From the IMG/VR virus record IMGVR_UViG_3300046517_002304, positions 1-64,000 of that record: DNA of 64,000 nucleotides; one strand, written 5' to 3'. The position numbers were made by a program, and so were the translations under genes. The stretch's first letter is position 1, and the number at the start of each line of letters is the position of its first letter. Shown here piece by piece: positions 1 to 64,000 of the stretch. The notes beneath the pieces are model-generated. The model searched no databases. It was not told where the DNA came from and saw nothing but the letters and a program-made list of their open reading frames with translations.

Positions 1-313
1 AAAAAAACGACTCATCTGATGGATACAGACATTCAATCTGATTTTCACGAAACAACCAATTGTACCTCGGGTCGTAAAGACATCCTAGCTTAACCGACGA
101 ATTAAAATACTTAAACTGCGCAGCAACATTGGCGCAACCACCCAACTTACAAACAGGAACATCATCTAATGAATGAAGAACCGGAAATGGGCCTTCTGGC
201 GAAATTCTATTTACGCTCACATTCAAATACTCGTCTACCATAGTATCGCCAAGGCAAATAACGTCTATCTTTTTTTGACGATTAAACTCTAAAAATTTGG
301 ATAAAACAGTCAT
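1..313 (-). CDS. hldE: HldE/RfaE domain I, heptose-7-phosphate kinase (PfkB family); runs off the window edge
   Basis: Not in the ORF track. Manual translation from ATG 313: MTVLSKFLEFNRQKKIDVICLGDTMVDEYLNVSVNRISPEGPFPVL...KLGGCANVAAQ, matching the HldE GDxMLDxY..RISPEAPVPV..GGAANVA signature. Confidence 0.85.
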   Translation of the reverse strand, partial: MTVLSKFLEFNRQKKIDVICLGDTMVDEYLNVSVNRISPEGPFPVLHSLDDVPVCKLGGCANVAAQFKYFNSSVKLGCLYDPRYNWLFRENQIECLYPSDESFF

Positions 314-373
314 ATTGAGCTAGTAATAAAGGAAATTGTGTGCTATAATGTAGTACCAAGCAAGGGAAAAATC

Positions 374-1648
374 ATGAACAACATAGAAATCAAAGATTAT
401 CTAAAAACTAAAATTCCATTTGACGATTCAGCAAAAACCATTGATTTCAAGAAATCACACGGTTCTTTCCTAGTAGATGCTGACGGCACTGAATACCTAG
501 ACCTATGTACATCTTTCGGCTCCGGATCTATCGGGTATAATCACCCCAAGCTACGCGAAAAAATGATGGAACATTCAGAAGTATTTATCAACAAAATTTC
601 CAATGCAGACCTTTACAGCTCTATACAGGCCAACTTTATAAAGAAGCTTTTTCAAATATTGCCGTCTGGATTTGAAAAATGTTTTTTAGTCGATAACGGA
701 ACTAACGCTGTTGATGCTGCACTCAAAACATGCTTTGACTTCTACGCCAAGAAACATAATATTAAAGAAGAAGATATTAATAATTTAAATATCATATCCT
801 TCCAAAACGGATTTCATGGCAGATGCGGCATTCCTATTAGTTTAACCTGCACCGATATAAATAAAACAAAACTATACCCTAAACATAAATTCACAAAAAT
901 AACCCCTCCTGGCGTTCACCACCCAATAGATGTCAGAAAAGTTGAACAACTAGAAGCAATAAGCTTAAACGAACTAGAAAACGCGCTATTTTCAGGTGGC
1001 ATTGTAGCGGTTATAATGGAGCCGCTACTCAGTGAAGGCGGAAATATCATACTTAGAAAAGAATATCTCCAAAAAGTCAGAGACATGACAGAGAGATATG
1101 GAACATTTTTAATCTTTGACGAAGTTCAAACATTCGCTATGACAGAAAAATTCTGGCTGTCAGAATATTACGGGGTTATACCAGACATCATATGTTTTGG
1201 TAAAAAGCTTCAAATTTCTGGATTTGCCGTCAATTCAAAAATTAATGAAGTACCAAATAACGTCTTCGTAGAAAAAAGTAGAATATCTAGCACCTTCTGC
1301 GGGTCAACGGCAGACATGCTAAGAGCTACATTTATATTAGAAATCATCCAAGAAGAAAATTTACTTGCCAATGCACAAAATCAAGGCGAATATATCGTCA
1401 ACAAAATAACCGAATTAAGCCAGAAATACAAGTCAATAACAAACATACGAGGGATTGGATTTCTAATTGGGTTTGACCTACCTACCGCCGATATGAGAGA
1501 TGCCCTTGCCAAGGAATTAAATAAACAGTTATTTATACTAACTTGCGGAAAACAATCAATACGATTAAGGCCGTTCCTAAACATGTCTAGAAATGAATGT
1601 AATACATTTCTCGGTGTTCTTGAATTTGCTCTTAACAATACTATCTAA
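374..1648 (+). CDS. lat: L-lysine 6-aminotransferase (class III PLP aminotransferase)
   Basis: FHGR, DEVQT and PDIICFGKK (PLP lysine) motifs; SRISSTFCGSTADMLRA resembles Lat. Start moved to ATG 374; TGcTATAAT extended -10 at 341-349. Confidence 0.8.
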   Translation: MNNIEIKDYLKTKIPFDDSAKTIDFKKSHGSFLVDADGTEYLDLCTSFGSGSIGYNHPKLREKMMEHSEVFINKISNADLYSSIQANFIKKLFQILPSGFEKCFLVDNGTNAVDAALKTCFDFYAKKHNIKEEDINNLNIISFQNGFHGRCGIPISLTCTDINKTKLYPKHKFTKITPPGVHHPIDVRKVEQLEAISLNELENALFSGGIVAVIMEPLLSEGGNIILRKEYLQKVRDMTERYGTFLIFDEVQTFAMTEKFWLSEYYGVIPDIICFGKKLQISGFAVNSKINEVPNNVFVEKSRISSTFCGSTADMLRATFILEIIQEENLLANAQNQGEYIVNKITELSQKYKSITNIRGIGFLIGFDLPTADMRDALAKELNKQLFILTCGKQSIRLRPFLNMSRNECNTFLGVLEFALNNTI

Positions 1649-1651
1649 AAA

Positions 1652-2533
1652 TTAGCAGTCATCATCAGGCGGTGGTGGGGCATCAGGGATATAGCCATCA
1701 TCATCAACTGGTGGCGGAACATTCCCATAATAATATCCTTCTTCTTCAGATGGATCTGCCTTCTCCATTACAGGGGAAGTTAGCAACAATATACTAAGCT
1801 CAGAAAAATCATCGTCACTATTAGACCAAACCCAATCTAAATTTCCACTAACATCTTTAGACATGTCTTTTAATAAGTCAATAGACATCATAAAAGCAAC
1901 ATGATCTAAAGGACGGCCACTTTTGTCAATCACAAAAGCCCGAATTCCAACTAAACCATAATCCAGCCAGCTACCAGATCCGCTATCTCCGGAAATAGTC
2001 GGCACATTAATTCTATGAAAAGTGCGTTCGGATAGCGATTTACTACGATAATTCACGCCGGTGACTTCTCCGGAGTTCAGCCTAGGAACGGCTGTTCCAT
2101 CACCTAATCCAAAACTAAAAACCTTAGTCCCGATATAAAGCTTTTCGCCAAAACTTATCGTTGCAGTGCATAGCTTTTTAGGGGTTACAAAAAATACAAG
2201 AGCCATATCAGTTTCAAAATCAGCATAATAAACCCGAGCCGCATATGTGCTAGCACTATCATATTCAGACCAGTTTTTATACTGATTAACGCCAACTTTA
2301 CAAGTTAAGTCTGTATCAACAACATGAGCACATGTTAGCGCTATATTATAATAAACATCGTCTACTTTATAACTTTTTAAAACCGTACCAGTTCCCATAT
2401 GACCCTCTGCTGTTGTTATTCTAACAGTGGGGTATAGACATTTTAAATGTAAATTAATATTAGGACTAGCAGAAAATATAGGAGAAACGAAAAAACTACA
2501 GGCAACAATGATGGTTAATGCAAGTCGGCTCAA
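1652..2533 (-). CDS. Secreted trypsin-like serine protease
   Basis: Signal peptide, TCAHVV, DMAL and GDSGSG triad motifs; acidic/Pro-rich tail; TTG start with AGGAG SD. Confidence 0.8.
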   Translation of the reverse strand: MSRLALTIIVACSFFVSPIFSASPNINLHLKCLYPTVRITTAEGHMGTGTVLKSYKVDDVYYNIALTCAHVVDTDLTCKVGVNQYKNWSEYDSASTYAARVYYADFETDMALVFFVTPKKLCTATISFGEKLYIGTKVFSFGLGDGTAVPRLNSGEVTGVNYRSKSLSERTFHRINVPTISGDSGSGSWLDYGLVGIRAFVIDKSGRPLDHVAFMMSIDLLKDMSKDVSGNLDWVWSNSDDDFSELSILLLTSPVMEKADPSEEEGYYYGNVPPPVDDDGYIPDAPPPPDDDC

Positions 2534-2588
2534 ATGATACTCCTAATGAAACGATAGAATAATATATCTAAGGTTGAATAAATATTAT

Positions 2589-3251
2589 ATGACAAACAAG
2601 TATTTAGTTATAATAATCATATTATTATTGGCCGTAATCATATTTAGACACAGCAGAACCACCATTGAAGTTGGCGTTCATCAGCCTAATACAAGCGAAA
2701 AAGTAAACCTAGATCCAGCAGTGCCGAAAGAAGACGTCGTAACCGAACCGACTCCAGCAGAAACTCCCAACACAGAAGTCAAAACAGACAGTCCCCCTAT
2801 GGTAATTGCTCCGGTGCCGGTGCCTGCCCCAATCCCAGTGCCCGACACAGTACCCCCACCAAAGAGTAACGATGTGGTTTTTGTGTATAGCATGACCGAT
2901 GCTATTAAAAAATCTAAAGAATTAAACAAAAAAATATTAGTATTCTTTCACGCTCCATGGTGCGGAGCATGCGAAACAATGAAAGACTATTTTCCAGGCT
3001 CTAAGCATCCTAATAAAGATGTAAAGACCGCCATGTTAGATTACGTTGTCTTTATGTGTAATACTGACGTTGACAGGGCAATGGCTAAAAAATATGGAAT
3101 TTACGGACTCCCAACCTATATTATCATTGATGAAAATGAAAATATCATCAAAAGCGGTGTCGGAGGACTACCAGCAAGACAATTTATTAGCTGGCTAAAC
3201 ATATCTAAATCAACAAAACCTAAAGCCAGATTTAATAACTCAAGACGATAG
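2589..3251 (+). CDS. Membrane-anchored thioredoxin-family protein
   Basis: N-terminal TM helix, Pro-rich linker, WCGAC active site, cis-Pro loop GLPT. Confidence 0.85.
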   Translation: MTNKYLVIIIILLLAVIIFRHSRTTIEVGVHQPNTSEKVNLDPAVPKEDVVTEPTPAETPNTEVKTDSPPMVIAPVPVPAPIPVPDTVPPPKSNDVVFVYSMTDAIKKSKELNKKILVFFHAPWCGACETMKDYFPGSKHPNKDVKTAMLDYVVFMCNTDVDRAMAKKYGIYGLPTYIIIDENENIIKSGVGGLPARQFISWLNISKSTKPKARFNNSRR

Positions 3252-3261
3252 AAAGAACAAA

Positions 3262-3630
3262 ATGACGAACATATTAGAAAAAGAAACACAAGCTGTAATT
3301 GCTGAATGGAATGCCATAAAGCCAACCGTTGCCGCTGGAGCCAAGGCGGCGTGGAAGTCAGTATCGGGATTTATGCTTAACGCCTTAGATGTGTTCGTTA
3401 TTGCAGTAGAACCTATGATACTGGCTGGCGGCGATAAAAAAGTTGCTGTTTTAACCGCTATTTCGTTAACATATGACTCTGTTGTTGCGCCTTTAATGCC
3501 TTTTTATCTAAAACCATTTAACTCCGCTATCAAGGCATTTATCATAATGACATTAGCGTCTTCTATGATTGATTTCGTAGTAAAGCAATATAATAAAATG
3601 GGTGGCGTACCTATGCAAGCTGCGAGCTAA
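3262..3630 (+). CDS. Small hydrophobic/membrane protein (holin-like size)
   Basis: 122 aa with several hydrophobic segments; function not recognised. Confidence 0.5.
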   Translation: MTNILEKETQAVIAEWNAIKPTVAAGAKAAWKSVSGFMLNALDVFVIAVEPMILAGGDKKVAVLTAISLTYDSVVAPLMPFYLKPFNSAIKAFIIMTLASSMIDFVVKQYNKMGGVPMQAAS

Positions 3631-3634
3631 TTTA

Positions 3635-4108
3635 ATGTTTAAAACATGGCTAGAAACAGTGCAATTAGAAAAACCTTTTGTATTTCTTGATCTTGATGAA
3701 ACACTAATTCACTGTTTGGATTATCCAGATGCAGAATCTATTATAGCAAGGCCGCATTTAGAGCAATTTTTAAAATCGGCCAACAAATTCGCTAACTTAT
3801 GTATTCTAACAAGAAGTCCCAAAAAATATGCAGATGCCATCATGCATAACTTAGGGCTATCTGAGTACTTTGCCCACATATTCAGTAGCAGGGACGATAA
3901 TGATATATGTAAAAAATTAAACTTAGACAAACAAAAATGGGTATTGGTGGACAATCGCTATGCCGATTTTCCCTACACCATTGAGAAGATGGGCCAACTT
4001 GGAAACAACGGCGAGTTGATCAAAATCAAATCATGGATAGGCGATAAAAATGATAATAGATTAATGAAAATTATACCCAAAATCAAAAAAACATTAAATA
4101 TCACATAA
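3635..4108 (+). CDS. NIF/FCP1-like HAD phosphatase
   Basis: LDLDETLIH, RPHLEQFL and LVDN motifs; N-terminus MFKTWLE. Confidence 0.8.
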   Translation: MFKTWLETVQLEKPFVFLDLDETLIHCLDYPDAESIIARPHLEQFLKSANKFANLCILTRSPKKYADAIMHNLGLSEYFAHIFSSRDDNDICKKLNLDKQKWVLVDNRYADFPYTIEKMGQLGNNGELIKIKSWIGDKNDNRLMKIIPKIKKTLNIT

Positions 4109-4142
4109 GATAACTTTCCGAGCCAGAAATAATAAATATAAT

Positions 4143-5084
4143 ATGGCAAAGAAAAAATACAAAAAAAATACATGCTTCCTACCAAAGTTCACCGTAGAAC
4201 CAGTGGTTAGTATGCTAGAAGCATCCCAACGCGCAGGATGGCAAATTACTAAATTTGACTTCCCTGACGTTTGGAAATATACAAGAGGCAAAGGTGTGGT
4301 CGTCGCCGTTATTGATAGCGGCTGCGATATGGATCATGAAGATTTAAAAGACAACCTTATCCCAGGCCCTAACTTCGTTATCCCTACATCCTTGCCAGAA
4401 GATGACTGTGGCCACGGTACGCATTGCGCCAGTTTGATCGCGGCCGAGAATAATGAAGTAGGTTTGATCGGACAATCCCCAGAAGCCAAAGTAATGGTAA
4501 TTAAAACATTGGACAGAAACGGGATAGGAAATTTACAGACTGTAGCCAAGGCTATCAGGTGGGCGGTAGACAGTAAGGCCGATATAATTTCTATGTCACT
4601 AGGATGTCCTAATGAAACTCCAGAAATATATAAAGCCGTAATGTATGCCTATAGCCAGAACGTACCTATATTCTGCGCATCTGGAAACTCTGGAAACCTA
4701 AACAATATATTCTGGCCCGCAAATTATAAAGAAACAATAAGCGTATCTGCTTATGATGAAAATATGCACAGAGCGCATTTTGCCAACGTATCTCCAAATA
4801 TTAACTTCTTTGCGCCAGGGACATCGTTATTCGGAGCATATCTAAATAATGATTATACGATTATGTCTGGAACAAGCATGGCCTGCCCGATAATGGCATC
4901 TGCCGCTGCTCTGATATTATCATATAAGAGAAACTATCAAACAGATATTAAATTAAATTCTGTTGAGGACTACCGAGATATTCTAAAACAATACTGCAAG
5001 CCTATTAGCGATAACTGCTCTCAGGGATTTGGGTTCTTTAATCCAGATGTATTTTTAGAGTGGATTAAGAAACAGCCGGTCTAA
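4143..5084 (+). CDS. Subtilisin-family S8 protease
   Basis: VAVIDSG, GHGTHCA and SGTSMACP catalytic motifs; no signal peptide. Confidence 0.92.
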   Translation: MAKKKYKKNTCFLPKFTVEPVVSMLEASQRAGWQITKFDFPDVWKYTRGKGVVVAVIDSGCDMDHEDLKDNLIPGPNFVIPTSLPEDDCGHGTHCASLIAAENNEVGLIGQSPEAKVMVIKTLDRNGIGNLQTVAKAIRWAVDSKADIISMSLGCPNETPEIYKAVMYAYSQNVPIFCASGNSGNLNNIFWPANYKETISVSAYDENMHRAHFANVSPNINFFAPGTSLFGAYLNNDYTIMSGTSMACPIMASAAALILSYKRNYQTDIKLNSVEDYRDILKQYCKPISDNCSQGFGFFNPDVFLEWIKKQPV

Positions 5085-5266
5085 TCACCTAATTTTGTTT
5101 TAGGATCAATTTTATCAATTTCTATTTTGTTCGCAAATTTTTTAGGCGAACAATACTTTTGAATATCCTCTTCAGTCAAACGGCCATGACGATCTGGCGT
5201 AAGAAATTTCTGCCAGTCATGTGGTCGCCACAACTTCAAATTTTTTATGTACTGTTCTGATGCCAT
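5081..5266 (-). CDS. Hypothetical protein
   Basis: 61 aa ORF, TAATG-coupled to upstream gene. Confidence 0.55.
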   Translation of the reverse strand: MASEQYIKNLKLWRPHDWQKFLTPDRHGRLTEEDIQKYCSPKKFANKIEIDKIDPKTKLGD

Positions 5267-5772
5267 TAGTCTATTTTTACTTTCTTTGCAATCAATTCTT
5301 CCTTTAATTTTTTAAACTCGGCAACCTTTTTTTTAGTCCGCTCCTTATCATACCAAGCCTCATATAAAGACATGATTTCTTTAAAGATTTCTTTTTCTTT
5401 GCTAATGGCGGCTATTCTCTTATTATGAGCAGACAATTCCTGCTTATATTTAACATTAACCTTTGGCTGATTACACTTGAGCATAATAGAGCAACAATCA
5501 TCTTCGGGATACTCTACTGCAACAGCGTAACTTAAGATATCTTTACACTCACAGTTTTCATGAATATACTTTGAGATATCATTCATGGATATCTCATTTC
5601 CTACATAAAATGTATGAATATATCGGTAATTATTAAACACTTCAACTGGCGGAAGTGGCTGGCCCCATGGAATACTTAAATACGGAGATTTATCTGGACG
5701 AAAATTAATATACGAATATCGTTTGCGTAATTTTTCAGGCACATAAGAAGGAAATTTAATTTTATCAAACAT
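5266..5772 (-). CDS. Hypothetical protein, paralog of 5789..6271
   Basis: MFDKIKFPSYVPEKLRKRYSYINF vs MFKKFDVSNLPEHLKKDYKFINF; shared EKxIF and C-terminal FxKLKxxLxAK. Confidence 0.7.
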   Translation of the reverse strand: MFDKIKFPSYVPEKLRKRYSYINFRPDKSPYLSIPWGQPLPPVEVFNNYRYIHTFYVGNEISMNDISKYIHENCECKDILSYAVAVEYPEDDCCSIMLKCNQPKVNVKYKQELSAHNKRIAAISKEKEIFKEIMSLYEAWYDKERTKKKVAEFKKLKEELIAKKVKID

Positions 5773-5788
5773 TTTTACTCTCCACCAA

Positions 5789-6271
5789 TCAATCAATTAA
5801 CTGTTTTGCCTTTAATTTGTTTTTTAATTTATTAAACTGGGCAATCTCTGATTTGGTCTGTTCTTCTTCTACAAAGTTATTATAAGCCGCAAGCACTGCC
5901 GGAAATATCTTTTTCTCTTCCTCATATATCTCGCTATCCTTCTGATACTTCTTGAGCAGAGTTTGATACTGTGGACTTTTCACATTCTTAATGTACATTA
6001 AATTAATTTCGGTTCCGTTCAATTCATCATAATTAGAATTTAGGGCATAATGGCTAATATCCTTATCATCACGATTATTATTAATATACTCAATAATGCT
6101 TGTGATGTATACTTCTCCACTATAAAACGAATAAACGCTTTCAAGTTTTACATAAGACTCATTAGGAGGAGTAGGATTCACCATAGATGGACTGCTAAAT
6201 GAAAAATTAATAAACTTATAATCTTTTTTCAAATGCTCGGGCAAATTACTAACATCAAACTTCTTAAACAT
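5789..6271 (-). CDS. Hypothetical protein, paralog of 5266..5772
   Basis: Tandem paralogy as above. Confidence 0.7.
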   Translation of the reverse strand: MFKKFDVSNLPEHLKKDYKFINFSFSSPSMVNPTPPNESYVKLESVYSFYSGEVYITSIIEYINNNRDDKDISHYALNSNYDELNGTEINLMYIKNVKSPQYQTLLKKYQKDSEIYEEEKKIFPAVLAAYNNFVEEEQTKSEIAQFNKLKNKLKAKQLID

Positions 6272-6731
6272 TTTTCATTCTCCTAATTTCATCTCTTATT
6301 TTTGCTGCTTCTTCGTATCTTTCTTCTAAGACAGCAGCTTTCATTTTTTGTTCTAGTAATAGAATCGTCTTCTTATTATCTTTCTTTAATGGACGACGAC
6401 CCACATGAATAGTTTTTTTACAATGCTTCTGCAAAAATGGCATAATAAAATCACTAAACGCTTCATAGCACTTCGGGCACCCCAACCTACCATTTTTAGT
6501 AAAATTAAATAAAGTCATCCCACAAACGCACTCTGATCCTGGTTTCTCACTTTCTACCGGCGGCAGCTCAAACCCAACTGCATCTATTAGTTTAAAAAGC
6601 TCATCTTTCAAGCCATATTTTACGGCGCAATCACGACAAGCCGAAACTGAAGTTTTTTTGCCATCAATAATTTTAACTACAGAAAGTATTCTCGGCTTAT
6701 CGCAAGGCTCATCGGTGAATGGGCAATTCAT
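6264..6731 (-). CDS. mcsA: McsA-like activator (Zn-binding CxxC motifs plus UVR domain)
   Basis: CRDC, CVCGMT..F.K.GRLGCPKCYEAF, HVGRRP and C-terminal AVLEERYEEAAKIRDEI. Confidence 0.88.
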   Translation of the reverse strand: MNCPFTDEPCDKPRILSVVKIIDGKKTSVSACRDCAVKYGLKDELFKLIDAVGFELPPVESEKPGSECVCGMTLFNFTKNGRLGCPKCYEAFSDFIMPFLQKHCKKTIHVGRRPLKKDNKKTILLLEQKMKAAVLEERYEEAAKIRDEIRRMKNV

Positions 6732-7303
6732 TCTTTTTCCTTCGGCTTTTCATCCTGTGGAATCAATCGAAGCTTCTGGTAAACTTTAATCATTTGTTTT
6801 CTGTAAACAACACACTCTTTCTTATCCTCTTCTAAAAGAAACGCTATATTGCCTGCGATAACCTTATCTAAAAATGCAATATGCTTGCTAGCGAAATCTT
6901 TACTCAAGCTTAAATATCGTGCTGACAAATCAACAAATTCTGCACTCAAATCTCCACCATCTACTGACTGTAACTTGCTGGCCATCTGTAAATGTATTTG
7001 ATACTGCTTATATGACAACCCATAATACTTCTCAAATACCTTAAGGATATAAGCAATTTTTTCGTAATCGTCCATATCTGAAAATTTATGTTTTTTGTCA
7101 GCAGATTGATAATTCTTATAGGTATCAAAATTATCAATACCCCCCAGTACTTCGGTCATTTCTTTCAATGTAGTCTCACTAAGCTTAATAACTTTATCAA
7201 GCGCTGCTGCTTGATCGGGGGTCGGCGTAGGAGAGGCGACCAAGTAATTGGAGCTAGCAATAGAAACCACAAACAACAGAGTCATCATCATCATTTTTCG
7301 CAT
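6728..7303 (-). CDS. Secreted helical hypothetical protein
   Basis: Signal-peptide-like N-terminus; SD AGGAG upstream. Confidence 0.65.
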   Translation of the reverse strand: MRKMMMMTLLFVVSIASSNYLVASPTPTPDQAAALDKVIKLSETTLKEMTEVLGGIDNFDTYKNYQSADKKHKFSDMDDYEKIAYILKVFEKYYGLSYKQYQIHLQMASKLQSVDGGDLSAEFVDLSARYLSLSKDFASKHIAFLDKVIAGNIAFLLEEDKKECVVYRKQMIKVYQKLRLIPQDEKPKEKE

Positions 7304-8129
7304 CTCTTATCTCCTGTAAGGTTAAAACTTTGGGAAGAACATCATTAGATATTTTACTAATCTCAATTTTCTGAATACTTCTTAAAGAAGTCCGCGGTTC
7401 ACTGTTACTTTTTACTTGCTTAACCGGACAACCAGTAAAAAAATGAACCTTTTTTAACTTTTCCTGCTCTTCTATAATGTTTTTATCTAAGAAGGCATGT
7501 TGGTACGCCTCTTGCCAATAATCGTACTCATAGTCTTTAAGAATAAAATCCCCGAATCCCTGATTGGTGAAAAAGTCCTTAACTAACATGCAATCAATTC
7601 CACACTTATTGGCAATATCATAGGCAAAAGATATTATCACAGACAAAGTAAATCCTATGTCTGCTTTATTCCTGCGTGACAACTCCATAACATAATCACG
7701 CATACCACTATACGGACTATGCCAAACAAAACAATCTGATACTGCCGCCTTTTCAGCATCCCTAGAATAAAGATCAAACAAATCTCCGATATTATCAAAT
7801 CGGTATTCTGCTAATCCACTAAATTGCGGATCAAAATTGAACGTCATCCAAGCTAGCGCACATCTATGGATGCTGCCAAGACAGCAAGACTGCTTTCTAT
7901 CTACCTGATTTTCAATCTGCCGAAATTTTCTAATAATAAAATCACAAAAATCAAGTTCCGTAATTCTATGCCGGAGCTGAACCGGCAAGTTGAGATAATT
8001 TTTATCCAATTTTGCAAAGTACGAATGCAGAGCATCCAATTTACAGGCTACAATGCCAGGAAGAAGACACTTCCACTGGCCCATTAAAGCGCCATCATAT
8101 TTAATGTCGCTGATAAATCGTGCGCTCAT
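7254..8129 (-). CDS. Hypothetical protein
   Basis: 291 aa ORF in a co-oriented run. Confidence 0.65.
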   Translation of the reverse strand: MSARFISDIKYDGALMGQWKCLLPGIVACKLDALHSYFAKLDKNYLNLPVQLRHRITELDFCDFIIRKFRQIENQVDRKQSCCLGSIHRCALAWMTFNFDPQFSGLAEYRFDNIGDLFDLYSRDAEKAAVSDCFVWHSPYSGMRDYVMELSRRNKADIGFTLSVIISFAYDIANKCGIDCMLVKDFFTNQGFGDFILKDYEYDYWQEAYQHAFLDKNIIEEQEKLKKVHFFTGCPVKQVKSNSEPRTSLRSIQKIEISKISNDVLPKVLTLQEIRDAKNDDDDSVVCGFYC

Positions 8130-8134
8130 TATTT

Positions 8135-8935
8135 TTACGGAAACACGGTGCCTTGGATTTGTAAAGTGGCCGAATCAGACGGCAGGGCCGCAGATCCCGC
8201 AGGTGTGACTCTTTTTAGCCAAAGAGGAAATCCTTCTTCGGCCCTCAATGTTGCTATTGTAATAGATCCGCTGGTAAATACAACCCCAGTTGGGGTAGTT
8301 GCGACATTTCCAGTGCTCTGAGCAATATCATTTCTTGGACCACCTTCTGTTATCGTGCTCATAGTTGGATTGGGTACAGATGGGGTCAAAGCATTCGTAT
8401 CTACCACCAAAAGATTTTGATTTCTATTGCCGTCATCACCGGTAAATGTTATTGTGTAATTAGAGCCACTTGAATGAGCACAAGAAACCTGTGACAAACC
8501 AGCGGTTCCATTCAACCCAGCCTGCAAATTTACGGCAAAAACTGACGGCGTATTGTCCCAGTTGATCTGGGGAGATAAAGCGTTTTCGTATTTTAGCACT
8601 AAATTTCCACCTGTTGGCGACCCATTTATCGCAATTCGCTGAACCTCATTTCTTGCTAAAACTCCAATAGTAATAGTAGAACCGCCAGCAATCTGGGATT
8701 GCAAAGAAACAGAAACATTGTAGAATACATCCGTTGAATTGTTATTAAATACGTAAATACAGCGATAGTCAGTATACCCGCTTTGAGCCTGTGCGGCAGT
8801 CACATTAGTGAACAAGTTATTCAGCGTTGTTCCGACTGCATGCGAACTAGGTTGCCCACCAAAAGAAAGAGCCGGATTAGTATTGCTTGAACCCCCTGAA
8901 AGCACTATGCTAATATCCGAAGCCATAATCGTCAT
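8135..8935 (-). CDS. Probable virion structural protein
   Basis: S/T/G/N-rich beta-type composition, NNLFxNVT..DYRCIYVFN and FPLWLKR; TAAATA box upstream. Confidence 0.6.
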   Translation of the reverse strand: MTIMASDISIVLSGGSSNTNPALSFGGQPSSHAVGTTLNNLFTNVTAAQAQSGYTDYRCIYVFNNNSTDVFYNVSVSLQSQIAGGSTITIGVLARNEVQRIAINGSPTGGNLVLKYENALSPQINWDNTPSVFAVNLQAGLNGTAGLSQVSCAHSSGSNYTITFTGDDGNRNQNLLVVDTNALTPSVPNPTMSTITEGGPRNDIAQSTGNVATTPTGVVFTSGSITIATLRAEEGFPLWLKRVTPAGSAALPSDSATLQIQGTVFP

Positions 8936-8961
8936 ACCTTATTTACCCTGAGAGGTTGAAA

Positions 8962-9855
8962 ATGCCAGACGAAGAAACAAAGGAACTCAAAATTACGTGG
9001 CAGCCTCGTAAAGGCGGGAAGCCATCCCAGATTTACACCACAGGGCTTGAATACTGCTTTATCAACAGCGAAAATCAACAGTGCCATGAATTTGTTTACT
9101 GCAAAGACTTCCTACATGACGCGGTTCATGCTTTTTTGTACGAAAAAGTCGCGGACATTTATGACTTCGTTTACGACCCCAAGAGCATGCCTCCCCTCAT
9201 GCTTTCTAGGACAAAAATTGCGCTAAGCAATGCGTCCGACAAAAATTTTGTCAGTAAAATGGATAATATGGTTGACTTCATCAACCAATGTGAGGTAAAA
9301 TTAAAACTCAAGAAGTCTAGGGGAATCCTTTGTAGTAACCCGCCAAAACAATATAAAAACGGTATTATAGTTTTAAGAGGTTCAGCTAAGTGGATAGAAG
9401 CGCCTCCAATGCTATCTTTATATACTCTTCTTATTAGAATAGGGTTTATCCATAAAAAGGGCGATAGTTATACCCAGACTATGGACGCTTTAATCAATGG
9501 ATCGGTTAAACCATATCAAAAAAATGATACCAGCTACCTCTCAAGCGCCAAGAAAAGTGTTGACAGGATTCTTGAAGAAGGGTATAGAAAAATATTCTAC
9601 AGCGATATCAAGCGAAATTATCCAAAAAATGTAGACATTGGAACGCTACACAACAGCTTCGGTATTGTCGGGTTCACTAGCAAATCTCCCAAACAATGGG
9701 TTCCAGGCTGGTGGAAATCTAAGAAAAAGAAAATCACTACCGCTGAAGCTGCGGCAGCTAACCCAGACGATTATTATATTGATTGCGAAATGGGACTGAC
9801 CAAAAAAGAAACCGCCAAACCGGAAACCATTAAAACAGAGGTGGCAAATGCCTAA
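8962..9855 (+). CDS. Hypothetical protein coupled to the COOH-NH2 ligase
   Basis: Overlaps the start of the downstream ligase; CKDFLHD motif. Confidence 0.65.
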   Translation: MPDEETKELKITWQPRKGGKPSQIYTTGLEYCFINSENQQCHEFVYCKDFLHDAVHAFLYEKVADIYDFVYDPKSMPPLMLSRTKIALSNASDKNFVSKMDNMVDFINQCEVKLKLKKSRGILCSNPPKQYKNGIIVLRGSAKWIEAPPMLSLYTLLIRIGFIHKKGDSYTQTMDALINGSVKPYQKNDTSYLSSAKKSVDRILEEGYRKIFYSDIKRNYPKNVDIGTLHNSFGIVGFTSKSPKQWVPGWWKSKKKKITTAEAAAANPDDYYIDCEMGLTKKETAKPETIKTEVANA

Positions 9856-10735
9856 ATCTTGGACAATCGGACATGATGTTGAATTTACGGTCTTTGACCC
9901 GAAAAGTAAGAAAATCAGAAGTGCTATCGGGGTAGTTCCTGGCAGCAAGGAATGCCCTTATGACCTCGGGGACGGCCATCGGGCTTTCTACGACAATGTG
10001 CTGGCAGAATGTAACTTAAAAGTTAGCAATTCCAAAGAAGATTTTATAGCAAATAACAAGGAATGTTTTCAGCGATATGCAGATGCAATTAAGCCGTGTG
10101 TTTTACTGCCGAAAGCATCCCACACATATCCGGCATCAGAACTTCAGCACGAAGATGCCTTAAAGTTTGGCTGCGATCAATCTTTTGATGCTTATACCGT
10201 CGCCCCAAATCCACCGCCCGACTGTCAGCCCGGTAATGGCTTCCGAACCGGGGGTGGTCATATTCACCTTGGTGGCGATTTCTTCCCCTTAAACGACGAC
10301 TGGGGGCGTATATGGGTCATTAGAATGATGGATATCTTCTTTGGAGTTCCGTCACTGTTTATTGACCAAGATCCAACGTCTATGGTAAGACGCAAGCTGT
10401 ATGGTGGAGCAGGGGATCATCGTCCGCAAGTCTACGGAGTTGAGTACAGGTCACCATCCAATTTCTGGGTAGCTACTCCTCAACTGGTCGCACTCACATA
10501 TGATATCTGTGATTTTGTGCTGGATGTCTGCATTAACGAGCAACATGAAGAAATTTATAATCTTCATGAAGACAATATCGTGAAATGCATCAATAATTGG
10601 GACAAAAAGGCGGCAAAACCCTTTATGGAAATATGCCGAAGACTAATGCCCAAAAAACTATGGGAAAACGTTGAGCAACTCTCTAAGCCGCGAGAAGACA
10701 AGTCGTTCTACGAGAGCTGGGGAATCAAGGCTTAG
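9848..10735 (+). CDS. phiEco32-like COOH-NH2 ligase type 2
   Basis: IGHDVEF, DNVLAE, FGCD, FRTGGGHIHLG, RRKLYGGAG and GVEYRSPSNFW motifs. Confidence 0.85.
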   Translation: MPKSWTIGHDVEFTVFDPKSKKIRSAIGVVPGSKECPYDLGDGHRAFYDNVLAECNLKVSNSKEDFIANNKECFQRYADAIKPCVLLPKASHTYPASELQHEDALKFGCDQSFDAYTVAPNPPPDCQPGNGFRTGGGHIHLGGDFFPLNDDWGRIWVIRMMDIFFGVPSLFIDQDPTSMVRRKLYGGAGDHRPQVYGVEYRSPSNFWVATPQLVALTYDICDFVLDVCINEQHEEIYNLHEDNIVKCINNWDKKAAKPFMEICRRLMPKKLWENVEQLSKPREDKSFYESWGIKA

Positions 10736-10752
10736 TCAAAATAATAGGCAAA

Positions 10753-10819
10753 TAGCCCAAACTGGCAATTAGCAAGTTTATTCCTTTCCTTATCTTTTTT
10801 ATACGGCCAGTTTGGGCTA
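10753..10819. repeat. Perfect 14-bp inverted repeat with 39-nt loop
   Basis: TAGCCCAAACTGGC (10753-10766) / GCCAGTTTGGGCTA (10806-10819). Confidence 0.9.
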
Positions 10820-10838
10820 CCAACCAACGGAGAAAAAC

Positions 10839-11486
10839 GTGCCAAAAAATCTAATCGGGAAATGGATAGTTGATGCGCCTGAGAACATAGAGCGGTGCAT
10901 CATCGCCTTCCCAGGAAGGGGAGGATCGGCTGAAAGTATGATGAGTCTTTGTCGTGCCATAAGGTTGCCGGATACATTGATTATATGCTTACAATCTAGA
11001 TATTTTGCTTGGTACGCATCTCCAAATGGAGCCAATGATCAATATGATGCTGTGCAAAGCATGAAGAATGCTATAAAAGAAATAACAAATACAATTAATA
11101 AAATAAAAGACTTTTGGGGAGTGTCGGACAACCAAATCGCCTTGCTTGGACATAGTGCTGGTAGCGTTGTCTCAATTCAAACTGCGCTAAACTTCAATTT
11201 CCGTGCGGTTATTTCCCTTGCCGGTGCTATTTTAGAGCCGGAAAAAATGCCGATATGCGCTATAGACACTCAATTTTTGCTTCAACACGACACTAATGAT
11301 GACTGCTTTTCTTGGGATGAACGATTCGTGCCAATGCATGACGCTCTAAAAACAAACAAGTATCATACAGAAATATGTATAGACAGAGGAAATGGGCATG
11401 ATTCATTTACGAACGAAGTCGTAGACTATGTGCAATCATTTCTAACTGAGAAGTTCAAAATTACCGCAGAAAGCGAAGAGTCCTAA
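10839..11486 (+). CDS. Alpha/beta hydrolase (carboxylesterase/phospholipase-like)
   Basis: PGRGG oxyanion loop, GHSAG nucleophile, C-terminal D and GH; GTG start after GGAG. Confidence 0.8.
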   Translation: MPKNLIGKWIVDAPENIERCIIAFPGRGGSAESMMSLCRAIRLPDTLIICLQSRYFAWYASPNGANDQYDAVQSMKNAIKEITNTINKIKDFWGVSDNQIALLGHSAGSVVSIQTALNFNFRAVISLAGAILEPEKMPICAIDTQFLLQHDTNDDCFSWDERFVPMHDALKTNKYHTEICIDRGNGHDSFTNEVVDYVQSFLTEKFKITAESEES

Positions 11487-11494
11487 AACTCTAA

Positions 11495-12244
11495 CTACTT
11501 ACTAAGATCAACAATCTTAAAACCTAGATTAAGCAAGTCAGCAAATCCATCTAAGGATTTCTTTGCCTGCATATCACCTAGAGTATCATTAATCTCATCA
11601 ATAGTAGCTTCTGTTAGTTGTTTTCCTGGGTTATAACCCTTGCTCAAATAAGACGCAAAGCTATAAAGAGCAGACTCAGTCCCACGATAAAACTTAAGAG
11701 CATCGTCTACCATCTTTTCTCTTGAGTAGCTTTCCGATACAACATACTTTGAGCACTTGGAGCACATCCCGTCTTTGGGGTCTTTACTGCCGCAATTACA
11801 GAAATAAGTGTCCATACCGTTGCCAAAATAATTGGCTTCTTCTTTTTTATCATGGCCATGCGCAGCGTGACTACCTTTACCTTCGCATTTGTCGCAATCA
11901 CAATTACACTTTGACTTTCCACCTTTATCCATCATGTCATCATCATCATCGTCCATGTCGTCGTCATCCATATCATCATCTTCGTCACCATCTACATCAT
12001 CATCGTCCATGTCGTCGTCGTCCATGTCATCATCTTCGTCACCATCTACATCATCATCGTCCATGTCTTCGGGTTCTGGGGCAATAGGTTGCTTAGGCGC
12101 TTCTGTAGTAACATCTTCAGTGGCGTCAACATTTGCCCATTGAGCACCGATTACGCCAATGGCCTTTGGTCCAGAAGAAAGTCCAAGTAAAGTAGAAGAT
12201 CCAAGACTTTCATGTAAAAGCTTCCAAGATTTAAAATCTATCAT
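11495..12244 (-). CDS. Highly acidic, Cys-cluster protein with capsid-targeting-like N-terminus
   Basis: MIDFKSWKLLHES start, poly-Asp tract, CNCDCDKC and CNC..CSKC. Confidence 0.7.
   Translation of the reverse strand: MIDFKSWKLLHESLGSSTLLGLSSGPKAIGVIGAQWANVDATEDVTTEAPKQPIAPEPEDMDDDDVDGDEDDDMDDDDMDDDDVDGDEDDDMDDDDMDDDDDDMMDKGGKSKCNCDCDKCEGKGSHAAHGHDKKEEANYFGNGMDTYFCNCGSKDPKDGMCSKCSKYVVSESYSREKMVDDALKFYRGTESALYSFASYLSKGYNPGKQLTEATIDEINDTLGDMQAKKSLDGFADLLNLGFKIVDLSK
11947..12067. repeat. 54-bp coding tandem repeat (about 2.2 copies)
   Basis: 11947-12000 and 12001-12054 differ at 2 positions; encodes the D/E/M-rich tract. Confidence 0.85.
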
Positions 12245-12292
12245 ATTATATTTTTCCTGCGATATAGGTGCTGAAATATATATCAAAGACAA

Positions 12293-13135
12293 TCAGCATT
12301 TTAGTTCACATAACACTTTTTCAGGCGATGAACTAAAATAGTCCGCTTGGAAAACGCGATTATTAATATTTGTTCTCTTAACCCACGATGTCGTCATAGG
12401 GGCTAAACAAGGAAAATACATCATTAGCTGCCGAACGTTAAAGTTATCTGCAACACAAGATAAGCCTGACTGAAACCCAACAAAAAAGACAGAATTTCTT
12501 ATTATATAGCAAATATTACTAATGTAAGAGTCAATATAAACAGTATTATGGACGCCTTGTCTAGTCAATCTGTCTCCTATTTCAGATAGGACGTTTTTAT
12601 CATACCCTGCACCTACTAATATAATAGGCAGATTAAACCTGTCATATATCCCCTTAACCAACTTGTGCCATTGATCTGTATTCCAAAGGTCCGTTCTAGA
12701 GCGATTAGTTCCAGAAACAAAAGCCGTAAGATACCGCCCATAAGGAGTGGGGCAACAATCCGTTCTAATAGGAACGCAAATATCAATAGGATATTCTAAA
12801 TCTATTTCATCTAGCCTAGTTCCGGACTCAAGCCACCGATTCGCCGAATATTCAAATGCAAAGCGCCCTTTTTGATATAAATCAAATATGCCTTTAATAT
12901 CAGGCTTTAAGCCAGCCACTCTGTGATAATCTGCTTCAGAAACCTTTTTAAAACAAGACTTTCCTACCTGTGGCAAAAGCTTGACGAATTCCCCAGATCT
13001 GTGCTGTACGGCATCATCGGCTATGGTTAATATGTTAAAATTAATCTTATCAAAATATGGGGCAAACTTTTGATATATCCAAAATATATCCCCAATACCT
13101 TGAGGAACATCCAGAGTAATTTCAGCGCCAATCAT
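12293..13135 (-). CDS. GT9-like (heptosyltransferase-like) glycosyltransferase
   Basis: PQGIGDIFW start motif, W..DQW, LVGAGYD, FFVGFQSGLS; coupled to hldD. Confidence 0.65.
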   Translation of the reverse strand: MIGAEITLDVPQGIGDIFWIYQKFAPYFDKINFNILTIADDAVQHRSGEFVKLLPQVGKSCFKKVSEADYHRVAGLKPDIKGIFDLYQKGRFAFEYSANRWLESGTRLDEIDLEYPIDICVPIRTDCCPTPYGRYLTAFVSGTNRSRTDLWNTDQWHKLVKGIYDRFNLPIILVGAGYDKNVLSEIGDRLTRQGVHNTVYIDSYISNICYIIRNSVFFVGFQSGLSCVADNFNVRQLMMYFPCLAPMTTSWVKRTNINNRVFQADYFSSSPEKVLCELKC

Positions 13136-13920
13136 GCAATAAATATAGTCGGCGACCAGTTAAAAATATCTTTAGTCCTGGCGATATCAGCACAGGTATG
13201 AAACTGATATGTATCTTTGAATGGGCAATCAATATAGTCTGGGATAATGTTAGAATTATACAATCTATTACAGTAATTTATTATATTTTCAAAAGGGACG
13301 CTGACTCCGCTACCTAAATTAAATACTCCACTTGTTTGCACGCTTATAGCACTCTTAATACACTCGCATACATCATCAATATGAATAAAATCACGCTTAG
13401 GATTGCCTTTAAATAAAATAGGCGGTTGGCCATTCTTGATCATATTGTTAATCTGATGTACCATGGATGCCCTTTTACCCTTGTGCTCTTCGCCAATAAG
13501 CGACCAGACATTGGTAAACCTAAAACCAATACAAGAAACATCTTTGTCTCTAGTCCAAGATAATGTCCATCCCTCAAAGTTCTTTTTACTCTGAGCATAT
13601 GGGGTTAAACAATCATGAACTGCGCCCGATGATGCCCAAATAAACTTGCGACATCCTTTGCCATAATAATAATCAAACATTTCAATCGGCCAATAATAAT
13701 TAGCTCTCATCATGGCGTCATAATCTCGGCTCTGCGTATCATTGTTTGCCGCAAGATGTATCAATACATCTGCCTGTCCCGCATCTTGCCAGTGGATTAT
13801 AGGAACTGCACTTGGCTGCTCATTCAAATGCCCTGTGCCAACTACATCGTGTCTCTGACATAGTATTCTAGACAAATATGATCCTACAAATCCGGTGGCA
13901 CCAGTGATTAATATTCTCAT
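13132..13920 (-). CDS. hldD: ADP-L-glycero-D-manno-heptose 6-epimerase-like SDR
   Basis: TGATGFVG, YAQSK, RFTNVW..EEHKGKRASMV, KRDFIHIDDV and YQFHTCAD match HldD/RfaD-specific motifs. Confidence 0.8.
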   Translation of the reverse strand: MRILITGATGFVGSYLSRILCQRHDVVGTGHLNEQPSAVPIIHWQDAGQADVLIHLAANNDTQSRDYDAMMRANYYWPIEMFDYYYGKGCRKFIWASSGAVHDCLTPYAQSKKNFEGWTLSWTRDKDVSCIGFRFTNVWSLIGEEHKGKRASMVHQINNMIKNGQPPILFKGNPKRDFIHIDDVCECIKSAISVQTSGVFNLGSGVSVPFENIINYCNRLYNSNIIPDYIDCPFKDTYQFHTCADIARTKDIFNWSPTIFIA

Positions 13921-14612
13921 GATTTCTTAAAAACAAAACTCATTACACCGTCACGGCCCGCAAGGGTTTCTGCATCGCTCGTTTCTATCAGTTCAAAACC
14001 ATATTCGGTTACACAATAAATCAAGCCATTTTGAGTGAAGTACTGAAGGTGCTCGCCTGGCTTCTTATGCTTTGACGACACGATATCATGAATATCATTA
14101 AAAATAGGCATGCTTATAAAAAGATATCCATTTTTCCGTACTTGCCGCAATATCTCTTCTGGCTTTTGAAAGTGTTCAAAAACATCCCACAGTGTAATCC
14201 CATTAAATTCAAGAAGCGTTTGATCTTTACTTAGCTCTTTATAAATACCTCTATCTTTTAGCCACTTCACGCCACATGGGTTAATATCATACCCGAATGA
14301 CCTAACTCTTAACTTTTTAATAAATTCTCCGCAACCAATCCCTACATCTAAAACCAAATCCTGATCTGACATATACTTTTCAACTAAACTACAACGATAT
14401 TTATTTAAGGCAATGGCAGTAGGAGTGTGCTCTAGGTCTACATAATGCTTCCAGTAAGCATCTGAATATTCAATAACTTTGTTTCTATCAATTTGCCAAG
14501 CAACCCCTATTTCAGGAATACCTTCTATACCGTCTGTAATAGAAACTACTTTATCGCCATATATGCCCCGTTTCAATAAGTCAAACATGCGATAATATAG
14601 TTCATAGTTCAA
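13917..14612 (-). CDS. Class I SAM-dependent methyltransferase
   Basis: VLDVGIGCG, YDIN, LWDVFEH, EHLQYF. Confidence 0.8.
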   Translation of the reverse strand: MNYELYYRMFDLLKRGIYGDKVVSITDGIEGIPEIGVAWQIDRNKVIEYSDAYWKHYVDLEHTPTAIALNKYRCSLVEKYMSDQDLVLDVGIGCGEFIKKLRVRSFGYDINPCGVKWLKDRGIYKELSKDQTLLEFNGITLWDVFEHFQKPEEILRQVRKNGYLFISMPIFNDIHDIVSSKHKKPGEHLQYFTQNGLIYCVTEYGFELIETSDAETLAGRDGVMSFVFKKS

Positions 14613-15498
14613 TTTTATTTTTCAGGAATTCATACGATTTATGCGGAGCATAATAGATGTGCTTGTATTTAAAACAATGATCGTCTGTGCTCTTTATCAT
14701 TAGGCTAGGATAACTAAAAATTTTAGCCGCAACTACTGATAGAACAGAATTAACGCCGATATAGCCGCTAGATTTTTTTAATATCTCCATGGCTTCAACT
14801 ATAGATGTTTGATTTGATAAATCTATTAAGTTTTTGCTGCCCGCAGGAATTAAATCAGGGCCAAGATTTAAAACAACCCCGCTCATCTCTAATCTTTGCA
14901 ACGATATAATAGTATTTTCCCAGTCACCTTTATCAAAATCCCTAGACGCAATTCTCTTATCACTAGAATATGGGCAAATTACCATGTATTTTTCTGGTAG
15001 TCCAAAATCAGAAACATTACATAACTGATTACTTAAAATGCTTGAATCATTATACTTGAGATACCCGGACGTAATGCGGGAAAACTTCGGACTGATGCTC
15101 CAGTCATCAGCATCAGACAGCCCTTGAGGAATATTCATTTTCTTAGTTTTTAAATGAACCATAACCTCATCTTTGGTAAAGAAGCACCAGAATTTAGAAA
15201 AATCATCATAAACTATAACATGATTTTTGAGCTTTGGAAAATTAGAAAGCCTTTTGAAAACTTCCATAATATGCTTGCTTTTATTAGTCGCATAATATAT
15301 CGTGTCCAGATTTTCTCTTTCATAATGAGAAAAATAGCTTTCTAAAGCAAGAACATCCCCAATTCCACCCGTCAGTAAAATACCACCAGACGATTCTTTA
15401 AATACTCTGGCAGGAGCATTAAATACTCTTTCTTTAATAAGCCGCTGATTACGGCTTTTAATTAAATATTGATTTCTTTCACTAAAGTTAAATGGCAT
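14602..15498 (-). CDS. GT9-like glycosyltransferase (paralog of 54842..55690)
   Basis: GGIGDVLALES, VICPYSS..RDF, DLSNQTSI.EA.EILK..GYIGVNS. Confidence 0.7.
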   Translation of the reverse strand: MPFNFSERNQYLIKSRNQRLIKERVFNAPARVFKESSGGILLTGGIGDVLALESYFSHYERENLDTIYYATNKSKHIMEVFKRLSNFPKLKNHVIVYDDFSKFWCFFTKDEVMVHLKTKKMNIPQGLSDADDWSISPKFSRITSGYLKYNDSSILSNQLCNVSDFGLPEKYMVICPYSSDKRIASRDFDKGDWENTIISLQRLEMSGVVLNLGPDLIPAGSKNLIDLSNQTSIVEAMEILKKSSGYIGVNSVLSVVAAKIFSYPSLMIKSTDDHCFKYKHIYYAPHKSYEFLKNKIEL

Positions 15499-17506
15499 AA
15501 TGCAAGTTTTTAGCTTCGCTGACAACTGATGCGGCAATCTCATCAGAGCAATTCAAAGCAATCTTAACCTTATTTATATTAGTGGAAATATCTTTAAGAG
15601 TCCTAAGTCCAGCAGTCCACAGTTTATTAGCCTTTACCCTGCCTATTCCGCTTAGCTTGACTATATCAACCATTTCAAATGGCACGCCATAATTTATCCT
15701 GGCTCTCAGTTGTTCTAGCCACATATGCCGGTTCCACATACCATGCATACGATTTATAGCAGATAAAACTTCTAGCGTTCGGCTAAAATCATATTGCAAC
15801 CCTCTCATGGGAGCGCTCAATATAGGATTCTCTTTTCCCTGTAATAAAAGATGGTAACAATACCCTACCTTAATTACCGATGCATTGTGCATATCAAAAT
15901 TAACCTTTTTTCGCCGCAATATATTAACATAGCCATCAGCTTCATCTACTTCCATTCTACTAGCAATGCCGCAGCGGTGGGTATCAATATTTGATAGCGC
16001 AATAGTTAGCCAATAATCATCTTGCTCTTTTTCGTTTTTAAAAAGGTGATCAAAATTAAAATATAAGTTAGAAACATCATATGGAGAATAGTAATACATG
16101 CTAGATATCTTGCCTAGCTGCGTCAAAGTATATGTGCCACTCTCTTCTTTCAATATACTACACTTTTTTAAACTATCCAGCATATTGTATATAAAATTAC
16201 TATCTAGTCTTAAGTTCTGATGATGAGAAAGCGTTTCTTTGAACCAATTATTTAACTCAGTCCTATTTGTTATGTTACCATGATGAATTTCGCTAACAAT
16301 ATGAAAGGCTAAATTTTTAAACGTTTCGTTCTTACCAACTAAGGATGACATAACATCAGGAGGATTATTAATTCTATATTTCCAATCTTCTATTTTACTA
16401 TCTGGCAATAGAACGTAAGCATCCCCTTCGTCTGACCCGTATCCTTTTCGGCCAGCTCTACCCATAGAATTTAAAATAGCGCTCACTTCCACTTCTGATA
16501 ATCCCCGATGAACTCCTAATACTATAACACCCTTAGCAGGCGTATTAACTCCAGCGGATAACGTTGATGTGGCAACCAGAACTTTCAAGCTATCACTATC
16601 TCTAAACTCATTTTCTATTTTAATCCTATCAGCTTTAGCTAAATCGGCAGTGTGATATTTGGCAACTATCCCCTCGGACGCTAGCTTCTTTAGCATTGCC
16701 AGTCCTGTTTTCTTACCATGCACAAATATAATGAATTTATCATTTAAGTTTTTCTTGATTATCTCAAGAGCCTTCTTCATTTTGGTCTCTTCTTTTTCTT
16801 CATATCTCCCTTTATCGCGATATGGAGTAAAGTACTTATTCAATTTACACGGACGATAATCAGACCTTAAAACATAAGTATCTCTACCCGTTATATTGCT
16901 AATCCAATTCCCTATTTCTTTATGATTTGGCATAACAGCAGATAAGGCCACAATCCTTGCCTTAGGATTAAGTTTCAAGAAATTCAATAGCCCAACCTCA
17001 ATGTGACTCCCACGAGACTCATCTCCCAACATATGAAATTCATCAATCACCAATGTCACATCGCCATTCAAAAAATCAGATTTATCTGACCGCGCCCTTG
17101 ACAGGGAGTTAAGAATTTCGTATGTCATGATAATAATATCGGCTTCCGCTAACTCTTTTTTTCTATCAGACGTAATCTGATAGTCTCCGGTACATATAGA
17201 CACTTTTAAGTCAGAAAAATGATGGTCTGATGATCGCCATTCATCAAACTTCTCTTGGGAGAGCGCCTTCATCGGCGATAAGTATATTCCTTTACCGCCA
17301 TGCTGCCTTATCGTGCTAGCGATATACATTTCCGCTATGGCAGTTTTACCAGCACTCGTATTCGCAGATATCAAGCAATTTTCTGGTTTATCAAAAACAG
17401 AAAATACTGCGCTCTGCACAGGATTAAAATGCTCGAATGAAAAACGACCGAACTTAAACTGTTCGGTCGAAATAATATCTTTAGATTCCGCAATTTCAAT
17501 AATCAA
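15488..17506 (-). CDS. Hel308/Ski2-like SF2 helicase with C-terminal HhH
   Basis: FNPVQ, TSAGKT, PMKAL, DEFH, LSA, TLSAGVNTPA, MGRAGR, GIGRVKA. Confidence 0.88.
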   Translation of the reverse strand: MIIEIAESKDIISTEQFKFGRFSFEHFNPVQSAVFSVFDKPENCLISANTSAGKTAIAEMYIASTIRQHGGKGIYLSPMKALSQEKFDEWRSSDHHFSDLKVSICTGDYQITSDRKKELAEADIIIMTYEILNSLSRARSDKSDFLNGDVTLVIDEFHMLGDESRGSHIEVGLLNFLKLNPKARIVALSAVMPNHKEIGNWISNITGRDTYVLRSDYRPCKLNKYFTPYRDKGRYEEKEETKMKKALEIIKKNLNDKFIIFVHGKKTGLAMLKKLASEGIVAKYHTADLAKADRIKIENEFRDSDSLKVLVATSTLSAGVNTPAKGVIVLGVHRGLSEVEVSAILNSMGRAGRKGYGSDEGDAYVLLPDSKIEDWKYRINNPPDVMSSLVGKNETFKNLAFHIVSEIHHGNITNRTELNNWFKETLSHHQNLRLDSNFIYNMLDSLKKCSILKEESGTYTLTQLGKISSMYYYSPYDVSNLYFNFDHLFKNEKEQDDYWLTIALSNIDTHRCGIASRMEVDEADGYVNILRRKKVNFDMHNASVIKVGYCYHLLLQGKENPILSAPMRGLQYDFSRTLEVLSAINRMHGMWNRHMWLEQLRARINYGVPFEMVDIVKLSGIGRVKANKLWTAGLRTLKDISTNINKVKIALNCSDEIAASVVSEAKNLHYAI

Positions 17507-17518
17507 ATTTAATACCTT

Positions 17519-18232
17519 TTAACAAAGAACGTCGCCATAATCATCAGGCGCAATACTTACAATCTTACACCCATCCGCTATTAAACCAGTTAACTTATCA
17601 ATTTTGATGTCCATTACAACTGGATCTGAAACAGTGTCTGGGATATTATCAAAATCTAAATTAATATCAAGCCAATTAATTCCTCTACAAGCCCTGTGTA
17701 TTCTACGAATACGCTTTGTTATATCGGCTATAGTCTTGTTATGTTTAAATTCTTTTTTCTTAACAATCGTAAACCAAAACGACTTCACATAATTAATCTG
17801 ATGCGACACAAAATCAAAAAACTTATTAAACCCAAAATATTCGTGAATAATTTCTTCAGTAAGATTAATTACTACGCCTCTTGTCCAAAGATCTCTAGCT
17901 TCATCTAAAGTATGGGCTATAGGAGTATGAACACGACACTCCATACATCCTGCTACCCACCCCAAAGAACCACAAGAATTAATAGTAAATTTTTCATGCT
18001 TACAAAAATTATAACTCTCCAAAAATCTTAAAAATTTACAATCTGGAAATACATCATAATCGCTCATCAGCGGCTGCTCATGCCAACTAACAATAGCCTC
18101 TATTGAGTTATCGCACAATTTGGCTCGATGGCGGCAAATACCGCATTTAACGAACCACCATATCTTGGCATCTTTATCCCATGAATATAGTGCCGGATTA
18201 TGACTGCATTCGGGCATGGGATTTCTGGACAA
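17519..18232 (-). CDS. Protein with two Lar-like Zn-finger repeats
   Basis: WFVKCGIC..EAIVSW and WVAGCMEC..EARDLW. Confidence 0.55.
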   Translation of the reverse strand: MSRNPMPECSHNPALYSWDKDAKIWWFVKCGICRHRAKLCDNSIEAIVSWHEQPLMSDYDVFPDCKFLRFLESYNFCKHEKFTINSCGSLGWVAGCMECRVHTPIAHTLDEARDLWTRGVVINLTEEIIHEYFGFNKFFDFVSHQINYVKSFWFTIVKKKEFKHNKTIADITKRIRRIHRACRGINWLDINLDFDNIPDTVSDPVVMDIKIDKLTGLIADGCKIVSIAPDDYGDVLC

Positions 18233-18239
18233 TGTAAAA

Positions 18240-18470
18240 TTAGATGCGCTTACTCAACTCGGTCTTTACCGAATCAGCAATTTCGTCAACCATCTTATAG
18301 AAGTCATCGCTACTTTTAGCAGACGCTAACCATTTATCAATATCTTTATGTTCTTTTTCAATAAAATGAAGAACATCATACATGTCGCCGTGTAATTTAT
18401 CGCCTAATCTATCAGAAACAAACTTCAAACTATCCTGATCCAAACGCTCAACAAAATTCTTAATAACCAT
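18240..18470 (-). CDS. Hypothetical protein
   Basis: 76 aa ORF with GAGG SD. Confidence 0.65.
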   Translation of the reverse strand: MVIKNFVERLDQDSLKFVSDRLGDKLHGDMYDVLHFIEKEHKDIDKWLASAKSSDDFYKMVDEIADSVKTELSKRI

Positions 18471-18485
18471 GATAATACCTCTTAA

Positions 18486-18944
18486 CTAAAAAAACTTGGA
18501 ACTTGATACATTTAAAACTCGGTGGAACTTTAAACCATTATACTCATCTTGTCTTACTGCGCCATAGCTCTTGTCTTCAATGGACTGATTATTTTTATTA
18601 AAGCAAACTGTCCAAATGTAAACCTTTCTATCATTTTGTATGATAGAAACATAATATAGTCCTAAACTACCTAAAAATCTCTCCGCTACTTTGCACACTA
18701 AAGAGAATGGAAGGAAGGCACCAAATGACGCATATATCTGCAATGTCTGCATATAATGCGCCTGGTGATCGTTCTTACTTAAAACAACACAGATGCCATA
18801 TCCATCAACATATAAATCTCTCTCTTTCAAGCAAATAATTTGCTTTTCATCGTCCATGCTAACAACCGGCCAAGAATACTCCATCAAAGCAGCAGATGCG
18901 TCGTGCATTTCCTTTATATGCTTTTCTAATAAAACACTTTGCAT
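18486..18944 (-). CDS. Hypothetical protein
   Basis: 152 aa; TATAAT 5 nt upstream of ATG. Confidence 0.65.
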   Translation of the reverse strand: MQSVLLEKHIKEMHDASAALMEYSWPVVSMDDEKQIICLKERDLYVDGYGICVVLSKNDHQAHYMQTLQIYASFGAFLPFSLVCKVAERFLGSLGLYYVSIIQNDRKVYIWTVCFNKNNQSIEDKSYGAVRQDEYNGLKFHRVLNVSSSKFF

Positions 18945-18974
18945 CCCTTATTATAATGCGGCGACTCAATTTTT

Positions 18975-20027
18975 TTAGAACTTACAGCTTTCGTCGTAAA
19001 GTGCCCATGAAAGTTCCTTGGGAGTCAAGTGCTCTTCGGGTCTAATTTCATGTCCGGCTTCCTTGAATCTCCTGAGGATATTTTGCAATTCTTTACTCGC
19101 AATCAGCCGCGAAGGGTCGTTAGACATAAACTTCATCATTCTGGCCAAAAACCAATCTCTAGTCTGTTGAAGCCCCTTTGAGAGTTCGTATGCCTTAGGA
19201 TTATCTGAAAATCCCAAAAATCTCATGGTATCTTCAGGATCAAGCCAGCACAAGTGGCTCCAAGGATCGCCAGGCTTATATTCTGGATTAATAGGTTGAG
19301 CAAGCGCTCTATCAATAAAATGTAGTAAGAATCTTATCCAGTTCTTAATTAAATATGCGTCCTTGCAGCCATCACCCTCAATTACCCGAAACTCAACAGT
19401 CCGGCGGGCGCTATCCTTCTTTAAGGACTTGGCATTCATCGTATAATATTTAACATCGCCTACACGATTGATGATTTCCTGAGGAGAATACTTTTCATCG
19501 TGCGATAAATTATTCGTCATGCCTATAACTTGGCAATAACGATTAACCTTTCGGTAATCTGGCACTGCGTCCAAAATAACAGGTTCGCACTTTATATACC
19601 ACGATAAAACTCTGGCAATCTGTTCATTTTCTAAATCAGAAAAATCAATATGAACATGAACAGAACAACGCTTGTCTGACTTTATCTTTGCGTCTTTAGA
19701 AAGTGCCTCAATAACACGGCACACTTTCTGAACGCCCTTCCATCCACTGAACGGAGGCGTGCAAACCTCCATACCGCAACTACTGTCTGGTTTAACAATC
19801 CATGTATTATTGTTATTAGTATGTTCCCAACCACGTACTTCGGCACCTTCTTCACTATTGGCATTCACAACTGACGCCACGTAATCAATGCCGGCAACCT
19901 TACTATTACCATCATCTGGTTTATTTTTACCATCAAAAGCGTTCAGCTCTATTTCAATACCGAATTTTCTGGTGGAAACAAACGCCACATGTTCGTGTCC
20001 CATTTCCTTCTTCCTGGTATCGCCCAT
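18975..20027 (-). CDS. Amidoligase_2 family COOH-NH2 ligase
   Basis: FGIEIE, PDSS.GMEVCTPP, CSVHVH, TVEFR. Confidence 0.85.
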   Translation of the reverse strand: MGDTRKKEMGHEHVAFVSTRKFGIEIELNAFDGKNKPDDGNSKVAGIDYVASVVNANSEEGAEVRGWEHTNNNNTWIVKPDSSCGMEVCTPPFSGWKGVQKVCRVIEALSKDAKIKSDKRCSVHVHIDFSDLENEQIARVLSWYIKCEPVILDAVPDYRKVNRYCQVIGMTNNLSHDEKYSPQEIINRVGDVKYYTMNAKSLKKDSARRTVEFRVIEGDGCKDAYLIKNWIRFLLHFIDRALAQPINPEYKPGDPWSHLCWLDPEDTMRFLGFSDNPKAYELSKGLQQTRDWFLARMMKFMSNDPSRLIASKELQNILRRFKEAGHEIRPEEHLTPKELSWALYDESCKF

Positions 20028-20069
20028 ATTTCACCCTACCTTTTTGTGTGCCTGAAATTCAATAACGCC

Positions 20070-20098
20070 AATATACTTCATTTGCATCAATGTGTCAA
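20070..20098 (-). promoter_or_regulatory. Sigma70-type promoter for the amidoligase
   Basis: TTGACA-N17-TATATT on the minus strand. Confidence 0.75.
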
Positions 20099-20121
20099 TA
20101 ACATTTATCGAACGAATGCTC

Positions 20122-20150
20122 TTGCTGAAACAGTTTTTTTCGTGTAAAAT
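20122..20150 (+). promoter_or_regulatory. Sigma70-type promoter (divergent)
   Basis: TTGCTG-N17-TAAAAT upstream of AAGGAG and ATG 20176. Confidence 0.6.
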
Positions 20151-20175
20151 ACTCAAAATTCAACAAGGAGATAGC

Positions 20176-20709
20176 ATGAAGAAGCCAGTAAAGAAGAGTG
20201 TAAGAGAAAAAAAGACGAAAATTATCAGCAACGAAAAATGTCTGATGGTGAAGCATGGTAATAAACAGTATTTTACGGATGAAAAAAACTACCCAATGTT
20301 GATTGAATTCGGCAAGAAATTTGACGCCGAAATTTCCGTCGTAAAGGTAAATGAAGCCGAATTGCTCATTGATCTGCAAACGCTCGCGGAATGTCTCTGC
20401 AATCCAGATTATATCCCATCCAAAACAGAAGTCAATGTAGAAGTTTTAGAATCAAGACTGCTTCCAAAAAAGAAAATCATAGTAGAAAAAGAACAATCCA
20501 AATCTACCGTGGAAGATGAAATGGAAAAACTGCTGCGGTCTGGCAAGCCGCTGGCAATCGCAGAACTTTACGCCAAATGGCAAGACATAGAAGACGGCGA
20601 TTACCAAAAGGTTTACAACAAATTTATAAAAATTAAAAGCACGCTAATAAAAGAAGGCTACTCCATTGAGCGTGTTCGCAAGGGAATTTACATCGCAAAG
20701 AAAGCATAA
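20176..20709 (+). CDS. Hypothetical protein, possible C-terminal winged HTH
   Basis: C-terminal LIKEGYSIERVRKGIY wing-like segment. Confidence 0.6.
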   Translation: MKKPVKKSVREKKTKIISNEKCLMVKHGNKQYFTDEKNYPMLIEFGKKFDAEISVVKVNEAELLIDLQTLAECLCNPDYIPSKTEVNVEVLESRLLPKKKIIVEKEQSKSTVEDEMEKLLRSGKPLAIAELYAKWQDIEDGDYQKVYNKFIKIKSTLIKEGYSIERVRKGIYIAKKA

Positions 20710-20711
20710 GC

Positions 20712-20867
20712 ATGGAATTAATCACTGATTTATTATCGGGAAACTATTCCACCGTTCAATTTATGTGGAATTACTCAGCTTTTTACCGTATTCAAATAAT
20801 TTTATTTGCGATAGTCGTACCGTGTTTACTTATTGCGTTTATAAATTCATTTCGCAAATGGAAATAA
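20712..20867 (+). CDS. Small membrane protein (51 aa)
   Basis: Manual translation MELITDLLSGNYSTVQFMWNYSAFYRIQIILFAIVVPCLLIAFINSFRKWK fills the gap exactly. Confidence 0.6.
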   Translation: MELITDLLSGNYSTVQFMWNYSAFYRIQIILFAIVVPCLLIAFINSFRKWK

Positions 20868-20868
20868 T

Positions 20869-21360
20869 TCAGATCAGCTTCTTCTCACCGCTGAAAAGAA
20901 TTTCTTCTCCAAAATGATGGTCTATAAAAGAATGCTCTACGCCACCACGGCGCAAGATGTCTAGGCCAATCTCTACCGGCATCTTCCATCGCTCTGGTGT
21001 ACTATCGTACATGCTTTTAAGTCCAATCACTTCTCGGACTCCGCATTCTACAATAGCGCGAGCGCAATCTGGACAAGCAAACCAAATGCAGTACAGCGTA
21101 GAGTCTTCAGAGCCAGACTCTCCCCATTTAGCAGATGAATATAGAGCAACTCTCTCAGCATGCTCCATTATATTCATTTTTTCATCTCTGGTTAGCTTAG
21201 ACACATCACATGGAATGGTAGGGCGATTATAGCCATCATACCAAGCAATTCCGCCGGGACAATTTGTTACTAAGACTGATCCATTCTGAGTGGACGGATC
21301 AGGGCTTTTCTGTGCATTATTAACCGCCCGCAGCAACCAATCTATATGAGATTTTTCCAT
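20869..21360 (-). CDS. dCMP deaminase
   Basis: SPDPSTQNG, GYN, HAE and CPDC Zn motifs. Confidence 0.9.
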   Translation of the reverse strand: MEKSHIDWLLRAVNNAQKSPDPSTQNGSVLVTNCPGGIAWYDGYNRPTIPCDVSKLTRDEKMNIMEHAERVALYSSAKWGESGSEDSTLYCIWFACPDCARAIVECGVREVIGLKSMYDSTPERWKMPVEIGLDILRRGGVEHSFIDHHFGEEILFSGEKKLI

Positions 21361-21363
21361 TGA

Positions 21364-22539
21364 TTATCCGTCCAATTCTTGTTCATCAACAATATCTTGC
21401 TCTGCTAATGTACTCTGGGATGCAGACGTAGCCTTGCCAAACATATCAATATAATACTGCACATCTGATACATCTTCGGCATCTACAAGCTTAGGGCATT
21501 GTAGCAATACTTCAGCGGGCACATCATTTCTCTCTTGGCTAGATTTAAAGCTAACTTCTTCTCCCCCCGTATATTCTAAACCAACCTTATAGTTTCCTTT
21601 TGACCCAGTTATTCTTCCTGATCTTACTAAAGAATCTAGCATGCCTGAAAATGGAGCAATGCCCATATCAAAAAACAAAAACATAGATTCAACATTTTGA
21701 AATGGCTTAAAGCATTTGTTCTTAACGTTAGAGACATTAACTCTAATACCTATAACATTGTCTAACGAATCTTTAATGCGCTTTGATGCCCTAGTTTGCA
21801 TTCTTAGGCTCGCATAGTAAGGAATTGACGTACCGCCGGTTGGACTTTCTGTCGGACCAAACATTACGCCTATCTTACTTCTTAGCTGGTTAATAAAAAT
21901 TACACTAACATTATTTTTATCTAATACACCGCCTAATACACGAAGCTGCTCTGATATAACTTTTGCGCGCTCCCCTGGACGGGTTACCCCGCCGCCTGCG
22001 GCCTTACGAGCCGCTAGTGATAGGTCCATCATATCCACTTCCACGCTTTCACGCTCACTAGGACTAGCTGCGATTGAATCATAAACTATAACAATCGGTT
22101 TTTCCTTAGCAACCTTTTCTCGTAATACGCGAATAATAGTATGAATCTTAGCAAATCCTTTTTCTAAAGAATCAACTTTTACTATAATTGTTTGCTTCGC
22201 TGACAATCCCGAAACCTTAATGGCAAATTCTTTTGATAAAGAATTCTCTGCATCAATGAAGACCCCAATTCCCCCACACTTTTGAACACCGCGCAGAATG
22301 TTGGTAGCAAATAAAGTTTTGCATGACGACGACATTCCAAACAACTCTATAATTCGTCCGCTTGGTACTCCCCCGCCGCAAAATCGGCCAGAGCACGCAA
22401 AATTAAGAGCAAGATTTCCTGTATCAATCCATGTAGATACACTATCAATCTTATCTAAAATATCTCCGCCAATATCAGCGGCCAATCCTTCAAAATCAAC
22501 TTCTACTTCGTTTCCTTTATCAATTTTCTTTTTTGCCAT
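21364..22539 (-). CDS. uvsX: RecA/UvsX recombinase
   Basis: DTGNLALN, GRIIELFGMSSSCKT, FIDAE, YDSIA, INQLRSKIGVMFG, KNK. Confidence 0.92.
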   Translation of the reverse strand: MAKKKIDKGNEVEVDFEGLAADIGGDILDKIDSVSTWIDTGNLALNFACSGRFCGGGVPSGRIIELFGMSSSCKTLFATNILRGVQKCGGIGVFIDAENSLSKEFAIKVSGLSAKQTIIVKVDSLEKGFAKIHTIIRVLREKVAKEKPIVIVYDSIAASPSERESVEVDMMDLSLAARKAAGGGVTRPGERAKVISEQLRVLGGVLDKNNVSVIFINQLRSKIGVMFGPTESPTGGTSIPYYASLRMQTRASKRIKDSLDNVIGIRVNVSNVKNKCFKPFQNVESMFLFFDMGIAPFSGMLDSLVRSGRITGSKGNYKVGLEYTGGEEVSFKSSQERNDVPAEVLLQCPKLVDAEDVSDVQYYIDMFGKATSASQSTLAEQDIVDEQELDG

Positions 22540-22549
22540 TACCTATTCC

Positions 22550-22828
22550 TTATCTTAATTTAATTAAACCATCATCTACTTCAAAGCTAATTTGAGTCTT
22601 GTCATTCTTAATGACCGTAATATGCGCATTCTTTCCTTTGCCGCGAATAATCTCTACATCAACCATACCGCTAATACTCTGCCCAGACTGGGTAAATATC
22701 TTGTGGTATCGTGAAATAGAACAACGTACTCTAGAAACATGGCAGTGCTCTGGATCTACTTCTGCCTCTTTAATAATAGAATTAATGTTAGTCAGCTTGT
22801 TAAGACCTTCAAATTTCATCTCTAGCAT
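22550..22828 (-). CDS. Hypothetical protein
   Basis: 92 aa in a coupled run. Confidence 0.6.
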   Translation of the reverse strand: MLEMKFEGLNKLTNINSIIKEAEVDPEHCHVSRVRCSISRYHKIFTQSGQSISGMVDVEIIRGKGKNAHITVIKNDKTQISFEVDDGLIKLR

Positions 22829-23091
22829 GATGCTTTCCCTTTTTTAACTTTGCCTCTAAAAACTTTCATCTCAACCATAAACTTGTCACAAAACTCATCA
22901 AAAAAATCATCTATATTAAAATTATCTTCATTATAAACTAATCTTAACAAAAGATGCTTTTCAATCTTGCCGTCTTTATTTTTCTTTGACACTGGTCCAG
23001 CGACCATATCAAATGGAGTGTCGGCTTCCTTTACAAATTCTAAACTCTTAATCATTGATGTCGCTATCAATTCTATCTTGCCGCACTTCAT
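22822..23091 (-). CDS. Hypothetical protein
   Basis: 89 aa in a coupled run. Confidence 0.6.
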   Translation of the reverse strand: MKCGKIELIATSMIKSLEFVKEADTPFDMVAGPVSKKNKDGKIEKHLLLRLVYNEDNFNIDDFFDEFCDKFMVEMKVFRGKVKKGKASC

Positions 23092-23260
23092 TAATTAAAT
23101 CAGATAGCATCTGCTGCATAGACTGACATTCGTCATTGCTTCCTGTAGCAAAAAATCGCCACTTATCAGCACAATAAATCTCTAAACAACTTTCACACCA
23201 AGGTTCATCTTCTGTTTCAACAATTCTAATTCTATTCATTTTTGCACCTCTACGAGCCAA
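23048..23260 (-). CDS. Hypothetical protein
   Basis: Short ORF; true start may be MNRIR at the ATGA overlap. Confidence 0.45.
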   Translation of the reverse strand: MARRGAKMNRIRIVETEDEPWCESCLEIYCADKWRFFATGSNDECQSMQQMLSDLINEVRQDRIDSDIND

Positions 23261-23475
23261 CCAAGGGGATTTCCAAAAAACCTCGCCGGAGCATTGTGGG
23301 GAATCTTAAGCACTTTATTTAGATCGCCCCACTCAACTGAAAGTTTTCTAGAACTTCCTTTTCGCCTAAATTCTATTCGGTCATGATACATCGTAACAAT
23401 AACCGGTCCTTTAACTCCAAAGTTATCAGAAACCTCTAACTCTCTCTTCACCGGCTTTTCAAGCTTTGTGGCCAT
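23236..23475 (-). CDS. Small basic hypothetical protein
   Basis: 79 aa, AAGGA SD. Confidence 0.7.
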   Translation of the reverse strand: MATKLEKPVKRELEVSDNFGVKGPVIVTMYHDRIEFRRKGSSRKLSVEWGDLNKVLKIPHNAPARFFGNPLGWLVEVQK

Positions 23476-23492
23476 GATAACTTTCCTTTATG

Positions 23493-23557
23493 AACTCGCC
23501 ACTGAAATTATTATAAAAATTCACCTCCTCAGGGCATCAGTGGCGAGTTTGTTTTTT
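23493..23557. repeat. Perfect 13-bp inverted repeat with 31-nt loop containing TCACCTCCT, followed by a T-tract
   Basis: AACTCGCCACTGA (23493-23505) / TCAGTGGCGAGTT (23537-23549). Confidence 0.9.
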
Positions 23558-23654
23558 AAAGTATGTTAACTAAAGTAATTCATTATAAATAACAAGCATA
23601 GTGAATTTTATCATCTGTCTATAGCCTGTTTAAATCATTTCAATAGCCAATACT

Positions 23655-24560
23655 TTATAGGTCGTCAATATTAATATTCTTCAAAAAATCGTCGTCTGTA
23701 AGAGCCATGTCTACGTCAGCAGTAGCAAAATCTTCCTTCTTAGACGAAGAAGCGGCCACCTTTGTAACTGTAGCTGGTGCTTTATCAAATGGAGCACGCT
23801 CCACTTTTACAGACTCATCAACCTCTAGACCGCGAAAAATATTTACTTCTTTTAATAGAACGTCAAACGGCTGTGGCTTCTTCCAAGAATTTAGATCATG
23901 GCATTCAGCAAGCCACTCCTTGCAAACCTTCTTATCCTTATGCAAGGGACTTGCGTCCATAAATTCGCTACTCTTCCAGTTTGGATATTCACCCTTAAGT
24001 TCTCGGACGCAATTTAGATCACGGCCAGTTTCAATATCCGTAATATCGCCGAAGCCCTTCTTGTTAAGAAGTGGATTGCCTACGATTGACTTGATAATGT
24101 AAGTGTGAAGTTCTTTTCCTGCACTCAAAATCTTATGAAAGACATCGTACTTTGCTTCGCCCTTTTCGTCAATTTCCTTGCGGACAACAACATTATAGAA
24201 ATAACGTTCAACTGGCTTAATAGAACGAGCCTGTGCTTGTAGTTCTTTTACTTGATTTTCACTTAGATCAGGATTCTCTGACTTCTTCCATAGCGAAGAA
24301 TAAAATTCGCATACTGGACACTGACCCTGCCACATTCCACCGACTAAATTCTTTGAGCACTGAAATCGCTTACCGTTAATAGTATGATTTCTAATAGCCA
24401 CATAAATTGTATCGTTATCATGGCTAGGAGGAAGAATGCGAACTATTGTGCTGCATTCGCCAGGCGGGAAGCGAACAAAGTCCTTAAGAAAATTCTTATT
24501 CTGTCCATTACCTTCAACTCGCTCCAACTCGCTCTTAAATGCTTCTAAATTAATACCCAT
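23655..24560 (-). CDS. gp32-like single-stranded DNA-binding protein
   Basis: VRILPP, H..C..CPVCE Zn site, RYFYNVVVR, DITDIETGRD, acidic tail; start MGINLEAF after GGAG. Confidence 0.85.
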   Translation of the reverse strand: MGINLEAFKSELERVEGNGQNKNFLKDFVRFPPGECSTIVRILPPSHDNDTIYVAIRNHTINGKRFQCSKNLVGGMWQGQCPVCEFYSSLWKKSENPDLSENQVKELQAQARSIKPVERYFYNVVVRKEIDEKGEAKYDVFHKILSAGKELHTYIIKSIVGNPLLNKKGFGDITDIETGRDLNCVRELKGEYPNWKSSEFMDASPLHKDKKVCKEWLAECHDLNSWKKPQPFDVLLKEVNIFRGLEVDESVKVERAPFDKAPATVTKVAASSSKKEDFATADVDMALTDDDFLKNINIDDL

Positions 24561-24645
24561 TTTCTTCTCCGTATTGTTAAAAAATTGTTTCTTGATAGTA
24601 CTTATATCGTCCTGGTTTTTAAAACACATTATATAATTCTGAGAA

Positions 24646-25194
24646 TTATTTACAATCTTGTGTTTTTGCCATTAGCTTACCAACAGAATCTTTGCAAAAA
24701 CTTGCCTGTCTTCGTTCAATTAATTCAAAAATTACATTAACTAGCAAATTTTGTTCCGTAAATGATTGAGTTAATTCATCGCATACAAGCGGATCTTCCG
24801 TCAAAAACTTAAACCCAGCATCTTTAAACTTCTGCATCTCGCTCTCAACCGATTCTGTAGAATATGCACAATGATGTACCCCGCCAATGTTACCTCTATT
24901 AGCAACATATTTTGCTACGATGGACTCTGGATCGGAACTAGAAGAAATAAACAAATCTGGCATAGTCTGATACCTAATTCCATCATGCTCAATAATTCTA
25001 GGAGCGTCCTTTTTATCTTTTAGTCCTTTAGGCATCAAGACCGTGCATTTCGTACTTTGCGTGCTTCCATCAGGAAACTCGGGTTCAAATTTATCTGCTA
25101 TCTCATAACCAAACAAATTAACAAACATATCGCAGGCTGCGTCATGATTATTGCGGTTGATACGAAAAGCAATATGGTCTAAAGAATTAATCAT
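24646..25194 (-). CDS. VOC-family protein resembling the HPPD C-terminal domain
   Basis: LDHIAF, GGVHHCAY, LTQSFT, FELIER..F (H/H/E metal triad). Confidence 0.75.
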   Translation of the reverse strand: MINSLDHIAFRINRNNHDAACDMFVNLFGYEIADKFEPEFPDGSTQSTKCTVLMPKGLKDKKDAPRIIEHDGIRYQTMPDLFISSSSDPESIVAKYVANRGNIGGVHHCAYSTESVESEMQKFKDAGFKFLTEDPLVCDELTQSFTEQNLLVNVIFELIERRQASFCKDSVGKLMAKTQDCK

Positions 25195-25245
25195 TTATTT
25201 CTCCTTGTGTACATTTATCGGAAGATATAAGAAAATATATTAGCC

Positions 25246-25764
25246 TTATTTTCTGCGATTTAATGGCTTACCAGAATCAGGAATAATTGGCCCGTCATAA
25301 TAAATTTTTCCATCTTCTGTCGGACTAAACGCCTTGTCCAAACCAGGGACCGCCGCAACAAAATAAATAGGATCTGCAACTATGGCAATCCCGTAATCAT
25401 TTACAACTAAATAATTACCATTGCTCATATCTTGTATAATAGGATATGACTTGCCAATAGTAAATCCTTTTATAGGACTTCTTCTACCTATCTCTTCCGG
25501 CAAAAAAACCTCTCTTCTTATTACTTTTGCCTGCTTCCTATTTGTCTTAGGCAAAACATCAACCTTAATTCCTGAATCATACTTCTTCTTTTTTTCTAAA
25601 TCGCTCAATATTTCATATGCATCGCTCACTTCTCTAAATTTTACGGTGGACGTACCATTATTGCTATCAGGATGATATTTCTTTGCTAGTTTTTTATATG
25701 CTCGCTTAATATCATCCTGTGATGCCGATAATGACAGCTCTAATATCTTATAGAGATCAGCCAT
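25246..25764 (-). CDS. J-domain protein fused to a shared SH3-like module
   Basis: DLYKIL..IKRAYKKLAKKYHPD..AYEILSD. Confidence 0.9.
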   Translation of the reverse strand: MADLYKILELSLSASQDDIKRAYKKLAKKYHPDSNNGTSTVKFREVSDAYEILSDLEKKKKYDSGIKVDVLPKTNRKQAKVIRREVFLPEEIGRRSPIKGFTIGKSYPIIQDMSNGNYLVVNDYGIAIVADPIYFVAAVPGLDKAFSPTEDGKIYYDGPIIPDSGKPLNRRK

Positions 25765-26471
25765 TACCGTCTCCTGAGCGGCTGCATGGAATCTTGAGTT
25801 TCAGGAATAATCTCACCGCCATACTGGAGTTTATTCGCCTGCATCATCTGATTTCGCATTTCAGCTTCACGACCCTGGATGTACTCGGCGCTTTCCGCTA
25901 TAGGTCCATCAAATATAATGCCTTTTCCAATACTACTAAAATATGCGGCATTTACAGCCATTTCCATGTTTACATCATTCACTACTACGTAATTTCCAGC
26001 ATCAGTTTCTCTAATAATTCCGTACTTTCTACCAGGAGTTAAATTTCTAATCGGACTAGCTCCAGCTATATCAGGCGAAAATACTTCTTCTCTAATAACT
26101 TTAATTTTAGGTTTTGGAGGAGCGACCGGAACTGGCTTGTCAACAACATGTGTTACAAGCTGCGGCTTGTCTTCCTCCGCAGTAATTCCGCCATCTACTA
26201 CGCCACTCACACTAAATGAAAACTTACGATTTTTAATCACAATGCCATCTTTAGTTTCTTTAAACGAAACCTTACGCTTAACATATTCATATGGCTCAAC
26301 GTCAACAATAAAAATATCTCTACGAGCTAACTGCGATGCAACAAAACTAGCAACCTGCTCTAATGGGACTTCTTCCTCTTTCTTTCCCAGTGTTTTGCGC
26401 ATAGTATGGTCTTCTGTGTCATACCTTCCGCTTTCCAATCTCTTATGGTAATGAAATATTAGCTCAAACAT
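25764..26471 (-). CDS. Hypothetical protein carrying the shared SH3-like module
   Basis: C-terminal half aligns by eye with the J-protein C-terminal half. Confidence 0.75.
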   Translation of the reverse strand: MFELIFHYHKRLESGRYDTEDHTMRKTLGKKEEEVPLEQVASFVASQLARRDIFIVDVEPYEYVKRKVSFKETKDGIVIKNRKFSFSVSGVVDGGITAEEDKPQLVTHVVDKPVPVAPPKPKIKVIREEVFSPDIAGASPIRNLTPGRKYGIIRETDAGNYVVVNDVNMEMAVNAAYFSSIGKGIIFDGPIAESAEYIQGREAEMRNQMMQANKLQYGGEIIPETQDSMQPLRRR

Positions 26472-26480
26472 ACTTTTTCC

Positions 26481-27071
26481 TTATTTAGTAATAATACCGA
26501 CACCATACCGAGTATTAAATTTTTCAAAATTTCTATTTCTAACCTTACAAAATACATTAAATATTTCTGGATTAACGTCAATGTAATCTACTACAAATAT
26601 AACATCATAATTTAGTACATCCCAAGCAAAATTCAAGTATTCGCTCATTTTTTCCTTATCTTTTTCTCTTATAAAAACAATTTGCGGCCGTTGATCTTTG
26701 ACTAATTTCTTGAACCCTTCATCTAATTGCCCATAATAAAAGTAAAATTTGTCCTTGTAAACACGTCTTATGTTATGCCTAGTCATGTTATCTGGGTAAT
26801 AATCATTTGTCTTATTTTGAAATGCTGTAAAACTCTTGACACTGGGACATCCGCACAAAAAACTACCACTACATATTCCTAGTCCTAATCCAAACTCTAC
26901 ACAGCTACTCGGGGTAATATCCTGTCCTAAGTAGTAATAAAACGGCAAGTACATCGGATCAGAAAGCTCTGAACTTTTATAATCATTTTCGCTATTAAGG
27001 CTAAATTTATTCAACAATACACTTGCAATATTATTTTTTTTAAGTTTTTGGCGGATTTTTTCACAGTCCAT
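26481..27071 (-). CDS. Methyltransf_24-like protein, degenerate
   Basis: YYYLGQ..PSSCVEFGLGLG resembles 30768..31367 but lacks the IDGxH motif. Confidence 0.55.
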   Translation of the reverse strand: MDCEKIRQKLKKNNIASVLLNKFSLNSENDYKSSELSDPMYLPFYYYLGQDITPSSCVEFGLGLGICSGSFLCGCPSVKSFTAFQNKTNDYYPDNMTRHNIRRVYKDKFYFYYGQLDEGFKKLVKDQRPQIVFIREKDKEKMSEYLNFAWDVLNYDVIFVVDYIDVNPEIFNVFCKVRNRNFEKFNTRYGVGIITK

Positions 27072-27104
27072 AAATTTATCATAGCGAAAGCAGCTAAATA
27101 TTGC

Positions 27105-27830
27105 ATGATAGAATGCATCCAAGTGTGTGTGAATTACGGAGATTTCTTAGCCTGGACCCTGCCGTTTAACCGAATGCAGTTTGATAATATGGTAATTGTC
27201 ACATCGGTAGAAGATACCTTAACTCAAAAAATTTGCGAATACTGGCATGTTCGTTGTATAAAAGTAAGAATCAATAAAGATGAAGGTTTCCCAAAAGGAA
27301 AACTAATCAATATCGGGTTAGAAAACCTAAAACAAACTGATTGGGTTGTTCATATGGATGCGGACATCTACCTACCCCCGCACTTCAAGCGAACTATGGA
27401 AACCATTACATTAGACAAAGATGCAATCTATCATATGGATAGAATGAATTGTAGTAATTTTGCCGACTGGATTCGCTTTCTACAAAAACCATTAGTGCAA
27501 CATGAAAATGATATTTTTGTTCACTCTGGCCCATTTCCTACCGCGACTAGAGTGGCCAGCCTAAGCCGCGACGGAATTATAGCTATTGGATTTTTTCAAT
27601 GTTTTCATCAAGGTACTAAAAACCTTAAGTATAATGAAGAACATACAAGCGCAGCAAGAGGCGACATGCTATTCGGCATGAAGTTTCCAAGAGACAAAAG
27701 GCAATTCTTACCAGAATGTATTGCTATTCATCTTGAAACTAAAATAAAAGAAGGCGAACCACATGGACAAAACTGGGATGGACGCAAGACTCCACCATTC
27801 ACTATAGATGGACCGTCCAATGCAAAATAA
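27105..27830 (+). CDS. GT-A/GT2-like glycosyltransferase
   Basis: KGKLINIGL, WVVHMDADIYL (DxD), GFFQCF. Confidence 0.75.
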   Translation: MIECIQVCVNYGDFLAWTLPFNRMQFDNMVIVTSVEDTLTQKICEYWHVRCIKVRINKDEGFPKGKLINIGLENLKQTDWVVHMDADIYLPPHFKRTMETITLDKDAIYHMDRMNCSNFADWIRFLQKPLVQHENDIFVHSGPFPTATRVASLSRDGIIAIGFFQCFHQGTKNLKYNEEHTSAARGDMLFGMKFPRDKRQFLPECIAIHLETKIKEGEPHGQNWDGRKTPPFTIDGPSNAK

Positions 27831-28131
27831 CAAAAAGCACAATCCGGAACTACTCAATCACATAACCGTTCGTCATAAAAACGAAAAGGTGGAATTTGTT
27901 TACTTATCAGAACAAAAAAAGGACGCCAAAAAAACGTTTCATCAACTATGCCATCACTTTGATGGGGCTGGATATAATCCATGCGTAATCAATGATGAAA
28001 ATGGAAATCAATTAGCTAAGCTTATATCGGTTTACACCGGCAAGAAAGCCAAGTCAGCATTAGGTGATTTCTGGGGCGGATTATTCCTCGGAGCAACGGT
28101 CACTGCTCTTATTGTTATATGCATACTATAA
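27820..28131 (+). CDS. Hypothetical protein with C-terminal TM helix
   Basis: FWGGLFLGATVTALIVICIL. Confidence 0.6.
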   Translation: MQNNKKHNPELLNHITVRHKNEKVEFVYLSEQKKDAKKTFHQLCHHFDGAGYNPCVINDENGNQLAKLISVYTGKKAKSALGDFWGGLFLGATVTALIVICIL

Positions 28132-28616
28132 TGTTAAATTTCACAGAATGGCTCACTTTTAATGAAGGTCTAAAAATTATAAACGTAGACCCAGAAGAAG
28201 ACTGGGAAATGGGACAAGAGGCAGAAAATATCGCTCACAAAGTCAACATACACATTTCTAGAAATAAAAACCTAACCCTAGTAGCGCTAAATGATCAGGA
28301 AGAAGTAATAGGAGCAGTCTATACTTCATATGAAAAAGACCACAGCGCATCAGAAAATGCGGGCGAGGAAATGTTCCATTTTGATTTTGACGTGGTGGTA
28401 GATCCTAGGTGGCAAGGATATGAAATGGTAGGAATAAAACTAATAAAGGCCGCAGAACAGGAAAGAAAGCATTTAGATATTATGTATGGCCATAAATCAT
28501 ACACCAGAACATGGGTTGTGAACCCGCGATTAGCTAAAATACTTCAACATCCAAGGTTTGGATATGAATCCGAAGGTGAACACGAAGGCGGATCTCACCA
28601 CCTAACAAAGTATTAA
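28131..28616 (+). CDS. GNAT-like acetyltransferase with capsid-targeting-like N-terminus
   Basis: VVVDPRWQG...VGIKLIKAA (motif A), VNPRL..FGY; starts MLNFTEWLTFNE. Confidence 0.65.
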   Translation: MLNFTEWLTFNEGLKIINVDPEEDWEMGQEAENIAHKVNIHISRNKNLTLVALNDQEEVIGAVYTSYEKDHSASENAGEEMFHFDFDVVVDPRWQGYEMVGIKLIKAAEQERKHLDIMYGHKSYTRTWVVNPRLAKILQHPRFGYESEGEHEGGSHHLTKY

Positions 28617-29902
28617 ACAGCTTTTTGTTTAACTAAATCTAATTCAACCCCATTAACTCCAGCTAAGGCTCTCCAGGTTTCTTCCATGGACAACTCTCTA
28701 CTAACCTTAATGTCTTCGGATTCGGATAAAGATTTATCGTCCTTAATAGAAAAAACAATATCGCCATTACTACTAAATTTTTTATCAATCTTCGAAGCAT
28801 ATTCAGTTGAACGCTTAGCCCCAAATATATTCATCTGATATTCATAACTAACCACAACGTTAGTTTGTGGAGGAACAATATTCCAATCTAAATGTATTGT
28901 GCTATTATCAATGTCAGCATTGCCGCGCAAAATATAAAACTCATCCTGATCGCGCGAGGGGGCCAATATTAGGGCGTTGCTATCGTTAACGGTAAACAAG
29001 CAAATAACATCATCATCTACGTAAACAGAACCTTTAATCGACGACGGATTAATGTTTTTATACCCTAGCCGATATGTGGTATGCTTGCCATTAAAGCCAA
29101 TATGAGAAACCGACTCATTGATAGACTTACGCACTTCTTCGCACCACTTTTCGCTCTTACCAACTCCAGACTTATGTCTAGCTAAACTTTCTTCGGTAAT
29201 CGCTTGAAAATTAGCCGCATCTACGACAATCGTATTACCGCAATCATCTATGGTTGTATAAAGTATTCTTGTGTCATCTGATGCCTCGCATAAAATAGGG
29301 TATATCTTTTCATTAGTCAATTTGTGTTTCGGATTATAGTTAATCGGAGCACTGGTAAAAATTTCATACCTTAATATGCCAGACTTATCAAACGGCTCTT
29401 TGCCTTCGGCCTGACGCTCACACTTAGGTAAATCTGCATCATTATTTTTAACTGCTATTACTTTTCTATTTTCATCCTTGGGTGGAGTTTGTTTAATATT
29501 CCAAGTTAATTTTAAAATACCGTTTCCAAAAGTGGCTTCTGGATCACCAATTAGATTGTCGGGCAAAACAATATTTCTAGTAAATGAAGACCTCTTTAGT
29601 TCTTTCTGATAAAAAGTAGCCTGACTATACGAAACATCACTTTCCATCTTGCCGGAAATTTGCAGGATTCCAGATGGAAGAATTTCTACTTGAATATCTT
29701 TATGTTGTACCCCTGGTACGGCGGCCTCTACAATATACTTGCCATCATTGGTGGTTATTGTGTCAGCTTTTGGGTAGCTGCCATCTTTAAGAATGTTTTT
29801 ATAGTTTCTGCGGCCATCATCAAAAAACTGGCTAAAAAACTGATCAAACTGGCGTTCAATGGGGGTAAAAAACTCATCGCGACGGGACATTAAATTGTTC
29901 AT
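28613..29902 (-). CDS. Hsp20 fused to the shared SH3-like module and a further beta domain
   Basis: YPKADT..AAVPG..ELKRSSFTRNIVLP..ATFGNGILKL, followed by about 280 extra residues. Confidence 0.85.
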   Translation of the reverse strand: MNNLMSRRDEFFTPIERQFDQFFSQFFDDGRRNYKNILKDGSYPKADTITTNDGKYIVEAAVPGVQHKDIQVEILPSGILQISGKMESDVSYSQATFYQKELKRSSFTRNIVLPDNLIGDPEATFGNGILKLTWNIKQTPPKDENRKVIAVKNNDADLPKCERQAEGKEPFDKSGILRYEIFTSAPINYNPKHKLTNEKIYPILCEASDDTRILYTTIDDCGNTIVVDAANFQAITEESLARHKSGVGKSEKWCEEVRKSINESVSHIGFNGKHTTYRLGYKNINPSSIKGSVYVDDDVICLFTVNDSNALILAPSRDQDEFYILRGNADIDNSTIHLDWNIVPPQTNVVVSYEYQMNIFGAKRSTEYASKIDKKFSSNGDIVFSIKDDKSLSESEDIKVSRELSMEETWRALAGVNGVELDLVKQKAV

Positions 29903-30016
29903 TTTGTTTCTTCCTAATTATTAAAAGACCTATTAAGTATCTTTGCGAGCAAACTCTACAAGATGAATGCCCTATAGTCTATTATATGAATGAAAAGTTA
30001 TTTTTTACAATAATTT

Positions 30017-30730
30017 TTACCTACAATGCAAAAACATATTGTGTTTTAGCTCAAAATTATGCTCACATTTTTGTCCATTTAGATAAACTTCATATCCGTT
30101 AGAATACAAAATGTCTAACAGCTCCTGCGGATCAAAGCCGTGATACTCCATACTGACCTTTTCAAAAAGATGTGTTTCAATTTCCAGCTTCGGCTTCTTC
30201 TTAAGCATCTCTTTAGCTCCACGCAATACGGCTATTTCATATCCCTCAACGTCAATTTTAATAACATCTGGTGCAATCCCCAAATCATCTAAAGCTATAG
30301 TTTCTACTTCGGTTCCACGGCTATCAACCATTTCTTCAGATATAAACTTCTTCATCCCGCTTTTTTCATCTGCTATATTACTGTATATCTGATAATCTAT
30401 AACGTCATTTAGCTGAAAATTACGCTTTATAATAGGAATATTGCTTGGATTAGCTTCAATAACTATAATTTTAGACTTAGACCGCATTACCATGCTTAGG
30501 GCAACGCTTCCTATGTTGGCGCCTACATCTATAACAACATCGCCAGGAGAAATCAAATCTCTTAAAAAAAGGTTTCTTTTATTCTGAACTTCAACAGCAT
30601 CATCCCAAGAACATTTTAAATCATCGCAAATAGTTTTTAGACCATACCAGTTTTCATCACGATCATTGGATATGCAAAGCTTAAACCAATTATCCCAAAC
30701 TTTATGATGCTCAATATACGGGTATACCAT
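30017..30730 (-). CDS. FkbM-family methyltransferase
   Basis: IDVGANIG, IEAN, IKIDVEGYE.AVLRGA. Confidence 0.9.
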   Translation of the reverse strand: MVYPYIEHHKVWDNWFKLCISNDRDENWYGLKTICDDLKCSWDDAVEVQNKRNLFLRDLISPGDVVIDVGANIGSVALSMVMRSKSKIIVIEANPSNIPIIKRNFQLNDVIDYQIYSNIADEKSGMKKFISEEMVDSRGTEVETIALDDLGIAPDVIKIDVEGYEIAVLRGAKEMLKKKPKLEIETHLFEKVSMEYHGFDPQELLDILYSNGYEVYLNGQKCEHNFELKHNMFLHCR

Positions 30731-30767
30731 ATGTTATTTACTATCAAGAACTAATCTAAATATAGCA

Positions 30768-31367
30768 ATGGTAGCCGAAATACAAAAATTAATAGAATCC
30801 TGTGCCAAAACAGAAGATGATATTCTTTCTTTGGTTAAAAATCCAATAGACGATGGCGTGGACTGGCTTGGAAAGGGAACTTACATAGCATACTATGCCA
30901 TAGGGCAATATTTAAGACCAAAAAGCATAGTAGAAATAGGGGTAAGATATGGATATTCCCTAGAATCAATGAGGCGAGGAAGTGGTGAAACCAAACACAT
31001 TTTCTGCTTTGACAACGAGCAAGATTGCCTAGGATCTGGCGAATACGTATTCAATAAATTAAAAGACGTAGAACTTGAGACTTTAGATGTAATCAACGCA
31101 AACACACAAGCGATCAATTCATTAAACATCAATATGAAAATAGACTTAGGGCATATTGACGGATGTCATACCTTTGACGGAGTCTATCACGATTGCATAC
31201 TTGTTTCAAAGGTTATGAAAAGAAACGGGGTTATCTTAGTAGATGATGTTCTACATGGCAAAGATAGCGATGAAGTGAGATGGGGCGTAGATAAATTTTG
31301 CTGGGAGCGCGATATTAAACCAATGGTAATTGAGTGCCATAGAGGGCTATACGTAATTCAACTTTAG
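30768..31367 (+). CDS. Methyltransf_24 family methyltransferase
   Basis: VEIGVRYGYS, HIDGCH, VDDV. Confidence 0.85.
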   Translation: MVAEIQKLIESCAKTEDDILSLVKNPIDDGVDWLGKGTYIAYYAIGQYLRPKSIVEIGVRYGYSLESMRRGSGETKHIFCFDNEQDCLGSGEYVFNKLKDVELETLDVINANTQAINSLNINMKIDLGHIDGCHTFDGVYHDCILVSKVMKRNGVILVDDVLHGKDSDEVRWGVDKFCWERDIKPMVIECHRGLYVIQL

Positions 31368-32332
31368 CCAAAATTAGCAGGATACCCTTCACGAATAAAC
31401 CAAGTCAAAGCTTCACTTACAGTTGGCCTTACCATAGTTTTAAAATTGTCATAAGCCATATCCATGGGATCAGCAATATTATCTTGCATGCTTTTAAGAA
31501 TTCTAGGTAGTAAAAAAATCGTTGGGACGTTAAGATTGTTCGCCAGAAGACCTACCCCACCCGGAAATTGAAATGAAAACTTACACCTTTTAAGACACGC
31601 TAGGGTAATGCCTAAGTGTTTTCCTACTACCATTTCTGTCTTGCAGCCTCTAGACTTCATAATTTCATATACATCCTTAGTGCGGTCGTAATCCCAAGAT
31701 GCTCCTGAAAATAAAAATGAATAATTCCTACACTCTGGTATATTATGCACACCGGTTAAAAACTCAACCCACTCATCGGTATTCCAAATGTTCCATCCTG
31801 GTCTTACCTGTCGATCTTTTTCTTTATTAGAAACAAAGCAAAAAAAGGTATTCGGACCTAATCTTTGCATTATGCTATCTGCTTCATGATAATGTTCTTG
31901 CGGTATATTTATAGGATAATGCCAATCAAGCGGCAATTTAGGAAGCCAATCCGAAAGCTTCTTACTCCGCTCAAGCCATAAATTACATGAAAGATTAATC
32001 TTCCAAGGTTTTCCACAAAGATAATCGTATTTGCCATTACAATCGGCCCAATCATCCCCCAGACAATTTTGCATAACCTCAAAGCTTGTAACAGAATCAT
32101 CATATCCAGCCCAACGAACATTAGGCGATAATAACTGAACAAATTCTTCTGCTCGCCTTAATTCATTCTTGGATGCTACTGATAATAAAATTTCACGACC
32201 AAGCTTTTGTTTAAGGTTAAATATCTTGGCTATTGCCCAATGTATATCTCCCATTCCGGCACAGCACCTAAACTGAATTACATTATGGACCCCAAAATCT
32301 TCGGGGCGATATACTTTTGTATCTACAGGCAT
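31364..32332 (-). CDS. GT9-like glycosyltransferase (divergent)
   Basis: AGMGDIHW, WNTDEW, GASWD, PGGVG; paralog of 12293 and 32994. Confidence 0.55.
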   Translation of the reverse strand: MPVDTKVYRPEDFGVHNVIQFRCCAGMGDIHWAIAKIFNLKQKLGREILLSVASKNELRRAEEFVQLLSPNVRWAGYDDSVTSFEVMQNCLGDDWADCNGKYDYLCGKPWKINLSCNLWLERSKKLSDWLPKLPLDWHYPINIPQEHYHEADSIMQRLGPNTFFCFVSNKEKDRQVRPGWNIWNTDEWVEFLTGVHNIPECRNYSFLFSGASWDYDRTKDVYEIMKSRGCKTEMVVGKHLGITLACLKRCKFSFQFPGGVGLLANNLNVPTIFLLPRILKSMQDNIADPMDMAYDNFKTMVRPTVSEALTWFIREGYPANFG

Positions 32333-32335
32333 TAT

Positions 32336-32992
32336 CTAGCTCCTTATCTTAGAAGACTCGCATCTACTAGAATTTCTAACCACAATCCAGTAACAATGAT
32401 TTTTTCTTAAGTGCTTAACATTATTCCATTTACTAGACTGTAAATTTCCCGCTGACGGGTCGCATTTAATTAACAGGTCACAAGGCGTCATACCAACTTC
32501 TAGGGTAGCATTAACAAAATCCACATGCTGCCATTGGTATCTATGATTATGGACAATATCTGCAATCTTAGCCAAAACAATTCCATTCTTATTTAAAACT
32601 CTTTTCGCTTCTTTTAAAAATGGAATAAACATACCGCTTACATTATCTCCTTCTCTACCTTCGCCGTCAGATGTTATGCCATATGATTTTTCCCAAATTT
32701 TAGAACTGTTCTCAGATGCCGCATTTGTGGGAAGATGTGGAGGGTCAAAAACAATAATATCATATGAGCCATCGGCAAATGGTATAGCGGTAAAATCGGC
32801 CACAACGTCTAAAGACAAATCTGGATTAATATCCATTCTAGTCGGCGCATAGGATGATCCAATCCACATCTTTCCAGAGTTATAGGTAACGTCTAATATT
32901 TTAGGATTTGCTACGGAACTGTGCACTTCTATTAATATCCTAATAGCTTCTACATCACGTCCATTTAGAACAGTCTTATAGCGCTTAGACAT
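32336..32992 (-). CDS. Phage SAM-dependent (probable DNA amino-) methyltransferase
   Basis: ILDVTYNSGKMW, IVFDPPHL, EAKRVL..G. Confidence 0.7.
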   Translation of the reverse strand: MSKRYKTVLNGRDVEAIRILIEVHSSVANPKILDVTYNSGKMWIGSSYAPTRMDINPDLSLDVVADFTAIPFADGSYDIIVFDPPHLPTNAASENSSKIWEKSYGITSDGEGREGDNVSGMFIPFLKEAKRVLNKNGIVLAKIADIVHNHRYQWQHVDFVNATLEVGMTPCDLLIKCDPSAGNLQSSKWNNVKHLRKNHCYWIVVRNSSRCESSKIRS

Positions 32993-32993
32993 A

Positions 32994-33983
32994 TTACCAA
33001 CCATTATCCTTTATAAAATTTAAAATTTCATTCACGCCATGCCGACCATAGTAGCACGGAAAATATGTCTTGCCTGTAACGGAACCGGGCTTAGTCCAAG
33101 CAAATGCCATATCCTCATGAAAAGCAATATAATGTTCGTAACTTATGCTATCGTCATGATTCTTAGGAGTGCGTTTTTGTCTCCACCACATAGCCGTTTT
33201 TGTTCCCATATAATTAGCACAAACTCCAAGTCCAGACTGGTAACTAATCATAAATCTAGCATTTTTAATTACAGCAAGAGTATGCTCGATAGGCCATTGG
33301 CTAATGAAGTTCTTCCACCATAATTTCATTTTAGTTTTAGGTCTAATATTATTGTTATAATACTCTAAATCCCAATCTGCTCCCACAACAATAATTTTAA
33401 CTCCATACGCCTCATGGAGTCTATCGCCTAAATCTACCCATTCTTGGGCAGTAAAAATTAGCCCTCTATTATGACCAGAATGAGAGCAATTTCCACCCTC
33501 TCCGGCTATAAAGAAAATAACATACTCGCCCATAGTATCTTTAAATTTATTTGTGTACTCTTTTTCAGCATCTAACCAATTAAACTCATTGAATATTTCA
33601 AAATTAGATTCAACGTCTGGCAACCAGTCCGAAAGATTAATTCCTCTTTCCAGCGGTGCATTCGGCATCATTACGAAGTCAATATTTTTTAAAGATGGAT
33701 TTTTACCATCAGGAATATATCTATACAGACCATCTTCTGTAGCGAGAGGCCCTTCAAGTAAAACTGGACCATGCCTATTGACATGTGGCATAACATATGG
33801 TTCTACAGAATTAACAAATTTAAATTTTCTTAAGAACTCAATCGCACGACTTTCTATGTTATTAGCATTCCAGACGCCGACCTTCAAATCAATCCTGTTA
33901 TCGCCGTGCTTCTTAACAAGACCTTGTGCTTTAACTAAGCACCATACAGAATCGCCCACGCCTTGAGGAACAAGTATGTTCAT
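32994..33983 (-). CDS. GT9-like glycosyltransferase
   Basis: PQGVGDSVW, VVGADWD, FMISYQSGLG. Confidence 0.6.
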   Translation of the reverse strand: MNILVPQGVGDSVWCLVKAQGLVKKHGDNRIDLKVGVWNANNIESRAIEFLRKFKFVNSVEPYVMPHVNRHGPVLLEGPLATEDGLYRYIPDGKNPSLKNIDFVMMPNAPLERGINLSDWLPDVESNFEIFNEFNWLDAEKEYTNKFKDTMGEYVIFFIAGEGGNCSHSGHNRGLIFTAQEWVDLGDRLHEAYGVKIIVVGADWDLEYYNNNIRPKTKMKLWWKNFISQWPIEHTLAVIKNARFMISYQSGLGVCANYMGTKTAMWWRQKRTPKNHDDSISYEHYIAFHEDMAFAWTKPGSVTGKTYFPCYYGRHGVNEILNFIKDNGW

Positions 33984-34462
33984 TATTTCTTTCCGATAAT
34001 CTTGTCTGCTTCAGCAACGGCTTGTTGCCAATCAGAAGTACCAGGAGAAAATTTTATGGAAGTGAACAATTTATCCAATTCTTTTCGAATATTTTGGGCG
34101 AGGTTCACGAGGCAATCATGGGCGCGATCAAATGAACGAAGATATGCTTGAATGGCATCTCTTGCGTACTTAGCCTGACGAACCTTCTTAAGACACTCCT
34201 GCACCTTTTCGTCGCCTTTGGCGCTTGCCTCAGCTAGCTTATCACTAGAAGTACCCTTACATTCTATAAACTTTTTATGATATTCTGAATCATATTCATC
34301 CTCAAGAAGCGAAAGAATATAATTAGCCTTTGTTAATTGCTCAGCATAATATGAATACAAAGACGCCTCTTCTTGGAGGCGTTGATTTAACGTAGCTTCG
34401 CTAAACTTAAGGTGTTCAGGATCTAATTCAACTTCTGTTTTGCCTACATGTACTTTTGTCAT
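33983..34462 (-). CDS. UvsY-like recombination mediator
   Basis: About 160 aa helical coiled coil, next to the gp41-like helicase. Confidence 0.55.
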   Translation of the reverse strand: MTKVHVGKTEVELDPEHLKFSEATLNQRLQEEASLYSYYAEQLTKANYILSLLEDEYDSEYHKKFIECKGTSSDKLAEASAKGDEKVQECLKKVRQAKYARDAIQAYLRSFDRAHDCLVNLAQNIRKELDKLFTSIKFSPGTSDWQQAVAEADKIIGKK

Positions 34463-34477
34463 TTTATCTTCTTCAAA

Positions 34478-35887
34478 TTAGTTAGAGTTTTGTTTAAAAT
34501 TCTTTGGGAGAGAAACATTTTCATTAGTGCTCTGGACAACAGCATTCATTCTATTTGCATATGCTTCGTTAGAAATCTCAACCATATCTAAGCTATCTGT
34601 GCACTTATAGTGAACTAAATATCCACTCCTACCGTCTCTATGTTTGGCTACCCAAATTCTACCGACACCAGCCGACTTTTCTGTAGTTGACTGATTAATT
34701 GACCACAGGGCATCCAGCGGCTTAACAGCATCATACGATCCGGACAAATTACTATCCTGTAAAACAGACCCAGAATTCTGCGCATCCCTAGCGCTTCTAT
34801 TTCCTTGTAGTCCAGTGAAGATAACTATTTTTTCTTCCATGGCCAATGCTCTTAGATCTCGGATAGCAAGATAATAAGACTGATGCATAGGCATAGCTGG
34901 ATCAAAGCTAAGTTCTCCAAGATAGTCTAAACAAATCAAGTCAGGAACAAATTTTTCAATATGTAGCATTGACAGATATGATCTTAACTTTTTAACAGTC
35001 AAAGTACCCGCCGCAAATTGCTTGATGATCAATCTTCGCTCACCTATCGGTCCAACACTACTCGCCGACTCATTAACAGCATCAATTACTATGTCTCTTT
35101 CCTGAGCCAAACTGCCTACGCCTACTCCGCTTAACTGAGAATCCATTCTTAATGCCGTTTTTTCCGCGCTAAGCTCTAGAGTAATATAAAGTACTTTCTT
35201 CCCCTGTGCGCAGTTTGCTATCGCCTGCTTAGAGAGTATTAATGACTTGCCGACGCCAGATGACCCCATTACTGCGGCGCATTCTCCACGACATATTCCG
35301 CCAGCACGCAATCCCTTGTCTATCGTAGGAAATCCGCTAGTAAATGTTTCATTATTATCCTGCATCTTCATCATATTTTCATAACGCTGCTGAACTGTAT
35401 TAAAGTAATCAATACCATCATCATCGTTCTTTTCAACAGTCAAGGCGTCGTTGAAAATCTTGTAAATCTTCTCCCATTTGCCGTCAACTTTTTTCCCCAA
35501 TATATCTGTAGCGTGAACAATCGCTTGTCGCATAGTCTGAATTTTAGTGAACTCTGCTACTTTATCAGTAAGGTATTCTCTGGTTTCAATACCAGCCTCA
35601 TAACAGCTCATTACTGTTCTTAATTCATAAATATAAGCGTCCCTTTTTATATCATCATTCTGAATCTTTTCTTTAATCTCTTGCTCAATATATTCCTTCT
35701 TAGGAACCTGACGATATTTGTCAAAAAACTGCAAGATAATATCACAAATTACTTCATGAGATTTATCTTCAAAGTAAAACGGCTTCACCAAGCTAGAGCT
35801 TTGCTTAAGAAAATAAGGATCTTTCAACATTGCCCCTAGCAACATTTGCTGCATATAAACATCAAACTCGTACTTTTCTTCTATCAT
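34478..35887 (-). CDS. dnaB: DnaB/gp41-like replicative helicase
   Basis: SGFPTID, GSSGVGKS, YITLE, DYL, QGNR, AKHRDG. Confidence 0.9.
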   Translation of the reverse strand: MIEEKYEFDVYMQQMLLGAMLKDPYFLKQSSSLVKPFYFEDKSHEVICDIILQFFDKYRQVPKKEYIEQEIKEKIQNDDIKRDAYIYELRTVMSCYEAGIETREYLTDKVAEFTKIQTMRQAIVHATDILGKKVDGKWEKIYKIFNDALTVEKNDDDGIDYFNTVQQRYENMMKMQDNNETFTSGFPTIDKGLRAGGICRGECAAVMGSSGVGKSLILSKQAIANCAQGKKVLYITLELSAEKTALRMDSQLSGVGVGSLAQERDIVIDAVNESASSVGPIGERRLIIKQFAAGTLTVKKLRSYLSMLHIEKFVPDLICLDYLGELSFDPAMPMHQSYYLAIRDLRALAMEEKIVIFTGLQGNRSARDAQNSGSVLQDSNLSGSYDAVKPLDALWSINQSTTEKSAGVGRIWVAKHRDGRSGYLVHYKCTDSLDMVEISNEAYANRMNAVVQSTNENVSLPKNFKQNSN

Positions 35888-35890
35888 AAT

Positions 35891-36091
35891 TTATTTCTTA
35901 AAACAACCAGCTATTCTTTCGGCACACTTAGGGCAAATAACAAACATATTATCTAACCAATATCCACTTAACGGCTTATTTCTAGATAAATGATTTAGAA
36001 AAACCGTAGCCGTCTTATCTTTACTGTTTCCGCATACTGCACAACTCAGCATAGAGTTTTTGCTCAGGCTTATCCAATTTTCTTCTTTCAT
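35891..36091 (-). CDS. Small Zn-finger protein
   Basis: CAVC..CPKC. Confidence 0.6.
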   Translation of the reverse strand: MKEENWISLSKNSMLSCAVCGNSKDKTATVFLNHLSRNKPLSGYWLDNMFVICPKCAERIAGCFKK

Positions 36092-36092
36092 A

Positions 36093-36275
36093 TTAATTTA
36101 AGAGCACTATGCCTTTTTTAGAATCATCAATTAACTTAATGCCGGTAGAAAACTTAGAAACCCCATGCATTTCTTCAACACTCCTCAGCTTAACTATATC
36201 AAAATTAGACAACAGTAGTACTTCGGCTGTTTCATCACACATCATTAACTTTTCTACCAATTCTTTAACAGTCAT
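36093..36275 (-). CDS. Small phage hypothetical protein
   Basis: MTVKELVEKL start is common in phage small ORFs; GGAG SD. Confidence 0.65.
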   Translation of the reverse strand: MTVKELVEKLMMCDETAEVLLLSNFDIVKLRSVEEMHGVSKFSTGIKLIDDSKKGIVLLN

Positions 36276-36284
36276 GTTGAACTC

Positions 36285-36650
36285 CTAAAACGTAGGTTTC
36301 TTAGACAAATCAATAATTACATCATTCTGACAAGGCGCAGGATTGACCCATGCTTTGCTACTCCCAATCATCGTAGTAGATTCACTCTCCGTCTCAATAA
36401 TACATGGAGTCTTTACAACATGTGGTGAATGATAGTGATATATCATATCGTCGCCAATTTCGCCTATGCCACAAGTAATATTATGCGTCTTGGTCTTTCT
36501 ATTACGCTTTGGCTTATATTCCTGTTCCGCCTTAGCCCAATTCTCTAATTCGTTGCCATCTACACAACCAGAATTAATCCAGTTATAATATGCAGCTTCT
36601 CTAATCGCCTTCTCTTTTTCTTCTAATTTCTTGCCATACTTGGTTTTCAT
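36285..36650 (-). CDS. DUF2934-domain protein
   Basis: IREAAYYNW..G..ENWAKAEQE. Confidence 0.75.
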   Translation of the reverse strand: MKTKYGKKLEEKEKAIREAAYYNWINSGCVDGNELENWAKAEQEYKPKRNRKTKTHNITCGIGEIGDDMIYHYHSPHVVKTPCIIETESESTTMIGSSKAWVNPAPCQNDVIIDLSKKPTF

Positions 36651-36662
36651 AATTCTTTCTTT

Positions 36663-36914
36663 CTACGAAAAATCTGTTTCTAAATCATTATGACAGAAGG
36701 TCGTCGGCTTACTGTCTAACTTAATCTGCTCTTTCTTTTTTGAATAGGCATCTTTAAGCAACTTTTGATACCTATCAAGCTTCATGCTCATGTCTTCAAT
36801 AAAATTTGCATCTTCATCACTGAATTCACACAGCGCTCCATTGTTTGCTCTTTCGGGCGAAACTACATAGTAAAACTGATTACGATCATAATAATCAATA
36901 ATTATTTTTTGCAT
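36663..36914 (-). CDS. Hypothetical protein
   Basis: 83 aa, TAATG-coupled. Confidence 0.6.
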   Translation of the reverse strand: MQKIIIDYYDRNQFYYVVSPERANNGALCEFSDEDANFIEDMSMKLDRYQKLLKDAYSKKKEQIKLDSKPTTFCHNDLETDFS

Positions 36915-37378
36915 TATATCACGAAATCCTTAACTAATTTAATAAAATCTCTATTAGCCAACTTTGCTCTGGGGGCAGTAAGTATTCCGCTGCACTCATT
37001 AACTTGCGTAATCCCGCTGCAATTAAAGTATATGGAGCCAGTACAACAATCTGCATTCCATGGATCAGAATGAACAACTTCACCGTGCCATACAACATTA
37101 TTAAACTTATTAGAAATTACATTAGCCCATTTGATTCCATCGTCACTAAACCATATGTCTATTATGAATTCTGAAGGAGCACTATACTCAGTGGGAATAG
37201 CTCTCAAATCTTCAGAATAGCAGCCTGATACCCATCGGCTAAATGGGAGGCAGTTCCAGAAACCAGAACTAATGTAAAACTTATTATAGCTATCTTCTAA
37301 TTTAGCTGGTGGATTCCATAAAACCAAATCAGAATCTCTTACTACAAACCTGGTTTGCATTATATCACGAAATCCTTA
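36908..37378. repeat. 25-bp exact direct repeats flanking one ORF
   Basis: TTTGCATTATATCACGAAATCCTTA at 36908-36932 and 37354-37378. Confidence 0.92.
36914..37360 (-). CDS. Hypothetical Trp/Cys-rich protein inside the repeat-bounded cassette
   Basis: 148 aa; ends KDFVI like the upstream gene. Confidence 0.65.
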   Translation of the reverse strand: MQTRFVVRDSDLVLWNPPAKLEDSYNKFYISSGFWNCLPFSRWVSGCYSEDLRAIPTEYSAPSEFIIDIWFSDDGIKWANVISNKFNNVVWHGEVVHSDPWNADCCTGSIYFNCSGITQVNECSGILTAPRAKLANRDFIKLVKDFVI

Positions 37379-37902
37379 TCGCTAAGAGAAACTAATCCAA
37401 TCCTAATTCCACTATCCTTGGTCACTTTTTTACCAATATGCTTAGTGGCATTCCAAATAATTGACTTAATATAAATTTCAAATTTCCTGTTAACCAATAG
37501 TTTAGCGCTTACATCTGGAAAAAGCTCTTTGGGAACATATCTATTAAGAATTAAATCAAGCATATTCTCTTGATGATCCCCAAAGGTACGCTTGTTCGCA
37601 CCATGGTGTCTACGATTTTCCCAAAGCCGCTCTAGTTCGCAAACTATACAAAAAATAAACTTATCCTTACAATATGCCTTAGCAATTTCTAATGAATCCT
37701 CAATATATGTCTGCCGCTTAAAATAAACAGCAGCCTTAGTTAAGGCCATTTTTGTTTCTTGAATTACGTCTTCAATTTCTAAGAAACTTCCGCTGTTGTA
37801 ATTGCGTCTTAATAGCTTCCAAGAAGCATCATAACAAAGACGACCATACTTCTTATCTAATAACGCATACTCATCATTAGTTATCGCAAACTTATTCTTC
37901 AT
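37360..37902 (-). CDS. Sigma70 region-2-like protein (possible phage sigma factor)
   Basis: KYGRLCY..EDVIQETKMALTKA...KFEIYIKSIIWN; no region 4 visible. Confidence 0.45.
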   Translation of the reverse strand: MKNKFAITNDEYALLDKKYGRLCYDASWKLLRRNYNSGSFLEIEDVIQETKMALTKAAVYFKRQTYIEDSLEIAKAYCKDKFIFCIVCELERLWENRRHHGANKRTFGDHQENMLDLILNRYVPKELFPDVSAKLLVNRKFEIYIKSIIWNATKHIGKKVTKDSGIRIGLVSLSDKDFVI

Positions 37903-37924
37903 GCTAGATATATCGGTAATAACT

Positions 37925-39145
37925 TTATACTCCTTTAGTTTCGGCTACATTTAGTTTCAACCCAGGGTAAAAATCATCATCTTTCTCCAATACATGAATT
38001 ATACTATTCAAAGTATCTGTATCTCCAGCGTCAAGCTGTACGACATAACCGTCATGAATATTAAACATGATATTTTTGTGTTTGTGGAAAAGTTGAATTA
38101 GTTTATGCTGGCAAACTGTTGCAGCGGCTGACTGTATCAGGAAATTCCCAACCTGATATTTATGATCAACCTTCTTAATTCTACCAAAATAATTCTGCGC
38201 TACCGTGTCGCTATTAACGCTATCCAACCACTTAAAAACATCGGGAATTCTATTTTTTATTAAAGACAAAATCTTAACAACATGCTCCCTGCCTATACCA
38301 GAATTTTCTGATAACGTGTCTGGACCACCACCATAAATAAATGGTAAAAATAATAACTTCATCTTCTTGCGAGATGCAGATGAGCATTCTTGCCTAAACA
38401 AATCTTTGTATAAGTTACAATAAAAATCAGAGCCGTTAATAAGTTTAAGCAACTCTTTGTCTTGTGACAACCACTGTAGAACAGAAACTTCCATATGCTT
38501 GTAATCAACTGTCCAAATTTCCTTATTATATCCACTTGGTTTTATCTTCTCTTTAATTTCCGGCGACAAAGTATGAGGGACAATATATCTTTCATTTACC
38601 TTGCTACACGACATCCTGCCTTGTGACTGCCCTTCAATCTCATAATTAGTATACCGGACATTTTTGCCGACGATTATTTTCATATTCTCTAATGACGGAA
38701 TGACTTCGGTAATCAAAGGAAGATGAACATTTTTATAGACCGATTTCCATGTATCCGGCAACTCTTTAAAAATACCAACGGCATCTAAAAACGTCTCGGG
38801 GCAAGAAACGGGTAAGCCGCAAAAAGCGGCAATTACCTTTAAATCTATAATCTTTCCATCAAATTTAGAAAAACCGTTATCTCCAAATCTATGTTTTATA
38901 TGCGAAACAAATCTCTTAAAATCATATACTAAAATCGTTTTCTGATGAAAGAGTTCTTGCAAAACTGTTAAATTACTTCTAAAACTACCGTCTATTTCAA
39001 AATTAAAACAGTAGTTTTGATTACTCAATTCTAGTTTTCCAGAAAATGTATCTGTGAAATCAACGATTTCTGGAATCGTCCTAAAGAAAAGAACGCCGCT
39101 ATCCTTAAAATGACTAATATGACTCACAAAATCAAATAAAAGCAT
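37925..39145 (-). CDS. Short family A DNA polymerase-like protein
   Basis: GRMS, motif A DYKHME, motif B RKKMKLLFLPFIYG, NFLIQSAAA, motif C IHDG. Confidence 0.8.
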   Translation of the reverse strand: MLLFDFVSHISHFKDSGVLFFRTIPEIVDFTDTFSGKLELSNQNYCFNFEIDGSFRSNLTVLQELFHQKTILVYDFKRFVSHIKHRFGDNGFSKFDGKIIDLKVIAAFCGLPVSCPETFLDAVGIFKELPDTWKSVYKNVHLPLITEVIPSLENMKIIVGKNVRYTNYEIEGQSQGRMSCSKVNERYIVPHTLSPEIKEKIKPSGYNKEIWTVDYKHMEVSVLQWLSQDKELLKLINGSDFYCNLYKDLFRQECSSASRKKMKLLFLPFIYGGGPDTLSENSGIGREHVVKILSLIKNRIPDVFKWLDSVNSDTVAQNYFGRIKKVDHKYQVGNFLIQSAAATVCQHKLIQLFHKHKNIMFNIHDGYVVQLDAGDTDTLNSIIHVLEKDDDFYPGLKLNVAETKGV

Positions 39146-39154
39146 GTGTACCAG

Positions 39155-40279
39155 TTATCGTGAAATTTCCACTGCGACGTTAAGATTCAACTTAAAAAAC
39201 TCATCTTGTATGACGGATGCTATGTATTCTGCGTGTTTGTCTTGTGCTAAGATACAATCATGAACTGTCAATATCTGCACATCTGGATTTTCACTCATTA
39301 TCCTTTTGCAAATCTTATGAATGAATATATCCGACTCAATCTTCTGCAATTCTCTGGCTAAGTTTTTATAATCATCTTTCTTGTAGAACTGGATAGCATC
39401 TGAAATCGTTGGGAAATACTTAGCAAATTTTTTTGCAGTCTTTCTACCAAAGAAAACATTTTTAAATAACCGATTTTTTATATTTTTTTTATCACTTTCA
39501 TTTATTTTATATAATTCAGAACAATGATTGTAGAATACACCCATCTCAGTTAGTTTTCTATATTCTAAAACATCCTGATTATTTTTAATATAATTTTTAT
39601 TAATCAATTTATCAACAAGCAGATTCAATAAAAGAGGCTGACAATTCTTTATATCAATTTGGGTTAACTTTTCGCCATTAATCATTAATTGCTTACGATG
39701 AGATCTTTTAAGAGTTGTAATATTGGTGTGCGTTCTGCCATAAGTATCAACATGCAGATATACTTTTTTATTTTTAATCCAATCCACCACCTTGGCATGA
39801 TGTATATTTAACTCGCCAAAATGACTATCATCAATGCTAGTTTGCTTTAAACACGCATATAAATATTCATAAATATTGCCTTTAGCAGTTAATTTATGAC
39901 GATTTCGCTTCTTTAGCTTCTTAATAAGCACCGCATCATCTACGGAAACAGTTCTATATCCATGTTCGTAAAGTGGAGCAATACGATAATTTTGAGAAAA
40001 TCTCCCAACACTATAGGTTTTATTAACTAAAATAACATCGCAATCTATCAATAATTTTTTGTATTCCAAGTACCTTCTAGTAAACATGTTTTCAAGATAC
40101 TTCCAATGCAGCTTGGCCCAAAGATCATGGTCTCTACCATGCGTCATACCCCGCACACACACCATTTCAACAAACCAATACATGCGCTGCAAATGCTTCT
40201 TAGACTTCAAATGTTTATACTTTTCCGGTATGATATTTTCTAAAATTAAATTTTTAGGAACAAATATTCTGTATTTCAT
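39155..40279 (-). CDS. Divergent superfamily-A polymerase-like protein
   Basis: GRTHTNIT, DIKNCQP, LQKIES, TVHDC; probable start MKYRIF at 40279. Confidence 0.6.
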   Translation of the reverse strand: MKYRIFVPKNLILENIIPEKYKHLKSKKHLQRMYWFVEMVCVRGMTHGRDHDLWAKLHWKYLENMFTRRYLEYKKLLIDCDVILVNKTYSVGRFSQNYRIAPLYEHGYRTVSVDDAVLIKKLKKRNRHKLTAKGNIYEYLYACLKQTSIDDSHFGELNIHHAKVVDWIKNKKVYLHVDTYGRTHTNITTLKRSHRKQLMINGEKLTQIDIKNCQPLLLNLLVDKLINKNYIKNNQDVLEYRKLTEMGVFYNHCSELYKINESDKKNIKNRLFKNVFFGRKTAKKFAKYFPTISDAIQFYKKDDYKNLARELQKIESDIFIHKICKRIMSENPDVQILTVHDCILAQDKHAEYIASVIQDEFFKLNLNVAVEISR

Positions 40280-40487
40280 ACAGTGTACATCGTGCCAAAT
40301 GCATTTTTCCATTAGTGGTATTCGAAAAAAAACACAGGGATGTGTGGCTAATGATTGATAGGACACAATTTAGATCTTTTTAGTACTTTAAGTACCTAGG
40401 ATTTTATTGTACTTTTCTAATATTATTAGTACTTCTGATTTATTAATACAAACATTAATGATTAATCATTGAGAGTACGATAAACAT

Positions 40488-41174
40488 ATGATGTTAATAG
40501 AAGAATTGATCTTTAATTATAAGATAACTGATGATAAAGAGAAACTATCAGTATTCATATCTCATCTCTTCTACTCATACGTACAGAAACTCTTTCCTAA
40601 TAATAACATGGTTAGGTTCTCTTGGAAGAAAGACCCTAGAGAAAACATTCTCTTTAAATACTGCTATAAACTTGTAAATGAAACAAGCGGTAAACTTAAC
40701 GCTACCGACTATGAAATATACCTAAGAGCACAAATAGCTGTAATTAAGAACGTTCATGATGTTCTCGCTAAAGATATCATGATTTCCGAACGTTGCTTAG
40801 TAGGAGAAAAGGCGTGGAAAAGATATGTATTTTACAAACATCAGTATGATTTAAAATTACAGCTTAAGTCTGCGAAAGAAGTTGGGGTAAGCTTGCATGA
40901 TTACAGTTTCGTTATTAATGAATTAAAACGATCTAAAAAAGTGCTGACCGCTAAATTAGGTGATTTAAATAAAGAATCTATAGAAAAAGCAGTAAATGGC
41001 AGAGCTATTTTTAGATGGCATGCCGTTGGTTTAATTTCAGGTTACTATCTTGCCTTATCGGAAATTGCTAAGAAAAGCCAATTTTATCCTGACTTGTCAT
41101 TGTATAGAGACGGCCTGACGCCTGAAGTTAAAGAGTTTTTTAAACAAGAATTTGGCTATGAGATTATAAATTAA
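40488..41174 (+). CDS. Hypothetical protein
   Basis: 228 aa, divergent from the polymerase-like pair. Confidence 0.7.
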   Translation: MMLIEELIFNYKITDDKEKLSVFISHLFYSYVQKLFPNNNMVRFSWKKDPRENILFKYCYKLVNETSGKLNATDYEIYLRAQIAVIKNVHDVLAKDIMISERCLVGEKAWKRYVFYKHQYDLKLQLKSAKEVGVSLHDYSFVINELKRSKKVLTAKLGDLNKESIEKAVNGRAIFRWHAVGLISGYYLALSEIAKKSQFYPDLSLYRDGLTPEVKEFFKQEFGYEIIN

Positions 41175-41500
41175 GCCATTTGCGACAGATGAAAGTTTCT
41201 GCGATCTTTAATTTTACTAAACTCCCCGATCAGATCTCTATCTAGGCTAATTTTTTTAGCTTCCATGTCAGATTGACCGTCTTTTTTGACGGTCCACTCA
41301 ACACTTATCTGCCCATGTTTTAACATATCCATCAGTTTTTCGGCAGCGTATGGACCTTCCCAAGGCATATTGTATAACGGGCGTATTACGTATTTGCGGT
41401 CATTGCCTTCTAAAAGAAGCATGGGTGGCTCTTCTGCGACTTCCTGCCCGAATAGTGGGACACCATAGTTTTCTTTGATGTACTGTAAGAAACTCTTCAT
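41171..41500 (-). CDS. GYF_2 (DUF4339)-like protein with capsid-targeting-like N-terminus
   Basis: GPYAAEKLMDMLKHGQISVEWTVKKDG; starts MKSFLQYIKE. Confidence 0.6.
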   Translation of the reverse strand: MKSFLQYIKENYGVPLFGQEVAEEPPMLLLEGNDRKYVIRPLYNMPWEGPYAAEKLMDMLKHGQISVEWTVKKDGQSDMEAKKISLDRDLIGEFSKIKDRRNFHLSQMA

Positions 41501-41679
41501 TACTTACAAATACATGGATTACAACTGCAACCCATTCCCTTGCAACAAGCGGTTGGCATGCCTGGTTTGCACCCGCAATTTTTGGTGCAAGAGCACTGAG
41601 ATGTATTAACAACCCCAAATAAACGGTACCCACCGGCGATGGCCAGTAAAATTGCTGTTACAAATATAAAGTTTTTCAT
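41500..41679 (-). CDS. Exported metallothionein-like Cys-rich peptide (59 aa)
   Basis: Manual translation MKNFIFVTAILLAIAGGYRLFGVVNTSQCSCTKNCGCKPGMPTACCKGMGCSCNPCICK; AGGAG SD and TAAATA upstream; TAATG-coupled to the next gene. Confidence 0.8.
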   Translation of the reverse strand: MKNFIFVTAILLAIAGGYRLFGVVNTSQCSCTKNCGCKPGMPTACCKGMGCSCNPCICK

Positions 41680-41707
41680 AATTTTTCTCCTATAGTATTT
41701 AGTTTTT

Positions 41708-42637
41708 TTAGTAGGAATCTAGTAAATGCATGATAATATGAGCCATTTTCTTTACATGCATGGATGGTGATAGATGTACGTCCCACGAAACAATATCTGG
41801 AACCCATCTATGGACTCTAATCGGCGATGAGATTTCTTGTCCGATACACTTAACTAAACCTGTTTTAGGATTGAAGCTCATGTCAATATTGAATTGCTCC
41901 AGTCGTTCGCCATCAACAGGTCTCATCATGCCGCCGCCGCGAACACTAAAGTAAGTAATGTATCTGTTGTTATTTATTCTTTTAGTTTTCTCATAGATAA
42001 ACCATTCTGGCTTCTCATTTTGAACCCAACTGTCTATCATCTTCACCAAAGGCAGTAGATCGTATTCTTTTTCAGGGTTTAATGGTTTTTCTTTTACTAA
42101 ATGCTCCATATTTTCCCATATTACATCTATAATTTTATTCTCTACATCTGGATCTTCTGATTTTGGCTTAAACTGTATTAATGGTATAGCAGATATACAC
42201 TGCCAAACTAACTCGCCCTCAAAATTATGGCTTAAAACCGATACAAATGCCTTCCAAGAACCGAGTGGGCTTAAGTCTAGTTCTATTGCGCCTTCATTGT
42301 ACTCGCCATGAGCAATATCTTTATTGCTATTTTTATTTTTGTGACCCCATATAATGCTATCACTCCATATCTCTATTGGTTTTAGCGCACCTAACTTTCG
42401 CTTAGACAAAGTATCAATAATTACACCCGCTTCTGCGGGTTGAATAGCATGGTTGTTTTTAGATATTGGTTGGAGTTTACTAAGTTTTCCAAAGCCGAAA
42501 ATATCTTTGTGCTTCCCGAAGTATTCTTCTGGCTCTGCTCTTTTGGGAAGTTTTTGAAGATTTGGGTCTATAACAGGCCGTTCTTTGGATTTAAATCCAA
42601 ACATGTCTTCTTGCATCCAGTTAGCGAAACTTCCCAT
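41708..42637 (-). CDS. Hypothetical protein with capsid-targeting-like N-terminus
   Basis: MGSFANWMQED; TAAATA-N4-ATG. Confidence 0.7.
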   Translation of the reverse strand: MGSFANWMQEDMFGFKSKERPVIDPNLQKLPKRAEPEEYFGKHKDIFGFGKLSKLQPISKNNHAIQPAEAGVIIDTLSKRKLGALKPIEIWSDSIIWGHKNKNSNKDIAHGEYNEGAIELDLSPLGSWKAFVSVLSHNFEGELVWQCISAIPLIQFKPKSEDPDVENKIIDVIWENMEHLVKEKPLNPEKEYDLLPLVKMIDSWVQNEKPEWFIYEKTKRINNNRYITYFSVRGGGMMRPVDGERLEQFNIDMSFNPKTGLVKCIGQEISSPIRVHRWVPDIVSWDVHLSPSMHVKKMAHIIMHLLDSY

Positions 42638-42660
42638 ACCTTATTTAGTTGAATTTAAAA

Positions 42661-43191
42661 TTAAAACTGCTCATTAGTACCCTTCACAAAATTATAAAAA
42701 TCAGCTAGTTCATCATTTGACCTAGGAAGATACTTATTTTGAGAACGGTCAAAATCCTGCGCAGCCTTTCGTCCGTACACCTTTATTACTCTTGCTTTAG
42801 ATGGGTCGTTAACAAAAAATTCGTTACCGAAACCCCGGCTAGATTGGAAATATTGATTTCTTGGAACTTGAGTCATGTCAATTAAGGCTACGTATTGCCT
42901 ATTTCCATAGCTTGACCAGTTAGCCAGATGAGATGTGATCATAAATTTACCAACGTCTACCCCTCCTGTAGCCAAGCTAGACATATCTCTAGGGCCTTTG
43001 TTTGGGTCTATCTGAAAATTAGGATCATCTGTCCAATGCCAATACAAACCATGCTTAATTTGTATTTGATAATCTTGATAAAAATCTTTTAAAGATGGAG
43101 CCTTTATGGCTTCAGCGGCAAGTCCACGAAGAATGGCGGTTTTTAGGTTCCACTTGCGAGATTCTTCTAGGAATAGCTTAAATGAACTCAT
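42661..43191 (-). CDS. Possible ADP-ribosyltransferase-fold protein with capsid-targeting-like N-terminus
   Basis: LYWHWT..FMITS..NEFFV spacing resembles the H-Y/S-E ART core; starts MSSFKLFLEE. Confidence 0.45.
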   Translation of the reverse strand: MSSFKLFLEESRKWNLKTAILRGLAAEAIKAPSLKDFYQDYQIQIKHGLYWHWTDDPNFQIDPNKGPRDMSSLATGGVDVGKFMITSHLANWSSYGNRQYVALIDMTQVPRNQYFQSSRGFGNEFFVNDPSKARVIKVYGRKAAQDFDRSQNKYLPRSNDELADFYNFVKGTNEQF

Positions 43192-43208
43192 GCAATATAT
43201 ATTGTATG
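43189..43208. promoter_or_regulatory. Bidirectional TATATA box with ATG 4 nt away on each strand
   Basis: CAT-gcaa-TATATA-ttgt-ATG. Confidence 0.7.
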
Positions 43209-43496
43209 CAAACCTTTAAACAGTATTGGGAATCTCGGGTTTTAGGCGCAGATGACATTAAGCGAATTATCTTTAACTCGCTTGGGATCAATATTGACAG
43301 CGCGCAGGAAAAAGACTATCTTAACAATAATCTTTCTGACTACAGCAACCGAAATGAGATTTTACGCGCACAGGCGATTAGAGAGTTGCCAAATTTTGAT
43401 GAAATCAAAAGAGTTATTACCGTAGACTACAACAAATTCACAATCGGTACTCTAATAAGCTACATAGACAAATTGGTAAATCCAGGAGAAATCTGA
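43206..43496 (+). CDS. Hypothetical protein with capsid-targeting-like N-terminus
   Basis: MQTFKQYWES. Confidence 0.7.
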   Translation: MQTFKQYWESRVLGADDIKRIIFNSLGINIDSAQEKDYLNNNLSDYSNRNEILRAQAIRELPNFDEIKRVITVDYNKFTIGTLISYIDKLVNPGEI

Positions 43497-44293
43497 TGCC
43501 ACAAAGATTTTTGATGTCGTATCCAGAGTTTTTTGACGTAAATTACGAAATCAACACTTGGATGGACGTAAAAAACAAGCCTGATAACTTTCTTGCCAAT
43601 AAACAGTGGCGAAGACTGTATCAGTTGCTTATTACATTAGGGGCAAATGTTGACGTTGTAGACGGCCATAAAGATTATCCTGATTTAGTTTTTACTGCTA
43701 ATGCAGGAACGGTTAAGGGAAAGGTTTTTATTCCTTCTAATTTCAAGTATAAGGAACGACAAGGCGAATCTTTGATATATAACAGATGGTTTGCCGAAAA
43801 TGGTTTTGAGTTAAAATCTCTACCATCAGAAGTTTCTTTTGAAGGGCACGGAGACGCGATATTCTTTCAAGACAAACTGATTCAGGGACATGGATTTCGT
43901 AGTTCTTATGAATCTCATCAAAAATTAAGCGACTTATTAGAAACCGAAGTTGTGCCTGTAGAGTTGACGAATGGTCATTTTTATCATTTAGATACTTGTC
44001 TTTTTGTTCTGAATCAAGCCACTCCATCTATTATTTATTTCCCAGGCGCTTTTTCACCAGAGAGTGTGGCGGTAATTGAAGGATTACCATGCGATAAACT
44101 ACAAATATCAGAAGATGAAGCGCATGGATTTGCTTGTAATGCAATACAGGTAGGAGGGTGCGTGATTTTATCTGAAGGATGTGAAGAAACTGCGGAATGG
44201 CTAATGGATAGAGGGATTAAAGTATTTTTTAACGATGTAAGCCAGTTTAACTTGGCTGGTGGCGGGAACGCCTGTATGGTGTTGGAAATTTAA
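43496..44293 (+). CDS. Amidinotransferase/DDAH-family (arginine dihydrolase-like) enzyme
   Basis: FLMSYPEFFDVNYEINTWM, PDLVFTANAG, FEGHGD, YHLDT, GGNACM. Confidence 0.88.
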   Translation: MPQRFLMSYPEFFDVNYEINTWMDVKNKPDNFLANKQWRRLYQLLITLGANVDVVDGHKDYPDLVFTANAGTVKGKVFIPSNFKYKERQGESLIYNRWFAENGFELKSLPSEVSFEGHGDAIFFQDKLIQGHGFRSSYESHQKLSDLLETEVVPVELTNGHFYHLDTCLFVLNQATPSIIYFPGAFSPESVAVIEGLPCDKLQISEDEAHGFACNAIQVGGCVILSEGCEETAEWLMDRGIKVFFNDVSQFNLAGGGNACMVLEI

Positions 44294-44296
44294 TTA

Positions 44297-44695
44297 TTAT
44301 ATGGGAGTAAACTTCCCAAACATTTTGCATGCGGCATCGCATAATTGAATTGACAACGATATATTCTTTTGATCAATGGCATCTTTTAATTCAAAAACCT
44401 TTTTCTGAAGTTCTTTTAGGAAATCTAATATTTTAATTGTCGCGCCATATTTTGGTCTTACAGACATTTTATCTATACCATCCTGTATTGCTTCGTAACA
44501 TCGCCCCAACATTCTTTCTGCCCAATGAATATCTCTAGTTCCCTTGCTGGCCATATCCAGCATTTCTTTAGTCATAAATATTGGCTCGCCGATTGAGTTT
44601 AGGATACTTATCATAAATCCAGTAAACATTTCTTCATCCGTATACATTGGAGCATCGTTTCCGTCATTCTCTAGCCACAGTTTAAAACTACTCAT
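44297..44695 (-). CDS. Hypothetical protein with capsid-targeting-like N-terminus
   Basis: MSSFKLWLEND. Confidence 0.7.
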   Translation of the reverse strand: MSSFKLWLENDGNDAPMYTDEEMFTGFMISILNSIGEPIFMTKEMLDMASKGTRDIHWAERMLGRCYEAIQDGIDKMSVRPKYGATIKILDFLKELQKKVFELKDAIDQKNISLSIQLCDAACKMFGKFTPI

Positions 44696-44901
44696 TTATG
44701 CTTCTTTCTTCGCTTTCGCTTTTTTTCATGGCTAGTATAATAACCACCCCATGACCATACTGGCATTGCCATAGGCAGTCCAAATCCCCCACCGGCACCA
44801 CCATTTGATCCGGCTCCGCACATACCTCCTGTGCCGCCAGCTCCCGCCATCCCACCGCCACAACCACATTGTTCCATACGCCATTGTTCAAATGTTTTCA
44901 T
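44692..44901 (-). CDS. Small Gly-rich protein with basic tail and capsid-targeting-like N-terminus
   Basis: MKTFEQWRME..GGG..KKRKRRKKHK; TAAATA-N4-ATG. Confidence 0.7.
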   Translation of the reverse strand: MKTFEQWRMEQCGCGGGMAGAGGTGGMCGAGSNGGAGGGFGLPMAMPVWSWGGYYTSHEKKRKRRKKHK

Positions 44902-44943
44902 GCTATATTTACTATTTTTTACGCAAACATTTAATATGAATTT

Positions 44944-45516
44944 TTATGGTTTACCGAGACTCAAGGCTCTAACGCCCCATCCTAAGTATATGCCATAGGT
45001 GATTCGTTCCGCGTCAAGCATAAGCATATTGGTTGCCTTAAGCCAACTATTGATAATTTCAATGGTAATTGGTCGCTCATGCGCCTTTGACACACCGGAT
45101 ACATGTTCCGCCGACTCATTTTGAGCATCTAACGAACGATTGTCTTCTGGACATGTTATAATTAAAATTCCGCCTGGTTTTAATACGTTTCTTGTATTTG
45201 TGATTATTGTTTTAGCATCTTCATCACTAAAGTGTTCTAGTATATCTCCTAAAACAGCGACATCTGCGGTCGCATTAAATGGGAATGGTAATCTAGCATC
45301 GTGAATAATATCGGCTTGAGTTGGGCAATCATTGGCTCCAGACCATTGATTTATATCAATGTTGATAGCTTGAAAGTCATACTTTAATAAGCCGCAGTCA
45401 ATGTCGCATCCGATATTAAGAATCCTTTGCCCTTTTTGAAGGTACTTTCTTTGGAAGACATATTGATGTAGTTGGCGGCAGACTTCTAGTTTTGCGGCAG
45501 CTTCTTCTGGCGTCAT
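44944..45516 (-). CDS. Class I SAM methyltransferase (Methyltransf_11-like)
   Basis: ILNIGC, NIDI, LPF, DILEH, VLKPGG.LIITCP. Confidence 0.85.
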   Translation of the reverse strand: MTPEEAAAKLEVCRQLHQYVFQRKYLQKGQRILNIGCDIDCGLLKYDFQAINIDINQWSGANDCPTQADIIHDARLPFPFNATADVAVLGDILEHFSDEDAKTIITNTRNVLKPGGILIITCPEDNRSLDAQNESAEHVSGVSKAHERPITIEIINSWLKATNMLMLDAERITYGIYLGWGVRALSLGKP

Positions 45517-45553
45517 AATAGATTTTCCTTATAGTGAATCTATTATAGGTGGT

Positions 45554-45739
45554 TTATTTTACTTTTTTAACCTTCTTCTTTTTAATAATTATATTTGGCA
45601 TATCACAGGCGCAACATCCGGTTTCAGAAGTTTCATCTTTTTGCGGCATAGATTGAGTGTTGGATGAACAGGCATCGCTTCCTGCCATATTGTCTAAGGA
45701 AGTTTCTTTAATTTTAATCCACTCATGGAAAGTTTGCAT
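45554..45739 (-). CDS. Small protein with capsid-targeting-like N-terminus and Lys tail
   Basis: MQTFHEWIKIKE..CCAC..KKKKVKKVK. Confidence 0.6.
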   Translation of the reverse strand: MQTFHEWIKIKETSLDNMAGSDACSSNTQSMPQKDETSETGCCACDMPNIIIKKKKVKKVK

Positions 45740-45750
45740 ATATATTATAT

Positions 45751-45954
45751 ATGGCCGCTTGCCCTACTATCATCAGTTCTGAAGACCCCACTTTTCCAGA
45801 ATTTCAGAGGCCCTATACGCCGATTACGTATCAGAGTTGCCGTGGGTGCGCCGATTCACAGGTTACAGATAATGCATATCCATTGCCCGATCTAGTGATA
45901 AATAATACACCAAAAGTCGTAGTAGGAAGATTATCTCGTCAAGATTTTTCTTGA
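45751..45954 (+). CDS. Hypothetical protein
   Basis: 67 aa, divergent from 45739 across an 11-nt AT spacer. Confidence 0.55.
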   Translation: MAACPTIISSEDPTFPEFQRPYTPITYQSCRGCADSQVTDNAYPLPDLVINNTPKVVVGRLSRQDFS

Positions 45955-45966
45955 AATTGACGATAA

Positions 45967-47370
45967 ATGTATATGGATGTCATTGTAATTGAAAATAGTT
46001 ATTCATGCTTATTAAGCGATAATGAAAAGCTAAAAGATGTGCTTTGGACATCTCTAAGGTTCAGAGACAGGAACTATTTTCATAATCGCGCCTATAAAAT
46101 GAAAAAGTGGGACGGGTTCGTTGATTTCTTTAATAAGAAAAACGGAAAGTTTCTTACAGGACTACTGCCTGAAGTAAAAACTATATTAAAACTTAAAGGT
46201 GTTGAGTACGAAGTTTCTGATCGTCGTACATCGCTTGATTTTTTGCACCAGAAGATAGATGAAGATTTTTTGGGTAATGGGTATAAGTTAAGAGATTATC
46301 AGATGGAGTACATTGAGAATATTTCAAAGTATAAAAGAGGTATTATTGATTCTAAAACTGGCTCGGGTAAAACCTTAATGATGGCTGGTATTGTTAAAAA
46401 TTTGCCGAAGGGGACTAAAGTACTAATTCTCTGTAATAGGAAATCATTAGTAGAACAAAATTATAATGAGCTAATTGAGTTTGGGATTGAGGGTGTCGGA
46501 AGAGTATATGACAAATATAAAGAGCCTAATACAATTACTTGTAGCACGATACAAAGTTGTAAACATATAGATAAATTGATTCCAGGAATTCAGGCTATCA
46601 TTATTGATGAGTTACATTTGCTAAGCAGTGGTAAGGCAAAGAAGCTGTACGCGAAGTTAAAAAATTGTTCTGTTCGTGTTGGTTTAAGCGCTACTCCGTT
46701 TAAATTTGGTGGCAAAGATTTGACGCAGAAGTTTTTGGTCAAGGGGTGGATTGGGCCGATTATTAAGGTGCTAGAGTCTACTGATACCGGATTCTTAACG
46801 ACTAAAGAATTGCAGGACAGGAATATTTTATCAACCGTAGAATGCACATTTTTTAAAGTTGATAAGCCTCAGTTAAAATATGAGGTTTACATAGATGCCG
46901 TCACCAAGGGCATCGCCCAGAATGATTATTTGAATAATATGGTTAAAAAAATAATTACTGAAATGTCTGGTAGAACGCTTATACTAGTTGACAGGATCGA
47001 ACACGGCGACCGGCTGAAAGAATTAATTCCACATGCTTATTGGATACAAGGAAAAGATAACCTTGACAGCAGGCAATTTGTGATAGATAAACTGACGGCT
47101 AATGAACAGGCCGTGGGCATCGCAACAGCCGGCATATTATCTGTAGGCGTGAACGTATTCGTTCACCAACTGGTGAATTTATGTGACTCTAATGCAGAGC
47201 ATATATTGCTACAGGCATTAGGAAGAGGGCTTAGAGTTAAAAGCGACAAGCAACACTTAAAGTATTACGATTTCTTATTTGAAATCAATCAGTATTTAAA
47301 CGATCATTCAAAAAATAGAATCAAGATATTAGAGAAGCAAGGATATTCGGTATCTATCGTTGATTTATAA
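45967..47370 (+). CDS. uvsW: UvsW-like SF2 helicase
   Basis: WDG, LRDYQ, TGSGKT, DELH, SATP, HG, QALGRGLR, HSKNR. Confidence 0.88.
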   Translation: MYMDVIVIENSYSCLLSDNEKLKDVLWTSLRFRDRNYFHNRAYKMKKWDGFVDFFNKKNGKFLTGLLPEVKTILKLKGVEYEVSDRRTSLDFLHQKIDEDFLGNGYKLRDYQMEYIENISKYKRGIIDSKTGSGKTLMMAGIVKNLPKGTKVLILCNRKSLVEQNYNELIEFGIEGVGRVYDKYKEPNTITCSTIQSCKHIDKLIPGIQAIIIDELHLLSSGKAKKLYAKLKNCSVRVGLSATPFKFGGKDLTQKFLVKGWIGPIIKVLESTDTGFLTTKELQDRNILSTVECTFFKVDKPQLKYEVYIDAVTKGIAQNDYLNNMVKKIITEMSGRTLILVDRIEHGDRLKELIPHAYWIQGKDNLDSRQFVIDKLTANEQAVGIATAGILSVGVNVFVHQLVNLCDSNAEHILLQALGRGLRVKSDKQHLKYYDFLFEINQYLNDHSKNRIKILEKQGYSVSIVDL

Positions 47371-47844
47371 AACCTGACTATGCTTAAATGACTTTGTAGG
47401 ATATTCTGAAGTTCCATGCACTCCATTCCCGATGCCATCATTCATAAAGAAGATCATTGCGTATTTAGCACTTATCTGTAAAGAGAACCGTAATATTTTG
47501 CCTTTCGTTAGCCATGAATCGCATGAACAGTGAATAACTATTACGGGTTTATTGTCATGATCAGTAGTCTTGCAGGTAAGATTTACATTTAAAGGCATTT
47601 TGGCTACTTGCGGGCATCTTATTTTTATTCCCTTTGTGATATAATCAAAAGACGCCAATGTATTTTTTTGATTCTTATTATATGGCGATTTTAAAGATGT
47701 CCGTGGGTTCATCTTTTTAGAAATCGTCGGCTTTGGCTTGTTTGTATTATGCCTTTTGTTGATTAATATAATTTGCTTTGGGTGCTGCGGAGTAAGTTTT
47801 GTAATCTCTATTTGAGATCTACTATCGGTTATTTTGTTCTTCAT
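47365..47844 (-). CDS. Basic hypothetical protein
   Basis: 159 aa ORF. Confidence 0.55.
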   Translation of the reverse strand: MKNKITDSRSQIEITKLTPQHPKQIILINKRHNTNKPKPTISKKMNPRTSLKSPYNKNQKNTLASFDYITKGIKIRCPQVAKMPLNVNLTCKTTDHDNKPVIVIHCSCDSWLTKGKILRFSLQISAKYAMIFFMNDGIGNGVHGTSEYPTKSFKHSQVL

Positions 47845-47869
47845 GGCAGTTGGACTGCATAGTTTTAAT

Positions 47870-48529
47870 TTAATCTTGGGCGTGGATTACTTTGAATGTA
47901 AGAAAAAATTGCTTTGTTCTAGTCTTAAAGCGCTCTTGGTTATTTGAGTCGTAAATAACGACTTCATCTGCCCGAACTTCCATAGTAAAACATTTGCCTT
48001 TTTGAGATCCATCTATAGCCGATAGAAAGATATTACAGAAAAGAACTCCTGCCTGAACTTTCTCTCTGCCATCAACGCGAAACGATTGATTTCTGAGAGA
48101 CAAAATAAGGGTGTCGCCAGCAAACAGGTTATTGTAAATATCTACAGCTACGGATATATCGCTTGGCTTAAAATGATGGCTCGGTGGCATATCTATTGTT
48201 GTTTCACCGACTTTAATTATCTGGCTAATATCGCATCCATCAGAAATATTTCCGCCAAGTTTTTCTATGATTATTTGTGATTTTATTCTAGAAATTATGT
48301 CAAAAAACAGACCGATATCAATGTCATCAATCCTGATCTTATAGCCTATACTTGGCCTTATTATAGCAGATTTATCCTTTTTATATTGGATAACCTTTGC
48401 CATATATTCTCCCTTGGTCGGGTCTAGAATTTCAGACACAACAAGGTATACGTTTGCGGGGACTTTATGTTTTTTTCCCCACTTCATCGGAATTGCATTC
48501 CGAATTATAGTTCCTAAAGGAAGATGCAT
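47870..48529 (-). CDS. Hypothetical protein
   Basis: 219 aa, TAATG-coupled. Confidence 0.6.
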   Translation of the reverse strand: MHLPLGTIIRNAIPMKWGKKHKVPANVYLVVSEILDPTKGEYMAKVIQYKKDKSAIIRPSIGYKIRIDDIDIGLFFDIISRIKSQIIIEKLGGNISDGCDISQIIKVGETTIDMPPSHHFKPSDISVAVDIYNNLFAGDTLILSLRNQSFRVDGREKVQAGVLFCNIFLSAIDGSQKGKCFTMEVRADEVVIYDSNNQERFKTRTKQFFLTFKVIHAQD

Positions 48530-49734
48530 TATTCGTTCATCACCGTCAGCTTACTGGCATTAAATGTCTGATTGGCGATGGATATTATATCATCATTTTT
48601 GACATTGTCAATACAAGAAATAAAATCAGTTAACGTAGGAGTAATTCCTCCATTCTGGAACCAATCATTAGCCATCATAGAGTTCAATGACGCGCTTCCC
48701 TCAAAAGCCGACGCGATCTTATACGAAAAATTACGCTTAGCTACGTCCAAGACATCATCGCTAAAGCCATGTTTTTTGACAGATTCAACAATTAAACGAG
48801 ATTCAGCGGTTGCCTGCTGGACATTTTTCTTATTTAGCTGTACGTATAAATGTATCAATGATTCGTCATTAACGGAATCGCAGAAGGATGAAGCTGAGTA
48901 GCAAAGACCTAGTTCTTCTCGCAGTCTGTCAAAGAGCATTGAAAACATCCCACCACCCAATCCAACCGTCAGTAAATCTGTTAATATTTCTAGCTGTAAG
49001 TTGCTTCCTGGTGATGGACATGGATAAGAAATGTCTAAGAATGATTGTTCGCTGTTGTGCTGGAACGTGTATGGATCTAAATTCAAAGTAGGTTTTTCAA
49101 AAGTATTAAGATCTCCGCTTGGAAATTCTGTCGGGAGAATTTCGCTTAGTATCTGGAAGAACTCCGACGACGGAACTCCCCCGACAACCGAAAGGATGAT
49201 ATTTTCTTTATTGTAATATTTAGATTTAAAATCTAAAAGCGTCTGTATATTCATTTCAGCGATGCTTTTCTTGGTTCCGATAATATCGTGGCCAGGCGCA
49301 CCGTAAATATTAGATGTCATATTGTAAAAGAAATAATGAGAAGGGTTGTCAACGCAAGACTGCTCTTCTGCAAGGATAGTCCCCTTTTCTATTTCAAACT
49401 CGTCTGCCGGAAAAGACGAATGGAAAAACATTTCAGCCAGAATAGCAAATGCGTCTTTGAAATTTTTGGACAACGCCGTAATGAAATACATGGTTTCATT
49501 ATAGCTTGTGCTAGCGTTGATAGATCCTAGCCTCGCTGTAGTTTTATTGATTTCTTTATAATCTTTAAATTTGGTCCCCTTAAAAAACATATGCTCTAAA
49601 AAGTGAGCCGCGCCATATTCTTTTTCTACTTTTTCCATAGAAGATCCGGTGTTTACTACAAACTTAATGTTTGTAATTGGGCTACTGTTGTCTTTAAACA
49701 GAACCGTCCAGCCGTTGATTTTGTACGTTTTCAT
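48529..49734 (-). CDS. M16-family zinc peptidase
   Basis: GAAHFLEHMFFKGT, NASTS, LGGGMFSMLFDRLREELGLCY; start MKTYK at 49734. Confidence 0.92.
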   Translation of the reverse strand: MKTYKINGWTVLFKDNSSPITNIKFVVNTGSSMEKVEKEYGAAHFLEHMFFKGTKFKDYKEINKTTARLGSINASTSYNETMYFITALSKNFKDAFAILAEMFFHSSFPADEFEIEKGTILAEEQSCVDNPSHYFFYNMTSNIYGAPGHDIIGTKKSIAEMNIQTLLDFKSKYYNKENIILSVVGGVPSSEFFQILSEILPTEFPSGDLNTFEKPTLNLDPYTFQHNSEQSFLDISYPCPSPGSNLQLEILTDLLTVGLGGGMFSMLFDRLREELGLCYSASSFCDSVNDESLIHLYVQLNKKNVQQATAESRLIVESVKKHGFSDDVLDVAKRNFSYKIASAFEGSASLNSMMANDWFQNGGITPTLTDFISCIDNVKNDDIISIANQTFNASKLTVMNE

Positions 49735-49756
49735 GTTTTCCTGACTATAGTAGGTT

Positions 49757-50269
49757 ATGGCTATAAATTCTTGCAGCAAGGGTAAGCGAATTGAACGACA
49801 GTTAGTAGATACGCTTAACGAACGTTTCGTAGATATTTTATCACAAAATCCTTCGTGGGGCAAGTTCTCTAGGACGGTAGGATCTGGCAATCGGTGGGCG
49901 CAGCACGTTGTTTTGTCCGAAGATATTAAAAGTCTTTATACTGGGGACTTAGTGACTCCAGGGAAAAATTTTAAATTTACGATAGAGTGTAAGGGTGGAT
50001 ATAATCACATTGATTTAAATGGAGCTTTTAACGGTAACAGGGAAATAGATGCCTTTATTAAACAAGCCGAAGATGATGCTCAACGCAGTGGTAAAAAACC
50101 TATGGTTATGTGGCAAAAGACCAGAAAACCTTCTTTGGCTATAATTAAAATGTCCGACTTAGGAAGTCACATAAAAAAAATTAAGTTTTATATGAAATAT
50201 AATCAATGGGCAATAGTGTCGTTAAACGATTTTTTAAAATTACCTGATGATTTTTTCTTTACGATATAG
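49757..50269 (+). CDS. Holliday junction resolvase-like PD-(D/E)xK nuclease
   Basis: NSCSKGKRIER, GDL, IECK, QAEDDA..KKP. Confidence 0.75.
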   Translation: MAINSCSKGKRIERQLVDTLNERFVDILSQNPSWGKFSRTVGSGNRWAQHVVLSEDIKSLYTGDLVTPGKNFKFTIECKGGYNHIDLNGAFNGNREIDAFIKQAEDDAQRSGKKPMVMWQKTRKPSLAIIKMSDLGSHIKKIKFYMKYNQWAIVSLNDFLKLPDDFFFTI

Positions 50270-50271
50270 TC

Positions 50272-51270
50272 TTATGTTGTGAAGACTTCACATGATTTCA
50301 TTTGACTTTCGTTTAGTCCAATAAGACTTTGGTCACATAAACGACATAAGTAAATACCTTCTGACGCCCTTAGCTCAACAACCTTAAAGAAATCTTCATG
50401 ATTAAGTGATCTTCCTTGTAGTTGTTCACGAAGACAAAAATTCTTTCTTACTCTCCATATAGCAGATCTTTTATTATTAGTATGCTTAGATATTTTTTTA
50501 ATTTCACATTGATCAGATATGCTAGAAGCGTTTAGCTTGTCTATTTGGATAGAAAACTTTGCGTTTTCATAAAGTTCGCAGCTATTATTTATTTGATAGG
50601 CAGTAGCTTCTTTTGACTCTCCGAGGAGATTTGTTGTTTTATGATAATAATGTGACTTACCAGTTACTTTAAATATTTCTCCAGGCTCAAACTTAAACGT
50701 GTACAAAACAAATGGCTTAGATACAATATACTCAGTACCGACGATTATATTTGGCTCTGTGCTCTTCCAGGGGTTGTGTGATATGTCATAATAATCCTGC
50801 CACTCTTCGTTTTCGTAATTTTCGTATTTATCGATTGCCTTATCTACTGCTTTATTGTCCCATAATTTGAATAATGAAAAGTTATTCTGTAGGCTTTCTA
50901 GCGTCACTCCACAGAATAACTTATCGGATATGGTGCAGGTGATATTAAAAACACCTGCACCAACCTTAGTTATAATAAATATCTTATGGCTTCGCTCTTC
51001 TCCCTTGTCATGATAAAGTATCGTATCACATAAGTAATTTGATACATGCACCTTACCATCAGTGCTTGCGGTAATCGGAACGAAGTGGTCGCAGGATTTT
51101 TTTAATGTAGATTCTAATAATACTGGATTAGATTTAGAGTCGTCCGATCTTTTTAAGACACAGTATTCAGGAGGATGATTAACTGCTGTTATTATGTAAT
51201 AACCATTACCACTAAGGCCAGGCGTGATACAGCTTTTTTTAGCCCGAACTATGTCACCTGGTAGAAACAT
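50272..51270 (-). CDS. Hypothetical protein with repeated KOW/SH3-like segments
   Basis: FLPGDIVRAK and FEPGEIFKVTG. Confidence 0.55.
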   Translation of the reverse strand: MFLPGDIVRAKKSCITPGLSGNGYYIITAVNHPPEYCVLKRSDDSKSNPVLLESTLKKSCDHFVPITASTDGKVHVSNYLCDTILYHDKGEERSHKIFIITKVGAGVFNITCTISDKLFCGVTLESLQNNFSLFKLWDNKAVDKAIDKYENYENEEWQDYYDISHNPWKSTEPNIIVGTEYIVSKPFVLYTFKFEPGEIFKVTGKSHYYHKTTNLLGESKEATAYQINNSCELYENAKFSIQIDKLNASSISDQCEIKKISKHTNNKRSAIWRVRKNFCLREQLQGRSLNHEDFFKVVELRASEGIYLCRLCDQSLIGLNESQMKSCEVFTT

Positions 51271-51311
51271 TTAGAATGACGCATTCTTTTCTAGAGAATG
51301 GAGCAGCTATT

Positions 51312-51671
51312 TTAGAGAGTAAAGATTGACTTACCAGTGTTCTCGTCAATCTGCCAGTGAATATTAAATGTATTTTCTAAATCGGCAGCTACGTTAGCTC
51401 TTGCGCTACGCAGAGCAGCAACAACGTATAGAGCACTTGGATTCTCTTGATTTTTATACTCGCCTATTGTTTGCGTAATATTTTTAATCATTCTGATTAA
51501 TTGACGCGGGTCAACGGCGAACTTTTTCCCGCACACCTTCAGTTCCTTCTTGCGATCAAGGCTGATGGGAAAGTTATTTTTCTTGACGAGAATCTCGGTA
51601 TTCCCATCTTCTTTTTTTGCGGGCACTGAGATTGTCGTTTTGTCTGGTAAGAATCTATTAATTAGACTCAT
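51312..51671 (-). CDS. Hypothetical protein
   Basis: MSLINRF start after AGGAG, directly downstream of the GATase. Confidence 0.6.
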   Translation of the reverse strand: MSLINRFLPDKTTISVPAKKEDGNTEILVKKNNFPISLDRKKELKVCGKKFAVDPRQLIRMIKNITQTIGEYKNQENPSALYVVAALRSARANVAADLENTFNIHWQIDENTGKSIFTL

Positions 51672-51672
51672 T

Positions 51673-52947
51673 TTAGTTCTCCTGCACTTTAGATTCAAGG
51701 TTCACTAGGTCACCATAAACGTCCTGCAACGTGTCAATCACAAGACTACAATTTTCTTCATATTTGTCTTCTTCATCGTTTTGAGCAAGAATGGTCACGA
51801 TGCTATCTGCTGCTTCAAGTTTATTTTCTATGCTCTGAATGCTCTCAACAAGAGATTCCTTGTTTATATTCGCAAGGGTATCATCACCAGTGGACACTTC
51901 TAAAGTAGTGTCTTCATCAGGGTCGTTCTGTTGGTCAATCATATCTTGTGAATTTATCAAATGCTCGTCAACCAGCACCTCTGATGTCTTGTCCTGCTTA
52001 ATAATGGACAACGGTGTCTTTGTCGTTTTTTCTGTATCATTAATAACGGTTGTGGGAGCCTTCCCAGTTTTTTTCTCTTTCTTTTGTTTTGACTTACCCG
52101 CCGGAGTAGTTGACTGGACCTTCTTAATCTGGAACCTCTCATAAGTTGGCAAGTCACTAGTACCCGCCAACTTTAAGACCCATGTCTGGAAATCAGGGAA
52201 TATAATAACGCTTTCAGGAATACACTTTCGCGCTTCTTCGCTTACGTCCTGTGACGTTTGCTCCCAGATTTTATCTGTTGAACAGAAAAAGAATTGCCCG
52301 AGAGTTTCAGTAGCATCAATCACATGAATAGGACGGGTATTTCCATCACGGAACAACCAGAGATACCGGTCGCCGTTAGTCATGTATTCACCAACTGCAA
52401 CTGCCATCGCACCATAATGAACGTTGGCAAAGATGTCTTCAATGCCAGTGATTCTGTCAAGGATATGTTTTTCGGTATCTGTGGCGAAATTATACGCCGC
52501 TTTTTCAGAGGAATGCTCAAACATTCGCAGCAATATTTCGCTGTCGCATCCAGAATCCGTTTCATACTCTTGTTTCAGATTTTCATACTCAGCAATTTTG
52601 CCGTTGTGAACCAGTGCTATGGTCTGATCATCGGATACGTGTGGATGATTATTTTTATTAACTTTTTCATCACCCATCTTCGTTGGCTGGCGACAGTGGG
52701 CGATCATAAGGGATGGATTCATATCCTTTGTGTTTTTCCACACATTGGTTTTAATATAATCAGTTGCCTTGATAGGCTTTTTATCCCAAGAGATTTTACC
52801 CTTGGTTTCGCCGTCATCTTTTTGGCAGCACCAAAAGCCAGTGGCGTCTAGGCCACGAGATTCGGTTCGGACAAGAAGGGCAGACATAATCTCATAGGTG
52901 ATTTTGGGATTCTTGCTGACCCCTATGTATCCTGCGATTCCGCACAT
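51673..52947 (-). CDS. Class II (Ntn) glutamine amidotransferase with acidic C-terminal extension
   Basis: MCGIAG, RGLDATG, HCR, NNHPH, LVHNG, DSE. Confidence 0.88.
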   Translation of the reverse strand: MCGIAGYIGVSKNPKITYEIMSALLVRTESRGLDATGFWCCQKDDGETKGKISWDKKPIKATDYIKTNVWKNTKDMNPSLMIAHCRQPTKMGDEKVNKNNHPHVSDDQTIALVHNGKIAEYENLKQEYETDSGCDSEILLRMFEHSSEKAAYNFATDTEKHILDRITGIEDIFANVHYGAMAVAVGEYMTNGDRYLWLFRDGNTRPIHVIDATETLGQFFFCSTDKIWEQTSQDVSEEARKCIPESVIIFPDFQTWVLKLAGTSDLPTYERFQIKKVQSTTPAGKSKQKKEKKTGKAPTTVINDTEKTTKTPLSIIKQDKTSEVLVDEHLINSQDMIDQQNDPDEDTTLEVSTGDDTLANINKESLVESIQSIENKLEAADSIVTILAQNDEEDKYEENCSLVIDTLQDVYGDLVNLESKVQEN

Positions 52948-52964
52948 GTCGTTTCTCTCTTCGT

Positions 52965-53309
52965 TTACAGGGAATTCGTTTGAATTGTGTCTTTGCCGGC
53001 TAGATTATGCATTGTTTCAGCAGTTTGGTCAATAGCACCTTTCAAATCTTCGCTGGTATCGATAGATTTTAGTATAAAAACGGCAACCTTTTGAAGCTCT
53101 TTAAGCGTGCTGGTATCAGAATCGTCCCAATCGTCGTTTAATATTTTACGAATCTCATTGGCGATATTTGTAGCTGTTTTGATAATCTGCCTACTGCCCA
53201 TTTGAGCAGCATCATTTTGCAAAGAATCTATCGCATTTACGATTGGACCGATACGGTCGTTTAAGATTTTCTTTTGTTCGTTCAAGACGAACTTTTTGAA
53301 GCGTGTCAT
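52965..53309 (-). CDS. Helical protein with capsid-targeting-like N-terminus
   Basis: MTRFKKFVLNE; TATATA-N4-ATG. Confidence 0.7.
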   Translation of the reverse strand: MTRFKKFVLNEQKKILNDRIGPIVNAIDSLQNDAAQMGSRQIIKTATNIANEIRKILNDDWDDSDTSTLKELQKVAVFILKSIDTSEDLKGAIDQTAETMHNLAGKDTIQTNSL

Positions 53310-53326
53310 ACGATATATATGGTAGC

Positions 53327-54025
53327 ATGGAAAACGAAAAAAATCAAGACCACATTGAAATGGCTTTATTCAGAGCTGGACCTTTGCATCCTTACAGGCT
53401 TAAAATTGAAAAAATGCTCAAGGATTTACCGGTAAAAACTGGCGACATTTTGTTTCGGCTGGATGGATACGTGTTTTGGGGATTGTTCAATTTTAGCGAA
53501 ACTGTATGCACTTTAACAAAATCAAATTTTGATCATGCTGCCGTAGTTTACGTAGAAAACGAAATTCCGATGGTGGTAGAAATAAGTGACCAGGGATGTA
53601 CTTTGTTTCGCCTTGTAGATTGGGCAGATTATGTTTTTGCTTCCACTTTTTCCGTTTACAGACTAAAGACCGGACTGGATACTGACGCCAATATAGCAAA
53701 ATTGCAGGAGTCTGTCAAGACTCTTATTGCCAGCGATCCAGATTATGATTTTTCGTTCGGTAATGAAAATGGTAAATTTTATTGCACAGAGTTTGTGGCA
53801 AAGGTTTATGAAGATGCTGGTTTGCCTTTAATGAAACCCATGTTAATAAAAGACATTATGGGTGGCGGCTGGAGATACTGGCTATTTTATGCAATAAACA
53901 AATTAGCTGGAAAAATTACTGGAATGTGTTTTAACGCGGAGACTCCGATGTATTTTGTTGGTAACAATAAACAAGGAATGATGTCATCGCCGCTAATTAG
54001 TTTGATGGCTAAGATTAGTTTCTAA
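53327..54025 (+). CDS. Permuted papain-like NlpC/P60 (YiiX/YebB-like) enzyme
   Basis: GDILFR, FDHAAV, YDF, FYCTEFV. Confidence 0.8.
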   Translation: MENEKNQDHIEMALFRAGPLHPYRLKIEKMLKDLPVKTGDILFRLDGYVFWGLFNFSETVCTLTKSNFDHAAVVYVENEIPMVVEISDQGCTLFRLVDWADYVFASTFSVYRLKTGLDTDANIAKLQESVKTLIASDPDYDFSFGNENGKFYCTEFVAKVYEDAGLPLMKPMLIKDIMGGGWRYWLFYAINKLAGKITGMCFNAETPMYFVGNNKQGMMSSPLISLMAKISF

Positions 54026-54826
54026 TAATCTACTTTCAGCTATATCGCAGTATTTTTGTTCCAAGTCAATTCCGATGTATTGTCTGCCAGCATTTTTTGC
54101 AGCAACGCATGTAGTTCCCGATCCGCAAAATGGGTCTAAAATAATATCGCCGATGAAAGATGCTAATTTTATACATCTATGAGGTATCTCTAATGGAAAC
54201 GGTGCAGGATGCCCAAATTTGTTTTTTCCCATAGCTGGTGGTACGGCCCAAATTTGCATTCCATAAGACTTGAATTCTTCTGGAGTTAGCGCAGATTGCT
54301 TTCGTAAATCATCAGTTACATCTTTTCTTGTTCCTGATTTGCGGAACCATAAGATATACTCTACTTCTTGCACTAGAGGGATTTCGCCGGGTGAATGGAA
54401 GCGGCCATATGACCCGAGTAGACGGTTAGAACCACCTGATGCATGCGATCCTCTAATCTTTTTCCACAAGACAATTTCTTTGTAATCTAAAGCATTGCGT
54501 AAATGCATAATTAAATGTGCATGAGACGGCAAGACTATATTTTTCCCTAAGTTTTTTAAGCTTGTATGTCTGTCGTCAATGTTAATTACTAATTTTCCTG
54601 CTGGCTTTAATATTCTGACGCATTCATCAAAAATTGAACAAAGCCATGAGATATAAATGTTCCATTCACCAACGACATCTTTGCTTTTGGCATCGCCACC
54701 TTGATGGTAGTCTAATGTCTGTATAAAATATGGAGGACTAGTAATCACCATGTTCACACATTCATTGGGCATTTTCTTTAATATTTCTAGGGAATCTCCG
54801 CATATAATTTTGTTAGTTTCTAGCAT
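53993..54826 (-). CDS. Beta-class N4C/N6A DNA methyltransferase
   Basis: TSPPY, HPAPFP, LDPFCGSGTT. Confidence 0.92.
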   Translation of the reverse strand: MLETNKIICGDSLEILKKMPNECVNMVITSPPYFIQTLDYHQGGDAKSKDVVGEWNIYISWLCSIFDECVRILKPAGKLVINIDDRHTSLKNLGKNIVLPSHAHLIMHLRNALDYKEIVLWKKIRGSHASGGSNRLLGSYGRFHSPGEIPLVQEVEYILWFRKSGTRKDVTDDLRKQSALTPEEFKSYGMQIWAVPPAMGKNKFGHPAPFPLEIPHRCIKLASFIGDIILDPFCGSGTTCVAAKNAGRQYIGIDLEQKYCDIAESRLLETNLSHQTN

Positions 54827-54841
54827 GTACTATAATAGTTC

Positions 54842-55690
54842 GTGAACATTTTTATATCAGGCGGCATAGGCGATTTCATAGCATTAGAGTCTCATTTTTC
54901 CGATGAGATGCGGAGTGAATTAAAGACAGTATACCTTGCTAGCAGGGCCAATAAAGAAATAGCCGAACTCATTAATGCCGTTTATCCTAATGTTAAATGT
55001 GAAATTGTGTGGAGTGACTTTACTAAATTTCCTTGTTTCTTTAGCATAGATGATTTTAAATTAGCTGGTGGAAGTATTTCTGATGATGTAGAAGATTGGA
55101 GCATAATGGCCAAGTTCAATCTAGGTGAAATTACTAGAATGAGTATTCCAGGCCAGTCTCCATTAGAAATATTGCATGAGTTTCAGAGAAAAAATAAATT
55201 ACTTTCAGAATATAATGGCTCTAGTTTTTTGAAGAATAGATTGTGTAATTTACCTGAAAAGTTAGATTGTTATAATGATTTTATAAGAAGATGGAGTAAT
55301 AGAAGTAGAGATACTTTGCTTAATGATTACGTAGTTATTTTTCCTTATACTGGCACCCCTACTACTTCCGCAGGTAGAAATTTTAATGACATAGACTGGA
55401 AATACGTAAAAACTGTAAATAAAAAGGCTATTGTACTCGGAAACCTTTTTAATCAGCCAATCCCGCCTTTAGCCTTTAATGTAAAAACGACAATACCAGA
55501 GTCTATTGAAATATTAAAGGGCGCATCCGGGTATATCGGCATTGATTCATTCTTATCAGTGCTTGCCGCTAAGTTATTTGAATACCCTAATCTAAAAGTT
55601 AAAAGTATCAATCCACATTGCTATAATGCTAAACACATTTATTATGCGCCGCAAACTAATTTTGAATTTTTAAAGGAAAGTATATGCTAG
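54842..55690 (+). CDS. GT9-like glycosyltransferase (paralog of 14602..15498)
   Basis: GGIGDFIALES, GYIGIDSFLSVLAAKLF, HIYYAP. Confidence 0.7.
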   Translation: MNIFISGGIGDFIALESHFSDEMRSELKTVYLASRANKEIAELINAVYPNVKCEIVWSDFTKFPCFFSIDDFKLAGGSISDDVEDWSIMAKFNLGEITRMSIPGQSPLEILHEFQRKNKLLSEYNGSSFLKNRLCNLPEKLDCYNDFIRRWSNRSRDTLLNDYVVIFPYTGTPTTSAGRNFNDIDWKYVKTVNKKAIVLGNLFNQPIPPLAFNVKTTIPESIEILKGASGYIGIDSFLSVLAAKLFEYPNLKVKSINPHCYNAKHIYYAPQTNFEFLKESIC

Positions 55691-56424
55691 GGTTAAATAA
55701 GATTTATTATGGAAATTGTGTTGACGTTATGTCTGGATGCATAGAAGACAATACAATTCATTTAATTGTTACTTCACCGCCGTATCACATCCAAAAGGAC
55801 TATGAGAAAAAAACTACTTACGATGATTATTGTGCGATGATGGAGTCTTTCTTTAAAGAATCGCAACGAGCTTTAATTGGCGGCGGATATTTGGTTGTAA
55901 ACTTTGGAGATTACTTTAATTCTGGTAATCGGTTTTATACGTCTGATGTTCCTGCATGTTACCCAGCAGCGTTAAACTATTTTAACTGGGGCGTCACAAA
56001 AGCCGGAATGGACTTGCAAGCAACAAGAATATGGAGAAAGAAATTTGCAAAAATGGGAATCCCGTTTGTTTGCAACAAAGCGCCTCGTGGAATTTATGAT
56101 TATGAACATATTTGGACGTTTAGAAAAAAGAATGGAAGTAAAGAAGAGTTTGTAAACGATAGAAAGTTATCTCAGCGTGGAGTGCTGGGGGAATCTTGGA
56201 AATCAGCGGCTAAGATAGGCGAGCATTGTTCTGGATTCCCAGTTGAACTACCAGAGTGGGCTATTAAAGTTTATAGTAAAAATGAGAGCGATATTGTTTT
56301 AGATCCGTTCATCGGTGGAGGCACGACGGCAGTTGCGGCCAAAAACCTTGGGCGTAGCTATATCGGGATAGACTGCTGCGCAGAATATTGTAAATTAGCT
56401 ATGGAAAGATTAATGACGCAATAA
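55684..56424 (+). CDS. Beta-class N4C/N6A DNA methyltransferase
   Basis: TSPPY, HCSGFP, LDPFIGGGTT. Confidence 0.9.
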   Translation: MLGLNKIYYGNCVDVMSGCIEDNTIHLIVTSPPYHIQKDYEKKTTYDDYCAMMESFFKESQRALIGGGYLVVNFGDYFNSGNRFYTSDVPACYPAALNYFNWGVTKAGMDLQATRIWRKKFAKMGIPFVCNKAPRGIYDYEHIWTFRKKNGSKEEFVNDRKLSQRGVLGESWKSAAKIGEHCSGFPVELPEWAIKVYSKNESDIVLDPFIGGGTTAVAAKNLGRSYIGIDCCAEYCKLAMERLMTQ

Positions 56425-56470
56425 GACGTTGACGATCTAATTAATAGAATTTTTAAAAAAGGAAATGATT

Positions 56471-56641
56471 ATGAATTTTGTAGCTGGGGACGTAGTGAAG
56501 CATAAGTCGGGAAAAGGGCCAAAGATGGTTGTAGTTTTTACAGAAATTAGCGCAACACCAGTATGGTGTCAGTACTGGAATGATCCGATACAACTATTTC
56601 AGCAATTTGCTTTTGCAGCAGAAGTGCTTAAGAAGGTTTAG
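56471..56641 (+). CDS. YodC/DUF2158-like small protein
   Basis: Manual translation MNFVAGDVVKHKSGKGPKMVV..WCQYW..FAAEVLKKV. Confidence 0.75.
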   Translation: MNFVAGDVVKHKSGKGPKMVVVFTEISATPVWCQYWNDPIQLFQQFAFAAEVLKKV

Positions 56642-56647
56642 TCGTCT

Positions 56648-56929
56648 ATGAAAAACGAAGAATGGTCAGAGTATGCTTATACTGAAAACGGCGTAGAGAA
56701 GAAGGCATATTACAAGTGGGCTGAAATAAAGCCATATTGGGATGACATAGGTGGAATGCTTCATACACATGATTTTGTATGGAAGGATGGCTCTGCTCCC
56801 GCTGCATTTTATGAAGAGAATCAAAAAAGTTTTGACCGTCATATGAAGTTTATGTATGCAGTGCTTATTGCTTTGGTATTGGGATTTTTAGGCATGGTAA
56901 TACACATATGTTCAGTGGGCCGCTGCTGA
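56648..56929 (+). CDS. Hypothetical protein with C-terminal TM helix
   Basis: 93 aa. Confidence 0.6.
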   Translation: MKNEEWSEYAYTENGVEKKAYYKWAEIKPYWDDIGGMLHTHDFVWKDGSAPAAFYEENQKSFDRHMKFMYAVLIALVLGFLGMVIHICSVGRC

Positions 56930-56966
56930 TTTTTATCTGCTAAAACAGATTTTGGCCATTTCCCGC

Positions 56967-56994
56967 TTGATCATAATTTCTTTTCTGCTAGAGT
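56967..56994 (+). promoter_or_regulatory. Sigma70-type promoter
   Basis: TTGATC-N16-TAGAGT with a TGn extension. Confidence 0.5.
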
Positions 56995-57043
56995 ACCCGA
57001 AGCTGTTTTTAGCACGTAAAAAACCGTTGAGCAGGACGACCAA

Positions 57044-57958
57044 ATGCCTGAATTAAAGATTGAAAAAGTCAAGTGGAAGTGGGCCAAAGAGGTACAGCAA
57101 AAGAGCGTTTACCGCGACGACGAATTTGTACGCACTAAGACAGCCGAAGATGCTCTTGCCGCCACTGATTTTTTGTTAACAAAACCGAGTGGCTTGACAT
57201 ATACCATCACAGTTATTCGTGATGGCGAATATTTTACTTACTACCGGCATTCAATGCCATGTCTTGGCGGGCTTGTGAAATACCGAGATTCACATGGTTC
57301 ACGGCATTTCATGAATCCGTATTTCCCGAGAGATATTCGTGTTGCTTATCCAGACGGAGATACTGTCTTTATTGGTTGCGCCCGCCAAAACACCAAAGAT
57401 GTTTTTAAGAGTACTCCATATTACGAATTCATTTTCTCTCCAGAGTCGCCATGGGTGTCTGCCTTTGGCAAGAAAGAGTCAATAATATTTAAAGACAACT
57501 ACTTTGTCCTTACGGATATGAATACCGATCCAACGGTTTTCTATTCTTTAATGAGGTTGGGTGGATTTGCATATCACCATGGAGCTAGCTCTAAACGCGA
57601 TCCGAGAGCGGAAATTCTCTTAACCAAGACGACCGCCGGTGATCCGCGTAGGCTAGCTGGACAGAAGCCTCTACGAATTTCTGGAGGCACATGGGCGGAA
57701 GGATTCGGATACACTCGTCCATATAATGAGTCTATTTTTAAGACAACACTGCCGACCAAGTATAAGGATTTCGGCAAGTTAGCGGGGTATCCGAACGCTC
57801 CTTACGATAATTCGCATTTCATTTCTGAAATGAAGAAGGTGTTTAATGTCACCTTTGCGGCTGGGGTGAACGCCTTAGCAAAAATAGAAGACGATGTGTT
57901 GATAAAAGCTTGGGATTATTTTAAGAAGCAGTCCGAAGAATTGAGCGATACGGTTTAG
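57044..57958 (+). CDS. Hypothetical protein (probably early)
   Basis: 304 aa, AGGA SD, sigma70-like promoter upstream. Confidence 0.7.
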   Translation: MPELKIEKVKWKWAKEVQQKSVYRDDEFVRTKTAEDALAATDFLLTKPSGLTYTITVIRDGEYFTYYRHSMPCLGGLVKYRDSHGSRHFMNPYFPRDIRVAYPDGDTVFIGCARQNTKDVFKSTPYYEFIFSPESPWVSAFGKKESIIFKDNYFVLTDMNTDPTVFYSLMRLGGFAYHHGASSKRDPRAEILLTKTTAGDPRRLAGQKPLRISGGTWAEGFGYTRPYNESIFKTTLPTKYKDFGKLAGYPNAPYDNSHFISEMKKVFNVTFAAGVNALAKIEDDVLIKAWDYFKKQSEELSDTV

Positions 57959-57978
57959 TATATAAGTGGAGAAATAAA

Positions 57979-58164
57979 ATGGCGGCTGACCCAAACGGAA
58001 TTAATTATCCAGAAGACCCAGAATTACGACGAATACTCGCAAATGAGATTCGGAAGTTGCAGGAAAGCACTCCTGAAAGAAAAGCGACTACAGAAGCGTC
58101 TAAACATTGGTCAGAATATGCCGCAAAAGTAGTTAAAAGAATTCAAAGCGAAAGAGGGAATTAA
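57979..58164 (+). CDS. Hypothetical protein
   Basis: 61 aa, GGAG SD. Confidence 0.6.
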   Translation: MAADPNGINYPEDPELRRILANEIRKLQESTPERKATTEASKHWSEYAAKVVKRIQSERGN

Positions 58165-58170
58165 TATAAA

Positions 58171-58971
58171 TCAGTTCCACCATGATAATACTTCCTGATT
58201 CGCTTTTCCGCGAATTCCAGAAATACCGCCCTTGCTTCTGGCGCAGTTAATAGCCACATAATTGTCTGATAACGGAATAGCTTCAGACACATAGCATTTG
58301 CATTTTAATCCAGCGGCATACTTCACTACATCAAATGAATGTCCGTATCCAGTAGTGCCAGAATAAGGTGGGTCAATGTATACAACTCCATTTGTTGGAA
58401 TAAATGTTGTAATATCTTGGTGATATGCTTTAATTCCTGACATATGTTCTACGATAGCCGACATACGCTCATACAGCGTATCTTTCATTGGCATCATTGG
58501 ATTAACTGGACTTCGGCGGTTTGAAGTCTCGGTCGGAAGCCAGTAGCTACGAAAGCTAGTATTCTTCCATTTATTATCATTGATCCATATTGCTTTAGAT
58601 CCAAAGGAACCTGCTTGTAGAATTAAGTAAACATATGGAGTTAATATGTCGGCGGGTTGTTGGGATAGATTTTTAATATAACTTTGTATTTCAGAAATAC
58701 TTTTTGGTATCTTACCTAATTCGCTTTTGAAAATATCTAGGCTAAAGGTTTTGTCGGCGATACTTTGCCAGACAATTCCCCAAGGGCCAGCATCAAGCAT
58801 ATGAATTTTACTTGGATTGTATCCGCGATTTATTAACTCAATACTAATTGAACCGGAGCCACAACAAAGATCATAAAAGTTTTTGTGGTCGGTTCCTATA
58901 ATATCAGTTATCTGTTTGGATATTCTAGATTTGCCGCCTTGATAAGCTACTGGCGTTTGGATTCGGACCAT
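58171..58971 (-). CDS. D12-class DNA adenine methyltransferase-like
   Basis: YQGGKSR, DLCCGSGSIS, YIDPPY. Confidence 0.85.
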   Translation of the reverse strand: MVRIQTPVAYQGGKSRISKQITDIIGTDHKNFYDLCCGSGSISIELINRGYNPSKIHMLDAGPWGIVWQSIADKTFSLDIFKSELGKIPKSISEIQSYIKNLSQQPADILTPYVYLILQAGSFGSKAIWINDNKWKNTSFRSYWLPTETSNRRSPVNPMMPMKDTLYERMSAIVEHMSGIKAYHQDITTFIPTNGVVYIDPPYSGTTGYGHSFDVVKYAAGLKCKCYVSEAIPLSDNYVAINCARSKGGISGIRGKANQEVLSWWN

Positions 58972-59120
58972 TTTTTGAGATTATCTAATATTTCTTGCGG
59001 TGGTAGCGAGAATGGATAGAATGGATGTAGTTTTCTGGCGGCTATGTCGGCATTATATTGTTGCGTGCATAGGATTGGAAATAGCTTGGCTGCTAGTATG
59101 AAGTCGTCGCGGGAAATCAT
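58947..59120 (-). CDS. Hypothetical protein
   Basis: ATGA-coupled to the endonuclease stop. Confidence 0.45.
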   Translation of the reverse strand: MISRDDFILAAKLFPILCTQQYNADIAARKLHPFYPFSLPPQEILDNLKKWSESKRQ

Positions 59121-60259
59121 GATAATAATGAATCTGGATCGCAATACTTATTTCTTGCCTGAATTGCATCATTAAGTACCTTAAATTTACCTATTGTTTT
59201 TCGTTTTCCGTTAACTGGAGCAGTAACTAAATAATGTCCTGATTTTAAATAGTTTATATATTTGTGGCCTGATTTAGGGAGAAGATCACACGGACATAAA
59301 GATTTTTCGTTTATTGAGTGCGGAGTTTTAGTAAAGGTAACTCCATGACAACATTTTAACACTACATGAATATCTGTTGACTGGTAATCAGACATTAAGT
59401 TCCACTTAAGTTTATCTAATTTTTCTTTTAATACCTGCTTACTATGAGCGACTATTTCTAGCGACTTACTTTCACGATTCTCGCACTTACGCGCAAAGCA
59501 TTTCCATGGTATAAAAGGCTTGACTCCGGCGATGAAGTTAAACCAGTTATCCCCCGATAATCTAATGATTGGGTGATTGTTATCATGCCTATTTCTTAAG
59601 TATATTTTCCCAGATACTCCTAGATCTCTTTGTAGTACATAATTCAAAAATTCAGCATCGTGTAACGTAAATCCATCGGTGTGAAGTACGAGGTATCTGC
59701 CGTCTATATTATTATGTCCATCATCGCAAAACCATACTGCCGCCGCTACCCACGATAGATTAATTTCTTGAGGTATGGATTTTATACCACTTGGATACCA
59801 TTTATTTCTAAGTTCTAAAAAAATAGGATGCTGTACAGTTCTAAATGATACCGAATACGAGTATTCCCCACCCCAGTTAGATATTTCATGATTAATACAT
59901 CCGTTAACAGATGATGGTTTTCTTCGTTTGATTTCTTTTAATTCTAATGAAAAAGGAGATAATATACTTTTTATGAAAGACACATATTCAGTATTATTGC
60001 TCATTTGCTTAAGAGTGAATCTACTTTGAGAGTAATTGCCCTTAGGCTTCTCAAGAGAGCCGTCGCCCAGTAAATTTCCAGTTATATATTCTGTTTGTAT
60101 GGCGGTTAGAACATTTGGGTATAATGCTGCATGTTGAGCAGATTTATGTTTAGCCGCGCAATCTGCGGAGCAGCATTTTCTTTTATTTTCTTGTGACGGA
60201 ATAACAAAAAATTTAGAACCACAGCATAAGCATATTTTGTCCGACCCGCTCATCGTCAT
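59117..60259 (-). mobile_element. Free-standing LAGLIDADG homing endonuclease (Zn finger + LAGLIDADG_2 + AP2-like)
   Basis: CLCC..CCSADC, GNLLGDG, WFCDDG, C-terminal GKF..DAIQARN; overlaps the nrdB stop. Confidence 0.85.
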
Positions 60260-61314
60260 AGTTCAAACCCACTTAAATCCATACTTTGAACATCATTGAC
60301 CATAGCATTAATTTTGTAGTTAGTCAAGGTATGCTCTTGAGGAGCAACTTGAACTGCCGATGTATTGTTCCAGTTTGAGAGCCATCCGATAGGATTCTTA
60401 ACATTGCCAAAAAGTTGTGGTAATCCGAGAGATTTAGTTCTAATATTACATAACCATTCTATGTACTGAGCGAGTATTTTTTCATTCAGCCCAAGGATAG
60501 AGCCATCTTTAAATAAATATTCAGCCCATTGCTTTTCGGATTCAACGGCATCCTTAAACATATCCATTGCTATATCTTTATTTTTCTTAACGGTTTCAGT
60601 AAATCCTTCATCATCTACATTGGTTAGCAGTTTAATAATTTGCTGAGTGATAATTACGTGTTTATTTTCATCTCTGTTTATAAGCTTTAAAATATCGGCA
60701 TTCCCAATTAGCTTACGATTCTGGCCGAATGCGAAGCTGCAAGCAAACGAGACGTAAAACTTAATACTTTCCATGATATTAGTCGCTATTAAGCTTAAGA
60801 AAATATTATCTTTAATGTTATCTTTGGTAGAATTTAGAAGATTGTCATATTTTTCCTTTGTAGATTGTGCTCTACTAACAATTTCTTTATCTTCTAAAAT
60901 ACTATTAAATATTTCATTAGGGTCATTAAAAATGCCTTTGATCACGTACGTATAGCTATATGAATGTATATTTTCGAAGAACATCCACGTATTCATCGCA
61001 AACTCTAGTTCTGGTAAACTCACATGCTCTGTGAGCGTATTGATATATCTGGAAATAATTGAATCTAGTAAAGTTTGATATTTAAGATTAGATGTAAAAA
61101 TAAATTGTTCATTCTTACTTAGACTGTCAAATGACGCTTTGTCTAATTCTACGGATACTTCTTCAGGCGTCCAAAAATTTTGAATTTGTTCTCTAGCCAA
61201 CTTGTAAAATACTGGATATCGAAACGCATCGTATCTTTGCAACGAGAGTTTTGCTCCGAGAAACATTGGTTCTTTTGTGGTATCTACTGTTATATTATTT
61301 AAAACTGTTTTCAT
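60256..61314 (-). CDS. nrdB: Ribonucleotide reductase class Ia beta subunit
   Basis: FWTPEE, QTLLDS, ENIHSYSY, ESIKFYVSF, RDENKH, VAPQE. Confidence 0.95.
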   Translation of the reverse strand: MKTVLNNITVDTTKEPMFLGAKLSLQRYDAFRYPVFYKLAREQIQNFWTPEEVSVELDKASFDSLSKNEQFIFTSNLKYQTLLDSIISRYINTLTEHVSLPELEFAMNTWMFFENIHSYSYTYVIKGIFNDPNEIFNSILEDKEIVSRAQSTKEKYDNLLNSTKDNIKDNIFLSLIATNIMESIKFYVSFACSFAFGQNRKLIGNADILKLINRDENKHVIITQQIIKLLTNVDDEGFTETVKKNKDIAMDMFKDAVESEKQWAEYLFKDGSILGLNEKILAQYIEWLCNIRTKSLGLPQLFGNVKNPIGWLSNWNNTSAVQVAPQEHTLTNYKINAMVNDVQSMDLSGFEL

Positions 61315-61315
61315 G

Positions 61316-63577
61316 TTACAAGCTGCATGCTCCTGACTCGCATCCTCTTATTTGAGATTCATCAGTACTATCGACATAACCATCGTTTGAGTTGAGGTAA
61401 TAAAGTGTTTTAATTCCAACTTTCCATGCATATAATTGCTCTTTTATGATCAAACTCATTGGAATTTCTTTGGTCTCAAAGTGATCATAATTATAGTACA
61501 CGTTGGTTGAAATGGACATATCTACGTACTTCTGGCAAGTGGCAGCGATGTTAAGCATTCCGATATTGCTTCGCATGTCAAATGCTTTAGTGTAATGATT
61601 TTTATAACGATTAAATTCTGGTACAATTTGCTTTAAGTTCCCTTTTTTAGATTTTTTAATCGATAAAAGTTGTCTCGGTGCCTCAATTCCATTTGTACTA
61701 TTTTGAATGACCGAAGAACTTTCTACTGGCATAATTGCCGTTAGCGTACTATGTCTTAGTCCGTATTTTATTATATCGGCACGAAGTGCTTCCCAGTTGA
61801 ATGAAAGTTTTCTATCCACGATAGTGTCTACAAACTTTGTGTATGTATCTATTGGCAGGATACCTTGCGAATACTTAGTGAGATTAAATTTTTTGCATGC
61901 TCCTTTTTCCTTAGCAAGATTACAAGATGCCTTAAGTAGATTGTATTGAATTGCTTCCATCCATTCATCTATAAGGTAACATGCTTTTGGATCTTCGTAT
62001 TTTAACTTATTTACAGCAAGAAATGCCGCCAGATTTGTTATTCCCACACCTAGAGATCTTCTATTAACGGCAAAATTTTCTGCCGCCTTAACTGGGTATT
62101 GCTGATGATCAATAACAGCGTCAAGTAATCGTACGATAATATCGCAAACTGATTCTAGTTCGTCAAAATCTTTTATTTTTAATAAATTAACTGCTGATAG
62201 TATGCATACTCCAATTTCTGCATCTGGATCATCTATATGTTTTTGGGGCACTAGAGGCTGGAGAATCTCACAACACAAGTTTGTAACATTGATTTTGTCC
62301 TTGAAACTATTGTGTGAATTAGCATGATCAACGTTTAGGGCATAAATTCTCCCAGTTTCCAATCGTTCGCGTACATATGCTTCCATGAACTCTTTTGCCT
62401 TGACTTTTTTTCTAAATTGTAAACTTTCGTCTTTTTCGTACTTCTTATACAAATCGTCAAATTCAGGAAGACCAAATGCAGAATAAAGCCCTTTTGCCTC
62501 ATGCGGAGAAAATAAGGTAATATAATCATCCGCAATTAATCTTTCATAAAATAATTTACTAAATGAAACGCAGTAGTCTAATTGTCTGACAGAGAATTCA
62601 GCAGTTTTAGAATTATTTTTTAGTGTTATCATTTCCATGGATTCGTAGTGCCAGAATGGAAATGTGACGGTTGCGTTTGCTCCTCTAATTCCATTCTGGC
62701 TGCATGACTTAACCGTTGCCTCAAAAATTTTAGCGTAAGGTATTACTCCAGTGTGCACTACTTCAGATTTGCGAATGGGAGATCCTATTGGGCGAATTCT
62801 CCCAAGATTGATGCCAATCCCCGCTCGTTTACTGGAGTAGTAAGCGACAGACGTTGCCGCACTCATGATTCCTTCCATTGAATCATCAATATCGATTAAG
62901 CAGCATGAACTGTACTGCCGAACTAGTGTTCTAACACCAGCCATTATTGGAGTTGGTAAATTAATTTTAAACTTACTGATATAATCATAGCACTTACGGA
63001 CATAATGTAGACGGCAATCTTCTGGATAATTTGCGAATAAAGTCATAGCAATTAATATGTTCGCAAACTGCGGAGTTTCGTGTAATGTTCCGGTAAGTCG
63101 GTCTTGGCACAAATATTTATCGACTAACTGCTGTAGTCCCGCATAAGTGAAATCATAATCCCTATCATGATTTACAAAGCGATTAATTTTATGAATTTCT
63201 GTTTCGGTATACTTTTCTAAAATAAACTTGTCGTAAATTCCCTTATTTACATTTTCTTGAATTTGCTCTAATAATCGGGGAGGTTCTTCGCCGCCCCAAA
63301 CTTCTTTCCTTACCCAGAATAAAAGTAAACGAGCTGCCACATATTGATATGAGGGAGCATCTTCTGATATCAAATTATTCGCTGATCGAATGAGCAAATT
63401 GTGAATTTCTTTAGTCGAAATGCCATCCACTAATTCCAACTTCGCCCCGACCTCAATTTCCGACACAGAAGTATCTGGATAACCATCACACCCCCAACTT
63501 AAAACCTTATGAATTTTCTCAATATCTAACTCTTCCAGCCGCCCATTCCTCTTCCTTACATTAATTTTTCCCGACAT
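61316..63577 (-). CDS. nrdA: Ribonucleotide reductase class Ia alpha subunit with ATP cone
   Basis: VRKRNG ATP cone, PTPIMAG, SSCC, NLCCEI, MPVESSS, TLYY, C-terminal CESGAC. Confidence 0.97.
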   Translation of the reverse strand: MSGKINVRKRNGRLEELDIEKIHKVLSWGCDGYPDTSVSEIEVGAKLELVDGISTKEIHNLLIRSANNLISEDAPSYQYVAARLLLFWVRKEVWGGEEPPRLLEQIQENVNKGIYDKFILEKYTETEIHKINRFVNHDRDYDFTYAGLQQLVDKYLCQDRLTGTLHETPQFANILIAMTLFANYPEDCRLHYVRKCYDYISKFKINLPTPIMAGVRTLVRQYSSCCLIDIDDSMEGIMSAATSVAYYSSKRAGIGINLGRIRPIGSPIRKSEVVHTGVIPYAKIFEATVKSCSQNGIRGANATVTFPFWHYESMEMITLKNNSKTAEFSVRQLDYCVSFSKLFYERLIADDYITLFSPHEAKGLYSAFGLPEFDDLYKKYEKDESLQFRKKVKAKEFMEAYVRERLETGRIYALNVDHANSHNSFKDKINVTNLCCEILQPLVPQKHIDDPDAEIGVCILSAVNLLKIKDFDELESVCDIIVRLLDAVIDHQQYPVKAAENFAVNRRSLGVGITNLAAFLAVNKLKYEDPKACYLIDEWMEAIQYNLLKASCNLAKEKGACKKFNLTKYSQGILPIDTYTKFVDTIVDRKLSFNWEALRADIIKYGLRHSTLTAIMPVESSSVIQNSTNGIEAPRQLLSIKKSKKGNLKQIVPEFNRYKNHYTKAFDMRSNIGMLNIAATCQKYVDMSISTNVYYNYDHFETKEIPMSLIIKEQLYAWKVGIKTLYYLNSNDGYVDSTDESQIRGCESGACSL

Positions 63578-63681
63578 TTATTCTCAATCCTTCTTATTTT
63601 TAGATAAGGTATGTAAGTATAACATACTCAAATTTTATACTCTTGCCCGACATACATATATCGTGGATTATAGGACAACGC

Positions 63682-64000
63682 ATGAAAACTTTTTTAGAAT
63701 ATTTTCAACTATATGAAGACACATCAAATGATGTGCAGATGGCTTTCGGTGATGCCGAAAGTAAGGTAAAAAGTATATTCGCATACCTACACAAGGTTAT
63801 GATGAATACGTGGGGAAAACAGGCTCCATCGTGGGATGATCAATTAAAAAACAAGGTAATCGGTGAGCTACAAAACGTTATTGACAAGCTTAAAGGAAAA
63901 GTAAATAAAACCGAAGCATGTGATGCCGCAAAAATGGCAGTCAAAGAAAGCATTGTTTTGCTTGAAGGCGGCGCAATTCCAGATTGGATGCAAGGTATGG
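63682..64000 (+). CDS. Partial protein with capsid-targeting-like N-terminus
   Basis: Manual translation MKTFLEYFQLYED..., open to the window end; AGGA SD and TACATA upstream. Confidence 0.7.
   Translation, partial: MKTFLEYFQLYEDTSNDVQMAFGDAESKVKSIFAYLHKVMMNTWGKQAPSWDDQLKNKVIGELQNVIDKLKGKVNKTEACDAAKMAVKESIVLLEGGAIPDWMQGM

What the first reader, a model, noticed from the sequence alone, without database searches (positions are those of the whole stretch)
36908..37378. A gene precisely bracketed by 25-bp direct repeats spanning stop/start junctions
Seen: both repeats encode ...KDFVI-stop/MQ on the minus strand (TAATG overlap). The 148-aa ORF therefore ends like the upstream sigma-like gene and starts like the downstream gene, and its interior shows no evident similarity to either. 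Recombination between the repeats would delete 446 bp and leave both neighbours intact and coupled. Inference: a recent scarless cassette insertion (att-like or microhomology-driven) that inherits translational coupling, with no adjacent integrase.
Basis: partly seen in the sequence, partly recalled or inferred. Interest (0 to 1): 0.65.

Follow-up and report, generated by a model that had tools for sequence, protein, structure and literature searches.

The report
Accessory phage gene flanked by duplicated junction
In a 511-kb soil megaphage, a small accessory gene sits between two exact 25-base copies of the neighbouring gene's end plus the next gene's start. This is most likely the scar of a recombination event that added the gene, a kind of event already described in other phages.

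Summary
An exact 25-nt direct repeat lies at 36908-36932 and 37354-37378, 446 nt apart, with no third copy in the 511,233-bp genome. On the minus strand each copy holds an AAGGA, the codons KDFVI, an overlapping TAATG stop/start, and CAAA. The arrangement recurs with identical repeats in at least seven other assemblies, so it is not an artefact.

The KDFVI tail is native to the upstream gene, whose relatives end in a matching conserved motif. The 148-aa gene borrowed that tail. It is a real gene from a rare family of 125-207 aa proteins, with a predicted tail-tube/Hcp-like fold. Its own conserved end stops just before the borrowed tail.

Relatives keep the order PolA, sigma-like gene, variable slot (0 to 3.9 kb), DnaB. 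None carries this gene in the slot.

No empty site or circle junction was found. The genome has no integrase or resolvase but does have a RecA/UvsX-like gene. The repeat is not a recurring motif.

Best reading: recombination added the gene and duplicated the junction, and recombinants that kept all three genes intact were retained. Mycobacteriophage Island3 genes 67/68 are a published precedent. An att-like cassette is not supported.

The parts
37354..37378 (-). Repeat copy U: last 5 codons (KDFVI) and stop of the sigma-like gene, overlapping the ATG and first 7 nt of the 148-aa gene. This is the original copy as far as the coding tail is concerned.
   Evidence: The tail aligns with the conserved C-terminal motif SLS[ED]x-D-[YF]-[LV] of the relatives.
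36908..36932 (-). Repeat copy D: the same 25 nt, forming the last 5 codons and stop of the 148-aa gene and the ATG and first 7 nt of the 83-aa gene. This is the derived copy of the tail.
   Evidence: The family alignment shows the native C-terminal motif of the 148-aa protein (RDFIKLV, matching [DE]FIxL[TV]) ends just before KDFVI. Homologue P0128 stops at that point.
36933..37353 (-). Unique 421-nt body between the repeats: codon 3 (from its second base) to codon 143 of the 148-aa gene.
   Evidence: No similarity to the neighbours. The flanks diverge sharply.
36914..37360 (-). 148-aa accessory gene (gp148), a member of a rare uncharacterised family. Predicted fold is tail-tube/Hcp-like (residues 1-125) plus a C-terminal helix.
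   Evidence: The only open frame of six, with median codon score and GC for the genome. HMMER over 1.84 billion representatives finds six small homologues, E 2.6e-7 to 3.4e-4, with 12 invariant columns. AF2 model pLDDT 84.9. Hcp and tube matches in PDB (Z 7.0-7.4), BFVD and ESM Atlas (TM about 0.5). No paralogue in the genome.
37360..37902 (-). Conserved 180-aa 'sigma-like' gene. The protein is all-helical, resembles sigma-factor domain 2, and has a disordered last six residues.
   Evidence: Sigma70_r2 only below threshold (E 0.016; 4 of 36 relatives). AF2 pLDDT 87 with residues 175-180 below 50. The best structural matches include many sigma domain 2 entries: SigB, SigE, sigma70 at Z 7.8-8.1 and 23-26% identity. 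83 homologous loci at 37-52% identity.
36663..36914 (-). 83-aa gene that starts in repeat copy D. An orphan.
   Evidence: No paralogue in the genome. No homologue in the fetched relatives. Unrelated to the genes that follow family members elsewhere.
35891..36650 (-). The rest of the variable slot: DUF2934 protein (36285-36650), 60-aa gene (36093-36275), 66-aa gene (35891-36091).
   Evidence: The 60-aa (E 1.3e-14) and DUF2934 (weak, E 4.7e-4) genes have homologues next to DnaB in the closest relative, L012.
34478..35887 (-). DnaB-type replicative helicase, the conserved downstream anchor of the slot.
37925..39145 (-). Family A DNA polymerase-like gene, the conserved upstream anchor.
21658..22431 (-). 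RecA/UvsX-like recombinase match, the only recombinase family found. It is a candidate enzyme for exchange between short repeats.
   Evidence: E 2.5e-45, above the Pfam cut-off.

Best explanation
The 25-nt repeat is most likely a recombination scar left when the 148-aa accessory gene was gained.

The gene sits in the hypervariable slot that follows a conserved sigma-domain-2-like gene in the replication module of a 511-kb megaphage.

Shown:
- The repeat is real, unique in the genome and sharp-edged.
- Its coding part (KDFVI plus stop) belongs to the sigma-like gene and was copied onto the end of the 148-aa gene.
- The 148-aa gene's own family-conserved sequence runs from about residue 3 to residue 143.
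- The slot varies from 0 to about 3.9 kb among relatives.

Inferred:
- DNA carrying the 148-aa gene was joined into the ancestral junction between the sigma-like and 83-aa genes by two exchange points on the recipient that lay 25 nt apart. The interval between them was therefore duplicated.
- One exchange used the shared ATGCAAA at the two gene starts.
- The other joined the 3' end of the incoming gene in frame to the last five codons of the sigma-like gene.
- Recombinants of this shape are the ones selection keeps. The sigma-like gene stays intact, the new gene gets a stop, and the new gene and the 83-aa gene each get the same AAGGA-12 nt-TAATG coupled start.
- An equivalent route is a single crossover between a small circular or concatemeric copy carrying the same 25-mer and the resident junction.

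The repeats are now a substrate for general recombination (a RecA/UvsX-like gene is present). That would delete exactly 446 bp and restore the two-gene junction, but this has not been observed.
For: - Repeat exact, only two copies, sharp edges.
- Both copies present, at least 99.96% identical, in contigs from at least 7 further samples or runs, including a haplotype with a 30-nt PolA indel.
- Tail native to the sigma-like gene: the C-terminal motif is conserved in about 70 relatives.
- gp148 is a complete family member whose native end precedes the tail.
- Conserved PolA, sigma-like, variable slot, DnaB synteny. 29 of 49 loci have under 310 nt between the sigma-like and DnaB matches, the others up to 3.9 kb, and none holds gp148 or gp83 homologues.
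- Family members lie in unrelated contexts elsewhere.
- No integrase or resolvase, RecA-like present.
- Overlapping stop/start junctions are common in this genome (246 of 651 same-strand junctions).
- Published precedent with the same anatomy: Island3 genes 67/68 share about 60 bp at their 3' ends, gp68 is an orphan absent from the sister phage Brujita, and Brujita has one recombinant copy (PMC3029335).
- Short-repeat exchange around orphan genes in T4-type phages: PMC2839356.
Against: - No empty-site allele and no donor were found, so the direction (gain here rather than loss elsewhere) rests on distant relatives with only 37-52% identity in the sigma-like protein.
- No close relative of this phage exists in the collections searched.
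- The gene is compositionally indistinguishable from the genome, so there is no sign of recent foreign origin.
- The exact path (two illegitimate joints, unequal crossover between two variants, or circle integration) cannot be told apart.
- The shared CAAA after the ATG is either microhomology that was used or a coincidence of roughly 1 in 100-250 (my estimate).
Confidence: 0.62

Rival explanations
1. The gp148 family are stop-less mobile cassettes. They integrate at the 3' ends of genes by a dedicated (att-like or trans-acting) mechanism that duplicates the target's last codons, stop and start region.
For: - The unit is exactly one gene, and its circular form would close on itself at the TAATG.
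- A second family member, P0125 on the 756-bp contig L099, ends in a 12-nt string (last three codons plus stop) that also lies upstream of it, at the end of an open frame, 15/16 identical over 16 nt.
- P0125 extends six residues beyond where its nearest homologue P0127 stops.
- Family members occur in unrelated genomic contexts.
Against: - No tyrosine or serine recombinase in the complete genome.
- The 25-mer is not recurrent.
- Four other family loci show no comparable flanking repeat.
- The L099 repeat is only p about 0.01 by an offset-free shuffle test before correcting for 5 loci. Its 'upstream gene' is just 14 open codons at a contig edge and could be a tandem paralogue.
- There are no inverted repeats and no shared RNA or DNA structure at the ends.
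Confidence: 0.09
2. The three genes were already adjacent. A short-patch gene conversion or template switch later copied the 25-nt upstream junction onto the downstream junction, possibly favoured because it improves coupled translation of the 83-aa gene.
For: - The patch is sharp-edged and consists exactly of a translation-initiation region: AAGGA, spacer, TAATG.
- Gene tails in this genome commonly double as the ribosome-binding site for the next gene.
Against: - There is no flanking homology to prime a conversion.
- The patch would have to replace a stop and a start in frame at once.
- The motif is not reused anywhere else in 895 gene starts.
Confidence: 0.12
3. Tandem duplication of a 446-bp segment spanning the junction between the sigma-like and 83-aa genes created a chimeric ORF that then diverged.
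For: The ORF starts like the downstream gene and ends like the upstream gene, the topology a junction-spanning tandem duplication gives.
Against: - The interior has no similarity to either neighbour at protein or DNA level.
- It belongs to an independent protein family with homologues elsewhere.
- 25/25 identity next to complete divergence is not how duplicates decay.
Confidence: 0.02
4. Chance match or assembly artefact.
For: None beyond the fact that the record is a metagenome assembly.
Against: - A 25-nt exact match in register with two adjacent start codons is unique in the genome.
- Single contigs from independent samples and two assemblers span both copies, for example X2 record 5 covering 36519-37998.
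Confidence: 0.01

Closest known systems
Mycobacteriophage Island3 genes 67/68 versus Brujita (Pope et al. 2011, PLoS One 6:e16329; PMC3029335, read)
   Same: - A small orphan gene sits directly after another gene and shares that gene's C-terminal residues and 3'-end nucleotides as a direct repeat.
- Recombination between the copies gives a scarless single-copy form.
- The authors attribute it to general recombination at short boundary sequences.
   Different: - There the repeat is about 50-60 bp (18 residues), and the single-copy sister genome is known.
- Here it is 25 nt and 5 residues, it also spans the overlapping stop/start and 4 nt of the next gene, and no single-copy genome is known.
- The host phage here is a 511-kb uncultured megaphage.
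PeSL cassettes of T4-type phages (Arbiol et al. 2010, PMC2839356; Comeau et al. 2014, PMC4122927, listed)
   Same: - Short repeated expression signals flank orphan genes in hyperplastic regions.
- Exchanges were mapped between the Shine-Dalgarno sequence, the -10 box and the ATG.
- They generate deletions, insertions and mini-circles without any site-specific recombinase.
   Different: - PeSLs are intergenic promoter plus stem-loop motifs present in many copies.
- Here there are only two copies, no stem-loop and no called promoter.
- Here the repeat is mostly coding sequence.
Boundary-sequence and illegitimate-recombination models of phage mosaicism, as summarised in PMC3029335
   Same: Joints lie at gene boundaries, and selection keeps recombinants with intact genes.
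   Different: Most such joints leave no duplication. Here the two recipient breakpoints overlap by 25 nt.
MPME ultra-small mobile elements of mycobacteriophages (PMC3029335)
   Same: The unit is about 440 bp and holds one small ORF, in a phage genome.
   Different: MPMEs have terminal inverted repeats, add 6 bp on insertion, and occur as identical copies at several sites and in several genomes. None of this is seen here.

Membership tests
Short direct-repeat (boundary-sequence) flanked accessory gene, Island3 gp67/gp68 type | The inserted small gene shares its C-terminal codons, as an identical nucleotide repeat, with the gene immediately upstream. | tested here: met
   25/25 nt including KDFVI and the stop. 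The tail is native to the upstream gene and additional to the family end of gp148.
Short direct-repeat (boundary-sequence) flanked accessory gene, Island3 gp67/gp68 type | The gene is absent from related genomes at that position. | tested here: met
   No gp148 homologue in the slot of the related loci examined (83 loci, 51 of them reaching DnaB). These relatives are distant (37-52% identity in the sigma-like protein).
Short direct-repeat (boundary-sequence) flanked accessory gene, Island3 gp67/gp68 type | A closely related genome carries the single-copy (recombinant or empty) junction. | tested here: inconclusive
   Not found in contigs of 4 runs, in 7-9 contigs carrying the identical neighbour proteins, or in IMG/VR by exact junction search. 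No close but non-identical relative exists in these collections, and raw reads were not available.
PeSL regulatory cassette | Many copies per genome, clustered in hyperplastic regions. | tested here: not met
   Two copies only. The next best match is 18/25.
PeSL regulatory cassette | A sigma70-type promoter plus a stem-loop terminator. | tested here: not met
   Only a TGnTATAAT-like string overlapping the ATG. No promoter or terminator was called at the repeats, and the two copies share no structure.
Site-specific (att / integron-type) cassette | A tyrosine or serine recombinase is available in the element or genome. | tested here: not met
   PF00589 and PF00239 give no hit in the complete genome, while the control genomes do. 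A host enzyme cannot be excluded.
Site-specific (att / integron-type) cassette | A recurrent core site at several cassettes or in relatives. | tested here: not met
Transposable element (IS / MITE / MPME) | Terminal inverted repeats, multiple copies, a transposase or a known non-autonomous family. | tested here: not met
   No inverted repeats at the ends. Single copy. The protein has a tail-tube/Hcp-like predicted fold, not a transposase fold.
Sigma factor, region 2 (the upstream 180-aa gene) | A Pfam Sigma70_r2 match above the gathering score. | tested here: not met
   15.4 bits against a cut-off of 24. Sub-threshold in 4 of 36 relatives. No PDB sequence hit.
Sigma factor, region 2 (the upstream 180-aa gene) | The sigma domain 2 fold. 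| tested here: inconclusive
   The top structural matches are mostly sigma domain 2 (Z 7.8-8.1, 70-79 residues, 23-26% identity). Z below about 13 is not decisive for helical proteins.
Tail-tube / Hcp fold (gp148) | Structural match to tube proteins. | tested here: inconclusive
   Consistent hits in three libraries, but Z is at most 7.4 and TM about 0.5. The model comes from a 7-sequence alignment at pLDDT 84.9, and two of the five models were poor.

The most novel reading that the evidence does not exclude
The gp148 family could be a new class of minimal, stop-less mobile genes of large phages. They would insert at the 3' ends of resident genes and duplicate the target's last codons, stop and translation-initiation region, so acquiring a terminator codon and coupled translation from the host gene. 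The window would be one instance and contig L099 (P0125) a second, older one.
Probability: 0.08. Interest if true: 0.7.

Novelty: new member of a known kind. Interest (0 to 1): 0.3.

Why it matters
This is a clean, unusually legible example of how giant phage genomes gain small orphan genes without breaking operons. The joint duplicates a complete stop/start junction. The old gene therefore keeps its end, and the new gene and the next gene both get the same coupled start.

It extends to an uncultured 511-kb megaphage a mechanism documented in mycobacteriophages and T4-type phages.

It marks the slot after the sigma-like gene as a gene-turnover hotspot across a widespread clade.

It also offers a simple testable prediction: a precise 446-bp deletion and a reciprocal circle, at low frequency.

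It does not by itself reveal a new mechanism.

Tried and rejected
Searches for relatives or functions that found nothing useful:
- blastn of the region against 50,697 phage records: no match.
- Pfam and PHROGs on gp148 and gp83: nothing.
- Word-index protein search: gp148 finds only itself, and the sigma-like protein finds nothing.
- IMG/VR scans with gp148, the sigma-like protein, DnaB and family alignments: only fragments of the same phage, plus one distant contig.
- GTDB genome contigs: no family member.
- ESM Atlas by sequence features: no usable lead, and the Atlas's own model is poor.

Searches for alternative forms:
- Exact empty-site and circle or tandem junction strings in IMG/VR: none.
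- Logan contigs of four runs: no joints, indels or variants across 35000-39500. These are contigs at 3-14x depth, so rare forms would be invisible.

Tests of the repeat itself:
- Degenerate extension of the repeat into its flanks: not significant.
- Shared RNA structure of the two junctions: none. Only the upstream junction folds, z -2.55, and it uses unique sequence.
- Promoter and terminator scan: no enrichment and no site at the repeats.

Tests of generality:
- A genome-wide excess of neighbouring genes with identical tails looked promising (7 observed against 0.6 expected at 9 nt or more). It is explained by purine-rich KK/KE/ER-plus-TAA tails that serve as ribosome-binding sites, and by one paralogue pair.
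- gp83 is not a conserved partner of the gp148 family.
- The Kelch-repeat hits in the HMMER search match only a short D-x-W-x-S-x-D-G-x-x-W motif and are not taken as homology.

Full report
**Setting.** The window is the first 64 kb of a 511,233-bp IMG/VR virus record with 127-bp direct terminal repeats, rated 100% complete. It comes from soil and rhizosphere metagenomes. The region of interest lies in a minus-strand replication block:
- family-A DNA polymerase-like gene, 37925-39145
- 180-aa gene, 37360-37902
- 148-aa gene, 36914-37360
- 83-aa gene, 36663-36914
- DUF2934 gene, 36285-36650
- two tiny genes, 36093-36275 and 35891-36091
- DnaB helicase, 34478-35887

**Observation.** The repeat finder gives two identical 25-nt copies at 36908-36932 and 37354-37378, 446 nt apart.
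- On the minus strand each copy contains an AAGGA, then 12 nt, then an ATG that overlaps the preceding TAA. It encodes KDFVI-stop and then M-Q.
- Only these two copies exist in the genome, even allowing 3 mismatches. The next best approximate match is 18/25.
- I compared all 895 crude gene starts in register. This pair is the second-longest match. The other matches of 16 nt or more are nearly all a TAGTTATCC motif family at 260-395 kb.
- Beyond the 25 nt the flanks are no more alike than shuffled sequence.
- The 148-aa protein resembles neither neighbour.

**Not an artefact.**
- Both repeat copies are present, in sequence 99.96-100% identical to the window, in two other IMG/VR contigs and in JGI and Logan contigs from further samples.
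- One of those samples carries a haplotype with a 30-nt in-frame deletion in the polymerase-like gene.
- Contigs of four sequencing runs also match. In run X2 one contig spans 36519-37998. No joints or indels were reported.

**Which copy is the original.** The 180-aa gene has homologues in 83 fetched loci at 37-52% identity.
- Their C-termini carry a conserved motif, V-S-L-S-[ED]-[FY]-D-Y-L. The window's S-L-S-D-K-D-F-V-I aligns with it.
- The KDFVI codons are therefore native to that gene, and the copy at the end of the 148-aa gene is derived.
- In the structure model these last residues are disordered.

**What the 148-aa gene is.**
- It is the only open frame of the six, and its codon score and GC are at the genome median.
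- Pfam, PHROGs and the word-index search find nothing.
- HMMER against 1.84 billion representatives finds six small proteins of 125-207 aa, with E from 2.6e-7 to 3.4e-4. They share 12 invariant positions with it.
- The alignment covers residues of about 3 to 143. The family's C-terminal motif [DE]-F-I-x-L-[TV] matches R-D-F-I-K-L-V. Homologue P0128 ends exactly there, so the five borrowed residues are an extension.
- An AlphaFold model from this shallow alignment has pLDDT 84.9. It consistently but weakly matches Hcp and tail-tube proteins in PDB (Z 7.0-7.4), BFVD and the ESM Atlas (TM about 0.5). I treat this as a lead on fold only.
- Homologues lie in unrelated contexts: near a UvrD helicase and an RF-1-like gene, among DUF6745 genes, or in arrays of tiny genes.
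- The genome has no paralogue.

**The slot.** Across the relatives the order polymerase, 180-aa gene, DnaB, 159-aa gene is conserved. The distance between the 180-aa and DnaB matches ranges from about 40 nt to about 3.9 kb.
- 29 of 49 loci have under 310 nt. In the window the distance is about 1.47 kb, holding five small genes.
- No relative has a gp148 or gp83 homologue there.
- None has a duplicated junction. The longest match between the junction and the 5 kb downstream is 8-12 nt, about the same as the 8-13 nt found in the upstream control.
- The closest relative by DnaB (53% identity, contig L012) shares the 60-aa gene and, weakly, the DUF2934 gene next to DnaB. These may therefore be older residents of the slot.

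**Mechanism.**
- Site-specific integration is not supported. The genome has no tyrosine or serine recombinase family hit, the 25-mer does not recur, and the ends have no inverted repeats or shared structure.
- A RecA/UvsX-like gene is present at 21658-22431.
- Tandem duplication followed by divergence is contradicted by the independent family membership of the body.
- The simplest account is inference. The gene was joined in by two exchanges whose positions on the recipient overlapped by 25 nt, or equivalently by an unequal crossover between two variants or a single crossover with a small circle carrying the 25-mer.
- Selection would then retain the product in which the 180-aa gene keeps its end, the incoming gene gains a stop, and both it and the 83-aa gene get the same coupled start.
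- Overlapping stop/start junctions are normal in this genome, at 246 of 651 same-strand junctions.

**Comparison with known cases.**
- The same anatomy has been published for mycobacteriophage Island3. Orphan gene 68 shares about 60 bp and 18 C-terminal residues with upstream gene 67. The sister phage Brujita has one recombinant copy. The authors ascribe this to general recombination at short boundary sequences (PMC3029335).
- PeSL-mediated shuffling and mini-circles around orphan genes in T4-type phages are functionally similar (PMC2839356). PeSLs, however, are multi-copy promoter-terminator motifs, which this repeat is not.

**A loose end.** On the 756-bp contig L099, family member P0125 ends with a 12-nt string (its last three codons plus stop). 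The same string occurs 667 nt upstream, at the end of an open frame that runs off the contig. The match is 15/16 over 16 nt.
- P0125 extends six residues past the point where its nearest homologue stops.
- This could be a second instance of the same architecture. The offset-free shuffle test gives only p about 0.01 among five loci tested. The upstream frame is unverified and could be a paralogue. Four other family loci show nothing.
- I keep it as the basis of the low-probability novel reading.

**Limits.**
- No empty-site or circular form was seen. Only contigs at 3-14x depth were available, and every contig found belongs to essentially one strain.
- The age and direction of the event therefore rest on distant comparisons.

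**Verdict.** The feature is real and well defined. It is best read as a recombination scar of accessory-gene gain at a hotspot, and so a new example of a known kind rather than a new mechanism.

Noticed in passing
Outside the window: G000:C1 about 260000-395000, minus strand (for example gene starts at 284176, 286475, 287808, 289935, 318140, 325792): Dozens of small genes are preceded by a conserved motif, TAGTTATCC(A/G)T, about 19-23 nt upstream of the ATG. It looks like a phage-specific promoter or operator family. Two genes (265473-265871 and 269636-270238) share an identical 42-nt start region.
   Followed up: partly
window 37998-38027 (-), inside the polymerase-like gene: A 30-nt in-frame indel polymorphism. 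Ten codons (GDTDTLNSII) present in the window are absent from contig Ga0495464_0000777 (L103/L106), which is otherwise 100% identical. No flanking direct repeat is visible.
   Followed up: partly
L099:34-45 and 701-712: A 12-nt exact repeat lies in register with the stop of gp148-family gene P0125 and with the end of the open frame upstream of it. This may be a second junction-duplication case.
   Followed up: partly
L015:1431-2003: The sigma-like homologue on contig JACCDR012593947.1 has one in-frame stop at a conserved position. It could be stop-codon recoding, a pseudogene or a sequencing error.
   Followed up: no
window 39155-40366 (-): The 403-aa ORF upstream of the polymerase-like gene has no family hit. 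By eye it carries polymerase-A-like motifs (a GRTHTN stretch and TVHDCIL). It matches only 2 of the related loci, which instead have a roughly 494-aa gene there.
   Followed up: no
window 37360-37902 (-): The conserved 180-aa protein between the polymerase and the helicase models as an all-helical fold (pLDDT 87). Its best structural matches are sigma-factor domain 2 (Z about 8, 23-26% identity), although Pfam is below threshold. It may be a minimal phage sigma-like factor, widespread in large-phage contigs from many environments.
   Followed up: partly
whole genome G000: Neighbouring same-strand genes share identical purine-rich tails (KK, KE or ER plus TAA) far more often than random gene pairs. 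This is explained by gene ends doubling as the ribosome-binding site of the next gene.
   Followed up: yes
Outside the window: G000:C1 133000-134700 and 462300-463900; 130400-132700: A diverged long repeat pair lies about 329 kb apart, with many exact blocks of 20-75 nt. An internally repetitive stretch lies inside a very large minus-strand gene (127085-134827) (the gene coordinates appear).
   Followed up: no

What the first reader, a model, noticed from the sequence alone, without database searches (positions are those of the whole stretch)
43189..43208. A 14-bp intergenic space that appears to be a complete bidirectional promoter
Seen: CAT-gcaa-TATATA-ttgt-ATG is near-palindromic, so a single hexamer sits 4 nt from both start codons, and both genes carry the N-terminal tag. 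Related compact divergent junctions occur at 30730/30768 (two TAAATA boxes), 45739/45751 and 53309/53327. There is no room for SD sequences at 43191/43206.
Basis: seen in the sequence. Interest (0 to 1): 0.6.

Follow-up and report, generated by a model that had tools for sequence, protein, structure and literature searches.

The report
Two-way leaderless late promoter, 14 bp
In a 511-kb soil phage, one palindromic TATATA box between two back-to-back genes most likely acts as a T4-style late promoter in both directions, starting each message at its own ATG; it is a very compact variant of known mechanisms, and no RNA data exist to prove it.

Summary
CAT(43189-91)-gcaa-TATATA-ttgt-ATG(43206-08) is an 18/20 palindrome with one hexamer 4 nt from both start codons.

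It is not an isolated oddity. In the complete 511,233-bp phage genome, TA[A/T]ATA-N4-ATG opens 48 ORFs, against about 3-5 at neighbouring spacings. There is no -35 element, position -1 is a pyrimidine in 45/48, and starts are almost only ATG.

The TAAATA form of the box is the core of the T4 late promoter TATAAATA. The phage encodes a gp55-family late sigma. Box-bearing genes include tail tube, head closure, sheath stabiliser and virion proteins.

The exact 14-nt palindromic junction occurs twice (also at genome 87724), with about 0.05 expected. A 595-kb relative shows the same box at 4-5 nt. T4 itself keeps its box 13-32 nt from the ATG.

The N-terminal tag matches the T4 capsid targeting sequence (IPIII begins MKTYQEFIAE). 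A gp21-type prohead protease and a gp23-type capsid protein are present, so both genes probably encode capsid-packaged cargo made late.

No RNA data exist, so start sites and two-way activity are inferred. Verdict: a new variant of known kinds.

The parts
43189..43208 (.). Divergent junction: CAT, a 14-nt spacer, then ATG; 18/20 palindromic
43196..43201 (.). Shared palindromic TATATA box (late-promoter -10-like element read on both strands), 4 nt from each ATG
42661..43191 (-). 176-aa gene with a CTS-like N-terminus (MSSFKLFLEE). Member of a widespread uncharacterised family. The model shows a weak ADP-ribosyltransferase-like fold.
43206..43496 (+). 96-aa gene with a CTS-like N-terminus (MQTFKQYWES); no family match
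43496..44293 (+). 265-aa enzyme of the DDAH / arginine-deiminase superfamily. Its start overlaps the stop of the 96-aa gene (TGATG), so it probably lies on the same rightward message.
42642..42647 (-). TAAATA box 4 nt before the ATG at 42637 (309-aa tagged gene, MGSFANWMQE); the next leaderless-type promoter on the leftward side
44906..44911 (-). TAAATA box 4 nt before the ATG at 44901 (69-aa tagged, Gly/Cys-rich protein with a basic tail)
45741..45749 (.). Overlapping TATAAT (minus) and TATATT (plus) boxes in the 11-nt junction 45739/45751, each 4 nt from an ATG. The minus gene is tagged (MQTFHEWIKIKE). The plus ORF is unverified.
30735..30762 (.). Junction 30730/30768 with two separate TAAATA boxes (30735-30740 for the minus gene, spacer 4; 30757-30762 for the plus gene, spacer 5) between two methyltransferase-like genes
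53314..53319 (.). Single TATATA in the 17-nt junction 53309/53327: 4 nt from the tagged minus gene and 7 nt from the plus gene (Peptidase_C92-like)

Best explanation
The 14-bp spacer is a two-way late promoter made only of a -10-like box. The window is the first 64 kb of a complete 511-kb soil phage with T4-type head genes. The phage has a regulon of about 50 genes in which TA[A/T]ATA sits 4 nt before the ATG. TAAATA is the last six bases of the T4 late promoter TATAAATA, which needs no -35 element. I infer that host RNA polymerase carrying the phage's gp55-family sigma melts this box. I also infer that it starts at the A of ATG, which is preceded by a pyrimidine. The mRNA would then begin with AUG and be translated as a leaderless message without an SD. 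TATATA reads the same on both strands. With 4 nt on each side, a single box can therefore serve the leftward gene (start 43191) and the rightward gene (start 43206). The two open complexes would overlap completely, so each initiation event picks one direction. Both genes carry an N-terminal T4-type capsid targeting sequence and are probably capsid-packaged cargo made late, together with head assembly. Shown: the motif statistics, the sigma, protease and capsid homologues, and the match of the tag to T4. Inferred: which factor reads the box, the start site, leaderless translation, activity in both directions, and packaging.
For: Position-locked motif: TAAATA at spacer 4 occurs 34 times against about 3 at other spacings, and TATATA 14 times against about 2 (z = 16 and 9 in an unbiased hexamer scan). 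Matrix of the 48 sites: no -35, not-T at -11, purine at -2 in 40/48, pyrimidine at -1 in 45/48; pyrimidine at -1 is 47% at control ATGs. Start codons are ATG in 48 cases against 2 GTG and 1 TTG, which is background level. A gp55-family sigma lies at genome 95290-95760: Sigma70_r2 only, phrog_234 'late sigma transcription factor' at E = 1e-10, T4 gp55 control at 2.9e-69, and pairwise E = 2e-5 with T4 gp55. In that alignment the DNA-pocket residues N13, L54, F86 and T99 are identical and Y97 becomes F; the residue list is from PMC7892883. Box-bearing genes include tail tube, head closure, tail sheath stabiliser and virion structural proteins. Promoter classes are block-specific: the box is nearly absent from 250-425 kb, where a different motif (TAGTTATCC) occurs 146 times. 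A ribosome signal would not partition like this. The relative LR756511.1 (595 kb, helicase 47.6% identical) has the same box at spacers 4 and 5 (21 and 29 sites). Pyrimidine at -1 stays anchored to the ATG there (21/21 and 23/29). A second identical junction lies at 87724, in front of the head-closure gene. Tag: T4 IPII and IPIII begin MKTYQEFIAE and IPI begins MKTFKEF. In IPIII, residues 4 and 7 target and residues 8 and 10 direct cleavage (PMC9026906). Peptidase_S77 scores E = 1.4e-25 and Gp23 E = 4.8e-87. Tagged genes are enriched for the box (16/34 against 24/696, p = 3e-13), and their mature parts are unrelated. No phage RNA polymerase was detected.
Against: No RNA data exist for this phage, so no 5' end is known. 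The box lies one base closer to the presumed start than in T4 (TATAAATA at -13 to -6, PMC7892883) and two closer than TANNNT leaderless promoters (PMC3160421). The first two bases of the T4 octamer are not conserved (only 2 of 48 sites read TATAAATA). No gp45-type clamp was found, gp33 was not searched, and the polymerase is family A, so T4-style clamp activation is unsupported. T4 gp55 used directly as a query found nothing. The major capsid gene itself has an SD-type leader, not the box. Orthologues of the 176-aa gene in four other contigs do not keep the arrangement. Some of the 48 sites may not be real genes (for example 44027 and 16183).
Confidence: 0.65

Rival explanations
1. The box is a promoter, but it is read by the host's primary sigma or by the phage's other sigma (region 2 plus region 4, genome 457362-458009), not by the gp55-like factor. 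The rest of the picture (leaderless, two-way) stays the same.
For: A complete r2+r4 sigma is encoded. TATATA and TATAAT-like variants resemble a generic -10. -10 boxes next to ORFs that give leaderless mRNAs are common with primary sigmas in some phyla (PMC3160421, PMC12340547).
Against: There is no -35 signal in 48 sites. The final T of TANNNT is replaced by A. The box is 2 nt too close for sigma-70 geometry. Sigma-70-type promoter hits in 40-47.5 kb are below chance (23 against 27.7) and none lies at the junction. TAAATA equals the T4 late core, and virion genes carry it.
Confidence: 0.12
2. The box acts at the RNA level as an SD-independent translation-initiation signal (an AU-rich ribosome or S1 landing site) on longer transcripts that start elsewhere. 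The junction is then not a promoter.
For: No 5' ends are known. The box is AU-rich and lies where an SD would lie. Orthologues elsewhere use SD or coupling.
Against: Sequence and spacing are too specific for an unstructured AU tract. The motif equals the core of a known promoter, and the matching sigma is present. The motif is confined to particular genome blocks and absent from 250-425 kb. The pyrimidine-A signature at -1/+1 is a start-site feature. A transcript reaching either gene from upstream would have to run antisense through the opposite gene.
Confidence: 0.1
3. Only one direction of the palindrome is used. The symmetry is a by-product of gene packing, and the other gene is expressed by other means.
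For: Two polymerases cannot occupy the site together. The rightward 96-aa gene has a less canonical tag (E at 9, not 10). In 53309/53327 the same box is well placed for only one gene.
Against: Both sides match the full matrix: A at -11, G at -2, T or C at -1, spacer 4. The exact arrangement recurs at 87724, with 0.05 expected. No alternative promoter-like site or SD is available for either gene.
Confidence: 0.1

Closest known systems
Bacteriophage T4 late promoters (TATAAATA, gp55 / gp33 / gp45)
   Same: A -10-like A/T box with no -35 element. The core TAAATA is identical. A gp55-family, region-2-only sigma is encoded. The box precedes virion genes. The head module (gp21-type protease, gp23-type capsid) is T4-type.
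   Different: The box is 4 nt from the ATG here. In 112 kb of T4 the octamer is never within 12 nt of an ORF-opening ATG and peaks near 28 nt, with SD leaders. The first two octamer bases are not conserved. No clamp was detected and gp33 was not searched. TATATA is used as a self-complementary variant.
Leaderless genes with a -10 box abutting the ORF (Actinobacteria, Deinococcus-Thermus; Thermus phages YS40 and Lalka27a)
   Same: A promoter element at a fixed short distance from the start codon, no SD, and the initiator codon at the mRNA 5' end (PMC3160421, PMC12340547, bioRxiv 10.64898/2026.04.20.719267).
   Different: Those use TANNNT (first T about 12 nt upstream) or TAGGGT read by host-type holoenzyme. 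Here the box is T4-late-like, starts at -10, and serves one temporal class only in a phage that also uses SD for many genes. In the jumbo phages with mapped 5' ends, no leaderless transcript was detected in phiKZ (early infection), and AR9 5' UTRs are 26-491 nt (PMC8244752, PMC5312081).
Symmetric bidirectional bacterial promoters (Warman et al., bioRxiv 10.1101/2020.01.31.928960; PMC12825309)
   Same: -10 elements on opposite strands coincide because the element is symmetric. Divergent starts are closely spaced. One binding event excludes the other.
   Different: In E. coli the commonest separation is 18 bp, and the genes have leaders. Here the predicted starts are 15 positions apart. The hexamers coincide completely. 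Both starts are the start codons themselves, so the whole intergenic region is 14 bp.
T4 capsid targeting sequence (CTS) of internal proteins IPI, IPII and IPIII
   Same: An N-terminal stretch of about 10 residues with aromatics at positions 4 and 7, an aliphatic residue at 8 and Glu at 10. It is portable on unrelated proteins. A gp21-type protease is present.
   Different: About 34 or more tagged genes, against 3 IPs in T4. A one-residue-shorter form (M-x-F-K-x-W-L) is also common. Cargo reaches 704 aa. Packaging and cleavage are untested.

Membership tests
T4-type (gp55-dependent) late promoter | -10-like A/T box of the TATAAATA type with no conserved -35 | tested here: met
   48-site matrix: TA[A/T]ATA is fixed by the search pattern, and there is no information at -35. 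TAAATA equals the last six bases of the T4 octamer (PMC2988020, PMC7892883).
T4-type (gp55-dependent) late promoter | Full 8-bp consensus TATAAATA | tested here: not met
   Only 2 of 48 sites read TATAAATA. The base before the hexamer is T in 3/48.
T4-type (gp55-dependent) late promoter | Phage encodes a gp55-family sigma (region 2 only) | tested here: met
   Genome 95290-95760: phrog_234 at E = 1e-10; T4 gp55 control hits the same PHROG at 2.9e-69; Pfam Sigma70_r2 only; BLASTP against T4 gp55 at E = 2e-5.
T4-type (gp55-dependent) late promoter | Co-activator gp33 and sliding clamp gp45 | tested here: inconclusive
   A T4 gp45 query and PF09116 found nothing. A blank is not evidence of absence. 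gp33 was not searched.
T4-type (gp55-dependent) late promoter | Precedes late (virion) genes | tested here: met
   Tail tube, head closure, tail sheath stabiliser and virion structural proteins carry the box. The major capsid gene does not.
T4-type (gp55-dependent) late promoter | Transcription depends on the factor and starts about 6 nt after the box | not testable with these tools
   No RNA runs hold this phage.
Leaderless mRNA gene | Promoter -10 element at a fixed short distance from the start codon, with no SD | tested here: met
   Sharp peak at spacer 4. The spacer sequences are not SD-like.
Leaderless mRNA gene | AUG strongly preferred as the start codon | tested here: met
   48 ATG against 2 GTG and 1 TTG at spacer 4.
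Leaderless mRNA gene | mRNA 5' end is the A of AUG | not testable with these tools
   No RNA data. Indirect support: pyrimidine at -1 in 45/48 sites, and it stays anchored to the ATG at both spacers in the relative.
Symmetric bidirectional promoter | -10 elements on opposite strands overlap through sequence symmetry | tested here: met
   A single self-complementary TATATA at 43196-43201, with both flanks matching the matrix.
Symmetric bidirectional promoter | Divergent start sites 7-25 bp apart, both productive | not testable with these tools
   The predicted starts at 43191 and 43206 fall in the range (bioRxiv 10.1101/2020.01.31.928960), but they have not been measured.
T4 capsid targeting sequence | N-terminal decapeptide: aromatic at 4 and 7, aliphatic at 8, Glu at 10 | tested here: met
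   Gene 43191 (MSSFKLFLEE) fits at all four positions. Gene 43206 (MQTFKQYWES) fits at positions 4 and 7 only, with Glu at 9. T4 IPII and IPIII read MKTYQEFIAE. Residue roles come from PMC9026906.
T4 capsid targeting sequence | gp21-type prohead protease and T4-type prohead present | tested here: met
   Peptidase_S77 at E = 1.4e-25; Gp23 at E = 4.8e-87.
T4 capsid targeting sequence | Portable tag on otherwise unrelated proteins | tested here: met
   34 tagged genes. With the tag removed, only two paralogue pairs share similarity. The tag pattern matches 3 of 2613 internal Met positions.
T4 capsid targeting sequence | Protein is packaged and the tag is cleaved | not testable with these tools
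   The phage is uncultured and no proteome is available.

The most novel reading that the evidence does not exclude
A clade of huge soil phages with T4-type heads runs a late regulon of about 50 genes almost wholly on leaderless messages. Each gene, many of them capsid-cargo genes with a targeting tag, carries its own gp55-type box locked 4-5 nt before the ATG, so transcription start and translation start are the same nucleotide. The self-complementary TATATA form yields a complete control region of only 14 bp for two divergent genes. Direction would be chosen per initiation event, stochastically or (speculatively) by the polarity of an activating clamp.
Probability: 0.5. Interest if true: 0.65.

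Novelty: new variant of a known kind. Interest (0 to 1): 0.55.

Why it matters
If confirmed, the finding would matter in three ways.

1. It would show that T4-type late transcription can be coupled to leaderless translation across a whole regulon. A search of the held paper library for 'leaderless', 'T4-like' and 'late promoters' together found no paper. T4 itself does not do this.

2. It would give a very small natural two-way promoter (one hexamer, 14 bp). That is a clean system for studying direction choice at symmetric promoters, and a compact part for co-expression.

3. Box plus tag gives a sequence-only rule for annotating late, capsid-packaged (probably injected) proteins in uncultured huge phages, where most genes have no known function.

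Tried and rejected
- **RNA evidence:** The look-up of sequencing runs found only DNA holders. Read laying on four runs gave identical contigs, hence no polymorphism to gauge constraint.
- **Close relatives of the junction:** The search for related loci with both flanking proteins returned only a 100%-identical contig.
- **Phage DNA search:** the window has no DNA match in the phage collection.
- **T4 gp55 as a direct query on the genome:** no match. Only the profile search (PHROG) and the pairwise BLAST detect the homology.
- **T4 gp45 and PF09116:** nothing found. This is not evidence of absence.
- **Phage-encoded RNA polymerase:** PF00562 and PF00623 were blank. PF00940 was also blank, but its control was uninformative.
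- **Sigma-70 consensus scan of 40-47.5 kb:** hits fall below the shuffle mean and none lies at the junction.
- **Conservation at orthologues:** four contigs carrying homologues of the 176-aa gene show other signals instead (TAAATA-N7, SD plus GTG, none, coupling after a portal gene). The arrangement is lineage-specific rather than gene-specific.
- **Function of the 176-aa protein:** no Pfam or PHROG match. Foldseek found nothing at E <= 0.001. VIA-align reached at most Z = 4.3, although its hit list is dominated by ADP-ribosyltransferase folds. I treat this as a lead only.
- **Archaeal or eukaryote-virus style TATA box:** considered and rejected. The distance to the ATG is wrong, and the genome is a tailed phage.

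Full report
**Observation.** Window 43189-43208 reads CAT-gcaa-TATATA-ttgt-ATG.
- It is an 18/20 palindrome.
- The hexamer (43196-43201) lies 4 nt from the minus-strand ATG (A at 43191; gene 42661-43191, 176 aa, MSSFKLFLEE...).
- It also lies 4 nt from the plus-strand ATG (A at 43206; gene 43206-43496, 96 aa, MQTFKQYWES...).
- There is no SD-like sequence.
- An in-frame ATG at 43182 exists, but the tag starts at 43206.
- Contigs from independent soil and rhizosphere runs are identical across the junction.

**Context.**
- The window is the first 64 kb of a 511,233-bp virus record with direct terminal repeats, rated complete.
- It is held by soil and rhizosphere metagenomes.
- Its nearest named relative is the 595-kb uncultured phage LR756511.1 (helicase 47.6% identical).
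- It has a gp23-type major capsid protein (E = 4.8e-87) and a gp21-type prohead protease (Peptidase_S77, E = 1.4e-25).
- It also has tail tube, head-closure and sheath-stabiliser homologues.
- No phage RNA polymerase was detected.

**The hexamer is one instance of a genome-wide signal.**
- TAAATA followed after exactly 4 nt by an ATG that opens at least 40 codons occurs 34 times, against 2-9 at other spacings. TATATA does so 14 times, against 0-6.
- In an unbiased scan of all hexamers at all offsets these are z = 16 and z = 9.
- The 48 sites give the matrix not-T, T-A-[A/T]-A-T-A, N, N, purine (40/48), pyrimidine (45/48), ATG. Nothing is conserved near -35.
- Pyrimidine at -1 is 47% at control ATGs.
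- GTG and TTG at that position are at background level (2 and 1).
- Among 730 predicted genes, 40 carry the exact arrangement. A minor tail has spacers of 5-7, and few have longer leaders.

**Why a promoter, and which kind.**
- T4 late promoters are an 8-bp TATA box at the -10 position with no -35 (PMC2988020). In the cryo-EM structure gp55 flips the bases at -12, -9 and -8 (PMC7892883). TAAATA is the last six bases of that box.
- The phage encodes a 156-aa protein with sigma region 2 only. It hits the PHROG 'late sigma transcription factor' (E = 1e-10), the same family that T4 gp55 hits (2.9e-69).
- It aligns with T4 gp55 at E = 2e-5. Pocket residues N13, L54, F86 and T99 are identical and Y97 becomes F.
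- Genes behind the box include tail tube, head closure, sheath stabiliser and two virion structural proteins.
- The box is almost absent from 250-425 kb, where a different motif (TAGTTATCC, 147 copies, 133 on the minus strand) dominates. Such block-specific classes fit promoters, not a ribosome signal.
- A sigma-70 consensus scan around the finding is below chance.

**Why leaderless.**
- The box leaves 4 nt before the ATG, so no SD fits.
- The pyrimidine-A step at -1/+1 is the usual start-site context.
- In LR756511.1 the same box occurs at spacers 4 (21 sites) and 5 (29 sites). Spacer 5 is the T4 geometry.
- In that relative the pyrimidine stays next to the ATG in both classes (21/21 and 23/29). 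The conserved step is therefore tied to the ATG, not to the box.
- T4 is different. In 112 kb of its genome TATAAATA is never within 12 nt of an ORF-opening ATG and peaks near 28 nt. Its IP and lysozyme genes show SD leaders.
- -10 boxes abutting ORFs that give 5'-AUG messages are known in Actinobacteria and Deinococcus-Thermus (PMC3160421, PMC12340547) and in Thermus phages (bioRxiv 10.64898/2026.04.20.719267).
- In the jumbo phages mapped so far, no leaderless transcript was detected in phiKZ (early infection), and AR9 5' UTRs are 26-491 nt (PMC8244752, PMC5312081).
- The held library has no paper with 'leaderless', 'T4-like' and 'late promoters' together.

**Why two-way.**
- TATATA is self-complementary, and 4 + 6 + 4 = 14.
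- Both flanks fit the matrix: A at -11, G at -2, T or C at -1.
- CAT-N4-TATATA-N4-ATG occurs exactly twice in the genome (43189 and 87724), with 0.05-0.07 expected. No other palindromic hexamer occurs in this frame.
- The second copy lies between a tagged 134-aa gene and the head-closure gene.
- Other divergent pairs use two boxes (30730/30768; 246193/246244) or one well-placed side (53309/53327).
- The relative has an 18-nt pair with two overlapping boxes.
- Symmetric -10 elements giving divergent starts are established in bacteria, with 18 bp the commonest separation and binding in one direction excluding the other (bioRxiv 10.1101/2020.01.31.928960; PMC12825309). Here the predicted starts are 15 positions apart.

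**The tag.**
- T4 IPII and IPIII begin MKTYQEFIAE, and IPI begins MKTFKEF.
- The first 10 residues of IPIII are the capsid targeting sequence. Residues 4 and 7 act in targeting, and residues 8 and 10 in cleavage by gp21 (PMC9026906). Otherwise the IPs are diverse (PMC3012670).
- The window's tags fit: F at 4, W/F/Y at 7, an aliphatic residue at 8, E near 10.
- 34 of 730 predicted genes carry the pattern, against 3 of 2613 internal Met positions.
- 16 of the 34 also have the exact box, against 24 of 696 untagged genes (p = 3e-13).
- With the tag removed, the proteins are unrelated apart from two paralogue pairs.
- About half of the box genes in the relative are tagged too.
- Both junction genes are therefore probably capsid-packaged cargo made late. 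The region 41.5-45.7 kb is an island of such genes.

**The flanking genes.**
- The 176-aa protein belongs to a widespread unnamed family (99 hits).
- The members' N-termini vary by lineage: some carry the CTS-like tag, others a different recurring start (MNWYK...), and others none.
- One homologue follows a T4-type portal gene.
- Its model (pLDDT 84.6) gives only weak matches, but these are almost all ADP-ribosyltransferase folds. This is a lead, not a finding.
- The 96-aa gene has no match. Its stop overlaps the start of a DDAH / arginine-deiminase-superfamily enzyme.

**Limits.**
- There is no RNA evidence.
- No clamp was found and gp33 was not searched.
- The box is 1 nt closer to the presumed start than in T4.
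- The arrangement is not kept at orthologues in four other contigs.
- The capsid gene itself is SD-led.
- I used genetic code 11 throughout.

Noticed in passing
Genome G000 250-425 kb (outside the window); one copy at window 14716 (-): A second, stronger gene-proximal motif, (T/C)TAGTTATCC(A/G)T. It has 147 copies, 146 of them within 250-425 kb and 133 on the minus strand. It usually ends about 8-11 nt before an ATG, followed by a weak SD. It is almost mutually exclusive with the TA[A/T]ATA box. It is probably another promoter class (early or middle), perhaps read by the r2+r4 sigma at 457362-458009.
   Followed up: partly
window 41171-45739 and genome-wide: An island of genes with a T4-type capsid-targeting tag, with starts at 41500, 42637, 43191, 43206, 44695, 44901 and 45739. 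There are 34 or more tagged genes genome-wide, up to 704 aa. Further variants have W at position 4 (MKTWTQY... at genome 157167 and 157396). This is many more than T4's three internal proteins.
   Followed up: partly
window 44692-44901 (-), 45554-45739 (-), 41500-41679 (-): Small odd proteins. One is a tagged 69-aa Gly/Cys-rich protein ending in a Lys/Arg run. One is a tagged 61-aa protein ending KKKKVKKVK. One is an untagged 59-aa protein with a hydrophobic N-terminus and a Cys-rich tail, preceded by a TAAATA box plus an SD leader. The basic tails recall the basic T4 internal proteins.
   Followed up: no
window 42661-43191 (-) and homologues P0002-P0099: The same conserved core (…GLAAEA…HGLYWHW…RGFGNEFF…) carries different N-terminal tags in different lineages. 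About 26 homologues are CTS-like, and about 20 begin MNWYK(K/I)AQ, possibly a second lineage-specific targeting tag. The fold search hints weakly at an ADP-ribosyltransferase-like fold (Z <= 4.3).
   Followed up: partly
genome G000 87724-87743: A second exact 14-nt TATATA junction, between a tagged 134-aa gene (MGFKQFLYES) and the head-closure (T4 gp4-like) gene.
   Followed up: yes
window 43496-44293 (+) and 53327-54025 (+): Two enzymes lie next to tagged genes. One is a DDAH / arginine-deiminase-superfamily protein (PF19420, E = 3e-12). The other is a Peptidase_C92 permuted papain-like amidase (E = 9e-14). Neither carries the tag.
   Followed up: no
window 37360-37902 (-) and 37925-39145 (-): A 180-aa ORF has a weak Sigma70_r2 match (E = 0.016, below the cut-off). 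It sits next to a 406-aa ORF that matches only the C-terminal part of family A DNA polymerase PHROGs. The adjacent 403-aa ORF (39155-40366) has no match.
   Followed up: no
LR756511.1 (loci L024-L035): The 595-kb relative has its own additional position-locked motifs before ATGs (AGCTGTAC at about 11-13 nt, TACCTCTAAC at about 15-19 nt) and much stronger SD use. It also has an 18-nt divergent pair (382061/382080) with overlapping TAAATA and TATATA boxes.
   Followed up: partly
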